Source of the DNA: Candidatus Cloacimonadales bacterium
GTDB lineage: Bacteria; Cloacimonadota; Cloacimonadia; Cloacimonadales; JAFGVF01
DNA length: 64,000 nucleotides
Reading direction: 5' to 3'
Assembly (NCBI GenBank): GCA_963667035.1
Contig: OY762964.1
Span: 1,888,001-1,952,000, forward strand
Every line of letters begins with the position of its first letter. Position 1 is the stretch's first letter. Below are positions 1-64,000 of the stretch, piece after piece. The notes under the pieces were generated by a model. It did no database searches and was not told the DNA's origin. It saw only the letters and a list, made by a program, of their open reading frames with translations. The translations under genes and the position numbers were made by a program.

Positions 1-1
1 T

Positions 2-1069
2 AATTTTTGTGCCTGCCACTATTCTTATAACATCGCTTTCTAAAAGTAGATTAGCCATTTCATAGGCCGAGTTCTTTCCAAAATGCTCATTGTTATCATG
101 CTCTTTTAGAATAGAATATACTTGTGAGAGCGTTATTGTTCCTTCCGTAATTAAGTCAAATCCCTCCATAGAAGCTTTAGGAGGTACTTTTGAGCCGGAC
201 CAGAACTTGTTTAAATCCATTTCCACAGGTCGGTTTAGCTCTCTGGAAATGATGTTAGCACTAGTACCACCTGCAATAATCTTTCTTCCGATAAAAGTAT
301 CGGCAATTTCTGCGTACCTACTGTCGCTTTCCTGATTAAATGGAGGTCCCGTAATCAAAAGTGTCTTTCTCGGTTCTCTATAATAAAATACAGAGCAGGT
401 AATATCATCTTTGGCTTGATTGTTATCTCTTCGATGAGAGGCTTTCACTATCTCTCTTGCCAATCCTGCAGCAGAAATAAGTGGATTTTCAATACACAGA
501 CTGGAGACAAACTGATGCAAATCAGCATTTTCCCATCCGAGTGGAGACACAGTCCTTCCAAGTCCACTTTGAGTTACTCCATCAGAGAAAAAGACAATTC
601 GATCTAAATATTGAAGCTTAAATGAGGAGTAGTAAACCTTGTTTCTACGATTGTTCTTTAGACTGATTTCAATTGTCTCCTTCTCGGGAGTAATTATGCG
701 ATTATTTCTAATTAGGAGATATGAGGGGTTATCATATTCAATAATTCTAACAAACCCGTCCGGCTCAAGATCAAAGATAGAAAAAGTAGAGTACCCTATT
801 TTTCTTACAGAGCATACGGGAAGAGTAGACAGTATAACTTCAGCAGCTTTATGAATATCCATTCTATTCTCAATGAACTTTAAAGCCATAGAGGTAGTCA
901 ATGTTGCCAATACATTTGCTTTAATACCACTACCTAAGCCATCAGCCAATACTGCCACAAGCCTGTTATCTATTGTTGATTTAGCAGAGACAAACTTATC
1001 ACCGGGAACCTTCTGACCTTCTTTGCTAATCTGAAAGAAACCGGTCTCAACAAAGTATTCTTTAATCAT
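2..1069 (-). CDS. SpoIIE/PP2C-like Ser/Thr phosphatase (HfsC-like), 3' end runs off the window
   Basis: Not in ORF track. Read manually from ATG at 1069 (overlapping upstream stop): MIKEYFVETGFFQISKEGQKVPGDKF...VAVLADGLGSGIKANVLATLT...LPVCSVRKIGYSTF...IIEYDNP. This matches the phosphatase type found next to PAS sensory hydrogenases. Confidence 0.85.
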   Translation of the reverse strand, partial: MIKEYFVETGFFQISKEGQKVPGDKFVSAKSTIDNRLVAVLADGLGSGIKANVLATLTTSMALKFIENRMDIHKAAEVILSTLPVCSVRKIGYSTFSIFDLEPDGFVRIIEYDNPSYLLIRNNRIITPEKETIEISLKNNRRNKVYYSSFKLQYLDRIVFFSDGVTQSGLGRTVSPLGWENADLHQFVSSLCIENPLISAAGLAREIVKASHRRDNNQAKDDITCSVFYYREPRKTLLITGPPFNQESDSRYAEIADTFIGRKIIAGGTSANIISRELNRPVEMDLNKFWSGSKVPPKASMEGFDLITEGTITLSQVYSILKEHDNNEHFGKNSAYEMANLLLESDVIRIVAGTKI

Positions 1070-2765
1070 TTTTATCGTGCTCAAATGAATCAATTACAGA
1101 GTTTAGCAGAATCTCGGTCTCGGAAGCACTCTCTCCCAAAAGGAAAGCAATCTGTTGAACAGTTGTAAGATTAGTCATGATAACCTTCTTAGCTTTCTCG
1201 ATAATCTGTTCTCTATGCATGGAAGGATGAGTAATATCCTGGACTATACCACCAATAATCCTGTGCCCCTCTATCGGGAAGAGGATTAACTTAAGTATCT
1301 TCTTGTTGAAACTAAACTCGGTCTCCAGAAGTTCATTGGGGGAATTAAGAAATGCTTCAAAATAGGAGGAAAAGCTAATAATCCGCTTGAGGTAAGAATC
1401 CGAGAGACCGGGTTTAGCATCATATACGTAAGTTAAATCACCACCTATGATTTCGGCAAAGCGACGATTACATTCAATAACTTTAAGCTTATCATCGACA
1501 ATAATAACTCCTGAAGGCATAGCCTTCAACAGAGCATTTGCCTTATTCATAGCTACAGAACGCATATATGTAACACACATATAAGTCTGAGCATAGCCAT
1601 TCAAAACAGCTGCTGCAAATTCACGACATGTAGAATACCCACATCCTCCACAGTTAAGTTCATCTTTATGTGAACACTTACCTACCTGCCTAAGAACATT
1701 GTTCAACTCAGTTACACTATAATTATTCTCGACAACATCGTTAGTTCTATAATTGTTCCTGATAATCACTTCTCCAATGCTGTCTATCTCACTCACCGAA
1801 TCAATCACATTCTTTTGAACAGCGAGCTTTCTAAGTGAAACTGGAAGCTCTGATGGCATTGAAGGTCCATTAATACAACCACCGGGACAGGCCATAAGTT
1901 CTAGGAAAATCTTTGAGTTTGCATAATCATTTACCGAGTTAAGGATTCCATCTAGCTCCTTGATGTCGGTGAAACTTACAAAATCCGTATCATCATTAGT
2001 ATAAAACTCTCTAACAGTACTAATCATTCCTCCATCTAGAGGATATGCACCGGATTTTCCTGCCTTGAAAGGCTCAAATGAGAGTTCCTCCATTGTATCT
2101 ACAAGTTTAATACCTTTCTTAACAAACATTTCATTTAGTTCTTTAAAAGTAATTGAGATGTCTACATATTCCGGCATAACATCAGATTCATTCTTCTTTG
2201 CTACACAAGGATTAATGAATATTACTGCAGTATCTGCACCATAATGTTCTTTTAGGAATTTTGCATGTGATTGAGCAGGAGATAGCAGTTTGGACAGATA
2301 TTGCGAGAACTCCGGTTTATACTTTGAAATAAACTCATTTACAACAGGACATGCAGATGATATAAGAAGCTTACTATCATTGTTACTAAGTTCCATTGCA
2401 ACTTGTTTTGATACAATTGTAGCTCCTAAAGCTGTCTCGGATACCATACTGAAACCTAACTTCTTTAAAGCGAAAATGATAGTTGAATCGGAACAATCAT
2501 ATACACTTTTATAAGAAGGAGCAAGAGATGCTATTACTCTCTTCCCTGAGTTTAACAACAGTTCGGCTCCTGTAATATCATTTCTCACTCTCTTGGCTTC
2601 AACAGGACATATCTGGGTACATTTACCGCATAATATACACCTTTCAGAATCTACAACTGCACTTCCGTTTTCAACCTTTATAGCTTTAACAGGACAGTGT
2701 CTGATACATTTAAAGCAATCCCTACAACTTGTCTTGTGGGTATAGATAGGAGAAATTCTATTCAT
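1062..2765 (-). CDS. PAS-domain sensory (group C) [FeFe]-hydrogenase, HydS/HfsB-like
   Basis: N-terminal 2x[4Fe-4S] motifs (CRDCFKCIRHCP, CILCGKCTQICP); divergent H-cluster motifs SSACPVV / NPCVAKKNE / ELMACPGGCINGP; CGGCGYSTC FeS motif; C-terminal PAS-like region (MPSGVIIVD...NRRF). Confidence 0.85.
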   Translation of the reverse strand: MNRISPIYTHKTSCRDCFKCIRHCPVKAIKVENGSAVVDSERCILCGKCTQICPVEAKRVRNDITGAELLLNSGKRVIASLAPSYKSVYDCSDSTIIFALKKLGFSMVSETALGATIVSKQVAMELSNNDSKLLISSACPVVNEFISKYKPEFSQYLSKLLSPAQSHAKFLKEHYGADTAVIFINPCVAKKNESDVMPEYVDISITFKELNEMFVKKGIKLVDTMEELSFEPFKAGKSGAYPLDGGMISTVREFYTNDDTDFVSFTDIKELDGILNSVNDYANSKIFLELMACPGGCINGPSMPSELPVSLRKLAVQKNVIDSVSEIDSIGEVIIRNNYRTNDVVENNYSVTELNNVLRQVGKCSHKDELNCGGCGYSTCREFAAAVLNGYAQTYMCVTYMRSVAMNKANALLKAMPSGVIIVDDKLKVIECNRRFAEIIGGDLTYVYDAKPGLSDSYLKRIISFSSYFEAFLNSPNELLETEFSFNKKILKLILFPIEGHRIIGGIVQDITHPSMHREQIIEKAKKVIMTNLTTVQQIAFLLGESASETEILLNSVIDSFEHDKND

Positions 2766-2784
2766 TGTATTGTCCTTTTCAGAG

Positions 2785-2818
2785 GATAGCAGGGAGAGAT
2801 ATACTCTCCCTTACTATC
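2785..2818 (-). other. Intergenic stem-loop between adh and the sensory hydrogenase (no U-tail)
   Basis: gatagcagggagag-atata-ctctcccttactatc imperfect inverted repeat. Confidence 0.5.
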
Positions 2819-2830
2819 TATGTGTATGTA

Positions 2831-3982
2831 CTAAAACGAGTTTTGATATATCTCAATAACTTCTTCAAGAGAAGCAGTTCTGGGATTTGTTAAGCAGCAA
2901 ACATCTGCCTGAGCATTCTTTGCCAGTTCTGGAAAATCAGACTCTTTAACTACTTCGAGTTCTGAGAGTCCTACCGGAATTCCGACAGCTTCGCTTAAAT
3001 TGCTAATTGCAATAACAGCTTCTTCTGCAGCTTCCATCGGAGCAAGTCCTTCAATATCTACACCAAGAGCAACTGCGATATCAGCAAACTTCTCAGCTTT
3101 AGCTAGAATATTGAATCTACTTACATGAGGAAGCAGAATAGCATTGCATACTCCATGAGGAAGATCATATAATCCACCAAGTTGATGTGCCATAGCATGA
3201 ACATAACCGAGTGAAGCATTATTGAAGGCCATACCGGCTAAAAATTCTGCATTAGCCATCATGTCTCTGGCTTCCATATCATTTCCATTAGCAACTGCTT
3301 TGGGTAAGTACTTTCCAATTAATTCTATAGCTTTGATAGCTGTAGAATCAGTTACAGGAGTTGCAATCGTTGAGACATAAGCTTCAACAGCGTGAGTAAG
3401 TGCATCCATTCCGGTTGCAGCTGTAAGATATTTTGGCATTGATACCATCATTTCAGGATCATTAATAGCTACATCAGGAATGATTCTCCAATCAACAATA
3501 GCCATTTTGATATGTCTGTCAGTGTCTGTAATGATTGTGAAGCGAGTCATTTCACTTGCTGTTCCGGCAGTTGTGTTAACTGCTATGAACGGAGGCATAT
3601 CATTTTCAGATTTATCAACTCCTTCATAATCTCTTATGTTTCCGCCATTACTAACAATAATACCGACGCCTTTAGCCGCATCCATAGGAGAACCGCCACC
3701 AACAGGTATAATTGAATCACATCCGTTAGCTTTGTATACCTCCACGGCATTGTGAACGTTGATATCAGTTGGATTTGGTTGAATATCATCAACAACAGCA
3801 TATTCAATACCTGATTTATCTAAGACATCTAAAACCAACTGAACAATTCCTGTTTGAACAAGAGGTTTATCAGTAACAATTAAAGGTTTCTTTGCTTTCA
3901 GTGTTTTAAGTTCATTGGGAATCTCTTTTACAGAACCGCTTCCCATCAGATTTCGCTTTGGCATAAAGAAATAACTAGTCAT
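2831..3982 (-). CDS. Iron-containing (group III) alcohol dehydrogenase, YiaY/AdhB-like
   Basis: GGGSPMDAAK, NTTAGTASE, GMDALTHAVE, GYVHAMAHQLGG and PHGVCNA motifs. Confidence 0.92.
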   Translation of the reverse strand: MTSYFFMPKRNLMGSGSVKEIPNELKTLKAKKPLIVTDKPLVQTGIVQLVLDVLDKSGIEYAVVDDIQPNPTDINVHNAVEVYKANGCDSIIPVGGGSPMDAAKGVGIIVSNGGNIRDYEGVDKSENDMPPFIAVNTTAGTASEMTRFTIITDTDRHIKMAIVDWRIIPDVAINDPEMMVSMPKYLTAATGMDALTHAVEAYVSTIATPVTDSTAIKAIELIGKYLPKAVANGNDMEARDMMANAEFLAGMAFNNASLGYVHAMAHQLGGLYDLPHGVCNAILLPHVSRFNILAKAEKFADIAVALGVDIEGLAPMEAAEEAVIAISNLSEAVGIPVGLSELEVVKESDFPELAKNAQADVCCLTNPRTASLEEVIEIYQNSF

Positions 3983-4235
3983 TTTTAACTCCTTGATTCT
4001 TTAATGTTGTGCTCAAAATATACTCAATTGATTCAGGCTGAACAACTTTAAATCTTTCATCATCAATAAAAATATTAGGTCCTTCGGAACAATTACCAGT
4101 GCAAAGAGTACCTGTTATTCTTACTTTGTGAGTTAAATTATTTTCGCTAATCCACTTTCTAATAATCTCTAAGTTCTCTTTGTTTTCTCTTGCATAGCAA
4201 GAAGAGCCCATACAGATTTTTATAGTGTGTTCCAT
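3975..4235 (-). CDS. Thioredoxin-like [2Fe-2S] ferredoxin (HfsA-like)
   Basis: ICMGSSC...LCTGNCSEGP motif; 86 aa; abuts the hydA stop. Confidence 0.85.
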   Translation of the reverse strand: MEHTIKICMGSSCYARENKENLEIIRKWISENNLTHKVRITGTLCTGNCSEGPNIFIDDERFKVVQPESIEYILSTTLKNQGVKND

Positions 4236-6251
4236 TTAGACCTCGGCTTTAATGATGTTTATCTCATCATTAAGTCTCGTTAACACCTGTTCTAATGTCG
4301 CATGAGTAATAATTTCTTCACCTACTCTAACTGTAGGTCCCCTATCACATTTCTCTTTGCAGAAAGTTGCCTTAACATCAACAAATCCTGCATTGTTCAT
4401 ATGCTCTACAGACTTGATAATGCCGGAGAGAATCTCTTGTGAGCCTTTAAGGAAACAACTGGTCCCTACGCATACTTTAACTTGAACTTTCTTCTTTTCA
4501 GAACCTTCAATCAGTGCTACGGGTTCTTCATTAATTCTACGCTTCGCATTGTAGTGAGTATGTAAAAGATGATGAGCTTCTTTACTTCCCGGTTCTCCAC
4601 CGAGATAGTTTCTGTAGCATTCCATAATAAACGGATTCTGTTGGGATTTATGCAATTGCATTCTTCTATCAACATTGTAAAGTGCATTTGTTCTATAACT
4701 TCTGGTTTCACGCTCGTGAGTAACAGGTTGACCCGCTCCTGCAATACATCCACCAGGACATGCCATTACTTCAATAATATGGTAGTCACATTCACCTTTC
4801 AGAACAGAATCACATACTCGAGAAGCATTCTTAATACCGTGTACAACTGCTATTTTAAGTGTAGTATCGTTAAGCTGTATTGAAGCCTCTTTTAATCCTT
4901 CACTTCTTCTTACTTCTTTGAATTCTACATCGGATAAGACATTGCCTGTAACTTTCTCATAAGCATATCTAAGTACAGCTTCCGAGACCCCACCAGAGTT
5001 TCCGAAGATTACTCCGGCTCCTGTTGAGAATCCGAAAGGTAAATCAACACTATCAGGGATAAGGTTTTCGAAAACAATACCTGCTTCCTTAATCATCTTA
5101 GCCAACTCTTGAGTAGTGAGAACATAATCAACTATTCTAACACCATTGCGAGTATGTTCAGGTCTTTTATTCTCATATTTCTTAGCTGTACAAGGCATTA
5201 TTGAGACCATAACGATTTCACTTTCGTTTCTGTTTTCTTCAATTGAGAGAGCATGCTTCACAATACTTCCTTGCATCTGTTGAGGAGACATACAGGTTGA
5301 AAGGTTACCTAATAAATCAGGATAAGACTGTTCCGCATATTTAACCCAACCCGGGCAGCAGGAAGTAAACAGAGGCATCTTTTCGTTGCGTTCCAGTCTA
5401 CCGATAAATTCATTAGCTTCTTCTATAACAGTTAAATCAGCACCGAAGGAAGTATCGTATACACGATCAAAACCAAGCAATCTCAAAGCTCTAAAGATTT
5501 TACCGGTAACATCTGTTGCATCCTTCACTCCAAATAGTTCTCCAAGCGCCACTCGAACCGCCGGAGCAATCTGTGCAACAACAAGTTTATCCTTGTTATC
5601 AAGTGCCTTCCATACCTGATGTATCTCACTCTTAGGAACAATTGCACCTGTTGGGCATACAGCTGCACATTGTCCGCAATTTATACACCCGACATCTGCC
5701 AGTGATTTATTAAATGCCGGAGCAACTATTACTTCATCTCCTCTTCCAACAAAATCAATTGCACCAATTCCTTGGATTTCCGTGCAATATCTCACACAAT
5801 CTCCGCAAAGAATACATTTGTTGGGATCGCGTACAAGAGAACATGATTTATCATCTATCGGCTGAGGGTTTTTGGTCGGAGCAAACTTTACATCGTCTAC
5901 TCCCATTCTATCCGCAAGTTCTCTTAACCTACAATCTTCTGATTTATAACAGGTCGTGCATTTGTTATCGTGGTTAGCAAGAAGCAACTTCACAATAGTC
6001 TTACGTGTTTCTCTAATCTCTTGTGTATTAGTACGAATAACCATACCGGCTTTAGGAACGGTTGAACAGCTGGTAACAAGTCCCATTCCTTCAATATCAA
6101 CCAAGCATAGTCTACATGCTCCGTAAACACTCAATTCTGAATGATAACAGAATGTCGGGATATCTATATTTGCTTTACGGCATAGATCTAATAAATTTCT
6201 CTCTCCCTCTATCGGGATGTTTATTCCATTAACTTTTACTGTATCTTTCAT
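4236..6251 (-). CDS. hydA: Bifurcating [FeFe]-hydrogenase catalytic subunit with C-terminal [2Fe-2S] domain
   Basis: H-cluster motifs TSCCPGW, MPCTAKKYE, EVMACPGGC; N-terminal NuoG-like FeS motifs; C-terminal CVGTSC...FCKEKCDRGP. Start moved to ATG 6251 behind GGAGG. Confidence 0.93.
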   Translation of the reverse strand: MKDTVKVNGINIPIEGERNLLDLCRKANIDIPTFCYHSELSVYGACRLCLVDIEGMGLVTSCSTVPKAGMVIRTNTQEIRETRKTIVKLLLANHDNKCTTCYKSEDCRLRELADRMGVDDVKFAPTKNPQPIDDKSCSLVRDPNKCILCGDCVRYCTEIQGIGAIDFVGRGDEVIVAPAFNKSLADVGCINCGQCAAVCPTGAIVPKSEIHQVWKALDNKDKLVVAQIAPAVRVALGELFGVKDATDVTGKIFRALRLLGFDRVYDTSFGADLTVIEEANEFIGRLERNEKMPLFTSCCPGWVKYAEQSYPDLLGNLSTCMSPQQMQGSIVKHALSIEENRNESEIVMVSIMPCTAKKYENKRPEHTRNGVRIVDYVLTTQELAKMIKEAGIVFENLIPDSVDLPFGFSTGAGVIFGNSGGVSEAVLRYAYEKVTGNVLSDVEFKEVRRSEGLKEASIQLNDTTLKIAVVHGIKNASRVCDSVLKGECDYHIIEVMACPGGCIAGAGQPVTHERETRSYRTNALYNVDRRMQLHKSQQNPFIMECYRNYLGGEPGSKEAHHLLHTHYNAKRRINEEPVALIEGSEKKKVQVKVCVGTSCFLKGSQEILSGIIKSVEHMNNAGFVDVKATFCKEKCDRGPTVRVGEEIITHATLEQVLTRLNDEINIIKAEV

Positions 6252-6259
6252 GATTCCTC

Positions 6260-8146
6260 CTAGCTGATTGCTCCAAACTTGCACTTTTCAATACATGCAC
6301 CGCATTTGATACATACGTCAGGATCAATAACATGTGCTTCTCTAACGACTCCGCTGATTGCTCCTACGGGACATATCTTTGCACAGAGTGTACATCCCTT
6401 GCATTTCTCAGCATCTATCTCAATAGGACTAAGAGCTTTACATTGTCTTGTAGGGCATTTCTTATCTACAACATGTGCTAAATATTCATCTTTGAAGTAC
6501 TTCATAGTAGAGAGTACCGGTGATGGAGCTGATTTACCCAATCCGCAAAGAGAAGACTTTTGAATTGATTTACCTAAGCTCTCTAGTAACTCCAATGTTT
6601 CTAGTGTACCTTTCCCCTCAATTATATCATCTAGGAGATTAAGCATCTGGCGTGTTCCTTCGCGACAAGGAATGCATTTTCCACAGGATTCGTGAGTCGT
6701 AAATTTCATGAAGAACTTAGCAATTTGAACTATACATGTAGACTTGTTCATTACTACCAGTCCACCTGATCCGACCATTGCATCTATGGATTTTAAAGAA
6801 TCGAAATCCAATGGAATATCTAAGTGATCCGGTGTTAAGCAACCACCTGAAGGTCCACCAATTTGAACAGCTTTGAAATCATCATTATCTATTTCACCTT
6901 CGGAATTAATGACTCCTCCACCGATATCAAATATAATTTCTCTAACGGTTGTTCCGAATGGAACTTCAATAAGACCTGTATTAGCAACATGTCCGGTTAG
7001 AGCAAAAGTCTTTGTTCCGGGAGAATTCTCGGTTCCAACTTTTCTATAAGATTCGGCACCTTGCTCAATAATTCCTGCTATACCTGCTAATGTCTCAACA
7101 TTGTTAATTACGGTTGGTTTACCAAACAATCCTTTCTGGGCAGGATATGGCGGTTTTGGTCTAGGCATGCCGCGTTGACCCTCTATTGAAGCTATAAGAG
7201 CAGTCTCTTCTCCACAAACAAATGCTCCGGCTCCTTCCATTATGTTAAGTTTAAAAGAGAAACCACTTTCGAATACATTATCACCAAGAATTCCCAATTC
7301 TTCCGCCTCTTCGATTGCTCTCTCCATTCTATGAATTGCCAACGGATACTCGGCTCTCACATATATGTATCCTTCATCTGCACCAATTGCTTTTCCTGCA
7401 ATCATCATTCCTTCGATTACAGCATGTGGATTACCTTCAAGAATACTTCTATCCATGAATGCTCCGGGATCACCTTCGTCACCGTTACAAATCACATATT
7501 TCTTTTCTGAGTTTTCAGCAAGGGTATAACGCCATTTAGTACCGGTTGGGAAACCACCGCCACCTCTTCCGCGTAATCCTGAAGTCTCAATAATTCTACA
7601 GATATCAATAGCATCTAAATTGTGATAAACATCATGTGCAATGAAGTAACCCTTGTTTGCAATATATTCTCTAATATCTTCAGGGTCCATATTACCACAT
7701 GCAGCCAATACTGTTCTTTTTTGTTTTGCATAAAATGGTATCTCATTGTAACCTTTACAATGATCTTTGGTTGCAGGATTTACATAAAGAAGTCTATCGA
7801 TTATCTCACCATTCTTCAATGTTGTTTCAATAATCTCATCAACATCATCTACTTTTACGTGAGTATAAAGGAGTCCATCAGGTTGTATAGATAGTAGTGG
7901 TCCTACCTGACAGAAACCCTGACATCCACTCATGGATACGACTGCATGATCTTTGCAATCGTGGTAATCCATTTTAACTTCAGCTTTCATACCTTCTTCA
8001 TTCAATCTTTGAACAAGTCGATCAGCTACTTTTTGAGAGCCGTTAGCAATACATCCGGTTCCACCGCATATTATAATTCTACGTTCCAATTCGTTACGTC
8101 CATCACGATATTGCTTAAAAATTTTATTCAGAGTCTCTTTATTCAC
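6260..8146 (-). CDS. hydB: Bifurcating hydrogenase flavin/NADH subunit (NuoF-like)
   Basis: GLRGRGGGGFPTG, CNGDEGDPGAFMDR, GAFVCGEETAL, ESCGKCIPCREG and C-terminal 2x[4Fe-4S]; GTG start. Confidence 0.93.
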   Translation of the reverse strand: MNKETLNKIFKQYRDGRNELERRIIICGGTGCIANGSQKVADRLVQRLNEEGMKAEVKMDYHDCKDHAVVSMSGCQGFCQVGPLLSIQPDGLLYTHVKVDDVDEIIETTLKNGEIIDRLLYVNPATKDHCKGYNEIPFYAKQKRTVLAACGNMDPEDIREYIANKGYFIAHDVYHNLDAIDICRIIETSGLRGRGGGGFPTGTKWRYTLAENSEKKYVICNGDEGDPGAFMDRSILEGNPHAVIEGMMIAGKAIGADEGYIYVRAEYPLAIHRMERAIEEAEELGILGDNVFESGFSFKLNIMEGAGAFVCGEETALIASIEGQRGMPRPKPPYPAQKGLFGKPTVINNVETLAGIAGIIEQGAESYRKVGTENSPGTKTFALTGHVANTGLIEVPFGTTVREIIFDIGGGVINSEGEIDNDDFKAVQIGGPSGGCLTPDHLDIPLDFDSLKSIDAMVGSGGLVVMNKSTCIVQIAKFFMKFTTHESCGKCIPCREGTRQMLNLLDDIIEGKGTLETLELLESLGKSIQKSSLCGLGKSAPSPVLSTMKYFKDEYLAHVVDKKCPTRQCKALSPIEIDAEKCKGCTLCAKICPVGAISGVVREAHVIDPDVCIKCGACIEKCKFGAIS

Positions 8147-8642
8147 CTTGTACCTCCTGTTTTCTGATATCAGAGATTAACTGTAAGGCTTTTTCTTCTG
8201 ATACCAATCCATGCACATCTTCATTAATAAGAACAACAGGAGCTAAACCGCATGCTCCAAGACATGAAACAGTTTCCAAAGTAAACAACATATCATTCGT
8301 TGTTTTATTCTTCTCGGATAAGTTCAGTGTTTCTCTGATAGCTTTTATCAGTTTTCCCGAACCCTTCACATGGCAGGCTGTTCCGTCACAGATCTTTATC
8401 ACATATTTACCCTTAGGTTCTAGTGAGAAATGTGAATAGAAAGTCGCAACTCCATAAACTCTTGCCGGTGGTACACCGAGACATGTTGCAACATAGGTAA
8501 TAACTTCTTGTGGAAGGTAGCGATACTCATCCTGTACTTTTTGCAGGATTGTAATCATTCTGCTAGAATCAAAGTTATAAGCTTCAAGTATGGCATTAAC
8601 TTTTTCAAATTTAGCAGCATTAAGCATTACTCCATTTTCCAT
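8139..8642 (-). CDS. hydC: Bifurcating hydrogenase [2Fe-2S] subunit (NuoE-like)
   Basis: VATFYSHF, ICDGTACHVKG and VSCLGACGLAP motifs. Confidence 0.92.
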   Translation of the reverse strand: MENGVMLNAAKFEKVNAILEAYNFDSSRMITILQKVQDEYRYLPQEVITYVATCLGVPPARVYGVATFYSHFSLEPKGKYVIKICDGTACHVKGSGKLIKAIRETLNLSEKNKTTNDMLFTLETVSCLGACGLAPVVLINEDVHGLVSEEKALQLISDIRKQEVQGE

Positions 8643-8664
8643 TTAGGACTCCTCATTTATTTTA

Positions 8665-8682
8665 TCGTTATTAATATCACGA
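8665..8682. promoter_or_regulatory. Putative Rex operator upstream of hydC
   Basis: tcgttat-taat-atcacga: 18-bp imperfect palindrome with Rex-box spacing (TTGTGAA-N4-TTCACAA). Confidence 0.6.
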
Positions 8683-8699
8683 TTAGATACAAAAAAAAG

Positions 8700-9317
8700 C
8701 TAGCTAAGCCGATATTTTAGAACAACTAAGCCTGAGTACAGGTCTGCATTCTCTACTGCCACATCATCAGGTACATTTAGGACTCTTGGTGAAAAGTTCC
8801 AGATACCCTTAAATCCACACTCGACCATCATATCCGCAACTCTCTGAGCAGCATGCGGAGGAGTTGTAATGATTCCTATCTGTACCTGTAATCGACTAGC
8901 TAAATTCACGAATTTCTCCATTGGAAAGATCTGAACATTGTTAACTAATTTGCCTACTTTATCCTTATCCGTATCAAAAGCGGCAATTATCTGCATTCCT
9001 GTTTCGGGGTAACCTTCGTAGCCTAGTAAAGCCGAACCAAGGTTCCCTGCTCCAACCAAGAAAGCCACACTTAAATCTCTCCAATTCAACACTTCAATTA
9101 AACGATCAAGAACAGTCTGAACATGGTAACCGACTTTAGGTATACCTTTCAAACCGACCGATGCAAAGTCTTTTCTCACTTGAGTATCATGTATTAAACT
9201 CATCTCAGAAATAACTCTGGTTGAGATATACTCATTTCCACCCTTTATCAGTCGCCTTAAACAGTCGACATAAACGGGCAATCTTCTTATCAGCGAAATC
9301 TGTAATCCTTTAATCAT
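8700..9317 (-). CDS. rex: Redox-sensing transcriptional repressor Rex
   Basis: IRRLPVY, QVRKDF...G.PKVGY wHTH region; Rossmann GAGNLG; GIWNFSP. Confidence 0.93.
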   Translation of the reverse strand: MIKGLQISLIRRLPVYVDCLRRLIKGGNEYISTRVISEMSLIHDTQVRKDFASVGLKGIPKVGYHVQTVLDRLIEVLNWRDLSVAFLVGAGNLGSALLGYEGYPETGMQIIAAFDTDKDKVGKLVNNVQIFPMEKFVNLASRLQVQIGIITTPPHAAQRVADMMVECGFKGIWNFSPRVLNVPDDVAVENADLYSGLVVLKYRLS

Positions 9318-9330
9318 ATTAATTCCTTTT

Positions 9331-9348
9331 TCGTGAACAACATCACGA
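9331..9348. promoter_or_regulatory. Putative Rex operator upstream of rex (autoregulation)
   Basis: tcgtgaa-caac-atcacga, 18-bp palindrome 13 bp upstream of the rex start. Confidence 0.7.
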
Positions 9349-9467
9349 TATGTTTAACCTTATTTTCATGTCAAGATAATTCGTACTTTTTTATGCTTAT
9401 CTTTTCCATCTTTTTCTAATTCACCCCTCTTCACCCCCTTTTTGATCATTGCTTAACCAACAAAAAA

Positions 9468-9491
9468 AAGAGCATGCTTTGGCATGCTCTT
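9468..9491. repeat. Target-site duplication (terminator hairpin), left copy
   Basis: aagagcatgctttggcatgctctt, identical at 11154-11177. The adjacent A-run gives a U-tail on the minus strand. Confidence 0.9.
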
Positions 9492-11153
9492 CAGACTGTT
9501 GACAAAGCTATGAGTAAGATTTCATAGCTTTGTCTTTTTTTAGCTTAAAATAAGAACATCAATCATTGACAAAAACCCCCTTAGTTTATACTTAAACCAT
9601 CATAATTAGAGGTGGTTATGCTTAAAAAAGTTTCTGACACACAGTCCCAAATGGAATTTGTAATAATAGATGATCTTGTCCCGGAAGATCATATTCTACG
9701 CAAGATTGACAGGGTAATAGATTTTAGTTTTATTATGGACCGAACTGCTCATTTGTATTGCCCCGACAACGGTCGTCCCCCAGTGCATCCCATAACTTTC
9801 TTCAAAATGCTTTTTATTGGTTATCTATTTGGTATCCGTTCTGAGCGACAACTAATCAGAGAGATTCAGGTCAATGTAGCATATCGCTGGTTCTTAGGGT
9901 ATGGGCTTACTGATAAAATACCGAGTCATTCTCTCTTCAGCCAGAATCGTCGCAGACGCTTTACTGATAGCACTGTTTTTGAAGAGATTTTCATTGATAT
10001 TGTAAAACTTGGTATCGAGAATGGTTTGGTAGATGGCAAGGTTCTTTATAGCGATTCAACTCATCTGAAAGCTAATGCTAATAAAGGCAAATATGAATCA
10101 ATTAAAGTAGAGACCACACCTCAGAGTTATCTTGAAGATCTAAATAAAACAGTGGATGAAAACCGAAAAGCTCACGGTAAGAAGCCACTCCCACCTAAAG
10201 ACAATGACTTTAAAGGCGGTTCGTCACCCAAAGTTAAAGAGATTAAGTCTAGTAAAACAGATCCTGACAGTGGTTTCATGACGCGAGACAAGAAACCACA
10301 AGGTTTCTTCTATCTTGATCATAGAACCGTAGATCCTAAAGTAAACTTCATAACAGATGTTCATATTACCGCCGGCAATGTGAATGACAGTTCTTGCTAT
10401 ATTGATAGGCTAAAAGTGCAGCAAGAGCGTTTTGGTTTTGATGTCCTGGCAGTAGGTCTTGATGCCGGGTATGATACAGCTAATATATGCAAAGAATTAG
10501 TAGATATGGGAATCATGGGAGTAATAGGTTATCGTCGACTTGGAGGTAAAAAAGGTCTTTTCAAGAAGCGTGATTTTAAGTTCATTTCAGATAGAGACAT
10601 ATACATCTGTCCAGAAGGGAAAGAGCTTAAATATCGAACAACAAACCGTAACGGTTATGATGAATATGCATCCGAGAGTAGCTATTGTAAAAACTGTCCA
10701 ATGCTTAACAAATGCACCGAGAGCAAGAACCATCAAAAAGTTATCATGCGTCATGTATGGGAAGACAGTAGAGAGATTATCCATAAAAACAGGTTAACCT
10801 TTTGTGGCAAAGAGATATACAAAAAACGAAAAGAAACCATTGAGAGAAGCTTTGCAAATGCAAAGCAACTTCATGGTTATCGGTATGCGAAATATCGAGG
10901 TATAGAACGAGTTCGAGAACAAGCATATATGACATCAGTAGTTCAAAACATAAAGAAACTGGTTAAATACCTTTTCAATGGCATATCAGGGAAAGTGGCA
11001 TCAATGTTATTAGCTTTTTATGTTAATATATGCTCTGGTTTAGACGAATATAGAGCTAAATCTCATTATCCTGATATTGTACTCAACTAATCAGAAATAA
11101 ACTTACAATGTAAAAACCCAGTCATTTTCATAACTGGGTTTGTAAACGGTCTG
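9492..11153 (+). mobile_element. IS1182-family insertion sequence, copy 1 (1662 bp)
   Basis: Terminal IRs cagactgttgacaaa / rc cagaccgtttacaaa; 24-bp flanking direct repeat; same length as the copy at 44749-46410. Confidence 0.92.
9612..11090 (+). CDS. IS1182-family DDE transposase
   Basis: DDLVPEDHILRKID, GRPPVHP, DSTHLKANAN, TDPDSG, LDAGY, YICPEG and ETIERSFANAK motifs. Confidence 0.93.
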   Translation: MVMLKKVSDTQSQMEFVIIDDLVPEDHILRKIDRVIDFSFIMDRTAHLYCPDNGRPPVHPITFFKMLFIGYLFGIRSERQLIREIQVNVAYRWFLGYGLTDKIPSHSLFSQNRRRRFTDSTVFEEIFIDIVKLGIENGLVDGKVLYSDSTHLKANANKGKYESIKVETTPQSYLEDLNKTVDENRKAHGKKPLPPKDNDFKGGSSPKVKEIKSSKTDPDSGFMTRDKKPQGFFYLDHRTVDPKVNFITDVHITAGNVNDSSCYIDRLKVQQERFGFDVLAVGLDAGYDTANICKELVDMGIMGVIGYRRLGGKKGLFKKRDFKFISDRDIYICPEGKELKYRTTNRNGYDEYASESSYCKNCPMLNKCTESKNHQKVIMRHVWEDSREIIHKNRLTFCGKEIYKKRKETIERSFANAKQLHGYRYAKYRGIERVREQAYMTSVVQNIKKLVKYLFNGISGKVASMLLAFYVNICSGLDEYRAKSHYPDIVLN

Positions 11154-11177
11154 AAGAGCATGCTTTGGCATGCTCTT
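11154..11177. repeat. Target-site duplication, right copy
   Basis: Identical to 9468-9491. Confidence 0.9.
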
Positions 11178-11194
11178 CTTCACAAGTTATTTAT

Positions 11195-12925
11195 CTAAAA
11201 ACTAGGGTGAAAAACTGAAGTATTACTTGGTTTTGTAAACCAATCCAGATTGGATAATCCTCCGGAGTTAGCCCAGTTTCCAAATTCTCTATATGCTTGA
11301 AGAATGGATATATTCTCAATCGGGTGCATATAGTTCCCGGTATAATCAATTATTTCAAATCCCCAAGGTAAGTTCTCATCTGTCAGATACCATCTATCAT
11401 CTACCGGTATTGTAGAATCATTTCCGGTTCCGAATAGTTGTGTATCAGCAAAACTTGTAGCATGTCGTCCGGGTAGATGTATTTCACGCTCCGGATGATA
11501 GAAGTCATGTATAAAGAAATCAGATGATAGGGTAGCTTGAGAGTTACTTATCGGATCCATAGTAATCTCAAAGCTGAAGTTTTGATAAGGAGCGGAAATC
11601 CCAATTCCATTATTTTGATAATAAGGACTTAAACTGTCCAGCATTCCATCTATGACTGTAACCACATCATCATGGATAAAGGAATTTGTATTAGTTGACA
11701 CTAGTTGAATATTAGGATTTTCTACAGGGCTATATAATGATGAGTTACCTGAGTTCTCAGCCCAATCCAACTTCATTTCTAGGACATTATTAAGCGTTGC
11801 ACCGTTACCTCTAACTTCCAAATCAGTCTTTAAGTAAGTATACTCATTATTAGCATTCAATCCAAACTCTTGAGTTATGCCGAGAACAAGATCATTAAAG
11901 TCATAATCACCCGTATCAGGCCACAAATCCTCAAATGCAACAATAAGTTTGCCTTGAGTAGGATAAACTATCTTTATAGACTTATCAGAGTCATTTGGAT
12001 AGTCGTCATCTTCGTCACTTACTCCATCACCATCGCTATCAAGGATTGCCCCTACTCCATAAATACCTATATTATCAATCCAAAAAGCAGAATCATTCGA
12101 ATTGGAATACATAGTTAAAGTCACTTTAGTTGTACCTTCCGGAATTGTAATGTCTCTAGATATATTCTGCCAATAATCCCAGATTCCATGCCAATATGAG
12201 TCAATCCAAACATAGTTATCCCACGTCATAGCTCCATTATCAGCATAGCAAGTCAAATGGATTTGAAGTGCAAAATAACTATTCTGAGGATTGTTAATAT
12301 CAAAGTTAAAGGTTCCTTCCGAGCCTCCGCCAACAGCTACGGATTGGTACAGATAACCTTTCTTGGGATAAGAAAGATAGGTATTACCGTAACTCTCTAT
12401 CAGATTGAAATCATGAGTATAATTCTGATGAGTATAATACCAATTGCCGTCAATTGGAGGGACATAATTGGCGGGAGCCATAGTCAGGTTTCCGTTTTCA
12501 AATCCGGGATTATTCAGAAGATTACTAACGGTTCTATCTTCAATGTTTGATAAATACACATCTATCTTGTAATCAGGACCTAATCCATCCAGTTTCTTTT
12601 CCAGATTATATTTAGGAATAAGTATAGATAAGTCTCCGGCAAGATTGCTATGTCTTCCGTGTAAAGTCACACTTGATTCTTTTGCAATAACAGCAGAAAC
12701 AACTCCTCCTGCACCATCCAGTAATTCTACTCTGAGATTATCTCCTGAGTAACCATGTAGAGTTACATCTACAGTTGCATCGATAATATTATCCCAAGTA
12801 AAGTCTTCCGGTATCTGGAGCTCCCCAATCTCCATATAAGTTTCATTGTCATCTGAAGTACAACCGGTAAACGTTAACATCGCTAGTAGTAAAAGGCTCA
12901 ATATTCCAATTATCCGCTTCATCAT
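11195..12925 (-). CDS. LruC/DUF4842-domain lipoprotein
   Basis: Lipobox-like FTGC; DSDGDGVSDEDDDYPND Ca-binding repeat; AFEDLWPDTGDYDFNDLV, REIHLP and LPWG motifs. Confidence 0.8.
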   Translation of the reverse strand: MMKRIIGILSLLLLAMLTFTGCTSDDNETYMEIGELQIPEDFTWDNIIDATVDVTLHGYSGDNLRVELLDGAGGVVSAVIAKESSVTLHGRHSNLAGDLSILIPKYNLEKKLDGLGPDYKIDVYLSNIEDRTVSNLLNNPGFENGNLTMAPANYVPPIDGNWYYTHQNYTHDFNLIESYGNTYLSYPKKGYLYQSVAVGGGSEGTFNFDINNPQNSYFALQIHLTCYADNGAMTWDNYVWIDSYWHGIWDYWQNISRDITIPEGTTKVTLTMYSNSNDSAFWIDNIGIYGVGAILDSDGDGVSDEDDDYPNDSDKSIKIVYPTQGKLIVAFEDLWPDTGDYDFNDLVLGITQEFGLNANNEYTYLKTDLEVRGNGATLNNVLEMKLDWAENSGNSSLYSPVENPNIQLVSTNTNSFIHDDVVTVIDGMLDSLSPYYQNNGIGISAPYQNFSFEITMDPISNSQATLSSDFFIHDFYHPEREIHLPGRHATSFADTQLFGTGNDSTIPVDDRWYLTDENLPWGFEIIDYTGNYMHPIENISILQAYREFGNWANSGGLSNLDWFTKPSNTSVFHPSF

Positions 12926-12959
12926 TCCTCCTAATCAGACTAGCCATAAGAAAGCATAA

Positions 12960-13259
12960 CTACTCTTTTTGAAATCCTATCTTATTATTTTGTGTCTGTT
13001 GCCCCGTTACTTTGATCTCTCCGTATTGTTTTTCGTACATTTCAATGTTTTTCTGTAAGTTAAGCATCATTTGTTTTGCATGTTGAGGTGTTGTTAAAAT
13101 TCTACTCACAATCTTTGCCGAAGGCAATCCGGGCATTAATTTGCCGAAATCCAAGATAAATTCTGCCTGTGAGTTCGTTATCACGAAAAAGTTAGAATAA
13201 ATACCCTCTCCGACATTTTCATCAATTTTCAAATTAAGTTGCTTTTTCTGTTCTTTCAT
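12960..13259 (-). CDS. DUF3467-family protein
   Basis: GIYSNF...EFILDF...SRILTTPQHAK motif pattern. Confidence 0.8.
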   Translation of the reverse strand: MKEQKKQLNLKIDENVGEGIYSNFFVITNSQAEFILDFGKLMPGLPSAKIVSRILTTPQHAKQMMLNLQKNIEMYEKQYGEIKVTGQQTQNNKIGFQKE

Positions 13260-13407
13260 CTATACTCCTAAAATTTATTATGTGTCTATTTGTTTTCCAT
13301 TATGCTAAATATATAATACTAGATTAGTTATTAACGGCAAATATATATTTTAAAATATTCACTGCGAATACAATGGGGGATTTTATAATACGTTCGATAA
13401 TTGTCTA

Positions 13408-14595
13408 TTATTTATTAAATACTAGGAGCGGGACATGCATTTCCTCAGCAGTTTTTCCTCCGTGATAGCCTTTAAACTCTACCCTATCTTCAACTACAAG
13501 ATTATCTTGAAAAACGTAATTATCTTTCATGAAGAGGATATAATCACCGACTCTTTCAAACAATCCTTTGTTTTTAATATCAGGTCCAAACCAACCTTCT
13601 TGAATTACTTCCTCAGAAGATTTAACCTCGCAATATTGAGAAAGATTTGTTTCGATGTAGTCCAGAAACTTTCCGACCCTTGCCGGACGAACATAGCAGA
13701 AAGGTGTTCTTGGTTCGCCCATCAATGGCATTAACAAGCATTCTCTTAATTCGGGATGGTCATCCATGTGCAATACTTGTTCAGGACCAACATTAACAAA
13801 TCCATGATCTGCAGTACCAATGAACAATGAGTTTTCATTATCGTTAGCTTTGCTGATTTCATTCACCAATGTATCAAGTTTCTTCATGTGGACATAGGAT
13901 TCATCGCTATCTATACCGTATTGATGCGAGATTTTATCGAAAGTAGATATATATAAATAGATAAACTTCTTCTTTTCTGTTTTAACTTTCAGAATATCGT
14001 TAACAATATTCGGTATTTCAAGAACATCGTCATAACCGATTCTGGAAGCATTTCCTGAGTGGGATAATGCAAATGGTGTATTTAAGATGTGATTCCCGGA
14101 TATAAGAAAGAAATTACCGTTCATCTTATCGGCAACACCTTTAAAATGATATACTTTCTCTCTATCCACATTCATTTTATCGAATGTTATGTTTGAGTAT
14201 CTTGGCGAGAAGGTAAGTATTGTTGTAGCAGTAGCTAATTCTTTCACATAAGTGTACCAACCGGTCAAACAATGCTCTGATGGAGACATTCCGGTCAAGA
14301 ATGAGGTAATGGCAGAAGCTGTGGTTGAAGGAAATACGGTAGACAATCTATCCTCAAGATGTTCTAATAAGAAAGTTCCTTCACCTCTACGTTGTAAATA
14401 ATTGTACCCCATACCGTCCAGTATGAGAAACAGGTAATTATCGTATTGTTGAATCGGTTTAGGTAAATCCAATTCCAATGCTTTATAATGGCAATCATTA
14501 TCTCCTCCTGCCACTCTCAAAGAAGCGACAAGATTCAAGATACCTTTTTCTTCGTAATCGGGAAATTTTGTAGTATAATCCATAAACTTGTTCAA
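13408..14595 (-). CDS. Alkaline-phosphatase-superfamily nucleotide pyrophosphatase/phosphodiesterase
   Basis: LILDGMG, TVFPSTTASA, DKISHQYG, TADHG and GYHGG metal/catalytic motifs. Start may be ATG 14583. Confidence 0.85.
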   Translation of the reverse strand: MNKFMDYTTKFPDYEEKGILNLVASLRVAGGDNDCHYKALELDLPKPIQQYDNYLFLILDGMGYNYLQRRGEGTFLLEHLEDRLSTVFPSTTASAITSFLTGMSPSEHCLTGWYTYVKELATATTILTFSPRYSNITFDKMNVDREKVYHFKGVADKMNGNFFLISGNHILNTPFALSHSGNASRIGYDDVLEIPNIVNDILKVKTEKKKFIYLYISTFDKISHQYGIDSDESYVHMKKLDTLVNEISKANDNENSLFIGTADHGFVNVGPEQVLHMDDHPELRECLLMPLMGEPRTPFCYVRPARVGKFLDYIETNLSQYCEVKSSEEVIQEGWFGPDIKNKGLFERVGDYILFMKDNYVFQDNLVVEDRVEFKGYHGGKTAEEMHVPLLVFNK

Positions 14596-14802
14596 TTTAT
14601 TTCCTAGTTTCAGTCAAGTTTTTAATAATTGCTTTCTCAATGAAGAACTTTAATTCTTAACACTTGTATCATTCAAAATCCCACAGGAAATGCTGTAACT
14701 CTTAGTATAAATCCGAGTATCATGAAAACCATCGGTAAACGAGAACAGTAACACATCTTCAATTCCTAATCGCTTCCTATTTCACTCCCTTTTTTGTCTC
14801 AT

Positions 14803-16195
14803 AATGGCGAGTGACCCTTAAAAGTATCCACCCTAGGGAGGTCAAAGTTTTACCAAGAAAAATACTACGTAAACTACATGATATAATATCATCAATAGAG
14901 ACCGGTGTCTTTATGGGTTATATACTTGATAAAAATGCAGTTAATCAGTTAAAGGAATATTTTAATGAATTGGATTATTTCTAGAGAAATGCAGAGTAAA
15001 TGTTTCATCCACGCAATGAGCGTAGCGAATGGAGGGGATGAAACATTCGCCTTGAATACTTGGATTATATATATCCTACAAAAAAAGAGTGCCAGCAATC
15101 TAAGAATTAGATATACTGACACTTATGACATATTTAGAGATGAGATTACTCAGTAAAGAATTTAAGTCAAGAACTCTTTTACGGTATCAGATGTATACTC
15201 TTTCAATGCAGCATGGCATATCTGAAACAGCTAGGATGTTAGGCACAACCAGGAAGACTGTTCGTCTCTGGAGAAATAGGTATCTTGAGCTTGGAGAGGC
15301 AGGTCTCGAGAATAAGTCCAGGGTTGGTCAGAAACATCCTCTGAAGATGCCAAAAGATATTGAAGATGCTATCATCAAAGAACGTAAAGATCGTGGCAAT
15401 CCAGGAGCTCGCACTATAGTAAATAATCTGAAATTGCATTACTCAGCAAAGACCGTTCATAAGGTATTAAAGAGACATAAGCTTGTTTTGAAAAGAAAAA
15501 CAAGATACAAGAAAAAGAAAGATATGTCAGCTGTAAGAGCACACTATAAGCCTATGCAGAAACTTCAGCTCGATGTTAAATACCTAAATGATATTGCTAA
15601 ACAGAGTAGAGCATATGAGTCAGGTGCAATACCTATGTTTCAGATTACTGCCAGAGATTACAAGACAGGAATGGTATTTCTAGGCTTTACAAACTATAAA
15701 GATGATCTCTCAACTGCCATTTTTGCGGATTACGTAATTGAATACCTAAAAGGGTTACATTGCTCTCCTAATGATATTACTTTCCAAACAGATAACGGTA
15801 CTGAATTTATTGAACCTCTTCATAGTAGAGTCACAATCTTTGAAGAAATCTTAAACAAACATGGAGTAACTCATGTTCGCATACCTCCAAAATCTCCAAC
15901 ATTCAACAGTGATGTAGAAAGCTTTCACAACACCATAGAACAAGAATTATATGATTATGAAGAGTTTAGAGACATTATATCTTTCATTAGTAAAGTCTTC
16001 ATATATCAGACTTACTACAACCATATTCGTAAAATCAGGACTAGAGGCAACAAGGCCCCCGTTGAGTTAGTCGCAGAATATGGACTTAAGGCTAAAACTG
16101 CTGATTTATGCTTTATCCCCATATTCTGCGACTCTTTTAGAAAGAATTTTCTTGCTAATTACAAAACTGGATACTTTAAAGGGTTACCTCCCACA
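14803..16195 (+). mobile_element. IS481-family insertion sequence
   Basis: Imperfect IRs: gtgacccttaaaagtatcca (14811-14830) vs rc of tggatactttaaagggttac (16168-16187). Right end finishes ...ACA at 16195; exact left end uncertain. Confidence 0.7.
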
Positions 16196-16198
16196 TAG
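15125..16198 (+). CDS. IS481-family transposase (HTH + integrase core)
   Basis: N-terminal HTH (ETARMLGTTRKTVRLWRNRY); QLDVKY, QTDNGTEF, NSDVESFHNT and YYNHIR DDE core. Confidence 0.85.
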   Translation: MTYLEMRLLSKEFKSRTLLRYQMYTLSMQHGISETARMLGTTRKTVRLWRNRYLELGEAGLENKSRVGQKHPLKMPKDIEDAIIKERKDRGNPGARTIVNNLKLHYSAKTVHKVLKRHKLVLKRKTRYKKKKDMSAVRAHYKPMQKLQLDVKYLNDIAKQSRAYESGAIPMFQITARDYKTGMVFLGFTNYKDDLSTAIFADYVIEYLKGLHCSPNDITFQTDNGTEFIEPLHSRVTIFEEILNKHGVTHVRIPPKSPTFNSDVESFHNTIEQELYDYEEFRDIISFISKVFIYQTYYNHIRKIRTRGNKAPVELVAEYGLKAKTADLCFIPIFCDSFRKNFLANYKTGYFKGLPPT

Positions 16199-16853
16199 AT
16201 TGCATCATTAGATTTGATCTTACGTGAATATATTAATATTGTAAGCAACACTCTTTTCTCATAGACCCGTTGCCAAGAAGAGCATGACAAATGTAAACAA
16301 TCAGGGAAGTCAAGTATAGCTTAACTTGACACGCAATCAAATTCACTACTTACATATATTTTTATATACCGGTATGTTGTCTGATTGTAAACTAAGTTTG
16401 CATGGCTTTTCCCTTGAAGAAAAAGTTTACGATAGTTCCATTTTACTCAAAGCATAGTACAGTTAGATTAGTGATTTGTTTACAATAAACATACAGCTCT
16501 TTCTAACACATGCTTTATTAATAGGTTAGTACTTATATATCTATCATTTGAGAAAGGAATTAGTTGCTAAAATTTAATTTTTACTTTACACAGAATCACA
16601 ATAATGTAGCTTCTGTCCTTAAAAGTTGTGTCTTGAAGGGGAAAAATCAATATATGACTACATAGCCTATTCAGTTTCATGAGTTTCTAAGAGCTTAGAG
16701 AGTGTGAATTGAATTCAATGAATAAGAGCAAAAAAAGGAGTAAAGGACCATTCTATCATTTGACTTTATAAAAAAATGGAACGCATATTGCATGTGAAAC
16801 CTGAATATATATATAGATATAAGCAAAACCTAAAAAAAGAGGTAACAAGAACT

Positions 16854-19800
16854 ATGAAAAAGGATCCACTGCTTTTACTTTTGGCAGTATTGTTATTTGT
16901 AACATTACCATTAATGGCAAGTAATGATATTGAAGCCTCAACAGTAAAAAACTTTGAAGTGCTGGAATCAACCGGTAATTCAACAATTATCCAATTCAAC
17001 TTACCTAAGTTCCAAGTAGAAACTCAGAAGTTGAACGGAATGACTTTCAATAAGATTGAAACAGAATGTGACGGTTATGTGCCTGAATTGGGCAAACCTG
17101 AGCTTCCACTATACTCGACAATGGTTGCAATACCATACAGTGGTTCAGTCTCTTTAGAAGTTGTTAACAAATCCTCTTACCAGATAGATAATTTCACAGC
17201 AGTTCCGGCACAGGATTACACTGTGGAAAATGAAATGGAAAGATCTTTTGCTATCAATGAAGAATTTTACAATTCTGATGTACAATATCCTGAAGTTGCT
17301 GAATCAATCTCAGATCCTATGATCGTTAGAGATTTCCGTGTTGTCGCATTGACATTTAGCCCTTTCACATACAATCCGGCTACCAGAAGTTTAACTGTTA
17401 ACGAAAACATTACATATAAACTTTCATACGATAGTGCTCCTAGTGTTAACGAAATGGAAGCACCTATCATGTATTCACCAAGTTTTAAGCCTCTATATCG
17501 TAGCATGATTGTTAATTATGACTTAGTCGTAGACAGATCAATCCCTACCGATAATATGAGACTTCTCATTATATACGGTGCAGGTGGGGATGCAACGTTT
17601 AATGCAAAGCTAGATGAATTTGTTAAATGGAAAAAACAGAAAGGTTATAAAGTTACTACACAATCAACAAGTGTAATTGGAACTACAACCGATGATATTC
17701 ATGCATATATTCAGAGCAAATACAACAATATATATACTAGACCGGAATACATAACTCTTGTTGGTGATGTAAATGGTGCATTTAATATTAGTTGCTACAC
17801 TGTACATGGTGGCTCATCTGATTATCCATATACTTATCTTGCCGGTGAGGACATCATGGGTGATGTATTTATCGGTCGTATGCCAATTGAGAATGTTGAT
17901 GATTTTCTAACTATGGCTAATAAAGTATTCTATTTTGAAAGAGATACTGTTCCTGTACCTCCAACATGGTATAATCACATGCTTCTTGTTGGATATACGA
18001 ATTCAGCCGGTCAATCATCAATGTATGTTAATAAATTCATGAAAGACTCAGGTTTAAGAGTAAATCCCGATTATACTTTCACGGAAATATACGGAACTCC
18101 AACGGCAACAGCTATGCAACAAACTCTCAATCAGGGTGCAGCTTTCTTCATGTATAGAGGTTGGGTTGGTATGAATGGTTGGGATTACCCATCAGAAAAT
18201 GAGTTTACCAATGGTAACAGGATGACTCATTGTATCATTAACACTTGCGGTACAGGTAACTTTAATGGTACCGACGCAACAGATTCTATAGTTAGATATG
18301 GTTCACCTGCAGCTCCTAAAGGTGCGATTACAGCTATCGGTATGGCTACATCAAGTACTCATACTTTGATGAACAATGTACTTTCATCACAAACAGTCAA
18401 CGGTATTTTCAGCCTTGGCTACAGAAACATGAGTGCTCCACTTCTATCATCAAAGATACTTCTTTATATGGTTTATCATGATTTCATGATTGATTATGCC
18501 GAAAAATTCCCTGGTTGGTGTAACCTTATGGGTGACCCGACTGTTGAAGTATTTATCAGCCCTCCGGACCACATTGATGCTGATTATCCAATGGAAGTAT
18601 TCCCGGGACAAACATGTTACCCTGTAACAGTTAAAGATGATAATGGTGATCCTATAGTTGGAGCTATCGTTACAATAGTAAACGATGATATGCATCTTAT
18701 TCTTGAAACAGATGTAAACGGTAATGCAGTTTTCGAATTACCTGATGATCTTACTGAAAATACTACTTTCACAGTAACTGTTTCACAACATGATTATGTA
18801 CCTGAATTCGACAACATCACCGTTCATGCAGATGATGGAATTCATATTGCCAGTTATGAGATACTTGATGCGGATAATGGTAATAATGACGGAACTCCTG
18901 ATGCAAGCGAAACTTTCTTTGTTAATATCACTTTAACAAATCCGGGAGCAACAGCAATCAACGCAGCAAACGTTGAGATTAGTTCTGAGGATCCTTATAT
19001 AAATATTTTACAAAACACATCAGCTTTCGGCACAATTGCTTCGGGAGCTAGTGTTTCTAATGCAACCCCTTATGAAATGCATGTCTATGGCAGTTGTCCT
19101 GAACAATATATGGCATCAATTAAGCTTCAAGTTGTTGGAGAACCTTACGAAACTTACTTAGGTTTAGATATTCGTAACGGCAATATTGATGTCGATTCTT
19201 ATACAATTTACGATAATAATGGAATTCTTGAACCGGGTGAAACTGCATGGATGAGTCTAAGCCTTATTAACAATGGTGAACATACAATTGCAGGACTTCA
19301 TGCTGAACTTTCCAGCACAAGCAATCTTGTCTACTTTGATGACAATCAAGCTTACTATGGCTATGCTATTCCGGGTACAGTAATCACAAACATTACAGAC
19401 GGTTTATATGTTACTGCAAGAAATCAACTCTTAACAGGAACTGATATTGTAATTGACCTTCACCTTTATAATGATGACGGTTATGATGAATGGGATAAGC
19501 TTTATATCTCTACAGGCTCACAAAACATTGGTCACCCATCAGGTCCTGATGCATTCGGTCACTACATCTATCATATGGATGATACAGACTGGGCAGATGC
19601 ACCTACTTATAACTGGATAGAAATCATTCCTTCTCAAGGTGGAAACGGAACAGAGTTTACCGGTCACTCAGACACAGGTACTGACGACGGTGACGGTGAC
19701 ATCACAATGTCTGATACAATAGACAACACTGATTTACCTTTCACATTCACTTGGTACGGTGTTGACTATGATGAAGTTTATATCTGTACTAACGGTTTCT

Positions 19801-21800
19801 TTACATTCCATCCTACAGAGGTTGGTACATTCAGAAACTATCCTATCCCCGGAACAATGTCACCACAACCTGTGATTGCTCCATTCTGGGATGATATGTT
19901 CTATACAGGAAACCAAGGTGTTTTCCACTACTACGATACTACAAACCACTACTTCATCATTGAATGGTGGGGAACCAACGGTTTCAACCCAAATTATGAT
20001 GAAAGATTCCAAGTAATTCTTTATGACCCTGCGTACTATCCAACATCTACCGGTGATGGTATGGTTAAAATCCAATACCACACACATAACGATGTAGATA
20101 CAGGTGACACTTCAGCATATCCTCCATTGGCAGGACAATACTCAACTGTTGGCTTCTGTAACTATGATGCAACTGACGGTTTACAGTATGTATTTGATCA
20201 GGATTATATTGCTACAGGTCAACCTATTTCTAATGGTACAGCTCTTTTGATTACAGGTGAGCCTTATGTTAACGTAGCTCCAAGTTTAGCTTTAGAAAGC
20301 TTAACTATTGATGAAGCTAACGAAAACGGTTATGTTGAACCTGGAGAATCAATAAATATCTTTGCAAGTATCACAAACTCAGGTATCGAAGAAGCTGAGA
20401 ATGTAGTAGCTGTAATTAGTTCTACAGATGCTAACATAGGCTTTGTAGTAGATACAATAACTTATGAATCAGTACCCGGTAGTGATGGTATTGCTGTAAA
20501 CAGTTCACCTTTCACAGCTATGATTTCTCCTTCAGCAACCGAAGGATATGAAATCCCTGTTACTATTGATCTTGCAACTCAAAACAACTCTTGGCAGGTA
20601 AACGGAGTTATTACCGTTTCATCTCCTCAGATTAGTTTTTCAAGTGCAATGATTTGTGATTATGAAGCCGGTAATAGTAATGGTATTGCTGATCAGAATG
20701 AGAACGTATCGCTTGTACTTAATCTTCATAATCCTAGTCTTGCAGATATCGAAAACGTTCAGGTAAGTGTTACAACAGAAAATCCTAACGTTGCAGTTAA
20801 CGGAGAAACAACTTTAGCTGCCATTCCTGCTGAAGGTAGCATTCAAGCAGTTTGGCAACTCAACATTCTCAGTGCTGTTTCAACCGGAACAATTGTTATT
20901 TTCAATGTTGAAGTTCAATCAAACTCTTCATTGACTACTAACGAAACTGTTCAGCTAACAGTTGGACAAGCTAGTCTTCCTGCTTGTGGTGTAATTACAG
21001 GTACAGTCAGCGTTGATTCAGGTGATGTAGCTCTTGAAGATATCTTTGTATCTGCAGGCGACTATGGTCGCTTTGCTGTTGCAGACGGTGAATTCAGAGT
21101 TTATCCTCCGGTTGGAATGTATGATGTTGTAGCTTCTCTTGAATACTATGCTTCTGACGTTGCAACAGAAATTCCTATTACTAATAGCAATCATGTAGTT
21201 ACCGATATAGAATTAGAGCTTGAATATCTTGCTCCTGCAACAGGTTTAGACGGTTCTTTCAATGAAAGAGAATTTACTCTTACTTGGACTGCTCCTACTA
21301 CTTCACTTGTTATAGACAACTATTCAGTATATCGAAAGATTAATGATGATGATTATGAAATGATCGATACCTCTGAAACTGAAGAATATCTTGATGACAT
21401 CTCTGATAATGATGGATTATATTTCTACTATGTAGTAGTTAATTATACTGATGGAAATAGTGAAAACTCAACCGTGTATTCATTCGATACTTCTACAGGT
21501 GCCGGAGACTTAGTAACTCCAAACGTTACAGCATTGTATGGCAACTATCCAAACCCATTCAATCCTGAAACAAACATTTCATTCTCACTAGCTAAAGACC
21601 AGAATGTTAAGATTTCTATCTACAACATCCGTGGTCAGTTAGTAAGAAACCTTACAAACGAAGTACACAAAGCCGGTAGAAATACTATCGTCTGGGATGG
21701 AACTGATAATTACAACAGAGGTTGTGCATCAGGTCTTTACATGTATCGCTTCGAGACTAAGGGTATTAGCACAGTTAAGAAAGCAATGCTTCTTAAATAA
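16854..21800 (+). CDS. Secreted C25 (gingipain-like) peptidase-family protein with propeptide, Ig-like domains and FlgD-Ig/sorting C-terminal domain
   Basis: Signal peptide from ATG 16854 behind GAGG; propeptide GKPELP; C25 motifs YITLVGD, SDYPY, DVFIGRMP, NTCGTGNF, NLMGDP; tail GNYPNPFNPET...KKAMLLK. Confidence 0.85.
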   Translation: MKKDPLLLLLAVLLFVTLPLMASNDIEASTVKNFEVLESTGNSTIIQFNLPKFQVETQKLNGMTFNKIETECDGYVPELGKPELPLYSTMVAIPYSGSVSLEVVNKSSYQIDNFTAVPAQDYTVENEMERSFAINEEFYNSDVQYPEVAESISDPMIVRDFRVVALTFSPFTYNPATRSLTVNENITYKLSYDSAPSVNEMEAPIMYSPSFKPLYRSMIVNYDLVVDRSIPTDNMRLLIIYGAGGDATFNAKLDEFVKWKKQKGYKVTTQSTSVIGTTTDDIHAYIQSKYNNIYTRPEYITLVGDVNGAFNISCYTVHGGSSDYPYTYLAGEDIMGDVFIGRMPIENVDDFLTMANKVFYFERDTVPVPPTWYNHMLLVGYTNSAGQSSMYVNKFMKDSGLRVNPDYTFTEIYGTPTATAMQQTLNQGAAFFMYRGWVGMNGWDYPSENEFTNGNRMTHCIINTCGTGNFNGTDATDSIVRYGSPAAPKGAITAIGMATSSTHTLMNNVLSSQTVNGIFSLGYRNMSAPLLSSKILLYMVYHDFMIDYAEKFPGWCNLMGDPTVEVFISPPDHIDADYPMEVFPGQTCYPVTVKDDNGDPIVGAIVTIVNDDMHLILETDVNGNAVFELPDDLTENTTFTVTVSQHDYVPEFDNITVHADDGIHIASYEILDADNGNNDGTPDASETFFVNITLTNPGATAINAANVEISSEDPYINILQNTSAFGTIASGASVSNATPYEMHVYGSCPEQYMASIKLQVVGEPYETYLGLDIRNGNIDVDSYTIYDNNGILEPGETAWMSLSLINNGEHTIAGLHAELSSTSNLVYFDDNQAYYGYAIPGTVITNITDGLYVTARNQLLTGTDIVIDLHLYNDDGYDEWDKLYISTGSQNIGHPSGPDAFGHYIYHMDDTDWADAPTYNWIEIIPSQGGNGTEFTGHSDTGTDDGDGDITMSDTIDNTDLPFTFTWYGVDYDEVYICTNGFFTFHPTEVGTFRNYPIPGTMSPQPVIAPFWDDMFYTGNQGVFHYYDTTNHYFIIEWWGTNGFNPNYDERFQVILYDPAYYPTSTGDGMVKIQYHTHNDVDTGDTSAYPPLAGQYSTVGFCNYDATDGLQYVFDQDYIATGQPISNGTALLITGEPYVNVAPSLALESLTIDEANENGYVEPGESINIFASITNSGIEEAENVVAVISSTDANIGFVVDTITYESVPGSDGIAVNSSPFTAMISPSATEGYEIPVTIDLATQNNSWQVNGVITVSSPQISFSSAMICDYEAGNSNGIADQNENVSLVLNLHNPSLADIENVQVSVTTENPNVAVNGETTLAAIPAEGSIQAVWQLNILSAVSTGTIVIFNVEVQSNSSLTTNETVQLTVGQASLPACGVITGTVSVDSGDVALEDIFVSAGDYGRFAVADGEFRVYPPVGMYDVVASLEYYASDVATEIPITNSNHVVTDIELELEYLAPATGLDGSFNEREFTLTWTAPTTSLVIDNYSVYRKINDDDYEMIDTSETEEYLDDISDNDGLYFYYVVVNYTDGNSENSTVYSFDTSTGAGDLVTPNVTALYGNYPNPFNPETNISFSLAKDQNVKISIYNIRGQLVRNLTNEVHKAGRNTIVWDGTDNYNRGCASGLYMYRFETKGISTVKKAMLLK

Positions 21801-21817
21801 ATAAGTCAATCTATAAT

Positions 21818-21850
21818 AAAAGAGGTTATCGTTTATTGATAACCTCTTTT
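21818..21850. terminator. Bidirectional intrinsic terminator between convergent C25 and mscS genes
   Basis: aaaagaggttatc-gtttatt-gataacctctttt. Confidence 0.8.
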
Positions 21851-21866
21851 CTATTAATCTAAAAAA

Positions 21867-22871
21867 CTATACTTCCGTAACTATTCCCCGCTTCCGTAAC
21901 TCTCTGATTGTTGTCTTTGTTATATCGCTCTTTAGTTTATACTCTGCTCTAATATCATAGACATAAGCTTTAACCTTCATGTGAATCATTGACTTGTCTT
22001 CAAACATCTTATTAGAGAATACAACCCCGATAGGTTTCTTCAAGTAAACATATCTAGATACGGCAGCAGCTTTGTAACCTATCTCATAAGCTTGCTCCAA
22101 ATCGGTATCAACTGGTAAGTATATATCTGACACAACCTGACAGTTGTTTTCACCAAAGTTAGCATTAGAAACCATTTTATTTGTTACTTCACTATTGGGA
22201 ACAGAGACAACACTATCATCGGGAGTTACAATTCTTATACTTCTCAATCCGATACTGATTACTTCCCCGTAATAACCGCCAACTTCTATTTTGTCTCCAA
22301 CTTGGAAAGGTCTGTCGAACAAAATCATTATCCCACTAAAGATATTTTTAAGTATATCTTGAGAAGCAAATCCGACAGCTACTCCGGCAGAAGTAACAAC
22401 AGCAAAAAGCGTTTCAACAGGAGGGGCAATTACAATCTGTACTACAAAGTAAATAGCAAAAGTCCAGCTTCCAATCCTAAATATTGGAATAATCCTTTTT
22501 ATGATTAAGCGCCAGTTATCCTTTTTTTCAGATACTGTATTCAAAATATTACTAATAAACTTAATAACAACTCCTACGATTAGGAGTAATATTATTGAAG
22601 TGAGAATTTTTCCGAATGACAATCTGAATGCATCTTTGGCTTTGGGAGTGGAGTTTGACTTAATCTTCTTAATACCCAAATTGTCCATTGTCCTATCAAA
22701 CATACTCACTTTCACCTGATTATTTACCGAATCTGCTTCAGTTACAAAAATAGAAGTAGTGTCAATAGTAGCTTTAGGCAACACGGGTGCAATATGCAAA
22801 GAATCTTCAAAAGCAAAAACCAATGTGGAAACCAATAGGATTAATAATAGTGATAAACGTTTCATATTCAC
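21867..22871 (-). CDS. MscS-family mechanosensitive channel with N-terminal signal/periplasmic extension
   Basis: AVGFASQDILKNIFSGIMILFDRPFQVGDKI...IGLRSIRI...VPNS signature. Confidence 0.9.
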   Translation of the reverse strand: MNMKRLSLLLILLVSTLVFAFEDSLHIAPVLPKATIDTTSIFVTEADSVNNQVKVSMFDRTMDNLGIKKIKSNSTPKAKDAFRLSFGKILTSIILLLIVGVVIKFISNILNTVSEKKDNWRLIIKRIIPIFRIGSWTFAIYFVVQIVIAPPVETLFAVVTSAGVAVGFASQDILKNIFSGIMILFDRPFQVGDKIEVGGYYGEVISIGLRSIRIVTPDDSVVSVPNSEVTNKMVSNANFGENNCQVVSDIYLPVDTDLEQAYEIGYKAAAVSRYVYLKKPIGVVFSNKMFEDKSMIHMKVKAYVYDIRAEYKLKSDITKTTIRELRKRGIVTEV

Positions 22872-22872
22872 C

Positions 22873-25800
22873 TCACATCAACAGATTCTTTGTCGTTAAT
22901 ATCTGCACAACAGGTCGAAACAGATAAGGATGTATTTTAAAATGTCCGTCTTCATCGACAATTATACTCTTATCACAAAGACTATTGATAATCAAAGTAG
23001 CAGTCTCTATCTTCATATTGAATATTGTAGCCGTCTGTTTTATAGTTAGCACTCCGTGTTGAAGTAAAGCGGTAAGTACAAACAGACTTTCTTCGGAAAG
23101 AGCATTAAGAAAAGCAGAATCAACTTTCACTCCTGAACTGACAATGAGATAGTCTTTTTCTACCTTTTGGATTGCCTGTAAAGACAGTTGCATAGCAACC
23201 ATAAGATTACCTCCGGACGCAGCGGCTAGACGAGTAAAGAATTTCTGTTCCAGATAGTTTTGTTTCTCTTTAGAGCTCTTACATTTCTTATATGCCTTAG
23301 AGTTGACATCGTCTTCCGAAGGAGTATAGATTACCTGATATCCACTAATCCTCTGCCTTTTTGTTATCACATTCTTAATCTCTTCAACATTCAAATTACC
23401 TAAATCAATTACTTTAGTAAAATGAGGTTTCACATTTGATACTACTTGAAGATAATCCCAGCTATATTTGTTTCCGGTAACAATCCAGAAAACATTCTTT
23501 TGCGTTCTATTCATTAGTAAGATAAAGTCATTTAGCAGTTTAAAACCATCGACTGTACGAAGGTAAAGATTATTAAAATTCTCACAGATTAGTACTATTT
23601 TCTGTTCAAGTTTCAGCAATTGGTTAGCAAGTTCACTCAAATTGCTTATGTTCTCCAATTCAAATGCTTTTGTCAGTACCTCTGTTAATTCTACTTCGCT
23701 TAGAATAGTTCTATCTATAGTAACACTAACAACCTTTTCTTTCTTGAAGACCATATTCCTCATGAAGTTCAGGAGACTTGTCTTCCCGCTACCTGTCTCT
23801 CCGTAAACCATAACTTTAGCAGGATGAGAGTTCTTGAAGTTATTGTACTGATTATTGATTGCTTCAATTTCTTTCTTTCTCATCACAAACAATCTGTTAT
23901 CAGTAACAGGATTATTTTCATACAGCTTTTGGAATATGTAAGGTAATTTCTCAAATAGTAGTTCACTTTCTCTCAGAAGATGTGCTATATGTTCATGCAC
24001 ATCTTCCGAAGCCGTTTCTATTCCCGCCATTTCTTTAATCTTATGATAGCGTCCCATTAGCAGAGAAAGTATATTAAATATGAAATCCCACACTATCTTA
24101 ATATATTTTTTCACAAAACTTAATCCTGAGAACAACACTTTACGGTACTGTTCTCTAGCCATAGCCTTTGTAATTCTGCTTCTGATACTACTAACTGTTG
24201 CAGGATCCAAGAATGATGTAAGACTTGTTCCACTCACCAGTGCTAGTTTCTTAATATTCTCGGTCACTTCCTCAACCAACTGCCTATCGTTCTTTTCCGA
24301 TTCGTTGAGTAAGGCAATAACACGATTTATTGCTTCTACAATCATATTAATGGCTTTCTGATGTTCTTCATGATTCTCATGCTTTTGAAGATGTTCAATA
24401 GCAAGTTCAGAGTTAAATACCAGTATGTTATCGAATTCTGAGATATTCCTTATTGTCTTATTCTGTTTACTGCTGATTCTGGTTTTAATACTTTCTACAT
24501 CCTTGGACAAATCCTGTAGTATCTCTTCTTTGATTATCTTTTTCAAGGCAAAGCTGGCAGTAACCGAATTAGGAATTTCCTGAGTTAAATCCAATTGCAA
24601 AAGAATCGAGTAATCTTCAGGAAGTGCTTCAATGCTTTTATTTAAATCTTCCCAAAAGCTTTGGACTGTCACCAATAAATCATTGTGTATTAACTGTTGA
24701 AGAGCTTCCGTAATCAATTCTTCTCTGAATCTTTTTCTAAACAACTCGGTCTTACGTGTAAGCTCCTTATCTGTTATTGATAAATCCTTGAACTGGTCAA
24801 CTTCATAAGAAAACCTTTCAATAGCTTCACGCAATGCTGAATACTTCTTTAGTGCATTGTTCTCAAATCGATTGTTTATATTATCAAGAATTCGATTCTT
24901 ACTCTTTCTTAAAACAGCTACAGTTTGACTCATATCCAAGTCTTTAAGCCACTCTCCCCTCTCTCCCGTAAAAATCTGTTCCCATTTCAGGAGGGTATTA
25001 CTGATAATCCGTTCTTGATTCTTTATCCTCAGATGCTTAATCCTGCCGATGTATAGTTTCGTTGGCAAAAGGAAAGTCCCTGCATTCATAAAAGCAATCT
25101 CGAGTATTTCATTGATTCCCGGTGACACTTGCTCAACAGTATCTCTAACTCTTTGCTCAGTAGTTTTGAATAATTCCAGCTTTTCAAGGAATTCCTTTTT
25201 CTTCTCTGCTAATACATCATTTAGAGCTATTAGCTTATCTGCATTCTCTTCATCATCTTTAAGTCTGAAACATCTTACTGTCAGATTCATAATCTCATGG
25301 TTCAGATGAATTAGATATGCATAATTACGAAATATTTCGGGGATTGTTTCAATAAGCATGTTTTTAACGGGAAGGTATAGATAAAAATGTAACAGGTCAT
25401 GTTGGTCAAAAGAACGAACTTTGTTAACTTTAGCCATTATCTGCTCTTCCGACCAACTTCTGTTACGAAGTTTACATACACCCTTCCTAATCTTCCAAAG
25501 CATTCTCTGATTGGATTTCCAGATTATTATTTTGTATCTGTCCGATTCGCTTCTTTTGTAAAAATCATAAGGTAACGAGTACTCGGCAAACTGTGGAATC
25601 TTTGCTAACATTTCTTCATAGTAAGTCTGCCACACTCCGAGAATCTTATCTTCTCTAATTGACTCGGAAAACCTGAAACTATTCTTGATTAATCTACTGT
25701 TCAACCCTAGTAATCTTTCCAGATCTTCCAGTCCTATCTTCGCACTATCGGAAGGATATGTCCTAAAGAGTCTTTCTAATTCCGTTACATCCCTTTGAAA

Positions 25801-25881
25801 AAACTCCAGCCATACTCCAACCTGATTAATAATACCCCTTTCACTTTTTGAAAGCAGTTCTTTAATTTGATTAGGATTCAT
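22873..25881 (-). CDS. Large helical protein with C-terminal P-loop (AAA/STAND-like) ATPase and probable winged helix
   Basis: Walker A GETGSGKTS; degenerate Walker B IVLICEN; ASGGNL; hydrophobic segment near aa 585-610; stop 1 bp before mscS start. Confidence 0.7.
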   Translation of the reverse strand: MNPNQIKELLSKSERGIINQVGVWLEFFQRDVTELERLFRTYPSDSAKIGLEDLERLLGLNSRLIKNSFRFSESIREDKILGVWQTYYEEMLAKIPQFAEYSLPYDFYKRSESDRYKIIIWKSNQRMLWKIRKGVCKLRNRSWSEEQIMAKVNKVRSFDQHDLLHFYLYLPVKNMLIETIPEIFRNYAYLIHLNHEIMNLTVRCFRLKDDEENADKLIALNDVLAEKKKEFLEKLELFKTTEQRVRDTVEQVSPGINEILEIAFMNAGTFLLPTKLYIGRIKHLRIKNQERIISNTLLKWEQIFTGERGEWLKDLDMSQTVAVLRKSKNRILDNINNRFENNALKKYSALREAIERFSYEVDQFKDLSITDKELTRKTELFRKRFREELITEALQQLIHNDLLVTVQSFWEDLNKSIEALPEDYSILLQLDLTQEIPNSVTASFALKKIIKEEILQDLSKDVESIKTRISSKQNKTIRNISEFDNILVFNSELAIEHLQKHENHEEHQKAINMIVEAINRVIALLNESEKNDRQLVEEVTENIKKLALVSGTSLTSFLDPATVSSIRSRITKAMAREQYRKVLFSGLSFVKKYIKIVWDFIFNILSLLMGRYHKIKEMAGIETASEDVHEHIAHLLRESELLFEKLPYIFQKLYENNPVTDNRLFVMRKKEIEAINNQYNNFKNSHPAKVMVYGETGSGKTSLLNFMRNMVFKKEKVVSVTIDRTILSEVELTEVLTKAFELENISNLSELANQLLKLEQKIVLICENFNNLYLRTVDGFKLLNDFILLMNRTQKNVFWIVTGNKYSWDYLQVVSNVKPHFTKVIDLGNLNVEEIKNVITKRQRISGYQVIYTPSEDDVNSKAYKKCKSSKEKQNYLEQKFFTRLAAASGGNLMVAMQLSLQAIQKVEKDYLIVSSGVKVDSAFLNALSEESLFVLTALLQHGVLTIKQTATIFNMKIETATLIINSLCDKSIIVDEDGHFKIHPYLFRPVVQILTTKNLLM

Positions 25882-26045
25882 AATCAGCCATCTCTTTGTT
25901 AAACTTTCAGATAATATACATTAGTTGGTGTAAAATGTCACGTAAAATATTGAATCAATCTAATATTCTTCTGATTCACGGATTTTTCTCAACTTGAAAT
26001 TCTGTGATTGTTTACACTAATCCCTTTACCAAAGCCTTAATTTCC

Positions 26046-26135
26046 CACTGTGTCTCCACTGTGCACGCACTGTGAACCCAGTGAAACAATGCGTTGGCAG
26101 TGCCTTCATAGTGGGTGCACAGTGCAAACACAGTG
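26046..26135. repeat. 11-bp-period inverted heptamer array
   Basis: CACTGTG at 26046, 26057, 26068; CACAGTG-like at 26085, 26096, 26107, 26118, 26129. Confidence 0.8.
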
Positions 26136-26213
26136 CGTTGCTTAAACTTGACATCAAAGAGCCTGAAAGGGACATTAAATATGCGTAACTTACTGCAAAT
26201 TGCACTGTAAAGC

Positions 26214-28400
26214 TTATTTAAGTAGCATCATCTTCTTGGTTATCGTATTCCTTTCTGTCTTCAAACTATAGAAATACACTCCGGAAGATAAAGCGCTATT
26301 ATTATCATCTTTTCCATCCCATACCACCGAGTGTGCTCCCGCTCCCAATCTATCCTGCACTAAATTAACGACTTTCTGACCTCTTATATTGTATATATCA
26401 ATACTCACATTCGTTTCTTTATCAATACTAAAATTGATCTGCGTAGTAGGATTAAAGGGGTTGGGATAGTTACCCTGTAGCTCTGTAACATGACTATTTA
26501 CTACAATATCCTCATCGATTGAAGCAGGTTCGTCTGAAACACCATTCAATGGTACGGGGAGCACTCTATCATCATTATAAGTTACTATGATGTTCGCATT
26601 ATGATTTTCTACCGATGACGGAGTAAACTGAGCCTTGATTTCAATATTCTGATAAGTCTCTAACTCTACAGGTAGTACAGTATCGTTAAGTAATGAGAAA
26701 TTCAAGTTATCGGAAAGTGCAATTGATTGGATCAAAACACCGTTAACCCCTCTATTTTCTAAAAGAAAACTGACTGTATCTGAAACGGTATGAGCATGAA
26801 TCTCATCAAAATAGTATAATCCTGGAATAGACACTAAACTTGTACTATCAGCAAAATCAGAATAGTAGAATCTGGTATTGGGAATAAGATAGAGTCTCTC
26901 TCTAGCTTCCGGTAAGGCATTAGTGTCAATCTGGTTTGTATAGTTATATGTCACTAAGCTTCTTTTACTACTTACAGCTGAACTATAAAAACTTGTATTT
27001 ATTTTATCGTTGTTATACTGATTCTCATTTACTGCTATTACCAAGTTGTCGATACCATTCTGAATGAAAGGTGTATCCAGGTCAAAAATGTACCACCCGT
27101 CCTTATTGATTTCAGGTAAAGGACCTGAATATACTTCTGTAAGTTGAGAGTTGGGAACCCAGTCATTAAGATTTGAGAAAGAGCTGTTTGCTGTATGCCC
27201 CATATATATAGTCCAATCGTTGCTGTTTACTAAATCAAATTCCTCCGTGTAACAGTAGCCAAGCTTTGATATTTCATTTCCGTAACCAAATTCATCCTGT
27301 AAATAAATTGATTGAGAGTAAGAGTATCCTGCATAAGGATATATGGGAAGCATCTCTGTTTCTCTTCCTTCTCCAACGCTAACTGTATTCATCCCTATCC
27401 TGGTATGAAAACAGAATGTATCTTCGGATGTCATTGTAGAGTTTCGTGAAACAACTTTCCAGAAATATAATGTATCGTAATCAAGTTCGGATGGTATATA
27501 TGTCCCTATTTCTAGAGCTGTTGCATTATTAACAACTCTGTTAAGAGGTGGATTGGTAGTATCAAAGTAAAGATCATAATACTCAGTGTTAGCATCGAAC
27601 TCCCAAGTGAGTACAGGTTGAATAGAGATGTTTTCCGAGCCGATTGATGGTGCCGTATTACTAATATGGAGATTAGATCCGTAATCTGTTGTAAACTCTA
27701 TAACCGAGGACTGGGTAAGACCGACACCATTTTGGATAAGACATCTATATGTTGTAGAAGGGATTAACTCGTAAGGAGGAGTGAACATACCATAGGTTCC
27801 CGCAGGCTCATTGATAACATATTCTACCATGTCGTTCAGGTTTGTACCAAAACTAACACTATAAGTATCAACTTTGCTTCCAAAATCCCATGTTATTGTT
27901 GGTGCCAAGGAAATAGAGGTGCTATTATCAAGTGGAATGCTCGTACTTATACGTTGAGGAATGTACGGATAATATGAGCCATTCATTCCATCAAAATAGG
28001 CTACACGATATTCACCGGTTATATTCCCGGCACTCTCAATGCAGATATAATATGTTGAATATGGTGAGAGATTCACATCATCTATAGTCACCACAGTGCT
28101 TGTTCCACTACCACTATCAGAGTACAAAACAGATAATGATTCATCTAGTATATATGCAAATGGATTAAAGCTTATTCCATACACCATAACAGAATGATTT
28201 GAAGCATAATCAGATGTTGTAAAACGATAGAACACATCATTTGAAGAGTTTCCGAATGTATCTGTCATGATTGATGTATCCCCTGCATCTATCATAGGAT
28301 AGCTTGTAAATTCAACTGCTGTTTCAAAGGTGTCTCCCCCAATGCAATAAATAAAAGAAATAGAGAGTAATAAAATAATCGATAAACAAACCTTTAACAT
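26214..28400 (-). CDS. Secreted multi-domain protein (Ig/Fn3-like repeats) with FlgD-Ig/sorting C-terminal domain
   Basis: Signal peptide; two P.LTW...Y.LYF/YSV.FGT repeats; YSYSQSIY domain; tail LQGNYPNPFNPTT...KKMMLLK. Confidence 0.8.
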   Translation of the reverse strand: MLKVCLSIILLLSISFIYCIGGDTFETAVEFTSYPMIDAGDTSIMTDTFGNSSNDVFYRFTTSDYASNHSVMVYGISFNPFAYILDESLSVLYSDSGSGTSTVVTIDDVNLSPYSTYYICIESAGNITGEYRVAYFDGMNGSYYPYIPQRISTSIPLDNSTSISLAPTITWDFGSKVDTYSVSFGTNLNDMVEYVINEPAGTYGMFTPPYELIPSTTYRCLIQNGVGLTQSSVIEFTTDYGSNLHISNTAPSIGSENISIQPVLTWEFDANTEYYDLYFDTTNPPLNRVVNNATALEIGTYIPSELDYDTLYFWKVVSRNSTMTSEDTFCFHTRIGMNTVSVGEGRETEMLPIYPYAGYSYSQSIYLQDEFGYGNEISKLGYCYTEEFDLVNSNDWTIYMGHTANSSFSNLNDWVPNSQLTEVYSGPLPEINKDGWYIFDLDTPFIQNGIDNLVIAVNENQYNNDKINTSFYSSAVSSKRSLVTYNYTNQIDTNALPEARERLYLIPNTRFYYSDFADSTSLVSIPGLYYFDEIHAHTVSDTVSFLLENRGVNGVLIQSIALSDNLNFSLLNDTVLPVELETYQNIEIKAQFTPSSVENHNANIIVTYNDDRVLPVPLNGVSDEPASIDEDIVVNSHVTELQGNYPNPFNPTTQINFSIDKETNVSIDIYNIRGQKVVNLVQDRLGAGAHSVVWDGKDDNNSALSSGVYFYSLKTERNTITKKMMLLK

Positions 28401-28612
28401 GTATCCTCCTTATTTTACACATATCAAAGTCTCGTGCCCTAATGTTATTTAACTCATTGCAATTATAATTGTCAAACAATTTACTGTATAAACTCTTCGT
28501 ATATATATTGTATGATTCCACATATTAAAGCATCGGATATCAGTGTTTTAAAACCCGTGATATGAATAGCTAAAACATTGCATAATGATACATTGATGCC
28601 ATCATTTAACGT

Positions 28613-28828
28613 ATTGAACCCCGTTGGGGTTCTTGTCATTTGCGTGTAATCTAACCCCGAATTGCATTCGGGGCTAGTCACATTTAATCCTTTCAGGATT
28701 AGCTTTGGTAGAGATAATCCTGAAAGGATTAAATGTGAGTAGCCATGTATGAAATGCATGGTATAAATCAAAGGATGAATCTATTCAACCCCAACGGGGT
28801 TTAATCCATTTAATTGTTGAGAAACAAT
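28613..28828. repeat. REP/REPIN-like element: two inverted ~90-bp arms, each with three small hairpins
   Basis: Left arm aaccccgttggggtt / ccccgaattgcattcgggg / aatcctttcaggatt; right arm aatcctgaaaggatt / ccatgtatgaaatgcatgg / aaccccaacggggtt. Confidence 0.8.
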
Positions 28829-28940
28829 ATTACATACTCTCTAAATGATAATGAATAATGAAATGACTCCTCATATGTAAAAATTCATATTGACATCCTA
28901 ATCATGAGATTAAATAAATTAAATCACATGGAGGTGCATT

Positions 28941-30290
28941 ATGGAAGAAAACAAAGTACGATTAAATCCACCTAAGATAGAAATACCTGCAGGAAATCCT
29001 TATATCAATGATGTATTTGGTAATAGGAAACAATTCGGAGATTCCTTAATCAACTTAATAAAACGCGTTGAAGACAATCTTGTAATATGTCTTGATGCCC
29101 AGTGGGGAGATGGGAAGACTACTTTCCTTAAAATGTGGGAACAAGGTTTGGAGGATAAAGGATACCATTATATCCACTACGATGCATTTAAGCATGATTA
29201 CACTGAAGATCCATTTTTTACAATCTGTGCAGAGATTTACAACTTACCAATTCTTGACACAAAGAATGAAAATTTCAAGAGAAAAGCAATCAATGTAGGA
29301 AAAAAGATTCTTACAACTAGTCTCAAAATTGCAGTGAAAGCAGGAACTATCGGCATTCTTGATGGGAAAGTTATTGATGAAATTGGTCAAGATGTTAGCC
29401 AAAGTGTTAGTGATATAGCAGGCTCAACCCTTGAAGAGTACTTCGAAGATTATAACAAAGAGCAAAAAGCTATTAATGACTTTAGAAGCAATCTTGAGTC
29501 GATTACTGATATGATTAGAAATGATTCAAGCATTGATTTTCCCCTAGTTGTCATAGTTGATGAACTAGATAGGTGTAGACCAGATTTTGCATTAAAAGTA
29601 TTAGAAAGAATAAAACATTATTTCGATATTTCTAACCTTGTCTTTGTTATTGCAACAAATACAAAGCAACTTGAGACAATTATCAAATCAAACTATGGAA
29701 ATGATATTGATGCTTCTAACTATCTTCAAAAATTCTTTACATTGAAGCTAGTTTTCCCAAAAAATCATAAAAGAACAATTTATGATGCTGATGACTACAC
29801 TAATTATGCTCAATATATGCGGGATTACCATCAGCTTAATTACCCAATCAACGAGTATCCTTTCAAACTTGTTGCAGGTTATTCAAGATATTATGGTTTC
29901 TCTTTAAGAAACATGGAAAACATTTTCAAAAAACTGCAATTATATAACCTTATGCATGTACATGGGTTTACAGATCCTGTAATAGTTGTTATGTTATCAA
30001 TTATTGAATTCGTAGATTACAAACTTTTGGAGGAATTGTCTAAAAATATTGTTTCATACAATGAAATAGTCAGTAAGCTTGATTTAGATAAAGGGAGAAT
30101 ATCCTTGATTGATGAACATACCCTTAAAGGTCTAGATGACCGATTGAAACTATATCTATTAAATGATTCTGAGTTAAATGATCCAGACTTCATTAGTGAA
30201 AAAATGAATCTTTTTGAAGTATATATGAATAGATTGGAAGTAATACCATTTATTTGTAAAGAATATATGACTATTAACAAACTAGTCTAA
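28941..30290 (+). CDS. KAP-family P-loop NTPase
   Basis: LDAQWGDGKTT Walker A; VVIVDELDRCRPDFAL..LERIKHYF Walker B region; YLQKFF. Confidence 0.9.
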   Translation: MEENKVRLNPPKIEIPAGNPYINDVFGNRKQFGDSLINLIKRVEDNLVICLDAQWGDGKTTFLKMWEQGLEDKGYHYIHYDAFKHDYTEDPFFTICAEIYNLPILDTKNENFKRKAINVGKKILTTSLKIAVKAGTIGILDGKVIDEIGQDVSQSVSDIAGSTLEEYFEDYNKEQKAINDFRSNLESITDMIRNDSSIDFPLVVIVDELDRCRPDFALKVLERIKHYFDISNLVFVIATNTKQLETIIKSNYGNDIDASNYLQKFFTLKLVFPKNHKRTIYDADDYTNYAQYMRDYHQLNYPINEYPFKLVAGYSRYYGFSLRNMENIFKKLQLYNLMHVHGFTDPVIVVMLSIIEFVDYKLLEELSKNIVSYNEIVSKLDLDKGRISLIDEHTLKGLDDRLKLYLLNDSELNDPDFISEKMNLFEVYMNRLEVIPFICKEYMTINKLV

Positions 30291-30404
30291 GACACTAATG
30301 TAGCATAGTCCTTTGTGATCGATTTTTCACTTTGACAAATTTTGTGTTTATTGCAATAGGTATAACAAATATACAATAAAAGGCTAAACTAGATTGGAGG
30401 TAAA

Positions 30405-30587
30405 ATGAGTTTCTTTTGGTAGATATTAGTTTTCTTTACTATAGCTGTTATAGTAGAAATTGTTTCGATAATAAATACGAATAAAAGAAGGAATAATGTT
30501 GAAACAAAACTTAATAGTCTTCCAAATTTCTTAGTATCTCAGAAAATAATTGCAAATGATGTATTGAATGGATTAGCTATAGCAAGA
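30405..30587 (+). pseudogene. Remnant of a small membrane-anchored protein gene, truncated at the REP-like repeat
   Basis: GGAGG RBS, then ATG 30405: MSFFW*ILVFFTIAVIVEIVSII...NGLAI. In-frame TAG at 30420-30422; frame runs into the repeat at 30588. Confidence 0.5.
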
Positions 30588-30702
30588 ATAATCCCTATGG
30601 GATTAAATGTGAGTAGCCATGTATGAAATGCATGGTATAAATCAAAGATATAATCTATTCAACCCCAACGGGGTTTAATCCATTTAATGGTAGGGAAACA
30701 AT
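30588..30702. repeat. Direct-repeat copy of the REP-like arm (matches 28714-28828)
   Basis: Shares exact 48-bp (ggattaaatgtg...atcaaag) and 37-bp (aatctattcaacccc...catttaat) blocks with 28714-28828. Confidence 0.9.
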
Positions 30703-31628
30703 TACCTACTCTTCACCATAATATAGACAAAGAATGGAGCTCCGAGGAATGATGTAATGATTCCAACCGGGAGTTCCATGACCGCAATGTGCATGGAAAG
30801 GAAATCGCAGAGAATCAGGAAAAGTGAACCTACTAATATACTTAGTGGATACACCTTCTTTTGGTCAGGACCGGCAAGCATCCTGACTATATGAGGGATT
30901 ATGAGCCCGATAAAGCCTATTATACCGGCAAAAGAAACTGTTATCCCTATCAGTAGTGACGTAATCACAAAAATCTGTAATCGAAGTCGTTTTACATTTA
31001 TACCAAGACTACCTGCTGACAAATCACCGGTACTGACAATATTCAACTTCAACGAAAGAAGATACAGATAAACAAGTAGTAATATGGAAACAATACCTAT
31101 AACAGTGAATGCCTGCCACTCGGCATTAGTAAAGACTCTTCCAAGATTACCCATAAGTACGTTAATTATGATTCCGATATCCTGTTGATTCAAATACATA
31201 AGCAATGATATACATGCAGAGAAGAACATACCTGCTATAATCCCTGATAATAAAAGCTTTGAGCTGTCTCTCCAACCACCTATATGAGCTATACTCCAGA
31301 CAATGATCATTGTCACTAAAGCTCCAGAGAATCCGGCAATCGGCATAAGCCAAATCATTCCAGATAGCCCTGCCAAAGTTGCAAAGAAAGCACTACCGGA
31401 TGATATACCCAGAATGTATGGTTCAGCTAGCGGATTATTGAGCATCATCTGATAGATTGAACCGCAGCCAGCAAGTACTGCTCCGACCAATAATCCAAGC
31501 AATAATCTAGGTAATCTGACTTGCATGATGATGAATTGGGAGTCCACTTTGAATGTCAGGAACAGATAGATAAGCACTGCACCCAGAACGGAAATAACAA
31601 GAGTAGAGATAAAGAGTTTATTCTTCAT
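30702..31628 (-). CDS. BtuC/FecCD-family ABC transporter permease
   Basis: VRLPR, NNPLAEPYILGISSG, GIIGFIGLIIPHIVR and ELPVGIIT...GAPFF motifs. Confidence 0.92.
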   Translation of the reverse strand: MKNKLFISTLVISVLGAVLIYLFLTFKVDSQFIIMQVRLPRLLLGLLVGAVLAGCGSIYQMMLNNPLAEPYILGISSGSAFFATLAGLSGMIWLMPIAGFSGALVTMIIVWSIAHIGGWRDSSKLLLSGIIAGMFFSACISLLMYLNQQDIGIIINVLMGNLGRVFTNAEWQAFTVIGIVSILLLVYLYLLSLKLNIVSTGDLSAGSLGINVKRLRLQIFVITSLLIGITVSFAGIIGFIGLIIPHIVRMLAGPDQKKVYPLSILVGSLFLILCDFLSMHIAVMELPVGIITSFLGAPFFVYIMVKSR

Positions 31629-32448
31629 ATTGAGTAAAGATGCTGTTCAGAGCTTTCAAACCAAGCACAAATCTTGGACCTGCTCTAAAGATGTAATCGG
31701 GATTAATTGATTCTTCACCGTATACTTTTCCTGATTTAACAGCTTTAATGTTCTGCCATCCTTTTCTGGCACGGAAATCATCTAAAGTAGTCTTTGAAAA
31801 TGATAGTATTATATCGGGATTAGCAGTAATCACTTTCTCGGGTTTTACGCGTGAGTAATCTCTCTCCAGTTCGGAAAAGATATTGTTACCACCTGCAAGT
31901 TCAATGAGTTCTCCGACAAAAGAATTGTCCGTAACGCTCATCAAAGGATTGTTCCAGATTTCAAGGTATACATCGGGACGCTTTTCTCTATTACTCTTAT
32001 AGTTGTTAACTTCCAGTTTCAAAGAATTAACAAGTACCTCAGCTTCCTTAACTCTACCAATTTCTTTACCTACTGCCTGAATAGCAGTATAAACTTCACT
32101 AACTGATTTAGGATAGATGCGAACAACCTTAATACCTAATTTTTCCAGATTATCTGCTAAATCCTGTTGTTCGAGCTGCGTTGTGAAAACTATCGAAGGA
32201 TTAAGTTTAATAATCTCTTCCATTTTAATCTCACCAAACTTACCAACACTTGGTTTATCTTTTAAAGATTCAGGCCAAGTGCATTCGTCAGTAACAGCTA
32301 TGATTTCGTCTACAGCTCCCAATTGAGCAATTATTTCGGCAACTTCGGGAGAGATAATAACTATACCTTTAGTAGTCTCCGCGGAGTTCTTAACAGAACA
32401 AGCTGAAAGAAAAAGTAATAATAAAATAAGTAAAATGCTATTCTTCAA
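31618..32448 (-). CDS. BtuF-like cobalamin/iron-chelate substrate-binding lipoprotein
   Basis: Lipobox LSAC; EEIIKLNP, ELAGGNNIF and RAGPRF motifs. Confidence 0.85.
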   Translation of the reverse strand: MKNSILLILLLLFLSACSVKNSAETTKGIVIISPEVAEIIAQLGAVDEIIAVTDECTWPESLKDKPSVGKFGEIKMEEIIKLNPSIVFTTQLEQQDLADNLEKLGIKVVRIYPKSVSEVYTAIQAVGKEIGRVKEAEVLVNSLKLEVNNYKSNREKRPDVYLEIWNNPLMSVTDNSFVGELIELAGGNNIFSELERDYSRVKPEKVITANPDIILSFSKTTLDDFRARKGWQNIKAVKSGKVYGEESINPDYIFRAGPRFVLGLKALNSIFTQYEE

Positions 32449-33277
32449 TTTCGTACTCCGTATTCATAAAGATTCTCCATTCACGACCCGGAAGGGGGAT
32501 AGTAAGCCATTGGGCATAATATCTGAATTCCATGTCATAGAGCTGGTCAAAAAGGTAATAAAAAGCATTACCGGACTCTTCAGTCTGTGCCTTTTTGATA
32601 AGTTCTACAAGCTGCTCTGCCCCATCAGCATTTAAAGTGTTGAGGTTGTTTCCACCCAGTTTACCTGTTCTATTATTAAAGATAAGAGTACCATCGGTTT
32701 CAAAGAGCAAAAGATTTATAGTATTAAGATCCGGTAGCCAACTGATAAAGTCAAGTAGTTTCGCTGTATCAATTAGGAGAGTTAAAACTCCTACATACTG
32801 GTTACCCGCATTGTAAACAGGCACAAGATATTCTTGTAGTAGGATTCCGTTGGGACCTTGAATGAGCGATGTAATATACGGTTTGTTATTATCTTTCACA
32901 TAAAGATACTTCTCTGATTTACTTAGATTCAAACCTTCAGGTTGCCTGAACTCTTTTGGTTCTACATATAGCATAGTACCATCAGGTGATATCAATCCGC
33001 AGGATAGAATGTAATCTCTTGCTTCAACACCGGCTAATAGATAGCTTCGCATCTTCTCTTCACTGATTCCAGGAGGGAGAAAGAAACGTGTTACTTTCTC
33101 TGCAGTCAGTGCTAAATCATCCATTCTACGCTTTGAGTTCACTTTCAAGGTGGAGAATGCTTGTCTTTCTTGCATTGAGAAAGGAATTTCTTCCTTTTTT
33201 TTACATCCGTTTGTAACTATTGAAGATAGGATAATTACTAATAGTAGGCCTGTCTGAAGTTTTGATACGATTTTCAT
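32438..33277 (-). CDS. Exported Cache-like domain lipoprotein (hypothetical)
   Basis: TNGC lipobox-like; PYITS...VPVYN...YVGVL and LFETDGTLIF resemble dCache. Start set at ATG 33277. Confidence 0.5.
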   Translation of the reverse strand: MKIVSKLQTGLLLVIILSSIVTNGCKKKEEIPFSMQERQAFSTLKVNSKRRMDDLALTAEKVTRFFLPPGISEEKMRSYLLAGVEARDYILSCGLISPDGTMLYVEPKEFRQPEGLNLSKSEKYLYVKDNNKPYITSLIQGPNGILLQEYLVPVYNAGNQYVGVLTLLIDTAKLLDFISWLPDLNTINLLLFETDGTLIFNNRTGKLGGNNLNTLNADGAEQLVELIKKAQTEESGNAFYYLFDQLYDMEFRYYAQWLTIPLPGREWRIFMNTEYEIEE

Positions 33278-33293
33278 ATTGCCTCTGAAAGGT

Positions 33294-33332
33294 GAAAAAG
33301 ACACCTCTCCCGCCGGAAGGGGTGCCTTTTTC
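33294..33332 (-). terminator. Terminator after rnfB
   Basis: gaaaaagacacctctcc-cgcc-ggaaggggtgcctttttc hairpin. Confidence 0.65.
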
Positions 33333-33348
33333 GCTTTATAACTTAGTC

Positions 33349-34335
33349 CTAAACCATCTCTATGGCTTTCTTAGGACACTTCTCATAACAGATTTCACAA
33401 CCGATACATTTGGACTGGTCAACTGTATGAACACCCTTTAGCTCACCGCTAATGGCATCAACAGGGCACTTCTTGGCACAGATTGTACATCCGATACATT
33501 TATCTTCAATAATCTTAGCCTTTTTACGTTTTCCCGCCATCTGATCTTCGATTGCCTTAGTCGGACATTTAGTTGCACATAGACCGCAATTGATGCACTT
33601 ATCATAGTCAATAACAGCTAAATTACCATCCATAGTAATTGCTTCAACAGGACATGCTCTGGCACAAAGTCCACAACCGATACAACCGCGAGTAGTTCCG
33701 CAATTGTTCTTAGCTGAAATACCTTTCTCCTTGTTTGAGCACTCTATCTTAACTTGTTGGTCAAACTTAACTATCTCAATAAGGTGTCTTGGACACGCTC
33801 TTACACATGCTCCACAAGCAGTACACTTATCAGGATCAATAGTTCTGTTGTTATTTTCATCAATAATGAAAGCATCAAACGGACAAGCTGCAACACAATC
33901 ATTATAGCCTACGCAACCATACGAGCACATGTTCGGACCGTTAGCTACCATAACAGCAGACTTACATGTAGGTACACCGTCATATTCAAACTTAATCTTT
34001 GTGTTGTCATTTCCACCGCAAGAGCAATGGATATAAGCTATTTTCTTAACCGATTCTCCGGCTTTCATTCCCATTATCTCTGCAATAGCTTGTGCTGTTG
34101 CAGCTCCACCGGGAGCACAAAGATTAATATCGACACCGTTTTCTACGATTGCTTCCGCATAACCACCACAACCCGGTTTACCACAGGCACCACAGTTAGC
34201 TCCCGGAAGAGCTTCAAGTATTTTCTCTACTCGAGGGTCAACCTCTACATGAAAAGCAACCGAGGCAATGGCAAGCCCTATTCCGTATAATAAACCAAGA
34301 GCTCCGACAATAATTACTGGTAATAATATAGTCAT
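33349..34335 (-). CDS. rnfB: Rnf complex subunit B (polyferredoxin)
   Basis: N-terminal TM helix; LPGANCGACGKPGC; multiple CxxCxxCxxxCP motifs. Confidence 0.92.
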   Translation of the reverse strand: MTILLPVIIVGALGLLYGIGLAIASVAFHVEVDPRVEKILEALPGANCGACGKPGCGGYAEAIVENGVDINLCAPGGAATAQAIAEIMGMKAGESVKKIAYIHCSCGGNDNTKIKFEYDGVPTCKSAVMVANGPNMCSYGCVGYNDCVAACPFDAFIIDENNNRTIDPDKCTACGACVRACPRHLIEIVKFDQQVKIECSNKEKGISAKNNCGTTRGCIGCGLCARACPVEAITMDGNLAVIDYDKCINCGLCATKCPTKAIEDQMAGKRKKAKIIEDKCIGCTICAKKCPVDAISGELKGVHTVDQSKCIGCEICYEKCPKKAIEMV

Positions 34336-34343
34336 GGTTCCTC

Positions 34344-34949
34344 CTACATCTTAAGCCCGGAGAAGCCGAGGAAGGCAAGAGCCATAGCACCTGCAACTAT
34401 CAGGGATATAGGCATACCTTTCATGCTCTTGGGTACGTTTGCGAATTCCAATCTTTCTCTGATTCCTGCCATCAGAACGAGTACTAAGGTAAAACCAACA
34501 CCTGAGAAGAAACCATTAAGGATAGCATCCAAGAAGTTATAAGATGCACCACTTGGCCACTTAGCCGTTGTGTTAAGAATTGCCACACCGAGAACTGCAC
34601 AGTTTGTTGTGATTAAAGGAAGGAACACACCAAGTGATTTGTAAAGCGACGGTGAGTTCTTCTGAATAACCATTTCCACAAACTGCACAAGCGTCGCAAT
34701 GGTCAGGATGAAAGCAATTGTTTGGAGGTATTGCAGTCCGTGAGGGACTAGCAGATATACCTGAATAAGATATGTAATCGCCGATGCCATGGTCATAACA
34801 AATATAACTGCCATACCCATACCAAAGGCTGAGTCTAGTTTCTTGGAAACACCGAGATAGGGGCACAGACCAAGGAAACGGGCAAGAACAAAGTTCTGAA
34901 CAAAGATAGCTCCAACAGCCATGACCATCATTCTAGCTAAAAATTCCAT
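34344..34949 (-). CDS. rnfA: Rnf complex subunit A
   Basis: [27 protein letters not shown]. Confidence 0.93.
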
Positions 34950-34958
34950 CTGTATCTC

Positions 34959-35555
34959 CTACTTCTCTTTCTTTAACAAATTGATTAATGCCATCAGGAA
35001 ACCAACGGTAATGAAGGCCCCAGGAGCAAGAATAGCAACAAGCATTGGTGATTGGATATAAGCTTCGGGAAGAATAGGAATATCAAGAATCTTACCTGCA
35101 CCGAGAATCTCACGTATTGTGCCTATAATTACAAGTGCCAAAGTAAAACCAAGCCCCATTCCTACACCATCTAGTAATGATCTGAATACATTATTTTTAC
35201 TTGCAAAGGCTTCCGCTCTACCAAGAATCACACAGTTCACCACAATAAGCGGAATGAACAGACCGAGTGATTTATGTAAGGCAGGCAGGAAAGCACCCAT
35301 AGCCATATCAACAATTGTCACGAAAGTTGCAATAACAACGATGAACACGGGAATTCTGATTTTAGCAGGTGTAAAACCCTTAATCAGAGATACAATGATA
35401 TTGGAACAAATCAGCACAAATGTAGCTGAGAGCCCCATACCAAGAGCATTCATAACTGAGGAGGTTACAGCAAGAGTAGGACACATACCCAAAACAAGGA
35501 TAAATACCGGATTCTCTTTGATGAAACCGTTGGTTAATACTTTCATATTACTCAT
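34959..35555 (-). CDS. rnfE: Rnf complex subunit E
   Basis: ENPVF..LGMCPTLAV; IPLIVVNCVILGRAE. Confidence 0.93.
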   Translation of the reverse strand: MSNMKVLTNGFIKENPVFILVLGMCPTLAVTSSVMNALGMGLSATFVLICSNIIVSLIKGFTPAKIRIPVFIVVIATFVTIVDMAMGAFLPALHKSLGLFIPLIVVNCVILGRAEAFASKNNVFRSLLDGVGMGLGFTLALVIIGTIREILGAGKILDIPILPEAYIQSPMLVAILAPGAFITVGFLMALINLLKKEK

Positions 35556-36117
35556 TTGTTACCTCCGCATTAGAGATTTTGGCTTGAAGCTTAACAATAC
35601 CTTCATTGATGGAATTCGTAACCGTTCTGGTAGTTATTGTTGCTCCTGTAATAGAAACAACTTCTCCACCGTCTTTGTCTACTAACAACTTAGGAAGCTT
35701 CTTACCTGTAAATTTATCAGCAAATTCCGGTAATGATGCTTTAGCTCCAAGTCCCGGGGTTTCTGCTTGTTCGATAACTTTAATATTGTTAATTGAGAGG
35801 TCCTGTTTCAGACCAACAACTGTCTTCACATCACTGCTATATCCATACTTGGAAACAGTGATTACATATCCGACAGTCTTTCCAGTATCGTCTTTTGCTA
35901 CAAAGTATGCATCAGTATCGACATCAGAGCCATCAACAAGATACTGCTTTTCAAATACAGATGCTTCAGGCATAACTTCTTTACGAGCATTTTCAGCTTC
36001 AACTCTCTTAACTTCTGCTATCATTGGAGCTGTAACACTATTTAAATAAGCCAAAATACCCGTTGCAAGAGCACATACAGCCAGAAGAATTAATCCTAAT
36101 TTAAGATAGTACTTCAT
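35548..36117 (-). CDS. rnfG: Rnf complex subunit G
   Basis: ETPGLG and the FMN site ITGATIT; start set at ATG 36117 behind GGAGG. Confidence 0.92.
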   Translation of the reverse strand: MKYYLKLGLILLAVCALATGILAYLNSVTAPMIAEVKRVEAENARKEVMPEASVFEKQYLVDGSDVDTDAYFVAKDDTGKTVGYVITVSKYGYSSDVKTVVGLKQDLSINNIKVIEQAETPGLGAKASLPEFADKFTGKKLPKLLVDKDGGEVVSITGATITTRTVTNSINEGIVKLQAKISNAEVTNE

Positions 36118-37184
36118 TATTTCTTCCTCCCACCGAATGGTTTTGGAAGTGTCCATCTATCAATAAGAGGAACAGCCAAGTTCATAAGCAGAATTGAGTA
36201 TGATACACCTTCAGGATATCCGCCGACTAAACGAATAACAACTGTAAGAAGTCCACAACCGATACCAAAGTAAACTCGTCCAAGCTTTGTCATCGGGGAA
36301 GTCACATAATCGGTTGCCATGAAGAAAGCACCAAGTACCATACCACCGGCAAGAACATGGAATAAAGGTAAAAGGAGTGAAAAATGGCCTAAACCTTTGA
36401 TTCCGCCGAAAATGAAAGTGAGAATGAATACAGTCAGTATATAGCTGACAGGAATTCTCCATTCGATAATATTTTTATAAATTAGCCATGCTGCACCTAA
36501 GAGAAGTGCAAAAGCTGAAACTTCACCAATCACACCGCCGATATTACCCCAGAAGAGATGTTGGAGTGTAGATGAATCAAAGAGAGCGTTAAATATCTTT
36601 GCACCTTCTCCACTTCCAAGTCCTGCAACAAAGTCCGAGTCACGTAACATTTTAGCAACACCGAGAGGAGTTGAAGATGTTATAAGGGCTTCGGCTTTTG
36701 CACCAAGACCTTCGAGGCATGTGATACCGCTAAGGATTCCGCCTTTAGGTGCAACCCAACCTGAAGTTGTAAGAGTTGGCCATGAAGCAACAAGGAACGC
36801 TCTTGCGAGCAAAGCGGGATTAACAGGGTTATTACCCAATCCGCCGAAAACTTGTTTACCAATGGCAATCGCAAATATTGAACCAACAACCGGAAGCCAC
36901 CAAGGTGCACCCGCATGAAGGTTATATGTGAGAAGTATACCAGTGAGAACTGCCGAGCCATCCATAACGGTTACAGGTATCTTTCTCCATTTTTGAATCA
37001 GAAATTCTGTTGCTACTGCAGCTACAACACCGTAGACAGTAAGCATCAAGGCATTAATGCCGTAGAAATATACTGCTGCAATCAAAGCTGGAACAAGTGC
37101 AATAACAACTTGCCACATAACATTGGACACAGTTGACTTGTCGTGCAGATGAGGGGCAGCGGATACTTTAAATCTATTCTCCAT
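36117..37184 (-). CDS. rnfD: Rnf complex subunit D
   Basis: FGGLGNNPVNPAL, ITSSTPL FMN site, FFMATDYVTSP, GGYPEG. Confidence 0.93.
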   Translation of the reverse strand: MENRFKVSAAPHLHDKSTVSNVMWQVVIALVPALIAAVYFYGINALMLTVYGVVAAVATEFLIQKWRKIPVTVMDGSAVLTGILLTYNLHAGAPWWLPVVGSIFAIAIGKQVFGGLGNNPVNPALLARAFLVASWPTLTTSGWVAPKGGILSGITCLEGLGAKAEALITSSTPLGVAKMLRDSDFVAGLGSGEGAKIFNALFDSSTLQHLFWGNIGGVIGEVSAFALLLGAAWLIYKNIIEWRIPVSYILTVFILTFIFGGIKGLGHFSLLLPLFHVLAGGMVLGAFFMATDYVTSPMTKLGRVYFGIGCGLLTVVIRLVGGYPEGVSYSILLMNLAVPLIDRWTLPKPFGGRKK

Positions 37185-37196
37185 TTATCCTCCGGC

Positions 37197-38537
37197 CTAT
37201 TTCTTCTCTTGTCTTTCACGCATGATGCGTCCGACGTTAACTTTAGCTATGTCTATCCATTGCACCATTTTTATCTGGGCTGGGCATACATAGGCACATG
37301 TACCGCATTTCATACAATCCATAGCTCCGGCTTTCTCAGCCATATCCCAGGCTTCGTTCTTTGCTGCGTTTGCTATCATGCTCGGTATCAGATTATGAGG
37401 GCATACATCAACACAACGTCCGCAACGCAAACAAGTATGCTCCTGATTAAGTTTTGCTTTCTTCTTATCAAAGAAAAGTAAACCTGATGATCCTTTAGCC
37501 ATTGGAGCATTTAAATCCGGAATTGCAAATCCCATCATAGGACCGCCGGAAATTATCTTTCCAATCTCGGCTTTTGCTCCACCGCATTTATCAAACAACT
37601 CTTGGAAAGATGTTCCGATTCTACTTTGAAGATTCTTAGGATTGTTTACGATACTACCGGAGATGGTAATAATTCTATCAATACAAGGACGTTTATAGCG
37701 AATAGCTTCATAGATTGCAATAGCAGTTCCAACATTCTGAACAACAACACCAATATCCATCGGAAGTCCACCTTTGTTTGGAACCGCTCTCTTGGTTGCT
37801 GCATAGATAAGCTGCTTCTCCCCGCCTTGCGGATAACGAACTTTCAGGCCGACGACACTGAGATTTCTATACTGACTTACCGCTTTCTGCATAATCTTTA
37901 TTGCATCCGGTTTATTAGCTTCAATACCTATCATACCACGACCGGCACCCGTTATCTTCATAACAAGTTGTAATCCGGCAACAATATCATCAGGTCTTTC
38001 AAGCATAAGCCTGTAGTCAGCAGTAAGGAATGGTTCACATTCAACACCGTTTAGTATAACAGTATCAATCTTCTTATCAGGAGGAGGGCTAAGTTTCACA
38101 TGAGTTGGGAAACCTGCTCCACCCATTCCACATACACCTGCATTTTTTACTCTGTCCTTCATTTCATCGACAGATAAATCCATAAATTTCTCGTCGTTTG
38201 TAAGCTCTACCCAGTTGTCAGTTGATCCGTCACCGGTAATTTCAATAGCCATAGATGTAGTTCCACAAGGATGTGGGAACTCCGCGATCTTAGTTACCTT
38301 TCCGGTTATTGAAGCATGCTGAGCAATCGAGACAAATCCACCCGGTTCAGCAATCATTTGTCCCGTTTTAACTTCATCCCCCACTTTAACAACAGGCTTG
38401 GATGGTGCTCCAATATGCTGAGAAAGTGGTATTACCACTTTTGGGGGAAAATCCATCATCTCAATCGCAGCATCTTTCGAATACTCCTTATAATCATGAG
38501 GATGTACCCCGCTAGGGAATGTTTTTAGTTTCATCAC
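37197..38537 (-). CDS. rnfC: Rnf complex subunit C
   Basis: QHIGAP, GMGGAGFPTHVK, NGVECEPFLTAD, CLRCGRC..CP and CMKCGTC motifs. Confidence 0.94.
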   Translation of the reverse strand: MMKLKTFPSGVHPHDYKEYSKDAAIEMMDFPPKVVIPLSQHIGAPSKPVVKVGDEVKTGQMIAEPGGFVSIAQHASITGKVTKIAEFPHPCGTTSMAIEITGDGSTDNWVELTNDEKFMDLSVDEMKDRVKNAGVCGMGGAGFPTHVKLSPPPDKKIDTVILNGVECEPFLTADYRLMLERPDDIVAGLQLVMKITGAGRGMIGIEANKPDAIKIMQKAVSQYRNLSVVGLKVRYPQGGEKQLIYAATKRAVPNKGGLPMDIGVVVQNVGTAIAIYEAIRYKRPCIDRIITISGSIVNNPKNLQSRIGTSFQELFDKCGGAKAEIGKIISGGPMMGFAIPDLNAPMAKGSSGLLFFDKKKAKLNQEHTCLRCGRCVDVCPHNLIPSMIANAAKNEAWDMAEKAGAMDCMKCGTCAYVCPAQIKMVQWIDIAKVNVGRIMRERQEKK

Positions 38538-38759
38538 TACTCCCTTCTTTGCTTGTTTATGTGTATAGTTTTCCTATTTCCTATTTTGAACGTCATTATT
38601 AAGGCTAATTGATATAAATCAAGTAATTTTTGGTTTTTCTGTAGAATTGATTTTCTAGAGATAATCTATAAGCAGGTTTACCTTTAAACATCTGAGTTGT
38701 ATTCTGGTTCTATTTTTTTCTACGAGAATTATATTCCCTGTTCAGCCTGTGGTTTGCTA

Positions 38760-38870
38760 TCGCCCCTACAGGGTTCCAATATTTTTTAGTATTAAATACC
38801 CCATGCTGAAGCATGGGGCTATTGAACAGATGCTCCTTAATATCACAATCCTTTAGCCACGAAGTGGCGT
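38760..38870. repeat. Cluster of short REP-like hairpins
   Basis: cccctacaggg, ccccatgctgaagcatgggg and gccacgaagtggc; architecture similar to the 28613 element. Confidence 0.5.
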
Positions 38871-38944
38871 AAGTGGACTAAGGATAAAATACCAATCATA
38901 ATTAATCCGTATTTTGTTAAACCGTTTTATACTTAACACTAAAC

Positions 38945-40138
38945 TCACTCTGCTTCCTTGATTACAGAATCATCCAAGTAAGGGTAATATGACCTTTCCT
39001 TATCAAGTCTATGCTTATCTTTTTCAAAGACAAGGAGATCAATATAATCATTTGTATTAGTATAAATAATTAAATGTATATCATCTTTAATAAAGTGAGT
39101 TCCGTTCTGAGTATTAAGATTTACATCGGAACCGTAATAGCATATTGAAAAGACATTATCTGTCTTCGTTACAGCCACTTCACGATTGAGAATAGATTCA
39201 AGTATCGCTTTGAATGTAGTATGATCTTCGCCATAGCATTTCATTGCACATATAGTAGTTACTATCTCACTAGACTCCTTGCCAAGAATTTCACGTTCAA
39301 CATGTACTGAATCAACTCCATATCTTGCTTTTGTGAATTGAAGAGATTCCACAAGAGTCTTCAATTCTTCTAACTGCTTAGCAAGCATATAAGTTTCTTT
39401 AGTACCTGAAATTCCATATTCAGTTATTGTTAAATGTTTAGTGCTTGAATCATAGCTAAGAAATGTCTCGGTAGATTTTGTCTGTAATGTTGAAATCATG
39501 CCTTCCAGTATAATTGTAGTGTCTATAGATTCAATAACTTTCTGATGAAGTTTGAATTCCTCATCGGTTACTTTACCGGGACTTAAAAAGCTTCCATCAT
39601 TCACTTTCTCAATTGGTACACATCCATTATCAGAACCTTGGTAGTTAGTCATCTGAACCTTATAGTAGTGTTTTGCTAACTGTGCCCCTACCCCATGATT
39701 ATGATATAAGTGTACTGCGAAGTAAAACTCGTCGTTGTTTGCCATATACACGTAAATATTGGGGAAACCACTAGCTACTCTCTGGGGATCATGATTGATT
39801 ACAATCTCACGCTTCAAAACTCTTTCGAGTTCATTTTTTAAATCAGTTTCTGATTTAACTATTTTAGGTTCCGGAACAAATGCTATGTAATCTTTTGCCA
39901 TGGATTGTTGAAAGGAGTTTGCTATAACGACATACACAGGAGAATCATGTTGCCCCACAAATGGGTAAGTCCCTGTTATTTCTTCATACTCCTTTAATAA
40001 TGTCCCATAATAATATAAGTCATTAAGTCGCTTTTCATCAGCACCCGTTTGGTATTTGTTTTCCATTGAATCGTATACACAACCATTGAGTATAATTATT
40101 ACTAATACACCGATAAGAAATTTCATAAATGCTTTCAT
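38945..40138 (-). CDS. Hypothetical lipoprotein
   Basis: 397-aa ORF, GGAGG RBS, LNGC lipobox. Confidence 0.7.
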   Translation of the reverse strand: MKAFMKFLIGVLVIIILNGCVYDSMENKYQTGADEKRLNDLYYYGTLLKEYEEITGTYPFVGQHDSPVYVVIANSFQQSMAKDYIAFVPEPKIVKSETDLKNELERVLKREIVINHDPQRVASGFPNIYVYMANNDEFYFAVHLYHNHGVGAQLAKHYYKVQMTNYQGSDNGCVPIEKVNDGSFLSPGKVTDEEFKLHQKVIESIDTTIILEGMISTLQTKSTETFLSYDSSTKHLTITEYGISGTKETYMLAKQLEELKTLVESLQFTKARYGVDSVHVEREILGKESSEIVTTICAMKCYGEDHTTFKAILESILNREVAVTKTDNVFSICYYGSDVNLNTQNGTHFIKDDIHLIIYTNTNDYIDLLVFEKDKHRLDKERSYYPYLDDSVIKEAE

Positions 40139-40303
40139 ATATCCTCCATTAATGCAAGCGATAGCCTCACGTTAATATTGAATAGAGTCAATAATTAATT
40201 ACAATATTTATCAAAGCTTAAGAATTACCAACCATTTCTATGTATCTTTAATGTATAAGACCTATCTACTCTATGAAACATTACTCTTCAAAGCAATACT
40301 TAA

Positions 40304-40675
40304 CTATCGGTGCTGATCAAACAGGATTGTATTACCGTCAGGGTCTGTAACCATAAAACTAGCAGATCCTTCACCCCCTTGATCTACCTCATTCTCTATG
40401 GATATCCCTTTGGCTTTCAGTACTTCTCTGATTGATCTAATGTCTTCAAAATCCTTTAATTCTTCCGCCTTTTGATTCCACCCCGGATTAAAAGTAAGTA
40501 TATTGTTTTTTAACATATCTTGAAATAAGCCAATCACTGTGTCGTCATTATGCATTATTAGCCATTTTTGATTAACATCTCCTGCCATTTCTTCAAATCC
40601 CAAATTTAGATAGAAATCTCTTGAAACAATTATATCCTTAACCGAAAGACTTATCGAAAATGCACCTAGTTTCAT
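40304..40675 (-). CDS. VOC/glyoxalase-family protein
   Basis: MKLGAFSISLSVKD...LTFNPGW...DPDGNTILFDQH. Confidence 0.88.
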   Translation of the reverse strand: MKLGAFSISLSVKDIIVSRDFYLNLGFEEMAGDVNQKWLIMHNDDTVIGLFQDMLKNNILTFNPGWNQKAEELKDFEDIRSIREVLKAKGISIENEVDQGGEGSASFMVTDPDGNTILFDQHR

Positions 40676-40985
40676 TTTTTACCTCCATAAGTGTTATAAG
40701 CAATTATTAAAATCATTTATGGAGATAAGTAAAGTAGAAAAATGAATATATAGTAGATTTATGGGTTATCAATACTTAGATTGTGCAAGATAACATTAAA
40801 CAGAAAAGTTAGTTACAAAAGGAAATGACATGGTATCTTTACTTCTCCAATTACTATATAAAAGTTAAAGTATGACAATTATTAAACTTACTCATAATAA
40901 CAAATTTTAATCATTTTACATAAAATATAAAGATAGGACAAAAAATTGTTGACTGTTTTAGACAACATCTTGGATATGGACTATT

Positions 40986-41684
40986 ATGGAGAATATATAT
41001 AAAGATAGAGATAATAGATTTATAATTGCAATAGACGGTCCTGCAGCCTCAGGGAAAAGCACCACAGCCAAACTTTTGGCAAAAGAGTTGGAATACAGCT
41101 ATATAGATACAGGGGCAATGTATAGGGCTTGTGGATTATGTTCCAAGCAATTAGATATATCTTTATCTGATATTCCCGGAATCGAGAGAATGTTGAAGAA
41201 TATAATTATTGAATTTAGATATAGTGATACAGGAAATCGCATTTATCTCAATGGAGAAGATGTTAGTGAGTTAATCAGGACAAAAGAGATTTCACGTCTT
41301 GCTTCCGATATTTCTCAGATAGGCATAGTCAGAATAAAAATGGTGGACATGCAAAGAGCAATGGGGGAGCAAGGAGGAGTCGTTATGGATGGACGTGATA
41401 TAGGGACTGTTGTTTTCCCTAATGCGGACTTCAAGTTGTTTATGATTGCCAATGTAGATGTAAGAGCCCAAAGAAGAGTTGCTGAATTACAGCAAAAGGG
41501 AATAGAGATTAGTTTTGATGAAGTAAAGGCTGATTTAATTTGGCGGGATAACAACGATTCAACCAGAGCTCTTGCTCCATTAAAAAAAGCTGATGATGCT
41601 ATTGAGATTGATACAACCGGTTTATCTATCGATGAACAGGTGTATAAAATTAAGGAAATTATCAATAATAAAGTGTACGCATAG
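40986..41684 (+). CDS. cmk: Cytidylate kinase
   Basis: IAIDGPAASGKST, DTGAMYR, MDGRDIGTVVFP. Confidence 0.95.
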   Translation: MENIYKDRDNRFIIAIDGPAASGKSTTAKLLAKELEYSYIDTGAMYRACGLCSKQLDISLSDIPGIERMLKNIIIEFRYSDTGNRIYLNGEDVSELIRTKEISRLASDISQIGIVRIKMVDMQRAMGEQGGVVMDGRDIGTVVFPNADFKLFMIANVDVRAQRRVAELQQKGIEISFDEVKADLIWRDNNDSTRALAPLKKADDAIEIDTTGLSIDEQVYKIKEIINNKVYA

Positions 41685-41701
41685 AGTGTTCAATAAGTGT
41701 A

Positions 41702-42574
41702 ATGCAGATTTTATTAGCTAGACATGCCGGGTTCTGCTTTGGAGTTAAAAGAGCGGTAAAAATCGCTGAAGAAAGCGGAGCGAAATATAGTAAAGTTAAC
41801 ACCCTTGGAGATATTATCCATAATCCCCAGGTAGTTAACCAACTGAAATTAAAGGGTGTAGTCCCTGTTTCCAGTGTTTCAGAATGCCTGGATAATCCGG
41901 TAATTATCCGTTCACACGGAGTCACAAGGGATAGCTATAAAGAACTGCAAGCAAGAGACATCGAGATTATTGATGCAACCTGCCCTTTTGTTAGAAAAGC
42001 ACAGGAGCATGTCCGATATGCTGATAAGAATGATTATCAAGTATATATATACGGAGATGCCGAGCATCCGGAAGTAAGGTCACTTTGTTCTTTTGCTACA
42101 AATAAAAAAGCTGTTGTTATATCATCTGCTGAAGAGATTATCAACCCCTTTCATAAGTCTGCCTTGATTTCCCAGACCACGAAGGACTTAAAGGGTTTTA
42201 AACAAGTTACTTGTCGCTTAGTGGAAGAGTGCCGAGAATTACTTGTTTTCAACACAATATGTACTGCAACCGAAGTTCGACAGCATCATACTGTTGAATT
42301 GGCAAAAACAGTCGATGTGATGTTGATAATAGGCGGTAAACACAGCTCAAATACAAGAATGCTCGCAAAGCTTTCAGCTAGTTATGCTGTCACTCATCAC
42401 ATTGAGACAGCCGAAGAGCTGAAACGTGAATGGTTCGTGCAGGAGAGTAAAATCGGTATCTCTGCCGGTGCTTCCACACCGGATGACATAATCGTAGAAA
42501 TATATAATAAATTAATAGATTGGTTTGGGGATCTGTCCAAGACAGACAATGTCACAGATATTCCAGTCCACTAA
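41702..42574 (+). CDS. ispH: 4-hydroxy-3-methylbut-2-enyl diphosphate reductase
   Basis: AGFCFGVKRA, IIHN, DATCPFV, NTICTAT, SSNT, AGASTP. Confidence 0.95.
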   Translation: MQILLARHAGFCFGVKRAVKIAEESGAKYSKVNTLGDIIHNPQVVNQLKLKGVVPVSSVSECLDNPVIIRSHGVTRDSYKELQARDIEIIDATCPFVRKAQEHVRYADKNDYQVYIYGDAEHPEVRSLCSFATNKKAVVISSAEEIINPFHKSALISQTTKDLKGFKQVTCRLVEECRELLVFNTICTATEVRQHHTVELAKTVDVMLIIGGKHSSNTRMLAKLSASYAVTHHIETAEELKREWFVQESKIGISAGASTPDDIIVEIYNKLIDWFGDLSKTDNVTDIPVH

Positions 42575-42587
42575 TTCAGGAGGAAGA

Positions 42588-44708
42588 ATGGATTACACAA
42601 AAGATGAAATTATCAAAGCTGAAGTTCCGGAAGATGAACTCTTAGCAGCTGAAGAGGCTTTACGTCACCAAGCTGAAGAGAATGCTGATATAAAACCGGA
42701 AAAAGAAGAAAAACAACTAACTGAAGAAGAATCACAGCATCAGGCTATGATTGATCTTATTGATCAGTCTTTCCCAGATTACAGTGCAGGTCAGATCGTT
42801 GAAGGAACAGTTGTCTCCGTTAACGATAAGGAAGTACTTGTTGATATCGGTGGAAAATCTGAAGGTGCTATTCCTGTATCTGAATTCAGTTATTCAGGTG
42901 TACCTTCATTCATGGATAAAATCCAGGTGATGGTAACACGCTTCGACGAAGGCAGAATTAAGCTTTCCAAGAAAAAAGCAGATTTCAAAGTTAACCTTGT
43001 TAAGGTTAAAGAAATCTTCGAAGCACAAGACCGTGTGCAAGGCATTCTTAGACGCAGAGTTAAGGGCGGAATGATTGTTGAGATTTTAGGTCTTGAAGCC
43101 TTTTTACCAGGCTCTCAGATTGCTCTCAAACCAATTCCTAATCTGGATCAGTTTATTGGTAAAGAACATACTTTTTACATCATCAAATTAGATGAAGAAC
43201 GTCGTAACATCATAGTTTCACGCAAGAAAGTTCTTGAGGAAGACCTTGAAAGTAAGAAACATGAAATTATCGACAGTATTAAAATTGATGCCGAGCTTGA
43301 AGGTGAAGTTAAAAACATTACCAATTACGGTGCATTCATTGATTTAGGTGGAATAGACGGACTTCTTCACATTCAGGATATGTCATGGGGAAGAATTAAT
43401 CATCCATCAGAAATGTTGAATATTGGCGACAAGCTCAAAGTTAAAGTGATTGACTTCGATAAAGAAAGCGGTCGCGTTGCCCTAGGTCTCAAACAACTTG
43501 TTCCTGAGCCATGGGCAAATGTTGATGCTAATTACCCTGAAGGTAAACAGGTTAAAGGCAAGGTTGTAAATATAGTTAATTACGGTGCATTTGTTGAGCT
43601 TGAACCGGGTGTAGAAGGATTGATTCATGTTTCAGAAATGTCGTGGACAAAATCTATTGTTAACCCTCACAAGTATGTGAAGATTGGTGAAACTGTTAAT
43701 GCAATCGTTTTGGCTATTGATAAAGTTAGTCATAAAATTTCTCTCGGGATGAAGCAGATGGCTCCTAACCCTTGGGTATCAATTGACGAAAGATATCCTA
43801 TCGGAACTCCTATCGAACGTAAAGTTAAGAATATCACAGAGTTTGGTGTATTCCTTGAACTTGAAGACGGTATTGACGGACTTGTTCATATCTCTGACAT
43901 CTCTTGGACAAAGCGTATTTATCATCCAAGAGAAATGTTTAAGAAGGGACAAATGGTTAAGGCTGTTGTTCTTGCTGTAGACAGAACACTCCATCGCATT
44001 GCTCTTGGTATCAAACAGATGAGCATCGACCCATGGAATAGTCTTGATACTCTTTTACCTCTTAACACAGAAATTATTGGTAAAGTTTCAAAGCTTATAC
44101 CTAAGGGACTTCTTGTTGACATTCCTGTTGACGGAGCTTCTGTTGAGGGCTTTGTTCCTATCTCTCATTTAGCTATTCCTAACTTAGAGCATCCGGAAGA
44201 GTTCTTCAGAATGAATGAAGAGCTTCCTCTAAAAGTTATTGAGCTTGATATGGAAAACCGTCGTCTTATCCTGTCTGTTAAAGCTTATTTCTTCTCAAGA
44301 GACCTTGATCTTCAAGAGACCTATGTGCAGTTCCATAATGAACAGCATGAAGAGATTATGAAACATCTCGAAGAAGAAAGAAAACGTCGAGAAGAAAGAA
44401 AGAAAAAAACTTCAAAGAAAAAAGACAATCCTAAAGCTGAGAAGAAAGAAGAAACTCCTATTGAGGAAGTTGTAGCTCCTGAAGTACAGGAATCAGCTCC
44501 TGTAACAGAAGAAGTTATTTCTGAGACTGTAGTTCAAGAGCTGATAGCTCCTGAGGCTGTAACAGAAGAAATTCCTGCTGAGGAAGTTGTAACTCCGGAA
44601 GTAGAGGAATCAGTTCCTGTAACAGAAGAAACTCCTACTGAAGAAGTGGTAGAAGAATCAGCTCCGGTTGAAGAAGTTATTGAAACTACAGAAGAGCCAA
44701 AAGAATAA
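42588..44708 (+). CDS. rpsA: 30S ribosomal protein S1 with acidic repetitive C-terminal tail
   Basis: Tandem S1 domains (YGAFIDLGGIDGLLHI, YGAFVELEPGVEGLIHVSE); start set at ATG 42588 behind AGGAGG. Confidence 0.95.
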   Translation: MDYTKDEIIKAEVPEDELLAAEEALRHQAEENADIKPEKEEKQLTEEESQHQAMIDLIDQSFPDYSAGQIVEGTVVSVNDKEVLVDIGGKSEGAIPVSEFSYSGVPSFMDKIQVMVTRFDEGRIKLSKKKADFKVNLVKVKEIFEAQDRVQGILRRRVKGGMIVEILGLEAFLPGSQIALKPIPNLDQFIGKEHTFYIIKLDEERRNIIVSRKKVLEEDLESKKHEIIDSIKIDAELEGEVKNITNYGAFIDLGGIDGLLHIQDMSWGRINHPSEMLNIGDKLKVKVIDFDKESGRVALGLKQLVPEPWANVDANYPEGKQVKGKVVNIVNYGAFVELEPGVEGLIHVSEMSWTKSIVNPHKYVKIGETVNAIVLAIDKVSHKISLGMKQMAPNPWVSIDERYPIGTPIERKVKNITEFGVFLELEDGIDGLVHISDISWTKRIYHPREMFKKGQMVKAVVLAVDRTLHRIALGIKQMSIDPWNSLDTLLPLNTEIIGKVSKLIPKGLLVDIPVDGASVEGFVPISHLAIPNLEHPEEFFRMNEELPLKVIELDMENRRLILSVKAYFFSRDLDLQETYVQFHNEQHEEIMKHLEEERKRREERKKKTSKKKDNPKAEKKEETPIEEVVAPEVQESAPVTEEVISETVVQELIAPEAVTEEIPAEEVVTPEVEESVPVTEETPTEEVVEESAPVEEVIETTEEPKE

Positions 44709-44728
44709 ATAAAGATTCTTATAAATAA

Positions 44729-44748
44729 AGGCGATCGTAAGATCGCCT
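44729..44748. repeat. Target-site duplication (rpsA terminator hairpin), left copy
   Basis: aggcgatcgtaagatcgcct, identical at 46411-46430. Confidence 0.9.
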
Positions 44749-46410
44749 CAGACCGTTTACAAACCCAGTTATGAAAATGACTGGGTTTTTACATTGTAAG
44801 TTTATTTCTGATTAGTTGAGTACAATATCAGGATAATGAGATTTAGCTCTATATTCGTCTAAACCAGAGCATATATTAACATAAAAAGCTAATAACATTG
44901 ATGCCACTTTCCCTGATATGCCATTGAAAAGGTATTTAACCAGTTTCTTTATGTTTTGAACTACTGATGTCATATATGCTTGTTCTCGAACTCGTTCTAT
45001 ACCTCGATATTTCGCATACCGATAACCATGAAGTTGCTTTGCATTTGCAAAGCTTCTCTCAATGGTTTCTTTTCGTTTTTTGTATATCTCTTTGCCACAA
45101 AAGGTTAACCTGTTTTTATGGATAATCTCTCTACTGTCTTCCCATACATGACGCATGATAACTTTTTGATGGTTCTTGCTCTCGGTGCATTTGTTAAGCA
45201 TTGGACAGTTTTTACAATAGCTACTCTCGGATGCATATTCATCATAACCGTTACGGTTTGTTGTTCGATATTTAAGCTCTTTCCCTTCTGGACAGATGTA
45301 TATGTCTCTATCTGAAATGAACTTAAAATCACGCTTCTTGAAAAGACCTTTTTTACCTCCAAGTCGACGATAACCTATTACTCCCATGATTCCCATATCT
45401 ACTAATTCTTTGCATATATTAGCTGTATCATACCCGGCATCAAGACCTACTGCCAGGACATCAAAACCAAAACGCTCTTGCTGCACTTTTAGCCTATCAA
45501 TATAGCAAGAACTGTCATTCACATTGCCGGCGGTAATATGAACATCTGTTATGAAGTTTACTTTAGGATCTACGGTTCTATGATCAAGATAGAAGAAACC
45601 TTGTGGTTTCTTGTCTCGCGTCATGAAACCACTGTCAGGATCTGTTTTACTAGACTTAATCTCTTTAACTTTGGGTGACGAACCGCCTTTAAAGTCATTG
45701 TCTTTAGGTGGGAGTGGCTTCTTACCGTGAGCTTTTCGGTTTTCATCCACTGTTTTATTTAGATCTTCAAGATAACTCTGAGGTGTGGTCTCTACTTTAA
45801 TTGATTCATATTTGCCTTTATTAGCATTAGCTTTCAGATGAGTTGAATCGCTATAAAGAACCTTGCCATCTACCAAACCATTCTCGATACCAAGTTTTAC
45901 AATATCAATGAAAATCTCTTCAAAAACAGTGCTATCAGTAAAGCGTCTGCGACGATTCTGGCTGAAGAGAGAATGACTCGGTATTTTATCAGTAAGCCCA
46001 TACCCTAAGAACCAGCGATATGCTACATTGACCTGAATCTCTCTGATTAGTTGTCGCTCAGAACGGATACCAAATAGATAACCAATAAAAAGCATTTTGA
46101 AGAAAGTTATGGGATGCACTGGGGGACGACCGTTGTCGGGGCAATACAAATGAGCAGTTCGGTCCATAATAAAACTAAAATCTATTACCCTGTCAATCTT
46201 GCGTAGAATATGATCTTCCGGGACAAGATCATCTATTATTACAAATTCCATTTGGGACTGTGTGTCAGAAACTTTTTTAAGCATAACCACCTCTAATTAT
46301 GATGGTTTAAGTATAAACTAAGGGGGTTTTTGTCAATGATTGATGTTCTTATTTTAAGCTAAAAAAAGACAAAGCTATGAAATCTTACTCATAGCTTTGT
46401 CAACAGTCTG
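44749..46410 (-). mobile_element. IS1182-family insertion sequence, copy 2 (1662 bp, inverted)
   Basis: Same IRs and identical 492-aa transposase as copy 1; 20-bp flanking direct repeat. Confidence 0.92.
44812..46290 (-). CDS. IS1182-family DDE transposase
   Basis: Protein identical to 9612-11090. Confidence 0.93.
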   Translation of the reverse strand: MVMLKKVSDTQSQMEFVIIDDLVPEDHILRKIDRVIDFSFIMDRTAHLYCPDNGRPPVHPITFFKMLFIGYLFGIRSERQLIREIQVNVAYRWFLGYGLTDKIPSHSLFSQNRRRRFTDSTVFEEIFIDIVKLGIENGLVDGKVLYSDSTHLKANANKGKYESIKVETTPQSYLEDLNKTVDENRKAHGKKPLPPKDNDFKGGSSPKVKEIKSSKTDPDSGFMTRDKKPQGFFYLDHRTVDPKVNFITDVHITAGNVNDSSCYIDRLKVQQERFGFDVLAVGLDAGYDTANICKELVDMGIMGVIGYRRLGGKKGLFKKRDFKFISDRDIYICPEGKELKYRTTNRNGYDEYASESSYCKNCPMLNKCTESKNHQKVIMRHVWEDSREIIHKNRLTFCGKEIYKKRKETIERSFANAKQLHGYRYAKYRGIERVREQAYMTSVVQNIKKLVKYLFNGISGKVASMLLAFYVNICSGLDEYRAKSHYPDIVLN

Positions 46411-47383
46411 AGGCGATCGTAAGATCGCCTTTTTCTATATACTGTTGATTGAATAGTCATTGTTGGCGGAGCTAATTCTCTTATTTGAGCCTCGTTTAGA
46501 TAGTTGTTACCAATGAAACTAACGTACACTACACTATTCGGATTAAGTTTACTTAGCTCATTCTCTAAATACTCTTCATAGTCATCAACATCGGGAACTT
46601 CTATCTTACACATAGGTCTGGTACTGAGATCTCTGAATCTATAGCTTAAGTTTGAACTCAGATGTATTTCTACAAATCCCTTTTGTTCATCGATTTCAGC
46701 TATCGAAGTACGTTCTGTAGAACCTGAGTAAACAATTGGAGTATTGTTTACGTATCTCACTTGTCTTCTATGTATATGTCCAGCTAAAACCATGTCAAAT
46801 TCGTTCAACAATGGAGTTAAGGCTATTGTATCTTCCCTATTGTAAAACGTGAAGTTACCGGGACCAACTTGAGCCCCATCGAAAGGATGGTGAACCAGAA
46901 GTAGCTCTAAATCACTTCTTTGATCCATATTGATTTCAGAAAGAATTTTAGAGAATTCGGTCCTAATATTCCCTTATAGAATGGGAAGCCTGTAATTGCT
47001 ATAGATCTTTCATTGATAGATAATGTAACTCTCATTGGTTCAGTAATAAAATGTATGTTAGGAGCAGCTATCAAGATGGATTCAGGGAGATTGGAGCGTT
47101 CATGATTACCGGGTAATAGAACAATTGGAATACCATTACTTGAAAATTTTAATAATCGCATGTAGACCTTATCTATTATAAAAAGTGGAATTTTACTTCT
47201 AAAGAAGAGGTCTCCACCATGAATAACCAAGTTAAATTTCTCTTTAACAGCAATATCCAAAATCGTTTCAAAGCTATTGAAGAAATCTACTCCACGACGG
47301 CGTTTCATGGTTCTGGGATTAACAGGATAATCAAACCCCAAATGTGTATCACTAAAGAAGAGTATTTTTAATGAATCAGGCAA
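46389..47383 (-). pseudogene. SbcD/Mre11-like metallophosphoesterase split by a frameshift near 46970
   Basis: 5' ORF has SDTHLG, GGDLF, PGNHE; 3' ORF has LVHH, LAGHIHR, YSGSTER..E...KGF. One extra base at AAG GGA ATA restores ...YKGNIRTEFSKILSEINMDQ. Confidence 0.8.
46411..46430. repeat. Target-site duplication, right copy (followed by the original T-run)
   Basis: aggcgatcgtaagatcgcct-tttt. Confidence 0.9.
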
Positions 47384-47386
47384 ACC

Positions 47387-48151
47387 TTATAGTTCTATTT
47401 CAGGATGTTCCTGTTTTACACGATGAATGATAGCATGCAATTCTGTGATTTCTTCTTCACGCTGTTTTAGAATCTTTCTTTCGGATTCTCTCTCATCACT
47501 TTCTTCCAGCAATCTAAATAAAATCATTTTTATAAGGCTCGTAATTCTTCTAACTAAACCAAACCCAATCAGTAAAATAAGAGCAAGAAAACTTAAGAAA
47601 TAGATACTTCTTCTTTTACGCCAAGTTTTGACTTTCTCTTCAAGATCAACGTGGTCTTTGTAGTGTTCATTTTGTAGTAAATCCAAAACTTGAATGTATT
47701 CTTTTGAGTTCTTAATAAGCTCTTGTGCTTTTTCTCTACTAATTGAGTTTTGAAAAACGATAGTGTTAAACTGGTCTTTTACAAGATTTGTGTTAGTTTG
47801 ATATTTATCCTCTTTATGTATTGTTTGAAGGAGTACAATCATTGATATATCTTTTTTTGCTGTCTGATATGCAGTCAAAGCATCCGTCGTAGAAATGTTA
47901 ATATCAGTCAATTTTGGGGAAGCCATCTCTTCGATAAGGCTGTTAATTATATGTAAATATTGCTCTTTCACAGAAGCACAATGTAATGAGGTTGCCAAAT
48001 GATAGCTGTTAGAGACCCATATCATTTTACCTGAACGAGATTGATACCAACCAAAATAAAGCCCTGTCACAATACCAAAAACTAGAATCATACCAACAAG
48101 CACGTTAATATAGTGCTTCACTGTTTCAAACCATACACTCTTATCTGCCAT
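47387..48151 (-). CDS. Hypothetical two-TM membrane protein with periplasmic helical domain
   Basis: Two hydrophobic segments flanking a ~145-aa region, short coiled-coil-like tail. Confidence 0.65.
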   Translation of the reverse strand: MADKSVWFETVKHYINVLVGMILVFGIVTGLYFGWYQSRSGKMIWVSNSYHLATSLHCASVKEQYLHIINSLIEEMASPKLTDINISTTDALTAYQTAKKDISMIVLLQTIHKEDKYQTNTNLVKDQFNTIVFQNSISREKAQELIKNSKEYIQVLDLLQNEHYKDHVDLEEKVKTWRKRRSIYFLSFLALILLIGFGLVRRITSLIKMILFRLLEESDERESERKILKQREEEITELHAIIHRVKQEHPEIEL

Positions 48152-48152
48152 T

Positions 48153-48989
48153 TTACCTCAAATCAGAGTTGTCAATTAATCTTGTACTCTCAATAAATAC
48201 AGCCAGAACAACTCTAGTATTATTATCAACATCAATTTTAGTTCGTAAAGTATCTTTGTCAACAAATTCGATGTAATCAACAACTCCATTGGCATTTGAA
48301 ATAATCGATTCCATCTCTTTTCTTATATTATCAACTTTTGTTTCACCTGATATGAATAGTTCTCTGGCTTTATTGATTGATTTTTTCAAACATAGAGCTC
48401 TCACTCTTTCATCATCATTAAGATACTTATTTCTAGAGCTTAAGGCTAGTCCATCTTCTTCTCTGACAATCGGGCATGTTACTATTTTAGTTTTAAAGTG
48501 AAGTTCATTAATCATTTTTTTAAGTACTGCAACTTGTTGATAATCCTTTTCTCCCATATACATGAAATCAGGTTGAACTATGTTCATAAGCTTAGCAACA
48601 ATCGTAGCCACACCCCTAAAATGACCAGGTCTTGATTTGCCGCAAAGTATCTCAGTTATCTCTTCCACATTAATCCAACTGCCATATCCTACCGGATACA
48701 TCTCGTCATCATAAGGAAGGAATACAAAGCCGGCTCCAGCTTTCTTAGCTTTTTCAAGATCTTCACGCAAAGTTCTCGGGTAGTTGCTTAAATCTTCATT
48801 TTCACCAAATTGGCTCGGATTCACATAAATGCTCAGTACAACTTCAGAACATTCTTCACGAGCTTTTTTGATTAAACTGATATGCCCCTCATGTAAGGCT
48901 CCCATAGTGGGAACAAAACCTATTTTCTTATTCCATAAAGGCTTTTGTGTAAGAGCTTGCATCTCTTCTATTGTTTCTATCACTCTCAT
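48153..48989 (-). CDS. panC: Pantoate--beta-alanine ligase
   Basis: VPTMGALHEGH, RPGHFRGV, GEKDYQQ, LALSSRN, RLIDN. Confidence 0.96.
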   Translation of the reverse strand: MRVIETIEEMQALTQKPLWNKKIGFVPTMGALHEGHISLIKKAREECSEVVLSIYVNPSQFGENEDLSNYPRTLREDLEKAKKAGAGFVFLPYDDEMYPVGYGSWINVEEITEILCGKSRPGHFRGVATIVAKLMNIVQPDFMYMGEKDYQQVAVLKKMINELHFKTKIVTCPIVREEDGLALSSRNKYLNDDERVRALCLKKSINKARELFISGETKVDNIRKEMESIISNANGVVDYIEFVDKDTLRTKIDVDNNTRVVLAVFIESTRLIDNSDLR

Positions 48990-48997
48990 TAAAGCCC

Positions 48998-49354
48998 CTA
49001 TTTTCTATCTATAATCTTGTTCTCTTCATCAACGATAATTACATTCGGTTTAAGAGTTTTCAATTCTTCTTCATTGAGCTGAACAAAGTTTACTATAATT
49101 ACTTTATCTCCTCTTCTAACCAAACGGGCAGCAGCACCATTAACTCCGATAATACCACTTCCAGGTTCACCCTCTATGACATAAGTTGCAAAGCGATTGC
49201 CATTATCAATATCATATATTTCCACTTTCTCATTAGGTAAAATTCCAGTCACATCCAAAAGCTCTTTATCTATAGTAACACTTCCTACATAATCAAGGTC
49301 AGTTTGAGTTATAGTAGCTCTATGTATTTTAGCATATAACATTGTTCTAAGCAT
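48998..49354 (-). CDS. panD: Aspartate 1-decarboxylase
   Basis: KIHRAT...[22 protein letters not shown]. Confidence 0.96.
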
Positions 49355-49593
49355 CTTTTCCTCCTGCTTAAATATAATGTCAAGATTTTGGCTTCATAGA
49401 AATTGTAAACAAATTTCCTTCCTTTGTTAGTATAGAGAATAGTCAATCTTCAAATGAGCTATTCATATCTTAGTTTGTCCTCTAAAAACGAGATACTATT
49501 CCACTTTCTCTCGCAATGGGATAAGCAAATATGCATAGAACAAGCAACCAATCACACCTATTCAAACAATTATACAATAATTGAAACAATATA

Positions 49594-50664
49594 TCAGACA
49601 ATCTTCTTTTCTATATAATTGGAGTTCATTAATCTAAGCAAACCCATGTAATCCATCCCGAATGCTAAGTGGTCACCCACTTTGTAGTTAGCCGGATTAT
49701 CTTCTAGTTCTATCACAATCATGTCTGAACTGGCTCCTGCAAATTTGATTCTATTATCCTTAGGGAAAATATGCTTCTCGTCAACATCCAATAATCCTAG
49801 GTCAATGATTGCCCTGTAGGCTTTCTTGCCTTTATCTTCTTCATCGAACTCTGCAGTTTTGCCTTCAAGATTAGTTCCACGATTTCCGGTTGGTACTATA
49901 GGTTTCTCTGCCAGTTCAATTATCTGTGCATACAATGTAAAAACATTATTGTGCATATCTTCTAAAAGTTTATCACTATATACATCCGTTCCCAGATACA
50001 AACTTTCCCCTACTCTGAAGTGATTAATACCTTTAGGTAGACTATTGTTAAAAATCAATGGTAAAACTACTGAACTCCCTCCCGAGACATAAGGGATTTG
50101 TTTATTGAATTTAGCTTCTATAAGTTGCTCATAAAGACTTAGTTGGATAAGTTTATCCTGACTCGGTAAAACTCCGTACAAGCAAGTAAAGTTTGCTCCA
50201 ATTCCTACCACTTCAAGATTTGGGAGTTGGAAAACTTTCTCATAGAACTTTATAAAATCATCCCTTAAGACTCCTTCCCTGAGTTCTCCCATTTCAATCA
50301 TGATAATAATCTTATGATTTTTATTTTGTTTAACAGCAGCTTTTGACAATGCTCTTATTGTCATTAACTCAGTATTCATGCTAATATCGGCATATTTTAC
50401 AACATTAGCAATCTGGCGTTTAGCAGGTGGTTTAATATAAATTGTCTCTATATCAGGATTCATTGCTTTAATAATCTTTAGATTAGTTAATCTTGAGTCA
50501 CATACCTGAGTTACTCCACACGCATTGATCTCTTCTAAGAATGTTTTGTTACCACATAACACTTTAGTAACAACAGCCCATTTTATCTTATTCTTAATGA
50601 AGAGATTATCCAGATATGTATAGTTCTCTCTAAATTTCTGTCTATCTAATGCTAGAAATGCCAT
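49594..50664 (-). CDS. Alanine/ornithine racemase-family PLP enzyme
   Basis: VVTKVLCG (PLP Lys), DSRL.NL, MIEMGELREG, SGGSS, HFRVGE, GASSDM. Confidence 0.85.
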   Translation of the reverse strand: MAFLALDRQKFRENYTYLDNLFIKNKIKWAVVTKVLCGNKTFLEEINACGVTQVCDSRLTNLKIIKAMNPDIETIYIKPPAKRQIANVVKYADISMNTELMTIRALSKAAVKQNKNHKIIIMIEMGELREGVLRDDFIKFYEKVFQLPNLEVVGIGANFTCLYGVLPSQDKLIQLSLYEQLIEAKFNKQIPYVSGGSSVVLPLIFNNSLPKGINHFRVGESLYLGTDVYSDKLLEDMHNNVFTLYAQIIELAEKPIVPTGNRGTNLEGKTAEFDEEDKGKKAYRAIIDLGLLDVDEKHIFPKDNRIKFAGASSDMIVIELEDNPANYKVGDHLAFGMDYMGLLRLMNSNYIEKKIV

Positions 50665-50676
50665 GATACACCTCTT

Positions 50677-51120
50677 TTATCTTGTATAACGCATCTCTAC
50701 GTATTTAGTTTTAAATCCGACTTTCTCATATAGGTGGATTGCGGGATTATTCTTTTCAACATGAAGTTTGATGGAACCTTTGGTAATCTCAATCACCTCC
50801 TTCATAAGCATCTTACCGATTCCTTTGCCTCTCATTGTATTGTCAACAGCTATATAAACCAGTATTGTCTCAGGAATGTAACCTTTCATACCTGTGTTAT
50901 TAAGAATCACTGCTCCTACTGTATTACCTTCAAAAGTACAATCAATGATTTTACCACCAAATGATTTATGGCGTTCCATAGCATAATCATAACATAATTG
51001 AATCTGCTCTATCGGATCTCCATACTCTTCTAAAGCAGCATATAAAAAACTTACTATTTCCTTTTCTTTACTAATTGTCGGTTCGTTAATTCGGTCATAA
51101 ATGGTAATGTCAAAAGACAT
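50677..51120 (-). CDS. GNAT-family N-acetyltransferase
   Basis: YIAVD..MRGKGIGK, LHVE.NNPA..LYEKVGF. Confidence 0.9.
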   Translation of the reverse strand: MSFDITIYDRINEPTISKEKEIVSFLYAALEEYGDPIEQIQLCYDYAMERHKSFGGKIIDCTFEGNTVGAVILNNTGMKGYIPETILVYIAVDNTMRGKGIGKMLMKEVIEITKGSIKLHVEKNNPAIHLYEKVGFKTKYVEMRYTR

Positions 51121-51327
51121 AATTCTCCTTAAACTGTGTGTGAGGTTAACGATTTTCTAGATGTTAATTTTGAAATGAACTTATAAATGTTATATTGTCA
51201 TTTTCATGAAAAAGAGATATACGTCAAGGAGGAAAATTAAGAGTTGAGATTTCTTAAGTAATATATTTAAATATATGTTACGTTAACTACACACCCTAAA
51301 TCAAGGCATATCAGGTAGTTGTAAAAA

Positions 51328-51355
51328 TAGAGGATTCTACTAGTAGAATCCTCTA
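51328..51355 (-). terminator. Perfect 28-bp palindrome, probable terminator of the lipoprotein pair
   Basis: tagaggattctactagtagaatcctcta, followed by a T-run on the minus strand. Confidence 0.75.
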
Positions 51356-51374
51356 AAAAATCTGAAATTATTGT

Positions 51375-52364
51375 TTATTTTCTCTCGAATGCTCTTTTAA
51401 CAATACATAAGATGTTTGTTCCATCAGAAGAGAATGTTGCTTCCCTAACAGAGCTTCTCAGAGTTAGAACAGTATTGTTTACCAAATCAATTAAGTAGTT
51501 TATATCCTTGCTATCATCTCCGACAAGAATCTTTGTTTGACTTGGAGAAAGAGCAATCTCACCGGATATATTGCTATATGATTGCCTTGTAAACTGATTA
51601 GTTGCCAAATCATAGTATGTAAGATAATTTACCCCTGAATCAACTTCTACACCTATAATCTTCCCTAACTCTTCACTGTATACCATTGATTTGAGAGTAA
51701 TCAACTTATTAACGTGCTCAATCCCTTGCAGATGATTCACTCTATAAAAATGGTCATCTGAAGAATAGTAATAGTTGCTATCATTAGCACAGCCAAGAAC
51801 TGTAGAATGTGATCTAACATGTGTAGTAGTCAATAGATAATCAAGTTTATCATTCACAATATCATATTTCATTAACATGAATCTATCAGCAAAACTTTCA
51901 TTGGTATCCTGCCAATAGAACACGAAATCTCCACTGTCTGAGAAACAAACACCTTTGACTGTTGTACTATTATCATTAATCAATACTGTTCCGCTCCCAT
52001 CACTATTAACTAAGAACAGGGCTTTACCTAACATAACAACAAATGCATCTCTATTCCTACTTACGGCTACTACATCATTCATATCAGGGACAATCATTCT
52101 GTAGTATTCGCCATCAGTTGTTAAGACTCTTATTTCATTGGTATAAGCCACTTCATCTTGCAGGATGTATTCTTGATTATCAATATTGATGTAGTTATAA
52201 TTTCCATCAGGTATATCCAGATAACTCAATATAGGACCATTCAATGATCTTATTGCAACATAATCTCTATAATAGTAATCTTTTGTTTCATCATCAAAAA
52301 GTGAACTGCACCCGTTAAGAATGATTGCTAAAGTTATAATAGACAGCAAATATATTCTTTTCAT
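51375..52364 (-). CDS. Hypothetical lipoprotein, TolB-like beta-propeller
   Basis: LNGC lipobox; FSDSGD, LSPSQTKI and FSSDGT blade-like motifs. Confidence 0.65.
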   Translation of the reverse strand: MKRIYLLSIITLAIILNGCSSLFDDETKDYYYRDYVAIRSLNGPILSYLDIPDGNYNYINIDNQEYILQDEVAYTNEIRVLTTDGEYYRMIVPDMNDVVAVSRNRDAFVVMLGKALFLVNSDGSGTVLINDNSTTVKGVCFSDSGDFVFYWQDTNESFADRFMLMKYDIVNDKLDYLLTTTHVRSHSTVLGCANDSNYYYSSDDHFYRVNHLQGIEHVNKLITLKSMVYSEELGKIIGVEVDSGVNYLTYYDLATNQFTRQSYSNISGEIALSPSQTKILVGDDSKDINYLIDLVNNTVLTLRSSVREATFSSDGTNILCIVKRAFERK

Positions 52365-52373
52365 GTAAACCCC

Positions 52374-53363
52374 CTAATCTACTTCAATCATACCGGCAAT
52401 ATATTCACCATATTCTGAAATTGACGGTTGGGTTTTAAATTTTTTACCTATTAATGTCTCATCCATAGTAGCAAGGTCAATCAAGTAGTTATCTATGATT
52501 ATGTTTTGCCCATCTCTGTAGAATTTAGGAAATGATACACCCTCAACGAACTCATTTATTTGCTTTCTATATATCTCTTCTCCTGATAGCATATCCATTA
52601 CAACCAATTGTTTTCCTGGAGTGTAATATGCTAATCTTTGAGCATCCATTTGATAATCAAAGAATGAGATATCCTCTTCCGTGATTGTTTCAAATGTTCC
52701 TGTTTCTAAATTGAGTAATGCTAGTTGCCCAAATATCGTGTTTCTTCCATAATCATAAAGTTTACCGATGATCAAATCATCATTAATAGATTTGCAATTA
52801 GAGAAGATATAACGACTATCAGAATAGATAATTCTCTTTTCCTGTGTTTCTATGTTTATGGAATATAGTGATCTAAGATCTCCATCTCTCGTTTGATATA
52901 TCAATTCGGTTTCGGAAGAGTTAAAGAAAGGCCATAGCATATTAGAAGATTCAGTAACTATGATTTTAGTCTCTCTTGTAACAACATCAACAATTCTTAA
53001 AATACCACCTGAATAATAGCATATCTTAGTGCCATTATTTGATAATGAGAAATCATCCGGTGTAATCCATTCATTAACTGAATTCCCGAATCTATCTAAT
53101 TCGTGACCTGAAGTCGTATACATTCTTAGATAAGAGCCGGTAATACCCATTAATCTATAGACTTCATCATTATCATCATCGGGATTAAAGAACATGTATG
53201 ACTGTTTATAAAAACCGGTAATCCTAGCAACTTCCTCTTGATCCAGATCCAATATTAAGACATTATAGTTATTTATGTCATAATCATTAAAGCCATCATC
53301 ATAACAACCGAATAACCAAACACCTATTAAAGTAAGTAAGATTGTTTTAGAAAATATTCTCAT
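52374..53363 (-). CDS. Hypothetical lipoprotein, TolB-like beta-propeller
   Basis: LFGC lipobox; LSNNGTKI, PFFN, PKFYRDG and PSISEYG blade-like motifs; same length (329 aa) as its neighbour. Confidence 0.65.
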   Translation of the reverse strand: MRIFSKTILLTLIGVWLFGCYDDGFNDYDINNYNVLILDLDQEEVARITGFYKQSYMFFNPDDDNDEVYRLMGITGSYLRMYTTSGHELDRFGNSVNEWITPDDFSLSNNGTKICYYSGGILRIVDVVTRETKIIVTESSNMLWPFFNSSETELIYQTRDGDLRSLYSINIETQEKRIIYSDSRYIFSNCKSINDDLIIGKLYDYGRNTIFGQLALLNLETGTFETITEEDISFFDYQMDAQRLAYYTPGKQLVVMDMLSGEEIYRKQINEFVEGVSFPKFYRDGQNIIIDNYLIDLATMDETLIGKKFKTQPSISEYGEYIAGMIEVD

Positions 53364-53698
53364 ATCCCCTCCTCCTATAACTCATTACTTATATATGTTT
53401 CTTATCCTCTAACTTTTTTCTCTCAAGAATAATCTTTATTACTATCATATTTGAACTAATAAAACTTTTATTGTCAAGAAAGAAATCCTAAAATGTCTAG
53501 TTTGTGTATAAAATTTTGTGAATTATCCAATTACTAGAAACTATCTACTTAGAACAGGTATAGAGTAACTTAGAACCGTAAATAAAAGCGGATAAAATAA
53601 ACTTACAACTGAAGGATAAAGTTAATAAAAGATATTGACCAAGATTAAATAAATGTATGATTTGGTTAATTAGTTTATAAGGGTGTAGGAGGTATGTT

Positions 53699-54370
53699 AT
53701 TAAACACTGTAGTTACATAGTTGTCAAATTTCCGGATATAGAGTTTCAAAGTAGAGATTTACCAAAACTGAGAGGTTTTTTTGCTAATAAATTCAAAGAT
53801 AACACTATCTTTCATAATCATTTACCGGATGGTAAATATTCTTATAGAATGCCATTGATACAATACCGGATAATTGATGGGTATCCTGCTTTGATAGGAA
53901 TCAGAGACGCAATAGACATAATCAAAGGACTGTTCTTTGATTTAAACGAAATCACTATTCTCGATAAACAGTTTGTAACAAATGAAAGAGAAGTCTGTTT
54001 TTTAGAAGAATCACTAGGGATAAGTGAAGACTACAAGAACTATATATTTTCATCTCCATGGTTAGCTCTTAATCAGGAGAATCATAAATCCTACAAACAA
54101 ATGCATCCGATAGAACAGAAACGTTTTCTAAACAGAATCTTAAAGAACAATCTTTTAACTCTCTCCAAAGGCTTTGAGTACTGGATCGAAAACTTTGATA
54201 AAGTAGAGCTTGAAGGATGGTTTCATGAGATACAAGTGAATTTTAAGAATAGAAAACTGATTGGTTTTAAGGGCGAGTTTACAACGAACTTTGCAATCCC
54301 TAAATATTTCGGACTAGGTAAACAGTCAGCTCGTGGATTTGGAGTTGTTGAACTGAAAAAGGAAGGATAA
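53699..54370 (+). CDS. cas6: CRISPR-associated endoribonuclease Cas6 (Cas6b type); apparent start codon ATT
   Basis: Frame is open 50 codons upstream of the listed ATG (IVVKFPD...LPKLRGFF...FHNHLPDG..YRMPLIQY), up to ATT 53699, 6 nt after AGGAGG. C-terminal GLGKQSARGFG loop. Confidence 0.85.
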   Translation: MKHCSYIVVKFPDIEFQSRDLPKLRGFFANKFKDNTIFHNHLPDGKYSYRMPLIQYRIIDGYPALIGIRDAIDIIKGLFFDLNEITILDKQFVTNEREVCFLEESLGISEDYKNYIFSSPWLALNQENHKSYKQMHPIEQKRFLNRILKNNLLTLSKGFEYWIENFDKVELEGWFHEIQVNFKNRKLIGFKGEFTTNFAIPKYFGLGKQSARGFGVVELKKEG

Positions 54371-56217
54371 TGATACATAAAATGTATGCTCTATATGATT
54401 TGTTTGGTGTTGATTTTGTCGAAAGTATGAATAATCAGTATGGACTCGTTAATGACGATGAAGAGCACATTGTAATCGTTCAAAACATTGAGTTGAAGAA
54501 TAATATTGCCTCTTTAGGTAGAATTGAAATGCTTCAATATAATAAACAGATGAATCTGAGGAACTTTTTTTATAAAAAAGCTCCCGGTCAGAGAAAGTCA
54601 CCTTTCCCCACTATTGTTGTGACTTTAGATTCATTAAGTCATGAGTCAAATGGGAAAAATGAGTTTGAATCAAAATTCTCAAGGAAGATATCAGCAATTC
54701 TTTCCGGAAATTGCAAAATTAACAAGGAATTGAAGCCAATACTGAATCTACATCAGAACGAAATTTCTATTATATCCGATACTCTTAAAGAGACAATATC
54801 CATTAAGCCGAAGGATAAGTATTTATATACAATCAAGATTAATGGTTTTTACACTGGAGAATCTGAGTATTATAATGGAATCAAAAAGAATAGTATCGAA
54901 AATCTATACTCAGGATATTATCATTTAAGTGAATCAAAAGAGATTCAAGGTAAGGATTTTACATGCTCAATCTGTAGAAGTAACTCAAAAACAGCATGGG
55001 GTTATGTTTCTACTTTCAATTTCTATACATCAAAAACAGACCATCAGCCAATTGCTGGTGGATTCATGAAGGAAAGAGCCCACTACAATTATCCTGTTTG
55101 CCCTGAATGTGCGGAAAAACTATATAAAATGAAACCTCTGATTGAGAATTATTTTAATTACAGATTCTGTGGACTCAACTACTTCTTGATACCTGAATTC
55201 ATTTCGGTAAGTTTAAACAAAAACTATATCAAAGATATATTGGAACTCTTTGTTACCGATAACAGAGAGGAAACCAAAATTGGAAAGTTAAGTCTCGGAA
55301 AAAATAGAAGTATTGTAGAAGATGATACCGAAGATATATTTGAGTCTTTATCTGAATCTAAGAACATAGCAAACTATACTATGCTATTCTATCAACAAAA
55401 CAATCAAGAGTTTAAAATTCTCTCTACTCTGGAAGGTATATTTCCCAGTCAATTCGAGAAGATTTTTACAACTAAAGATATTGTTGAATCTTATGAAGTT
55501 TTCCATAAACTAAAGGGTTTAAAGAAGGATGCTATCGATAATCATAAATTTACTTTCAACGGTATAGTTAAAGCCTTTTTCCCTATTAATAGTAAAATGG
55601 AAGGCGATTTTACAAAAGCTTTCTTAGAAATATCCAGAGCTATATTTATGCAGAGCACAATTGAGTATAATTATATCCTTGATAGGATTGTGAAAGTTAT
55701 CCGTAAACAGTTTATTAATGAACAATATTGGAGTATTTATACATTAAAAGGATTAATGTTGTTGCACTTTTTGATTGAATTAGGGTCAATAAATAAAGAG
55801 AAACCTAAATTTAAGGAGGTAAATTTGAATAAGAAGTATTGTGATTTCTTTACTGAACACAGTAGTGTTTTCGGTACGAATTCAGCAAAAGCCGTCTTTT
55901 TGATTGGAGTATTGTGCCAATTCCTTCTAAATATACAACAACGGGAAAGAAGCTGTACACCATTTAGGAAAAAGTTAAATAGTCTGAAGCTTAATCCTGA
56001 GTTAATAACAAAACTTTATCCACAGATTATCGAGAAATTGGAGCAATATGATTCCAACTATTACAAAGAATTGGAAACGGATATATCTAGTTTGCTGATA
56101 ACTGAAAGTCTGGACGTCCTTAACAATAATGAGATAAGTTTTTATTTTGTTTTGGGTATGACACTTAGTAAAAAACTTAAGATTGATAAAAATGAAAAAG
56201 GAGATAATAATGATTAA
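54370..56217 (+). CDS. cas8b: Type I-B large subunit Cas8b (TM1802/Csh1-like)
   Basis: CSIC...FYT...GGF...NYPVCPEC Zn motif, YFLIPE; C-terminal Cas11-like FL.GVL..LL.IQ...PF.K.L...ISFYFVLGM. Confidence 0.85.
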   Translation: MIHKMYALYDLFGVDFVESMNNQYGLVNDDEEHIVIVQNIELKNNIASLGRIEMLQYNKQMNLRNFFYKKAPGQRKSPFPTIVVTLDSLSHESNGKNEFESKFSRKISAILSGNCKINKELKPILNLHQNEISIISDTLKETISIKPKDKYLYTIKINGFYTGESEYYNGIKKNSIENLYSGYYHLSESKEIQGKDFTCSICRSNSKTAWGYVSTFNFYTSKTDHQPIAGGFMKERAHYNYPVCPECAEKLYKMKPLIENYFNYRFCGLNYFLIPEFISVSLNKNYIKDILELFVTDNREETKIGKLSLGKNRSIVEDDTEDIFESLSESKNIANYTMLFYQQNNQEFKILSTLEGIFPSQFEKIFTTKDIVESYEVFHKLKGLKKDAIDNHKFTFNGIVKAFFPINSKMEGDFTKAFLEISRAIFMQSTIEYNYILDRIVKVIRKQFINEQYWSIYTLKGLMLLHFLIELGSINKEKPKFKEVNLNKKYCDFFTEHSSVFGTNSAKAVFLIGVLCQFLLNIQQRERSCTPFRKKLNSLKLNPELITKLYPQIIEKLEQYDSNYYKELETDISSLLITESLDVLNNNEISFYFVLGMTLSKKLKIDKNEKGDNND

Positions 56218-57103
56218 AAGAACCGAGATTCTATTCTTGTATGATGTACAAAATGCAAATCCTAATGGAGACCCTTCAGATGAGAATAAGCCACGTATTG
56301 ATGAAGAAACAGGAATCAATATTGTTACTGATGTAAGGCTAAAAAGAACCATCAGAGATTATCTCATGAAATACAAAGGTTACAATGGAGAAAATGGAAA
56401 GGATATATTTATCCGTCAAACCAATGTTGATAATGATCCGGCTAAAGGATTAAATGACGCAAAAGGAAGAGCTGAAAACTTCAACAATGATGAAAATAAG
56501 ATTATTGAAACATGCATTGATGTAAGACTCTTCGGTGGTGTTATTCCTGTAAAGAAGACTGGTAAGAAAGACAGCTCAATTACTTTAACCGGTCCCGTTC
56601 AGTTTAAGATGGGGCAATCACTTCACAAAGTCAAGTTACAACACATAAAGGGAACGGGAGCATTTGCTTCTAAAGCAGGTGCAGAACAGCAAACATTTAG
56701 AGAAGAGTATATACTTCCTTATTCGTTGATTGCTTTCTATGGTATTATCAATGAAAATACTGCAAAGCACACTAAACTAAGGGAAGCTGATGTTGAAGAC
56801 CTCTTCGAAGCCATTTGGAATGGTACAAAACAACTAACTACCCGTTCAAAGTTTGAGCATAATCCTAGAATGTTGTTAACAATTGAGCATGATAATCCGA
56901 ATTTCTTTATCGGTAATCTAGATAAATACATTAGTCTCAAATCAGATAAAAAAGATGATGAGTTAAGAAATATTTCCGAGTTAGCTCTTGATATGGAGGC
57001 TCTAGTAATAAAACTGTCTGAGTTAAAAAAAGATGATAATAAATTCAAGGTTGTTATGCGTGAAAAAGACTCAAATCTAACACTTGAAAACTGGGATTAC
57101 TAA
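56210..57103 (+). CDS. cas7: Type I-B Cas7 (Csh2)
   Basis: NANPNGDP..ENKPRID, VTDVRLKRTIRDY, DVRLFGG, TGPVQF, TTRSK. Start set at the ATG of MIKRTE. Confidence 0.92.
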   Translation: MIKRTEILFLYDVQNANPNGDPSDENKPRIDEETGINIVTDVRLKRTIRDYLMKYKGYNGENGKDIFIRQTNVDNDPAKGLNDAKGRAENFNNDENKIIETCIDVRLFGGVIPVKKTGKKDSSITLTGPVQFKMGQSLHKVKLQHIKGTGAFASKAGAEQQTFREEYILPYSLIAFYGIINENTAKHTKLREADVEDLFEAIWNGTKQLTTRSKFEHNPRMLLTIEHDNPNFFIGNLDKYISLKSDKKDDELRNISELALDMEALVIKLSELKKDDNKFKVVMREKDSNLTLENWDY

Positions 57104-57117
57104 ACATGGAGGACTAA

Positions 57118-57834
57118 ATGACTCCAGAAAGAGTATTAGTATTTGATTTAGCAGGTGATTACGCCCAGTTCAGGAAGTTCTTCACAAATATGTCTCCTAC
57201 TACTTTTTCAGTACCACCCCGTACTGTTATCGTAGGAATTATTGGAGCAATAATCGGAATTGATAAAAGCATCAATCCTAGTATATATCATGAAAAAAGT
57301 AGTTTTGTTGGTATCAAACTGTTAAAACCGATTAAGAAAACATCGATTACAATGAACTATATTAAAGCAGTTACAATGTCTCAGATTAATCGATTTAAGA
57401 ACCATAAACCAACTAACATAGAGTTCTTGAAGGATGTGGCATATAGAATCTATTTCTCTCACACAGATGATAAAATATACAATGAGTTAAAATCAATGCT
57501 GTCTCAAAACGGTTCTTATTACTCTATCTCATTAGGATTAAGTAATTGTCTTGCTGAGTATGAGTTTCGTGGTGAATTCGCAATCGAGAAAGGCTCCAAT
57601 AATGCTAAGTATAGTATCGCCTCAGTAATACCTTATGAAATGATAAAAGAGCTTATCTTTAGTGAGAAGTTACATATTCGTAAGGATACCATTCCAGGGA
57701 CAATGAATGCAGATAGAAAAGTGACTAATTATAGAGAAATAATATTTGAGACTGAAGGGCACTCCATAGAGATAGTACCGCAAGAGCCACCATTATATAT
57801 CAAAAATCTCGATGAATATATTTATGGAATCTGA
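57118..57834 (+). CDS. cas5: Type I-B Cas5
   Basis: FDLAGDYAQFRK...TFSVPPRT..GIIGAIIG, YRIY and SLG motifs. Confidence 0.9.
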   Translation: MTPERVLVFDLAGDYAQFRKFFTNMSPTTFSVPPRTVIVGIIGAIIGIDKSINPSIYHEKSSFVGIKLLKPIKKTSITMNYIKAVTMSQINRFKNHKPTNIEFLKDVAYRIYFSHTDDKIYNELKSMLSQNGSYYSISLGLSNCLAEYEFRGEFAIEKGSNNAKYSIASVIPYEMIKELIFSEKLHIRKDTIPGTMNADRKVTNYREIIFETEGHSIEIVPQEPPLYIKNLDEYIYGI

Positions 57835-60121
57835 GTTACTTTCACATCCTAAGATAACGCTTGACGAACACCTTACAAGTGTTTATTTAAGAGGAATTAA
57901 ACTATTTGAGAAGAATAGAGTTTTCTCGGAATTAAAAAGGATTCTGGAAATCTCTCTTCTCTTTCATGATCTTGGCAAAGCTTCTAAACACTTTCAGAAT
58001 TACATAAGAGGAACAGAACTCAAAAGTAACAGTTCTAGGCATTCCGGAATTTCTGCTGCCTGGACATATCTATATCTCTCCAAGTTGCTTAAGCTATCCG
58101 AGCTCGATTCATTATTAGGTTACCTGATTGTGAGGAAACATCATAACAATTTTGATGACATTAAACAAATGCTTATAATGCCTGATGAAAGCTTGTTAGA
58201 GATAAGTGAAAATATAGACTATGACAAGCTTGTCAAAATCTATTCTAAAGCACTGGACGATTGTATCGTTATTGAACATGACATGTTTGTAGAGTTTCTT
58301 AAGCAATTAGAAACCAAATCACTATACAGGAGATTGAGAAGACATATTAAATCCCTTCCAAATGACTATTGGATAAAGCTAAATTATTTGTTTTCAATCT
58401 TAGTATATGCTGATAAAGAAGAAGCAATTTTCCACTCTAAAGTAGACTCGTCTGACACCAGATATTGGAAACAATCTTTTGTTCCAAACTATATTCAGTC
58501 TCTTCCTAAAACTGAAAGTTTTCTAAACAGTTTAAGAGCAAAAGCTTTTAATAATCTGAATGAATTAACACCAAGACAAGGTATTCAATCAATAAACCTT
58601 CCAACCGGATTAGGAAAAACATTATCAACATTAAATTATGCAATAAAGCTAAAGGACTCATTAAATAGTAATAGTAGTATAATCTACTGCTTACCTTTTA
58701 CATCAATCATTGATCAAAACTTCAATGTCTTTAAGAATGTGTTCCAAATGAATAACTTAAGTTATACTAATAATGCTTTGTTATCCCATCATCATTTAGT
58801 AGATTTAAACTTCATTGGTACTAGCGATTTCAGTCTACATGAATCTGAATTTCTTATTGAGACTTGGAACAGCGAGTTAATTGTAACTACATTTGTGCAA
58901 ATAATCTTAACGCTGTTTTCATTCAGGAACACTTCTTTAAAGAGATTTCATAAATTAGCAAATTCAATAATAATCTTGGATGAGGTACAAAGTATTCCAT
59001 CGGAATACTGGTCACTTATTAGAAAGGGCTTACAAGCTATCTGTGATTATATGAATGCGACCGTTATTCTGGTTACAGCTACGATGCCCTTAATCTTTGA
59101 GAAAAATACATTAGTTGAACTGATTTCAGATAAAGAAAGTTTTTTTGGTAAAATGAATAGAGTAACTCTTGATGTAAGCTTACTCAATAAAAAGACTGAT
59201 ATAAATACATTCATAGACACTATCCTTGGCAGATATAATACTAAACCTGATATAAACAGACTTATCATAGTTAACACAATTCAATGCTCAATACAGCTTT
59301 ATGAGGCACTAAGACTAGAACTTGATTCAGAGAGATTAATCTATCTATCATCTAATGTTATTCCTAAACATCGTTTAAGTAGAATTAATAAAATTAAAGC
59401 TGAACCCGGAAAAGGATTTATCATTGTTTCTACCCAAGTAGTTGAGGCAGGTGTTGATATTGATGTTGAGGAAGTTTATAGGGATTTAGCTCCTTTAGAC
59501 TCAGTAATACAGGCATCAGGAAGATGTAATAGAAATGCTATTGGGAATCAAGGTAATGTTGTACTGATACAATTAACTAACAACAATAGGTTTTATTGGA
59601 GTTTTGTTTATGATCAAGTTTTAATTCAAGCCACAACCAATTCCATTGTCTCCCTGAATAAAATGATTATTCCTGAGATTGATTACCCTAAGTTAACAAA
59701 GCGATACTATTACTCTTTAAATGAAGCAATATCTTAAACAAAATCGGACATGATATGGCAATCTCTAACCTCACTGAATTATTCGCAAGCTTTGGATAAT
59801 ACTAATAATGATAAATATGTATTATCGCTATTTAATGACCATAAAACAACAACTGTTTTTGTGGAAATCGACAATAGTGCTACCCAAGTCATGCAAGAAT
59901 TTTGTTCTCTTGAACTTAATCCTGACGAGAATGAATATGAGTTTAGAGCTCGTAAAAGAGATGCCTACAGAAAGTTATCTCCATACATCATAAATGTTCC
60001 TGAGAAGTATCTTAAAACAGAAAATAACCTGTATATACTAAATAAGGATATGTTAAGAACTATGTATGACGGAGATACAGGATTTAAACGCATGTCTAAA
60101 CAAGAGGACTTTATACTATGA
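57812..60121 (+). pseudogene. cas3: Cas3 HD-nuclease/helicase interrupted by an in-frame TAA
   Basis: HD (FHDLGK), PTGLGKT, DEVQ, TATMP, QASGRCNR. TAA at 59735-59737 is followed by the same frame to 60121. Confidence 0.88.
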
Positions 60122-61149
60122 TGCAACTATTTATAAATACTTATGGAACATATATAAAAAAGCACGATGATATGTTTGAACTTGTTATTGATGGCAAGAA
60201 AACAAAGATAACTCCTGAGAAAGTAAGCTCAATAGTAATCACAAACGGAGTCATGTTAACTTCAGATGTTATAAAGCTTGCAATGGATTATAATATTGAT
60301 ATAATCTTTCTTGATGAGTTTGGTGACCCATACGGAAGAATATGGTATCCAAAAATTGGTAGTACAGTTGCTATCAGAAGAAGACAATTGGAAATAATGG
60401 GAGAACCTATTTCTTTGGATTTTATCAAGTACACAATACATTCTAAGATGTCCAACCAGTTAGCTTTTGTTAAGAAGCTTCTTTCTTAACGTGATATCAC
60501 TACAGATGATTATATGAGAAGATTTCGCAGTATGAAAGAGATATTCAATAATTTACATGAAGCTACCGGTTCTCTGGATAATCTATCAAATTCTATACGA
60601 GGTTGGGAAGGTAGTTTCTCTCGTATTTACCTCGAAATACTCAATAACATTATTCCCAAGGCATACAAGTTTTCAGGGAGAAGTAAAAGACCTGCAAAAG
60701 ATGCTTTTAATGCTTTTCTGAACTATGGATATGGTATTCTATATAGTAGAGTCGAAAGAGCCCTTATTATTGCAGGATTAGATCCTTATGTCAGATTTCT
60801 TCATACAGACAACTTTAACAAGAAATCATTAGTCTTTGATTTCATTGAACCATATCGGGATTTAGTTGACGAACAAGTATTTTACATCTTTTCTAAAAGA
60901 CAGTTTAAACAGGAATTCATTGAAGAAATCAAGGATGGTGTAAAAGTTTCCACCGACGGTAAGAAGTTCTTTATCTCAATCCTCATGGAAAGCTTCGATG
61001 AGATAATCAGATACAGAAACAAAAATCGGAAAAGGATTGATACTATCCAAGCGGATGCTCATGCTTTTGCTAACTATTTAATTGGCTGTAATGAAGCATA
61101 TAAAGAGAATTCTGTTGAAACTAGGATTAACAACTTACTTAAGGAATAG
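60118..61149 (+). pseudogene. cas1: Cas1 interrupted by an in-frame TAA
   Basis: TAA at 60487-60489; the 60514 ORF is in the same frame (RGWEG, NAFLNYGYGIL, GLDPYV.FLH, DFIEPYR). Confidence 0.9.
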
Positions 61150-61158
61150 GTGTCAACA

Positions 61159-61449
<291 letters not shown>

Positions 61450-61451
61450 TT

Positions 61452-62042
61452 ATGAATATTGATTACTATATAACATCTTCGGATGTAATCGAATACCTTT
61501 TCTGCCCCGCTTTTACTTACTTCATGCATGTTTTGAATATTGAGCAAAACGAAAAAAGAAGATTTCTTGTTACTAAAGGGATTGATATACATGAAAAGAA
61601 TCTTGTTAGGAACAAAGACTATCTAAGAAAGAAAGCTGGAGCAGTAAAAAAAGAGTCTGATTTATATCTTACTTCTGATAAACTGAAAATTGTCGGAAGA
61701 CTTGATGAGCTACTGTTTCTTGAAGATGGGACTGTTGCCCCCCTAGATTATAAATACGCTTATTGGGATAATAAATTGTACAGAACATATAAAATGCAAC
61801 AAACGCTCTATGCTCTTCTAGCTGAAGAACACTTCAACTCTATGTCCAATAAAGCTTTCATCGTCTATGTTAGAAGTAAGAAGAAATTAGTTGATTTTGA
61901 TGTTACTCCAACACTCAAAATGGAGGCAATATCTATTGTACACGACATCTTGGATATTATCTCTAATTCCAAATTCCCACAAATTAACAGTTCATCAATG
62001 AAATGCTCTGATTGCACCTATCGAAACATCTGTATTAAATAG
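61452..62042 (+). CDS. cas4: Cas4 RecB-like nuclease
   Basis: EYLFCP, GRLDE, PLDYK, QQTLYA, CSDCTYRNIC. Confidence 0.9.
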   Translation: MNIDYYITSSDVIEYLFCPAFTYFMHVLNIEQNEKRRFLVTKGIDIHEKNLVRNKDYLRKKAGAVKKESDLYLTSDKLKIVGRLDELLFLEDGTVAPLDYKYAYWDNKLYRTYKMQQTLYALLAEEHFNSMSNKAFIVYVRSKKKLVDFDVTPTLKMEAISIVHDILDIISNSKFPQINSSSMKCSDCTYRNICIK

Positions 62043-62170
62043 TATTTTGAGTATTTTGGCGAACAACATTGTTACTATAATAAATAGACATATCAATGAA
62101 TTTATCAGATATCCATTTCTGATATTTCTTCTTAATTATATGGTATTTAAATATATACGTGAGATTATGA

Positions 62171-62207
62171 TTACTTACCCACTATCCATTAAATCAAGGA
62201 TTCATTT
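62171..62207 (+). CRISPR. Solitary degenerate CRISPR repeat after an AT-rich leader-like region; no array
   Basis: ttacttacccactatccattaaatcaaggattcattt resembles 37-nt repeats ending CCATTAAAACAAGGATTGAAAC; located 128 bp after cas4. Confidence 0.55.
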
Positions 62208-62210
62208 TGT

Positions 62211-62300
62211 TAATCCCAAGGGTATTAAATATGAGATTCTTGTACGAAGTGTATGGGAATAATATTTAAAATGATACATCGATCCCGAAGTGGGTCGAAT
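62211..62300. repeat. Degenerate REP-like arm
   Basis: taatcccaagggtattaaatatgag matches 21/25 to taatccctatgggattaaatgtgag (30589); distal hairpin gatcccgaagtgggtc. Confidence 0.5.
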
Positions 62301-62566
62301 ACTCTATTGAGATAATCTATGGATAACATCAAAAAATTTCAGGTCAATACTACTATTTTGCTATCACATAGAATTCTTATCGCGTTATTATTAACAAACT
62401 CATATAGACCGGATAGCAATTTAATCCCCATCTGATTCTCTACTATCGTAACGAGTTTTTAACGGGAAGCTAACGAGATATAAGGAACGTATAAAACAGA
62501 AAAAATAAAGCTATATGGAATCCCATCTATTCTCTAAGTTACACTATTATAAAATAATGCCAGAAG

Positions 62567-64000
62567 TTATCTTCTGACTGCTATTAACTCATATATTTTA
62601 ACCGGAATGTTCTTGCCTTTCACTTTAATCTCGTCAAGATAATCAACAACAACCTTGTCTTTAACCACTTCGAGTGTGTACTCACTAATAATAATCTTCT
62701 TTTGGGTTTTATACTCTTTGTTAATAGCCTCCAATCTTGCTCCGAGATTAATGTTATCTCCTATTGCCGTATAATCAAATATCTGCTCCGACCCTAAGTT
62801 ACCAACAACAGCTTTACCCGTATTAATACCAATACCAATCTCAAAGATGTCTCTTCCCTCTTTCTGCCATTCACGATGGAGTCTATCAAGAACATCTCTC
62901 ATCTCAAGAGCAGTCCTACACGCATTTAGAGCATGTTCTTCATCTTTCAAGGGAGTACCGTACAGAGCCATAATCTCATCACCGACAAACTTATCGACGA
63001 TACCCTTATGTCTCTTTATAACTTCAACCATAGCCGTGAGGTACTCACTCAATATTGCCACTGTGGTCTCCGGAGGGTGAGATTCACTATAGCTAGTGAA
63101 AGAGCGGATATCCGAGAATAACACTGTAATCTCTTGCTCTGAACCTCCGTATGTAAGAGACTTTGGATTCTTGAGTAGCTCATTAACGACTTCAGGGGCC
63201 ATATACATTTGGAAAGCATTCTTAATAAATCTCTTCTCTCTAGCAGTTGAAATGAATGTGTATACCAGATTAAATGTATAACTTAACAGACCATATAAGA
63301 TGAAAATAACTACTTGCCAAATCTCGTTGAATTGTATGAATCTGTATACTGACCATATTAAAACTGCTATTAGAATTAATAAAGTAATCAGAATTGAGTA
63401 TTGTGGCTTTATAAGCCTATTCACTATTTGCATTATTATAGCAATAAAGAATAACAATAGAATTACTGTTCCAAAACCTACTTCATTGATAAATCTTCCA
63501 TCCTTTACCATTTGGAGGAAATTAGCATGTATCTCAACTCCGGGAAGAGTTACTTTCTTATAGTTAAAAGGTGTGCTGAAATTATCATGCAACTCTGCAG
63601 TAGAAACACCGACAAAAACCGTCTTGTCTTTAAAAACACCTTCAGAGAGAAACTGATTAAACTCGTTAATTTGAAAGTCCTCGGTTTCAAAGCCCGGTAG
63701 TAAGAAATTCTCGTCATCCAATATGGAAGAGAAAGAATAGTACTTGAAAGTTCCTTCCGCACCATAATAGTTAATGGCTACTCGCTTAGAGTTGTTTAGA
63801 GGGATTCTATAATCATTGACTTTTAAGACACCATCTTCTCGGACAATATTGTCCTTCCACGAACTATCACCTTTCTCTGTAGCAAGTGCTACTATCCCTA
63901 AAGAGTATACCCGTAAATCAGCTTCCTCATCATAAATAGGATAGTTTCTGATAAACCCGTCAACATCAGCACTCATGTTAACCATACCCCAAGGAGCATT
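62567..64000 (-). CDS. CHASE2-domain class III adenylate/guanylate cyclase (5' end outside window)
   Basis: CHASE2 PGVEIHAN, three TM helices, LFSDIRSFT, DKFVGDEIMA, YTAIGDNINLGARLE. Frame open to the window edge. Confidence 0.92.
   Translation of the reverse strand, partial: NAPWGMVNMSADVDGFIRNYPIYDEEADLRVYSLGIVALATEKGDSSWKDNIVREDGVLKVNDYRIPLNNSKRVAINYYGAEGTFKYYSFSSILDDENFLLPGFETEDFQINEFNQFLSEGVFKDKTVFVGVSTAELHDNFSTPFNYKKVTLPGVEIHANFLQMVKDGRFINEVGFGTVILLLFFIAIIMQIVNRLIKPQYSILITLLILIAVLIWSVYRFIQFNEIWQVVIFILYGLLSYTFNLVYTFISTAREKRFIKNAFQMYMAPEVVNELLKNPKSLTYGGSEQEITVLFSDIRSFTSYSESHPPETTVAILSEYLTAMVEVIKRHKGIVDKFVGDEIMALYGTPLKDEEHALNACRTALEMRDVLDRLHREWQKEGRDIFEIGIGINTGKAVVGNLGSEQIFDYTAIGDNINLGARLEAINKEYKTQKKIIISEYTLEVVKDKVVVDYLDEIKVKGKNIPVKIYELIAVRR

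Follow-up and report, generated by a model that had tools for sequence, protein, structure and literature searches.

The window analysed, a stretch of 64,000 nucleotides, carries a type I-B CRISPR-Cas locus in the 3.1 Mb genome of an uncultured digester bacterium belonging to the Cloacimonadota. Along the + strand the genes are ordered cas6-cas8b-cas7-cas5-cas3-cas1-cas2-cas4, followed by a leader and an array (Table 1), and they are densely packed, with cas6 and cas8b overlapping and the remaining gaps being at most 14 nt. The type I-B signature protein Cas8b is present (Pfam Cas_TM1802, 331.1 bits; NCBIfam Cas8b/Csh1, 128.9 with a cut-off of 104.05; TIGR02556, 153.7, slightly below its cut-off of 156.95), as are the type I-B backbone subunits Csh2 (279.1 bits, cut-off 171.55) and Cas5b (120.3 bits, cut-off 97). 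The frames of cas8b, cas7, cas5 and cas4 are of normal length and are uninterrupted, the latter as had been noted in an earlier reading of this DNA made from its letters alone (the sequence-only reading). Five ORFs flanking the locus encode a racemase-like protein, a GNAT protein, a CHASE2 cyclase and two proteins that match no Pfam family, and a promoter scan 5' of cas6 gave 2 sites compared with 3.4 expected.

Table 1. Features of the type I-B locus, with positions counted from the first letter of the window
Feature	Position	Strand	Remarks
Shine-Dalgarno-like hexamer AGGAGG	53687..53692	+	6 nt ahead of ATT 53699
cas6 (Cas6b)	53699..54370	+	Pfam Cas6b_C 124.5 bits; ATT at start position
cas8b (large subunit)	54370..56217	+	open, 615 aa; Pfam Cas_TM1802, NCBIfam Cas8b/Csh1
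cas7 (Csh2)	56183..57103	+	open; likely start ATG 56192 or 56210; NCBIfam Cas7/Csh2
cas5 (Cas5b)	57118..57834	+	open, 238 aa; NCBIfam Cas5b
cas3 (HD nuclease and helicase)	57812..60121	+	cut by TAA 59735-59737
cas1	60118..61149	+	cut by TAA 60487-60489, codon 124 of 343
cas2	61150..61449	+	cut by TAG 61315-61317, codon 56 of 99
cas4	61452..62042	+	open, 196 aa; NCBIfam cas4 118.4 bits (cut-off 65)
Leader core	62096..62169	+	approximately 75 nt; four orphan arrays at other genome positions have it in their leaders
Single CRISPR repeat	62170..62207	+	degenerate terminal type; 31/38 positions as in the family consensus
Trailer	62208..62300	+	also present where three orphan arrays end; similar to a dispersed repeat family

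The genes cas3, cas1 and cas2 are each interrupted by one in-frame stop, without a frameshift, and past the stop the frame stays open to the normal gene end. This claim of the sequence-only reading was confirmed by alignment to full-length close relatives, against which the read-through products gave single tblastn segments covering 0.98-1.00 (cas3), 0.94-0.99 (cas1) and 0.94-0.99 (cas2) of the length; the stops arose by single-base substitutions. In cas3 the TAA is codon 642 of approximately 770, and the first 641 residues hold the HD domain and the helicase core (NCBIfam profiles cas3_HD, residues 17-202, and cas3_core, residues 261-612) with all checked motifs intact, again as previously proposed. 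The last 127 codons are in frame, and the approximately 128 residues dropped are found in all relatives, where Cas3 is a single frame of 759-811 aa (692-824 aa among further matches listed from the protein collection); the protein is thus not full-length. Both the cas1 match (NCBIfam cas1, 258.5 bits) and the cas2 match (Pfam CRISPR_Cas2, 80.7 bits, residues 4-77) span the stop, the corresponding columns being K in 12/12 of the closest Cas1 relatives (mostly AAA) and E or D in the closest Cas2 relatives. With these two genes stopped and cas4 open, the locus does not encode a working Cas1-Cas2(-Cas4) adaptation module. The catalytic E/H/D residues of Cas1 are intact; codon 226 (60793-60795, AGA) places an Arg three residues ahead of the catalytic His, at a near-invariant Gly that is G in 74 and S in 4 of 78 relatives, so the residue singled out earlier as unusual is indeed so. 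Among related loci, short ORFs occur in 4 of 998 gene copies, versus 3 of 8 at this locus, and same-frame neighbouring open segments number 594 genome-wide (raw count, unsorted by homology). Reassignment of a stop codon was rejected, since other genes terminate with TAA or TAG and a suppressor is absent among the 49 tRNAs, of which tRNA-SeC is the sole reader of a stop codon.

The cas6 frame is open from 53681 and its earliest ATG, GTG or TTG lies at 53849 (codon 51). Residues 2-50 of the ORF started there match positions 52-100 of the Cas6b_N profile, and because the match begins at position 52, approximately 50 N-terminal residues are encoded upstream of that ATG. At the start position of the gene, where relatives have ATG (10/11) or GTG (1/11) with GGAGG five nt 5' of the ATG, there is an ATT. 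The Cascade side is therefore also touched: of the Cascade genes, said earlier to stay open, cas6 too has an open frame but has lost its canonical start. AUU is able to initiate translation at a low level, and for this reason cas6 may not be dead.

Downstream of cas4 the leader (87% identity with that at 663 kb across 108 nt) is followed by only one repeat, which ends ...GGATTCATTT instead of ...GGATTGAAAC. The identical terminal form closes the 663-kb and 1863-kb arrays, and a single terminal-type repeat means that the array by the cas genes has no spacer; related loci have 2-85 repeats after cas4 (fetched spans; 29 of 172 loci with at least 2 repeat hits). A scan of the locus and both flanks, which very degenerate repeats would escape, detected no second repeat copy above chance (best 19-22/38 versus a 95th percentile of 22-24 in shuffled controls). 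Elsewhere in the genome a search for this repeat, as suggested in the sequence-only reading, identified four mini-arrays with the same repeat and leader, intact repeats, a common upstream module of approximately 250 nt and in total 11 spacers, so the array is reduced to one repeat beside the cas genes but not genome-wide. Self-matching spacers, likewise named there as something to look for, were found in partial form: two of the 11 match palindromic repeats of the own genome over 26-28 nt, in a family present at dozens of sites, with best matches of 27/38 and 28/35 contiguous positions and the first 7-8 positions unmatched, and none of the 11 has a full-length match in the present genome. Both are the oldest in their arrays, hence later spacers were acquired in their presence. 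The newest spacer of the 758-kb array matches a 16-copy element over its first 13 nt, a length of match for which our own estimate gives about two chance occurrences per spacer in a genome of 3.1 Mb. Four of the 11 spacers were compared by their first 26 nt with viral_contigs, with 0 exact matches.

Compared with the type I-B loci of Cloacimonadota and allied anaerobes, the eight genes and their order are the same as in 12/12 related genome loci, the same repeat family (ending ...CAAGGATTGAAAC) lies downstream of cas4, and protein lengths are equal once the stops are read through; the three stopped genes, the ATT of cas6 and the single repeat set the present locus apart. Identity to the closest relative ranges from 43% (Cas3) to 72% (Cas2) per gene; the best Cas7 relative in genome_contigs is 71% identical, the best match in metagenome_contigs 72%, and the nearest Cas3 in 5.8 billion proteins is 49% identical. 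No near relative was present among 40 related genomes, genome_contigs, metagenome_contigs or the protein collection, and the locus was found in 0 of 3 searched genomes of the same genus, one of which shows a lone 40-nt match. With relatives only 43-72% identical, dS is saturated (NG86, six closest relatives per gene: undefined in 41 of 48 pairs, 1.86-2.85 in the other seven), which makes dN/dS unusable here and leaves tests of relaxed constraint low in power. At columns at least 90% conserved, 8/172 are changed in cas3, cas1 and cas2 versus 13/259 in the five open genes (9/210 in the Cascade genes; 4/49 in cas4, two Arg among them). Set against sister loci, all eight genes lie 0.93-1.06 times as far from the outgroup, cas1 and cas2 show no surplus of divergence on this lineage, and no test applied separated the broken from the open genes. 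The chance that three random nonsense hits all miss cas6, cas8b, cas7 and cas5 is P = 0.124, which bears out the earlier caution that chance could explain the distribution of the stops; for the exact pattern, in which cas3, cas1 and cas2 receive a single stop apiece, P = 0.0064.

The genome carries four CRISPR types: in addition to the broken type I-B locus there are a type III system (Cas10/RAMP genes with an RT-Cas1 fusion and Cas2), a type II system (Cas9 with Cas1 and Cas2) and a type VI-B system (Cas13b), all open. Because the type I-B locus is absent from the three other searched genomes of the genus it appears to be accessory, and because the other three systems are open it is presumably redundant; its loss would therefore be cheap.

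Type I effectors that naturally lack Cas3 are known from transposon-borne type I-B and I-F Cascades, which the present locus resembles in that its Cascade genes are not accompanied by a working Cas3 or adaptation module; here, however, cas3, cas1 and cas2 are present and almost intact, and the five immediately flanking ORFs include no Tn7-like transposition genes. Degraded loci of self-targeting genomes (PMC7708048) likewise have cas pseudogenes, a shrunken array and some self-matching spacers, whereas here there is no full-length self-match and each gene has one lesion with its motifs intact. The third likeness is to the type I-B CreTA/CreR circuits (PMC9458426; see also preprint 10.1101/2023.03.10.532045), with a lone degenerate repeat by the cas operon and open effector genes. 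In haloarchaeal type I-B systems, according to PMC9458426, CreA-guided Cascade needs no Cas3 to repress a toxin and renders the effector genes addictive; CreA maturation requires cas6, and toxin RNAs have no sequence signature. For the circuit cas3 is dispensable. Here, by contrast, the operon and its flanks yielded no repeat-spacer-repeat mini-array, the start of cas6 is damaged, and the lone repeat is the terminal repeat that also closes other arrays.

We consider it probable that mutational decay of the locus has only just set in, i.e. that an accessory and redundant system is decaying in the ordinary way and began to do so very recently. Point substitutions have stopped cas3, cas1 and cas2, ATT stands at the cas6 start, and the array beside the genes has lost all of its spacers. 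With Cas1 and Cas2 truncated, the type I-B system would no longer take up spacers; DNA cutting would be abolished or crippled because Cas3 is without its last 128 or so residues, and guide processing would be weak at best because cas6 would need an AUU start. Cas8b, Cas7 and Cas5 could still be produced and might take up guides made from the four orphan arrays. The decay is read as recent because motifs are intact, changes at conserved columns are alike and the outgroup-distance ratios stay near one; its trigger may have been cost, past self-targeting or plain drift. A further pointer to decay is that cas6, on which Cascade depends for its guides, is without its canonical start. The evidence leans towards the early decay after array loss proposed in the sequence-only reading, the array loss being true only locally. 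Against plain decay, the lesions fall exactly on genes dispensable to a non-cutting Cascade, and four knock-out-type point changes with zero frameshifts make an odd spectrum, since in neutral decay frameshifts are usually at least as common.

Low-coverage assembly errors, or the alleles of one strain in a mixed population, are a very improbable source of these lesions. Logan contigs of three separately assembled runs cover 53600-62300 in long pieces with 0 differing letters over 8701 bases, so the stops, flagged earlier for checking in reads, are reproduced letter for letter in read-derived contigs, and it would be remarkable for four independent substitution errors, each a knock-out, to coincide in a single operon of 8.5 kb; the runs nevertheless share one sample and one study, which may be the source of the assembly, k-mer depth is just 4.4-7.6 per run, and contigs drop rare variants. 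No RNA run was among those listed as containing the sequence. (Contig joints at 55497>57472 and 57192>60147 were considered as deletions and rejected, as their sides are just 21-23 letters at 90% likeness and are therefore read as stray matches from contigs of other organisms.) It is equally hard to credit that the system still works, with the pieces translated separately or the stops read through to give split but active Cas3, Cas1 and Cas2. Every catalytic motif is intact, and in-frame ATGs lie 4, 8 and 13 codons past the three stops, but no Shine-Dalgarno-like sequence precedes them, no tRNA for TAA or TAG is present, and the breaks in Cas1 and Cas2 lie within folded domains, away from domain borders. 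The rarity of short ORFs among relatives shows that split forms are not their habit, and the sizes of the other Cas3 matches listed speak against this as well.

A selected knock-out, in which a system made harmful by self-targeting or by hitting a useful mobile element was first inactivated by sweeping cas3 mutants while the rest drifted, we regard as distinctly unlikely. The origin of two spacers from a palindromic repeat family of the own genome fits it, as does the published association of self-targeting spacers with degraded systems that contain cas pseudogenes (PMC7708048). Those same spacers, however, lack a full genome match and are the oldest in arrays that went on acquiring others, and the separate stops in cas1 and cas2 are left unexplained. 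Their first positions, where the seed of type I systems is located, are the unmatched ones. Selective retention of a non-cutting Cascade is also unlikely; in it Cas8b-Cas7-Cas5 and a weakly made Cas6 would act as a repressor or CreTA-like antitoxin arm, guided by orphan arrays or a hidden degenerate guide, with cas3, cas1, cas2 and cas4 free to decay. All three stops lie outside cas6, cas8b, cas7 and cas5, the orphan arrays persist with their repeats and upstream module, there are the partial self-matches and the 13-nt match to the 16-copy element, and the haloarchaeal CreA-guided repression (PMC9458426) offers a precedent. On the other side, the stop distribution arises readily by chance, as does the 13-nt match; the self-matches omit the first spacer positions; cas6, needed for CreA maturation, has no canonical start; no second repeat-like sequence rises above shuffled controls; the operon has no intergenic room; and conserved columns are changed no less often in the Cascade genes than in the broken ones. 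That selection holds the Cascade genes while the nuclease and adaptation genes decay, leaving Cas8b-Cas7-Cas5 as a Cas3-free repressor with an unrecognised guide, is quite unlikely; candidate guides would be the lone terminal repeat with its conserved trailer (present at four of the five arrays) or the orphan mini-arrays, and possible targets a CreT-like toxin or multi-copy genome elements.

The locus is thus best read as ordinary gene decay and not as a new kind of system. As such it provides a clean, in principle datable example of the first step in CRISPR-Cas loss, and a natural record of the genes that are first to break where four CRISPR types coexist in one genome. Should the open Cascade genes be under selection, it would show a cutting system becoming a regulator, and if they form a Cas3-free repressor, this would be a natural bacterial type I case of the change from immunity to pure regulation, caught in transition.

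The genome is a single contig of 3,102,113 bases (35.6% G+C), of which the window covers bases 1888001-1952000, and eight cas genes named by Pfam and NCBIfam models were found in the window, all on the + strand (see the table). Searches of the whole genome for the same families identified this as its only type I locus, with one Cas7 and one Cas6b; cas3_core gave five matches, one of them above its cut-off, and there are three Cas1 genes (one with the TAA described below) and three Cas2 genes (one with the TAG). The gene order, cas6-8b-7-5-3-1-2-4, is identical to that of all 12 genome loci first fetched among related I-B loci. An I-B locus was not found in the three same-genus genomes searched (99%, 83% and 72% complete), where the sole match was 40 nt in one of them, and the five ORFs flanking the cas locus are ordinary, with no transposition genes among them.

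Features of the cas locus and of related CRISPR elements (W, window positions; C, contig positions; columns, changed/conserved columns; rate, relative-rate ratio)
Feature	Position	Strand	Match or content	Columns	Rate
cas locus	W 53699-62207	+	eight cas genes
cas6		+	Cas6b_C, 124.5 bits	1/30	0.93
cas8b		+	Cas_TM1802 331.1 bits; Csh1 128.9 (cut-off 104.05)	4/52	0.94
cas7		+	Csh2 279.1 (cut-off 171.55)	2/104	0.99
cas5		+	Cas5b 120.3 (cut-off 97)	2/24	0.99
cas3		+	cas3_HD residues 17-202; cas3_core residues 261-612	5/116	1.04
cas1		+	best family match 258.5 bits	3/32	0.97
cas2		+	best family match 63.1 bits	0/24	0.93
cas4		+	best family match 118.4 bits	4/49	1.06
cas3 stop	W 59735-59737	+	TAA
cas1 stop	W 60487-60489	+	TAA
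cas2 stop	W 61315-61317	+	TAG
Single repeat	W 62170-62207		degenerate terminal form
Adjacent ORFs directly upstream of operon	W 51375-52364, 52374-53363	-	329 aa each, no Pfam family
Tandem repeat	W 44447-44652		period 60, 3.5 copies, 63% matches; probably inside coding region
Orphan array	C 663177-663437		4 repeats
Orphan array (758 kb)	C 758715-759046		5 repeats, degenerate last one included
its fourth spacer	C 758753-758787
its newest spacer	C 758974-759008
Orphan array (1785 kb)	C ~1785026-1785249		3 repeats and a degenerate one
its third spacer	C 1785026-1785063
Orphan array	C 1863004-1863114		2 repeats
Type III locus (L196)	C 383500-399500		arrays both sides (384-399 kb), 36-nt repeat
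Type II locus (L197)	C 1029000-1042000		14-repeat array at 1033 kb
Type VI-B locus (L198)	C 1960000-1978000		5-repeat array at 1969.2 kb

The sequence-only reading had cas3, cas1 and cas2 each interrupted by one in-frame stop, and this is what we find: behind each stop the frame is open to the usual gene end, and the read-through products (769, 343 and 99 residues, counting an X for the stop) each align to relatives as a single segment, the ORFs of relatives being 759-811, 325-354 and 96 aa, respectively. The cas1 stop column is Lys in 12/12 closest relatives (mostly AAA) and the cas2 column Glu or Asp in the closest relatives, while the cas3 column is variable; judging from these residues and codons, each stop is therefore one substitution from a sense codon. 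None of the genome's 49 tRNA genes reads TAA or TAG, the only tRNA reading a stop codon being tRNA-SeC. The reading had also asked for the stops to be verified in reads, which was done on Logan contigs: three runs cover 53600-62300 with 0 differing letters in long pieces, the runs being from one sample and one study, possibly the source of the assembly, with a low k-mer depth (4.4-7.6) and with minority alleles hidden in the contigs. We accept the stops as genuine in the genotype that dominates this sample. Such breaks are rare elsewhere in the family: among related loci, short ORFs were seen in 4 of 998 gene copies, a count that includes some duplicates since the collections overlap.

The Cascade genes had been described as staying open, which holds for the cas6 frame (open from 53681) but not for its start. 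The first ATG, GTG or TTG comes only at 53849, codon 51 of the aligned protein, and at this start the Pfam N-terminal domain model enters at model position 52. Relatives start cas6 with ATG (10/11) or GTG (1/11), whereas the corresponding codon here, 53699, is ATT, with AGGAGG lying six bases upstream of it. Either cas6 has lost its start codon or it has a very weak start, and whichever reading holds the Cascade side (cas6, cas8b, cas7 and cas5) is not untouched.

No close relative of the locus was found (best identities: Cas7 71-72%, Cas1 61%, Cas2 72% and Cas3 43-49%), and dS is saturated, being undefined in 41 of 48 pairs. We counted changes in this genome at columns conserved in ≥90% of relatives, using 64-143 sequences per gene (coverage ≥0.85, no more than 20% off the median length, complete inside the contig, identical sequences dropped), and compared the distance to an outgroup set between this genome and its sister loci. 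Changes at conserved columns amount to 8/172 in the broken genes (cas3, cas1 and cas2) and 13/259 in the open ones, and this genome does not lie at the extreme of the distribution for any gene. The HD, Walker A, DEVQ, TAT and QxxGRxNR motifs of Cas3 are intact, as in 117/117 relatives, and so are the Glu, His and Asp residues of Cas1, shared with 67-78 of 78 relatives. Only Cas1 R226 departs from this, a change at a usual Gly that had been pointed out earlier and is indeed Gly in 74/78 relatives. Conserved columns, relative rates and motifs all mark the breaks as recent. Broken and open genes were not separated by any of these three tests, the power of which is low at this divergence.

The earlier caution that chance might explain where the stops fell proved well placed. 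Of all point changes, 5.3% would give a stop; the sites prone to this are evenly spread, with 50.2% in cas6/8b/7/5, and the probability that three random stops leave all four of these genes untouched is P = 0.124. For precisely one stop in each of cas3, cas1 and cas2 it is P = 0.0064, but this pattern was defined only once it had been seen, and counting the cas6 start, one of four knock-out-type changes falls on the Cascade side. Taken as a whole, the locus clearly experiences relaxed selection.

The single repeat, preceded by a leader of ~75 nt, ends ...GGATTCATTT, a form that also closes two other arrays of the genome. In related I-B loci the same repeat family lies right after cas4, in 2-85 copies in the fetched spans as against one here (≥2 repeat matches in 29/172 loci); this assigns the repeat to the present cas family and shows that the array beside the genes has been lost. 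The array is thus down to one repeat beside the cas genes, as had been claimed, but not genome-wide: the proposed search for further arrays gave four orphan arrays with the same repeat and leader, holding 11 different spacers (1-4 per array). These arrays share the ~250 nt preceding their first repeat and, in three cases, the trailer, and they sit among dispersed repeats, which may have spread them. Any processed guides from the four would be expected to bear an 8-nt ATTGAAAC handle.

Self-matching spacers, also suggested as a search, were found in part. None of the 11 spacers is matched over its full length at another place in the genome. In two orphan arrays, however, the oldest spacer derives from a palindromic, REP-like repeat family present at dozens of genome sites, with exact or near-exact matches of 28 nt (fourth spacer, 758-kb array) and 26-27 nt (third spacer, 1785-kb array) that begin only after spacer position 7 or 8. 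In the newest spacer of the 758-kb array, the initial 13 nt also occur close to one end of a 16-copy element, copies of which are identical over >100 nt (sites include contig positions 30990, 755747 and 2180802). This match is probably due to chance and is given no weight, because we estimate that ~2 such matches are expected per spacer in this genome.

In haloarchaeal type I-B systems, as described in PMC9458426, degenerate repeats beside the cas genes yield a guide with which Cascade represses a toxin without Cas3, making the effector genes addictive. Mini-arrays of a similar kind reportedly repress cas genes, according to a preprint (10.1101/2023.03.10.532045). A similar CreTA/CreR-like circuit holding the Cascade genes in place would predict exactly the pattern of broken and open genes seen here. 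However, nothing found here supports it: the operon leaves no intergenic room, neither the locus nor its flanks hold further repeat-like sequence above shuffled controls, the lone repeat is an ordinary terminal repeat of the kind closing other arrays, and cas6 is itself damaged at its start. Very degenerate repeats and RNA toxins would go unnoticed in these tests, and we therefore retain such a circuit as an unlikely explanation.

Decay is the preferred reading, and the genome has other CRISPR systems. The type III locus is open, with a Cas10-like protein (499 aa), a Csx10-like protein, several RAMPs, Cas2 and an 854-aa fusion of a weak Cas6-like N-terminus, reverse transcriptase and Cas1. Cas9 (1055 aa), Cas1 and Cas2 of the type II locus are likewise open; one spacer of its array occurs twice, near 1033248 and 1033531. 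The type VI-B locus, 14 kb past the window's end, has an open Cas13b (1053 aa, 584 bits) followed by its array. In four of the related I-B loci (L118, L120, L122 and L123) neither cas1 nor cas2 was matched. A 935-aa cas3 ORF is present in three of these, with a cas4 match covering only 0.71, which may reflect a fusion of Cas3 with Cas4 or a variant that lacks adaptation genes. In another relative (L025, G013:C1 1993000-2008000) cas8b falls in two matches ~2.4 kb apart, likely through an insertion.

We read the present locus as a type I-B system that is accessory and redundant and has only just begun to decay. CRISPR-Cas loci that have degraded and carry cas pseudogenes are already known (PMC7708048), and the locus represents, rather than a new kind of system, a new and unusually fresh example of them.
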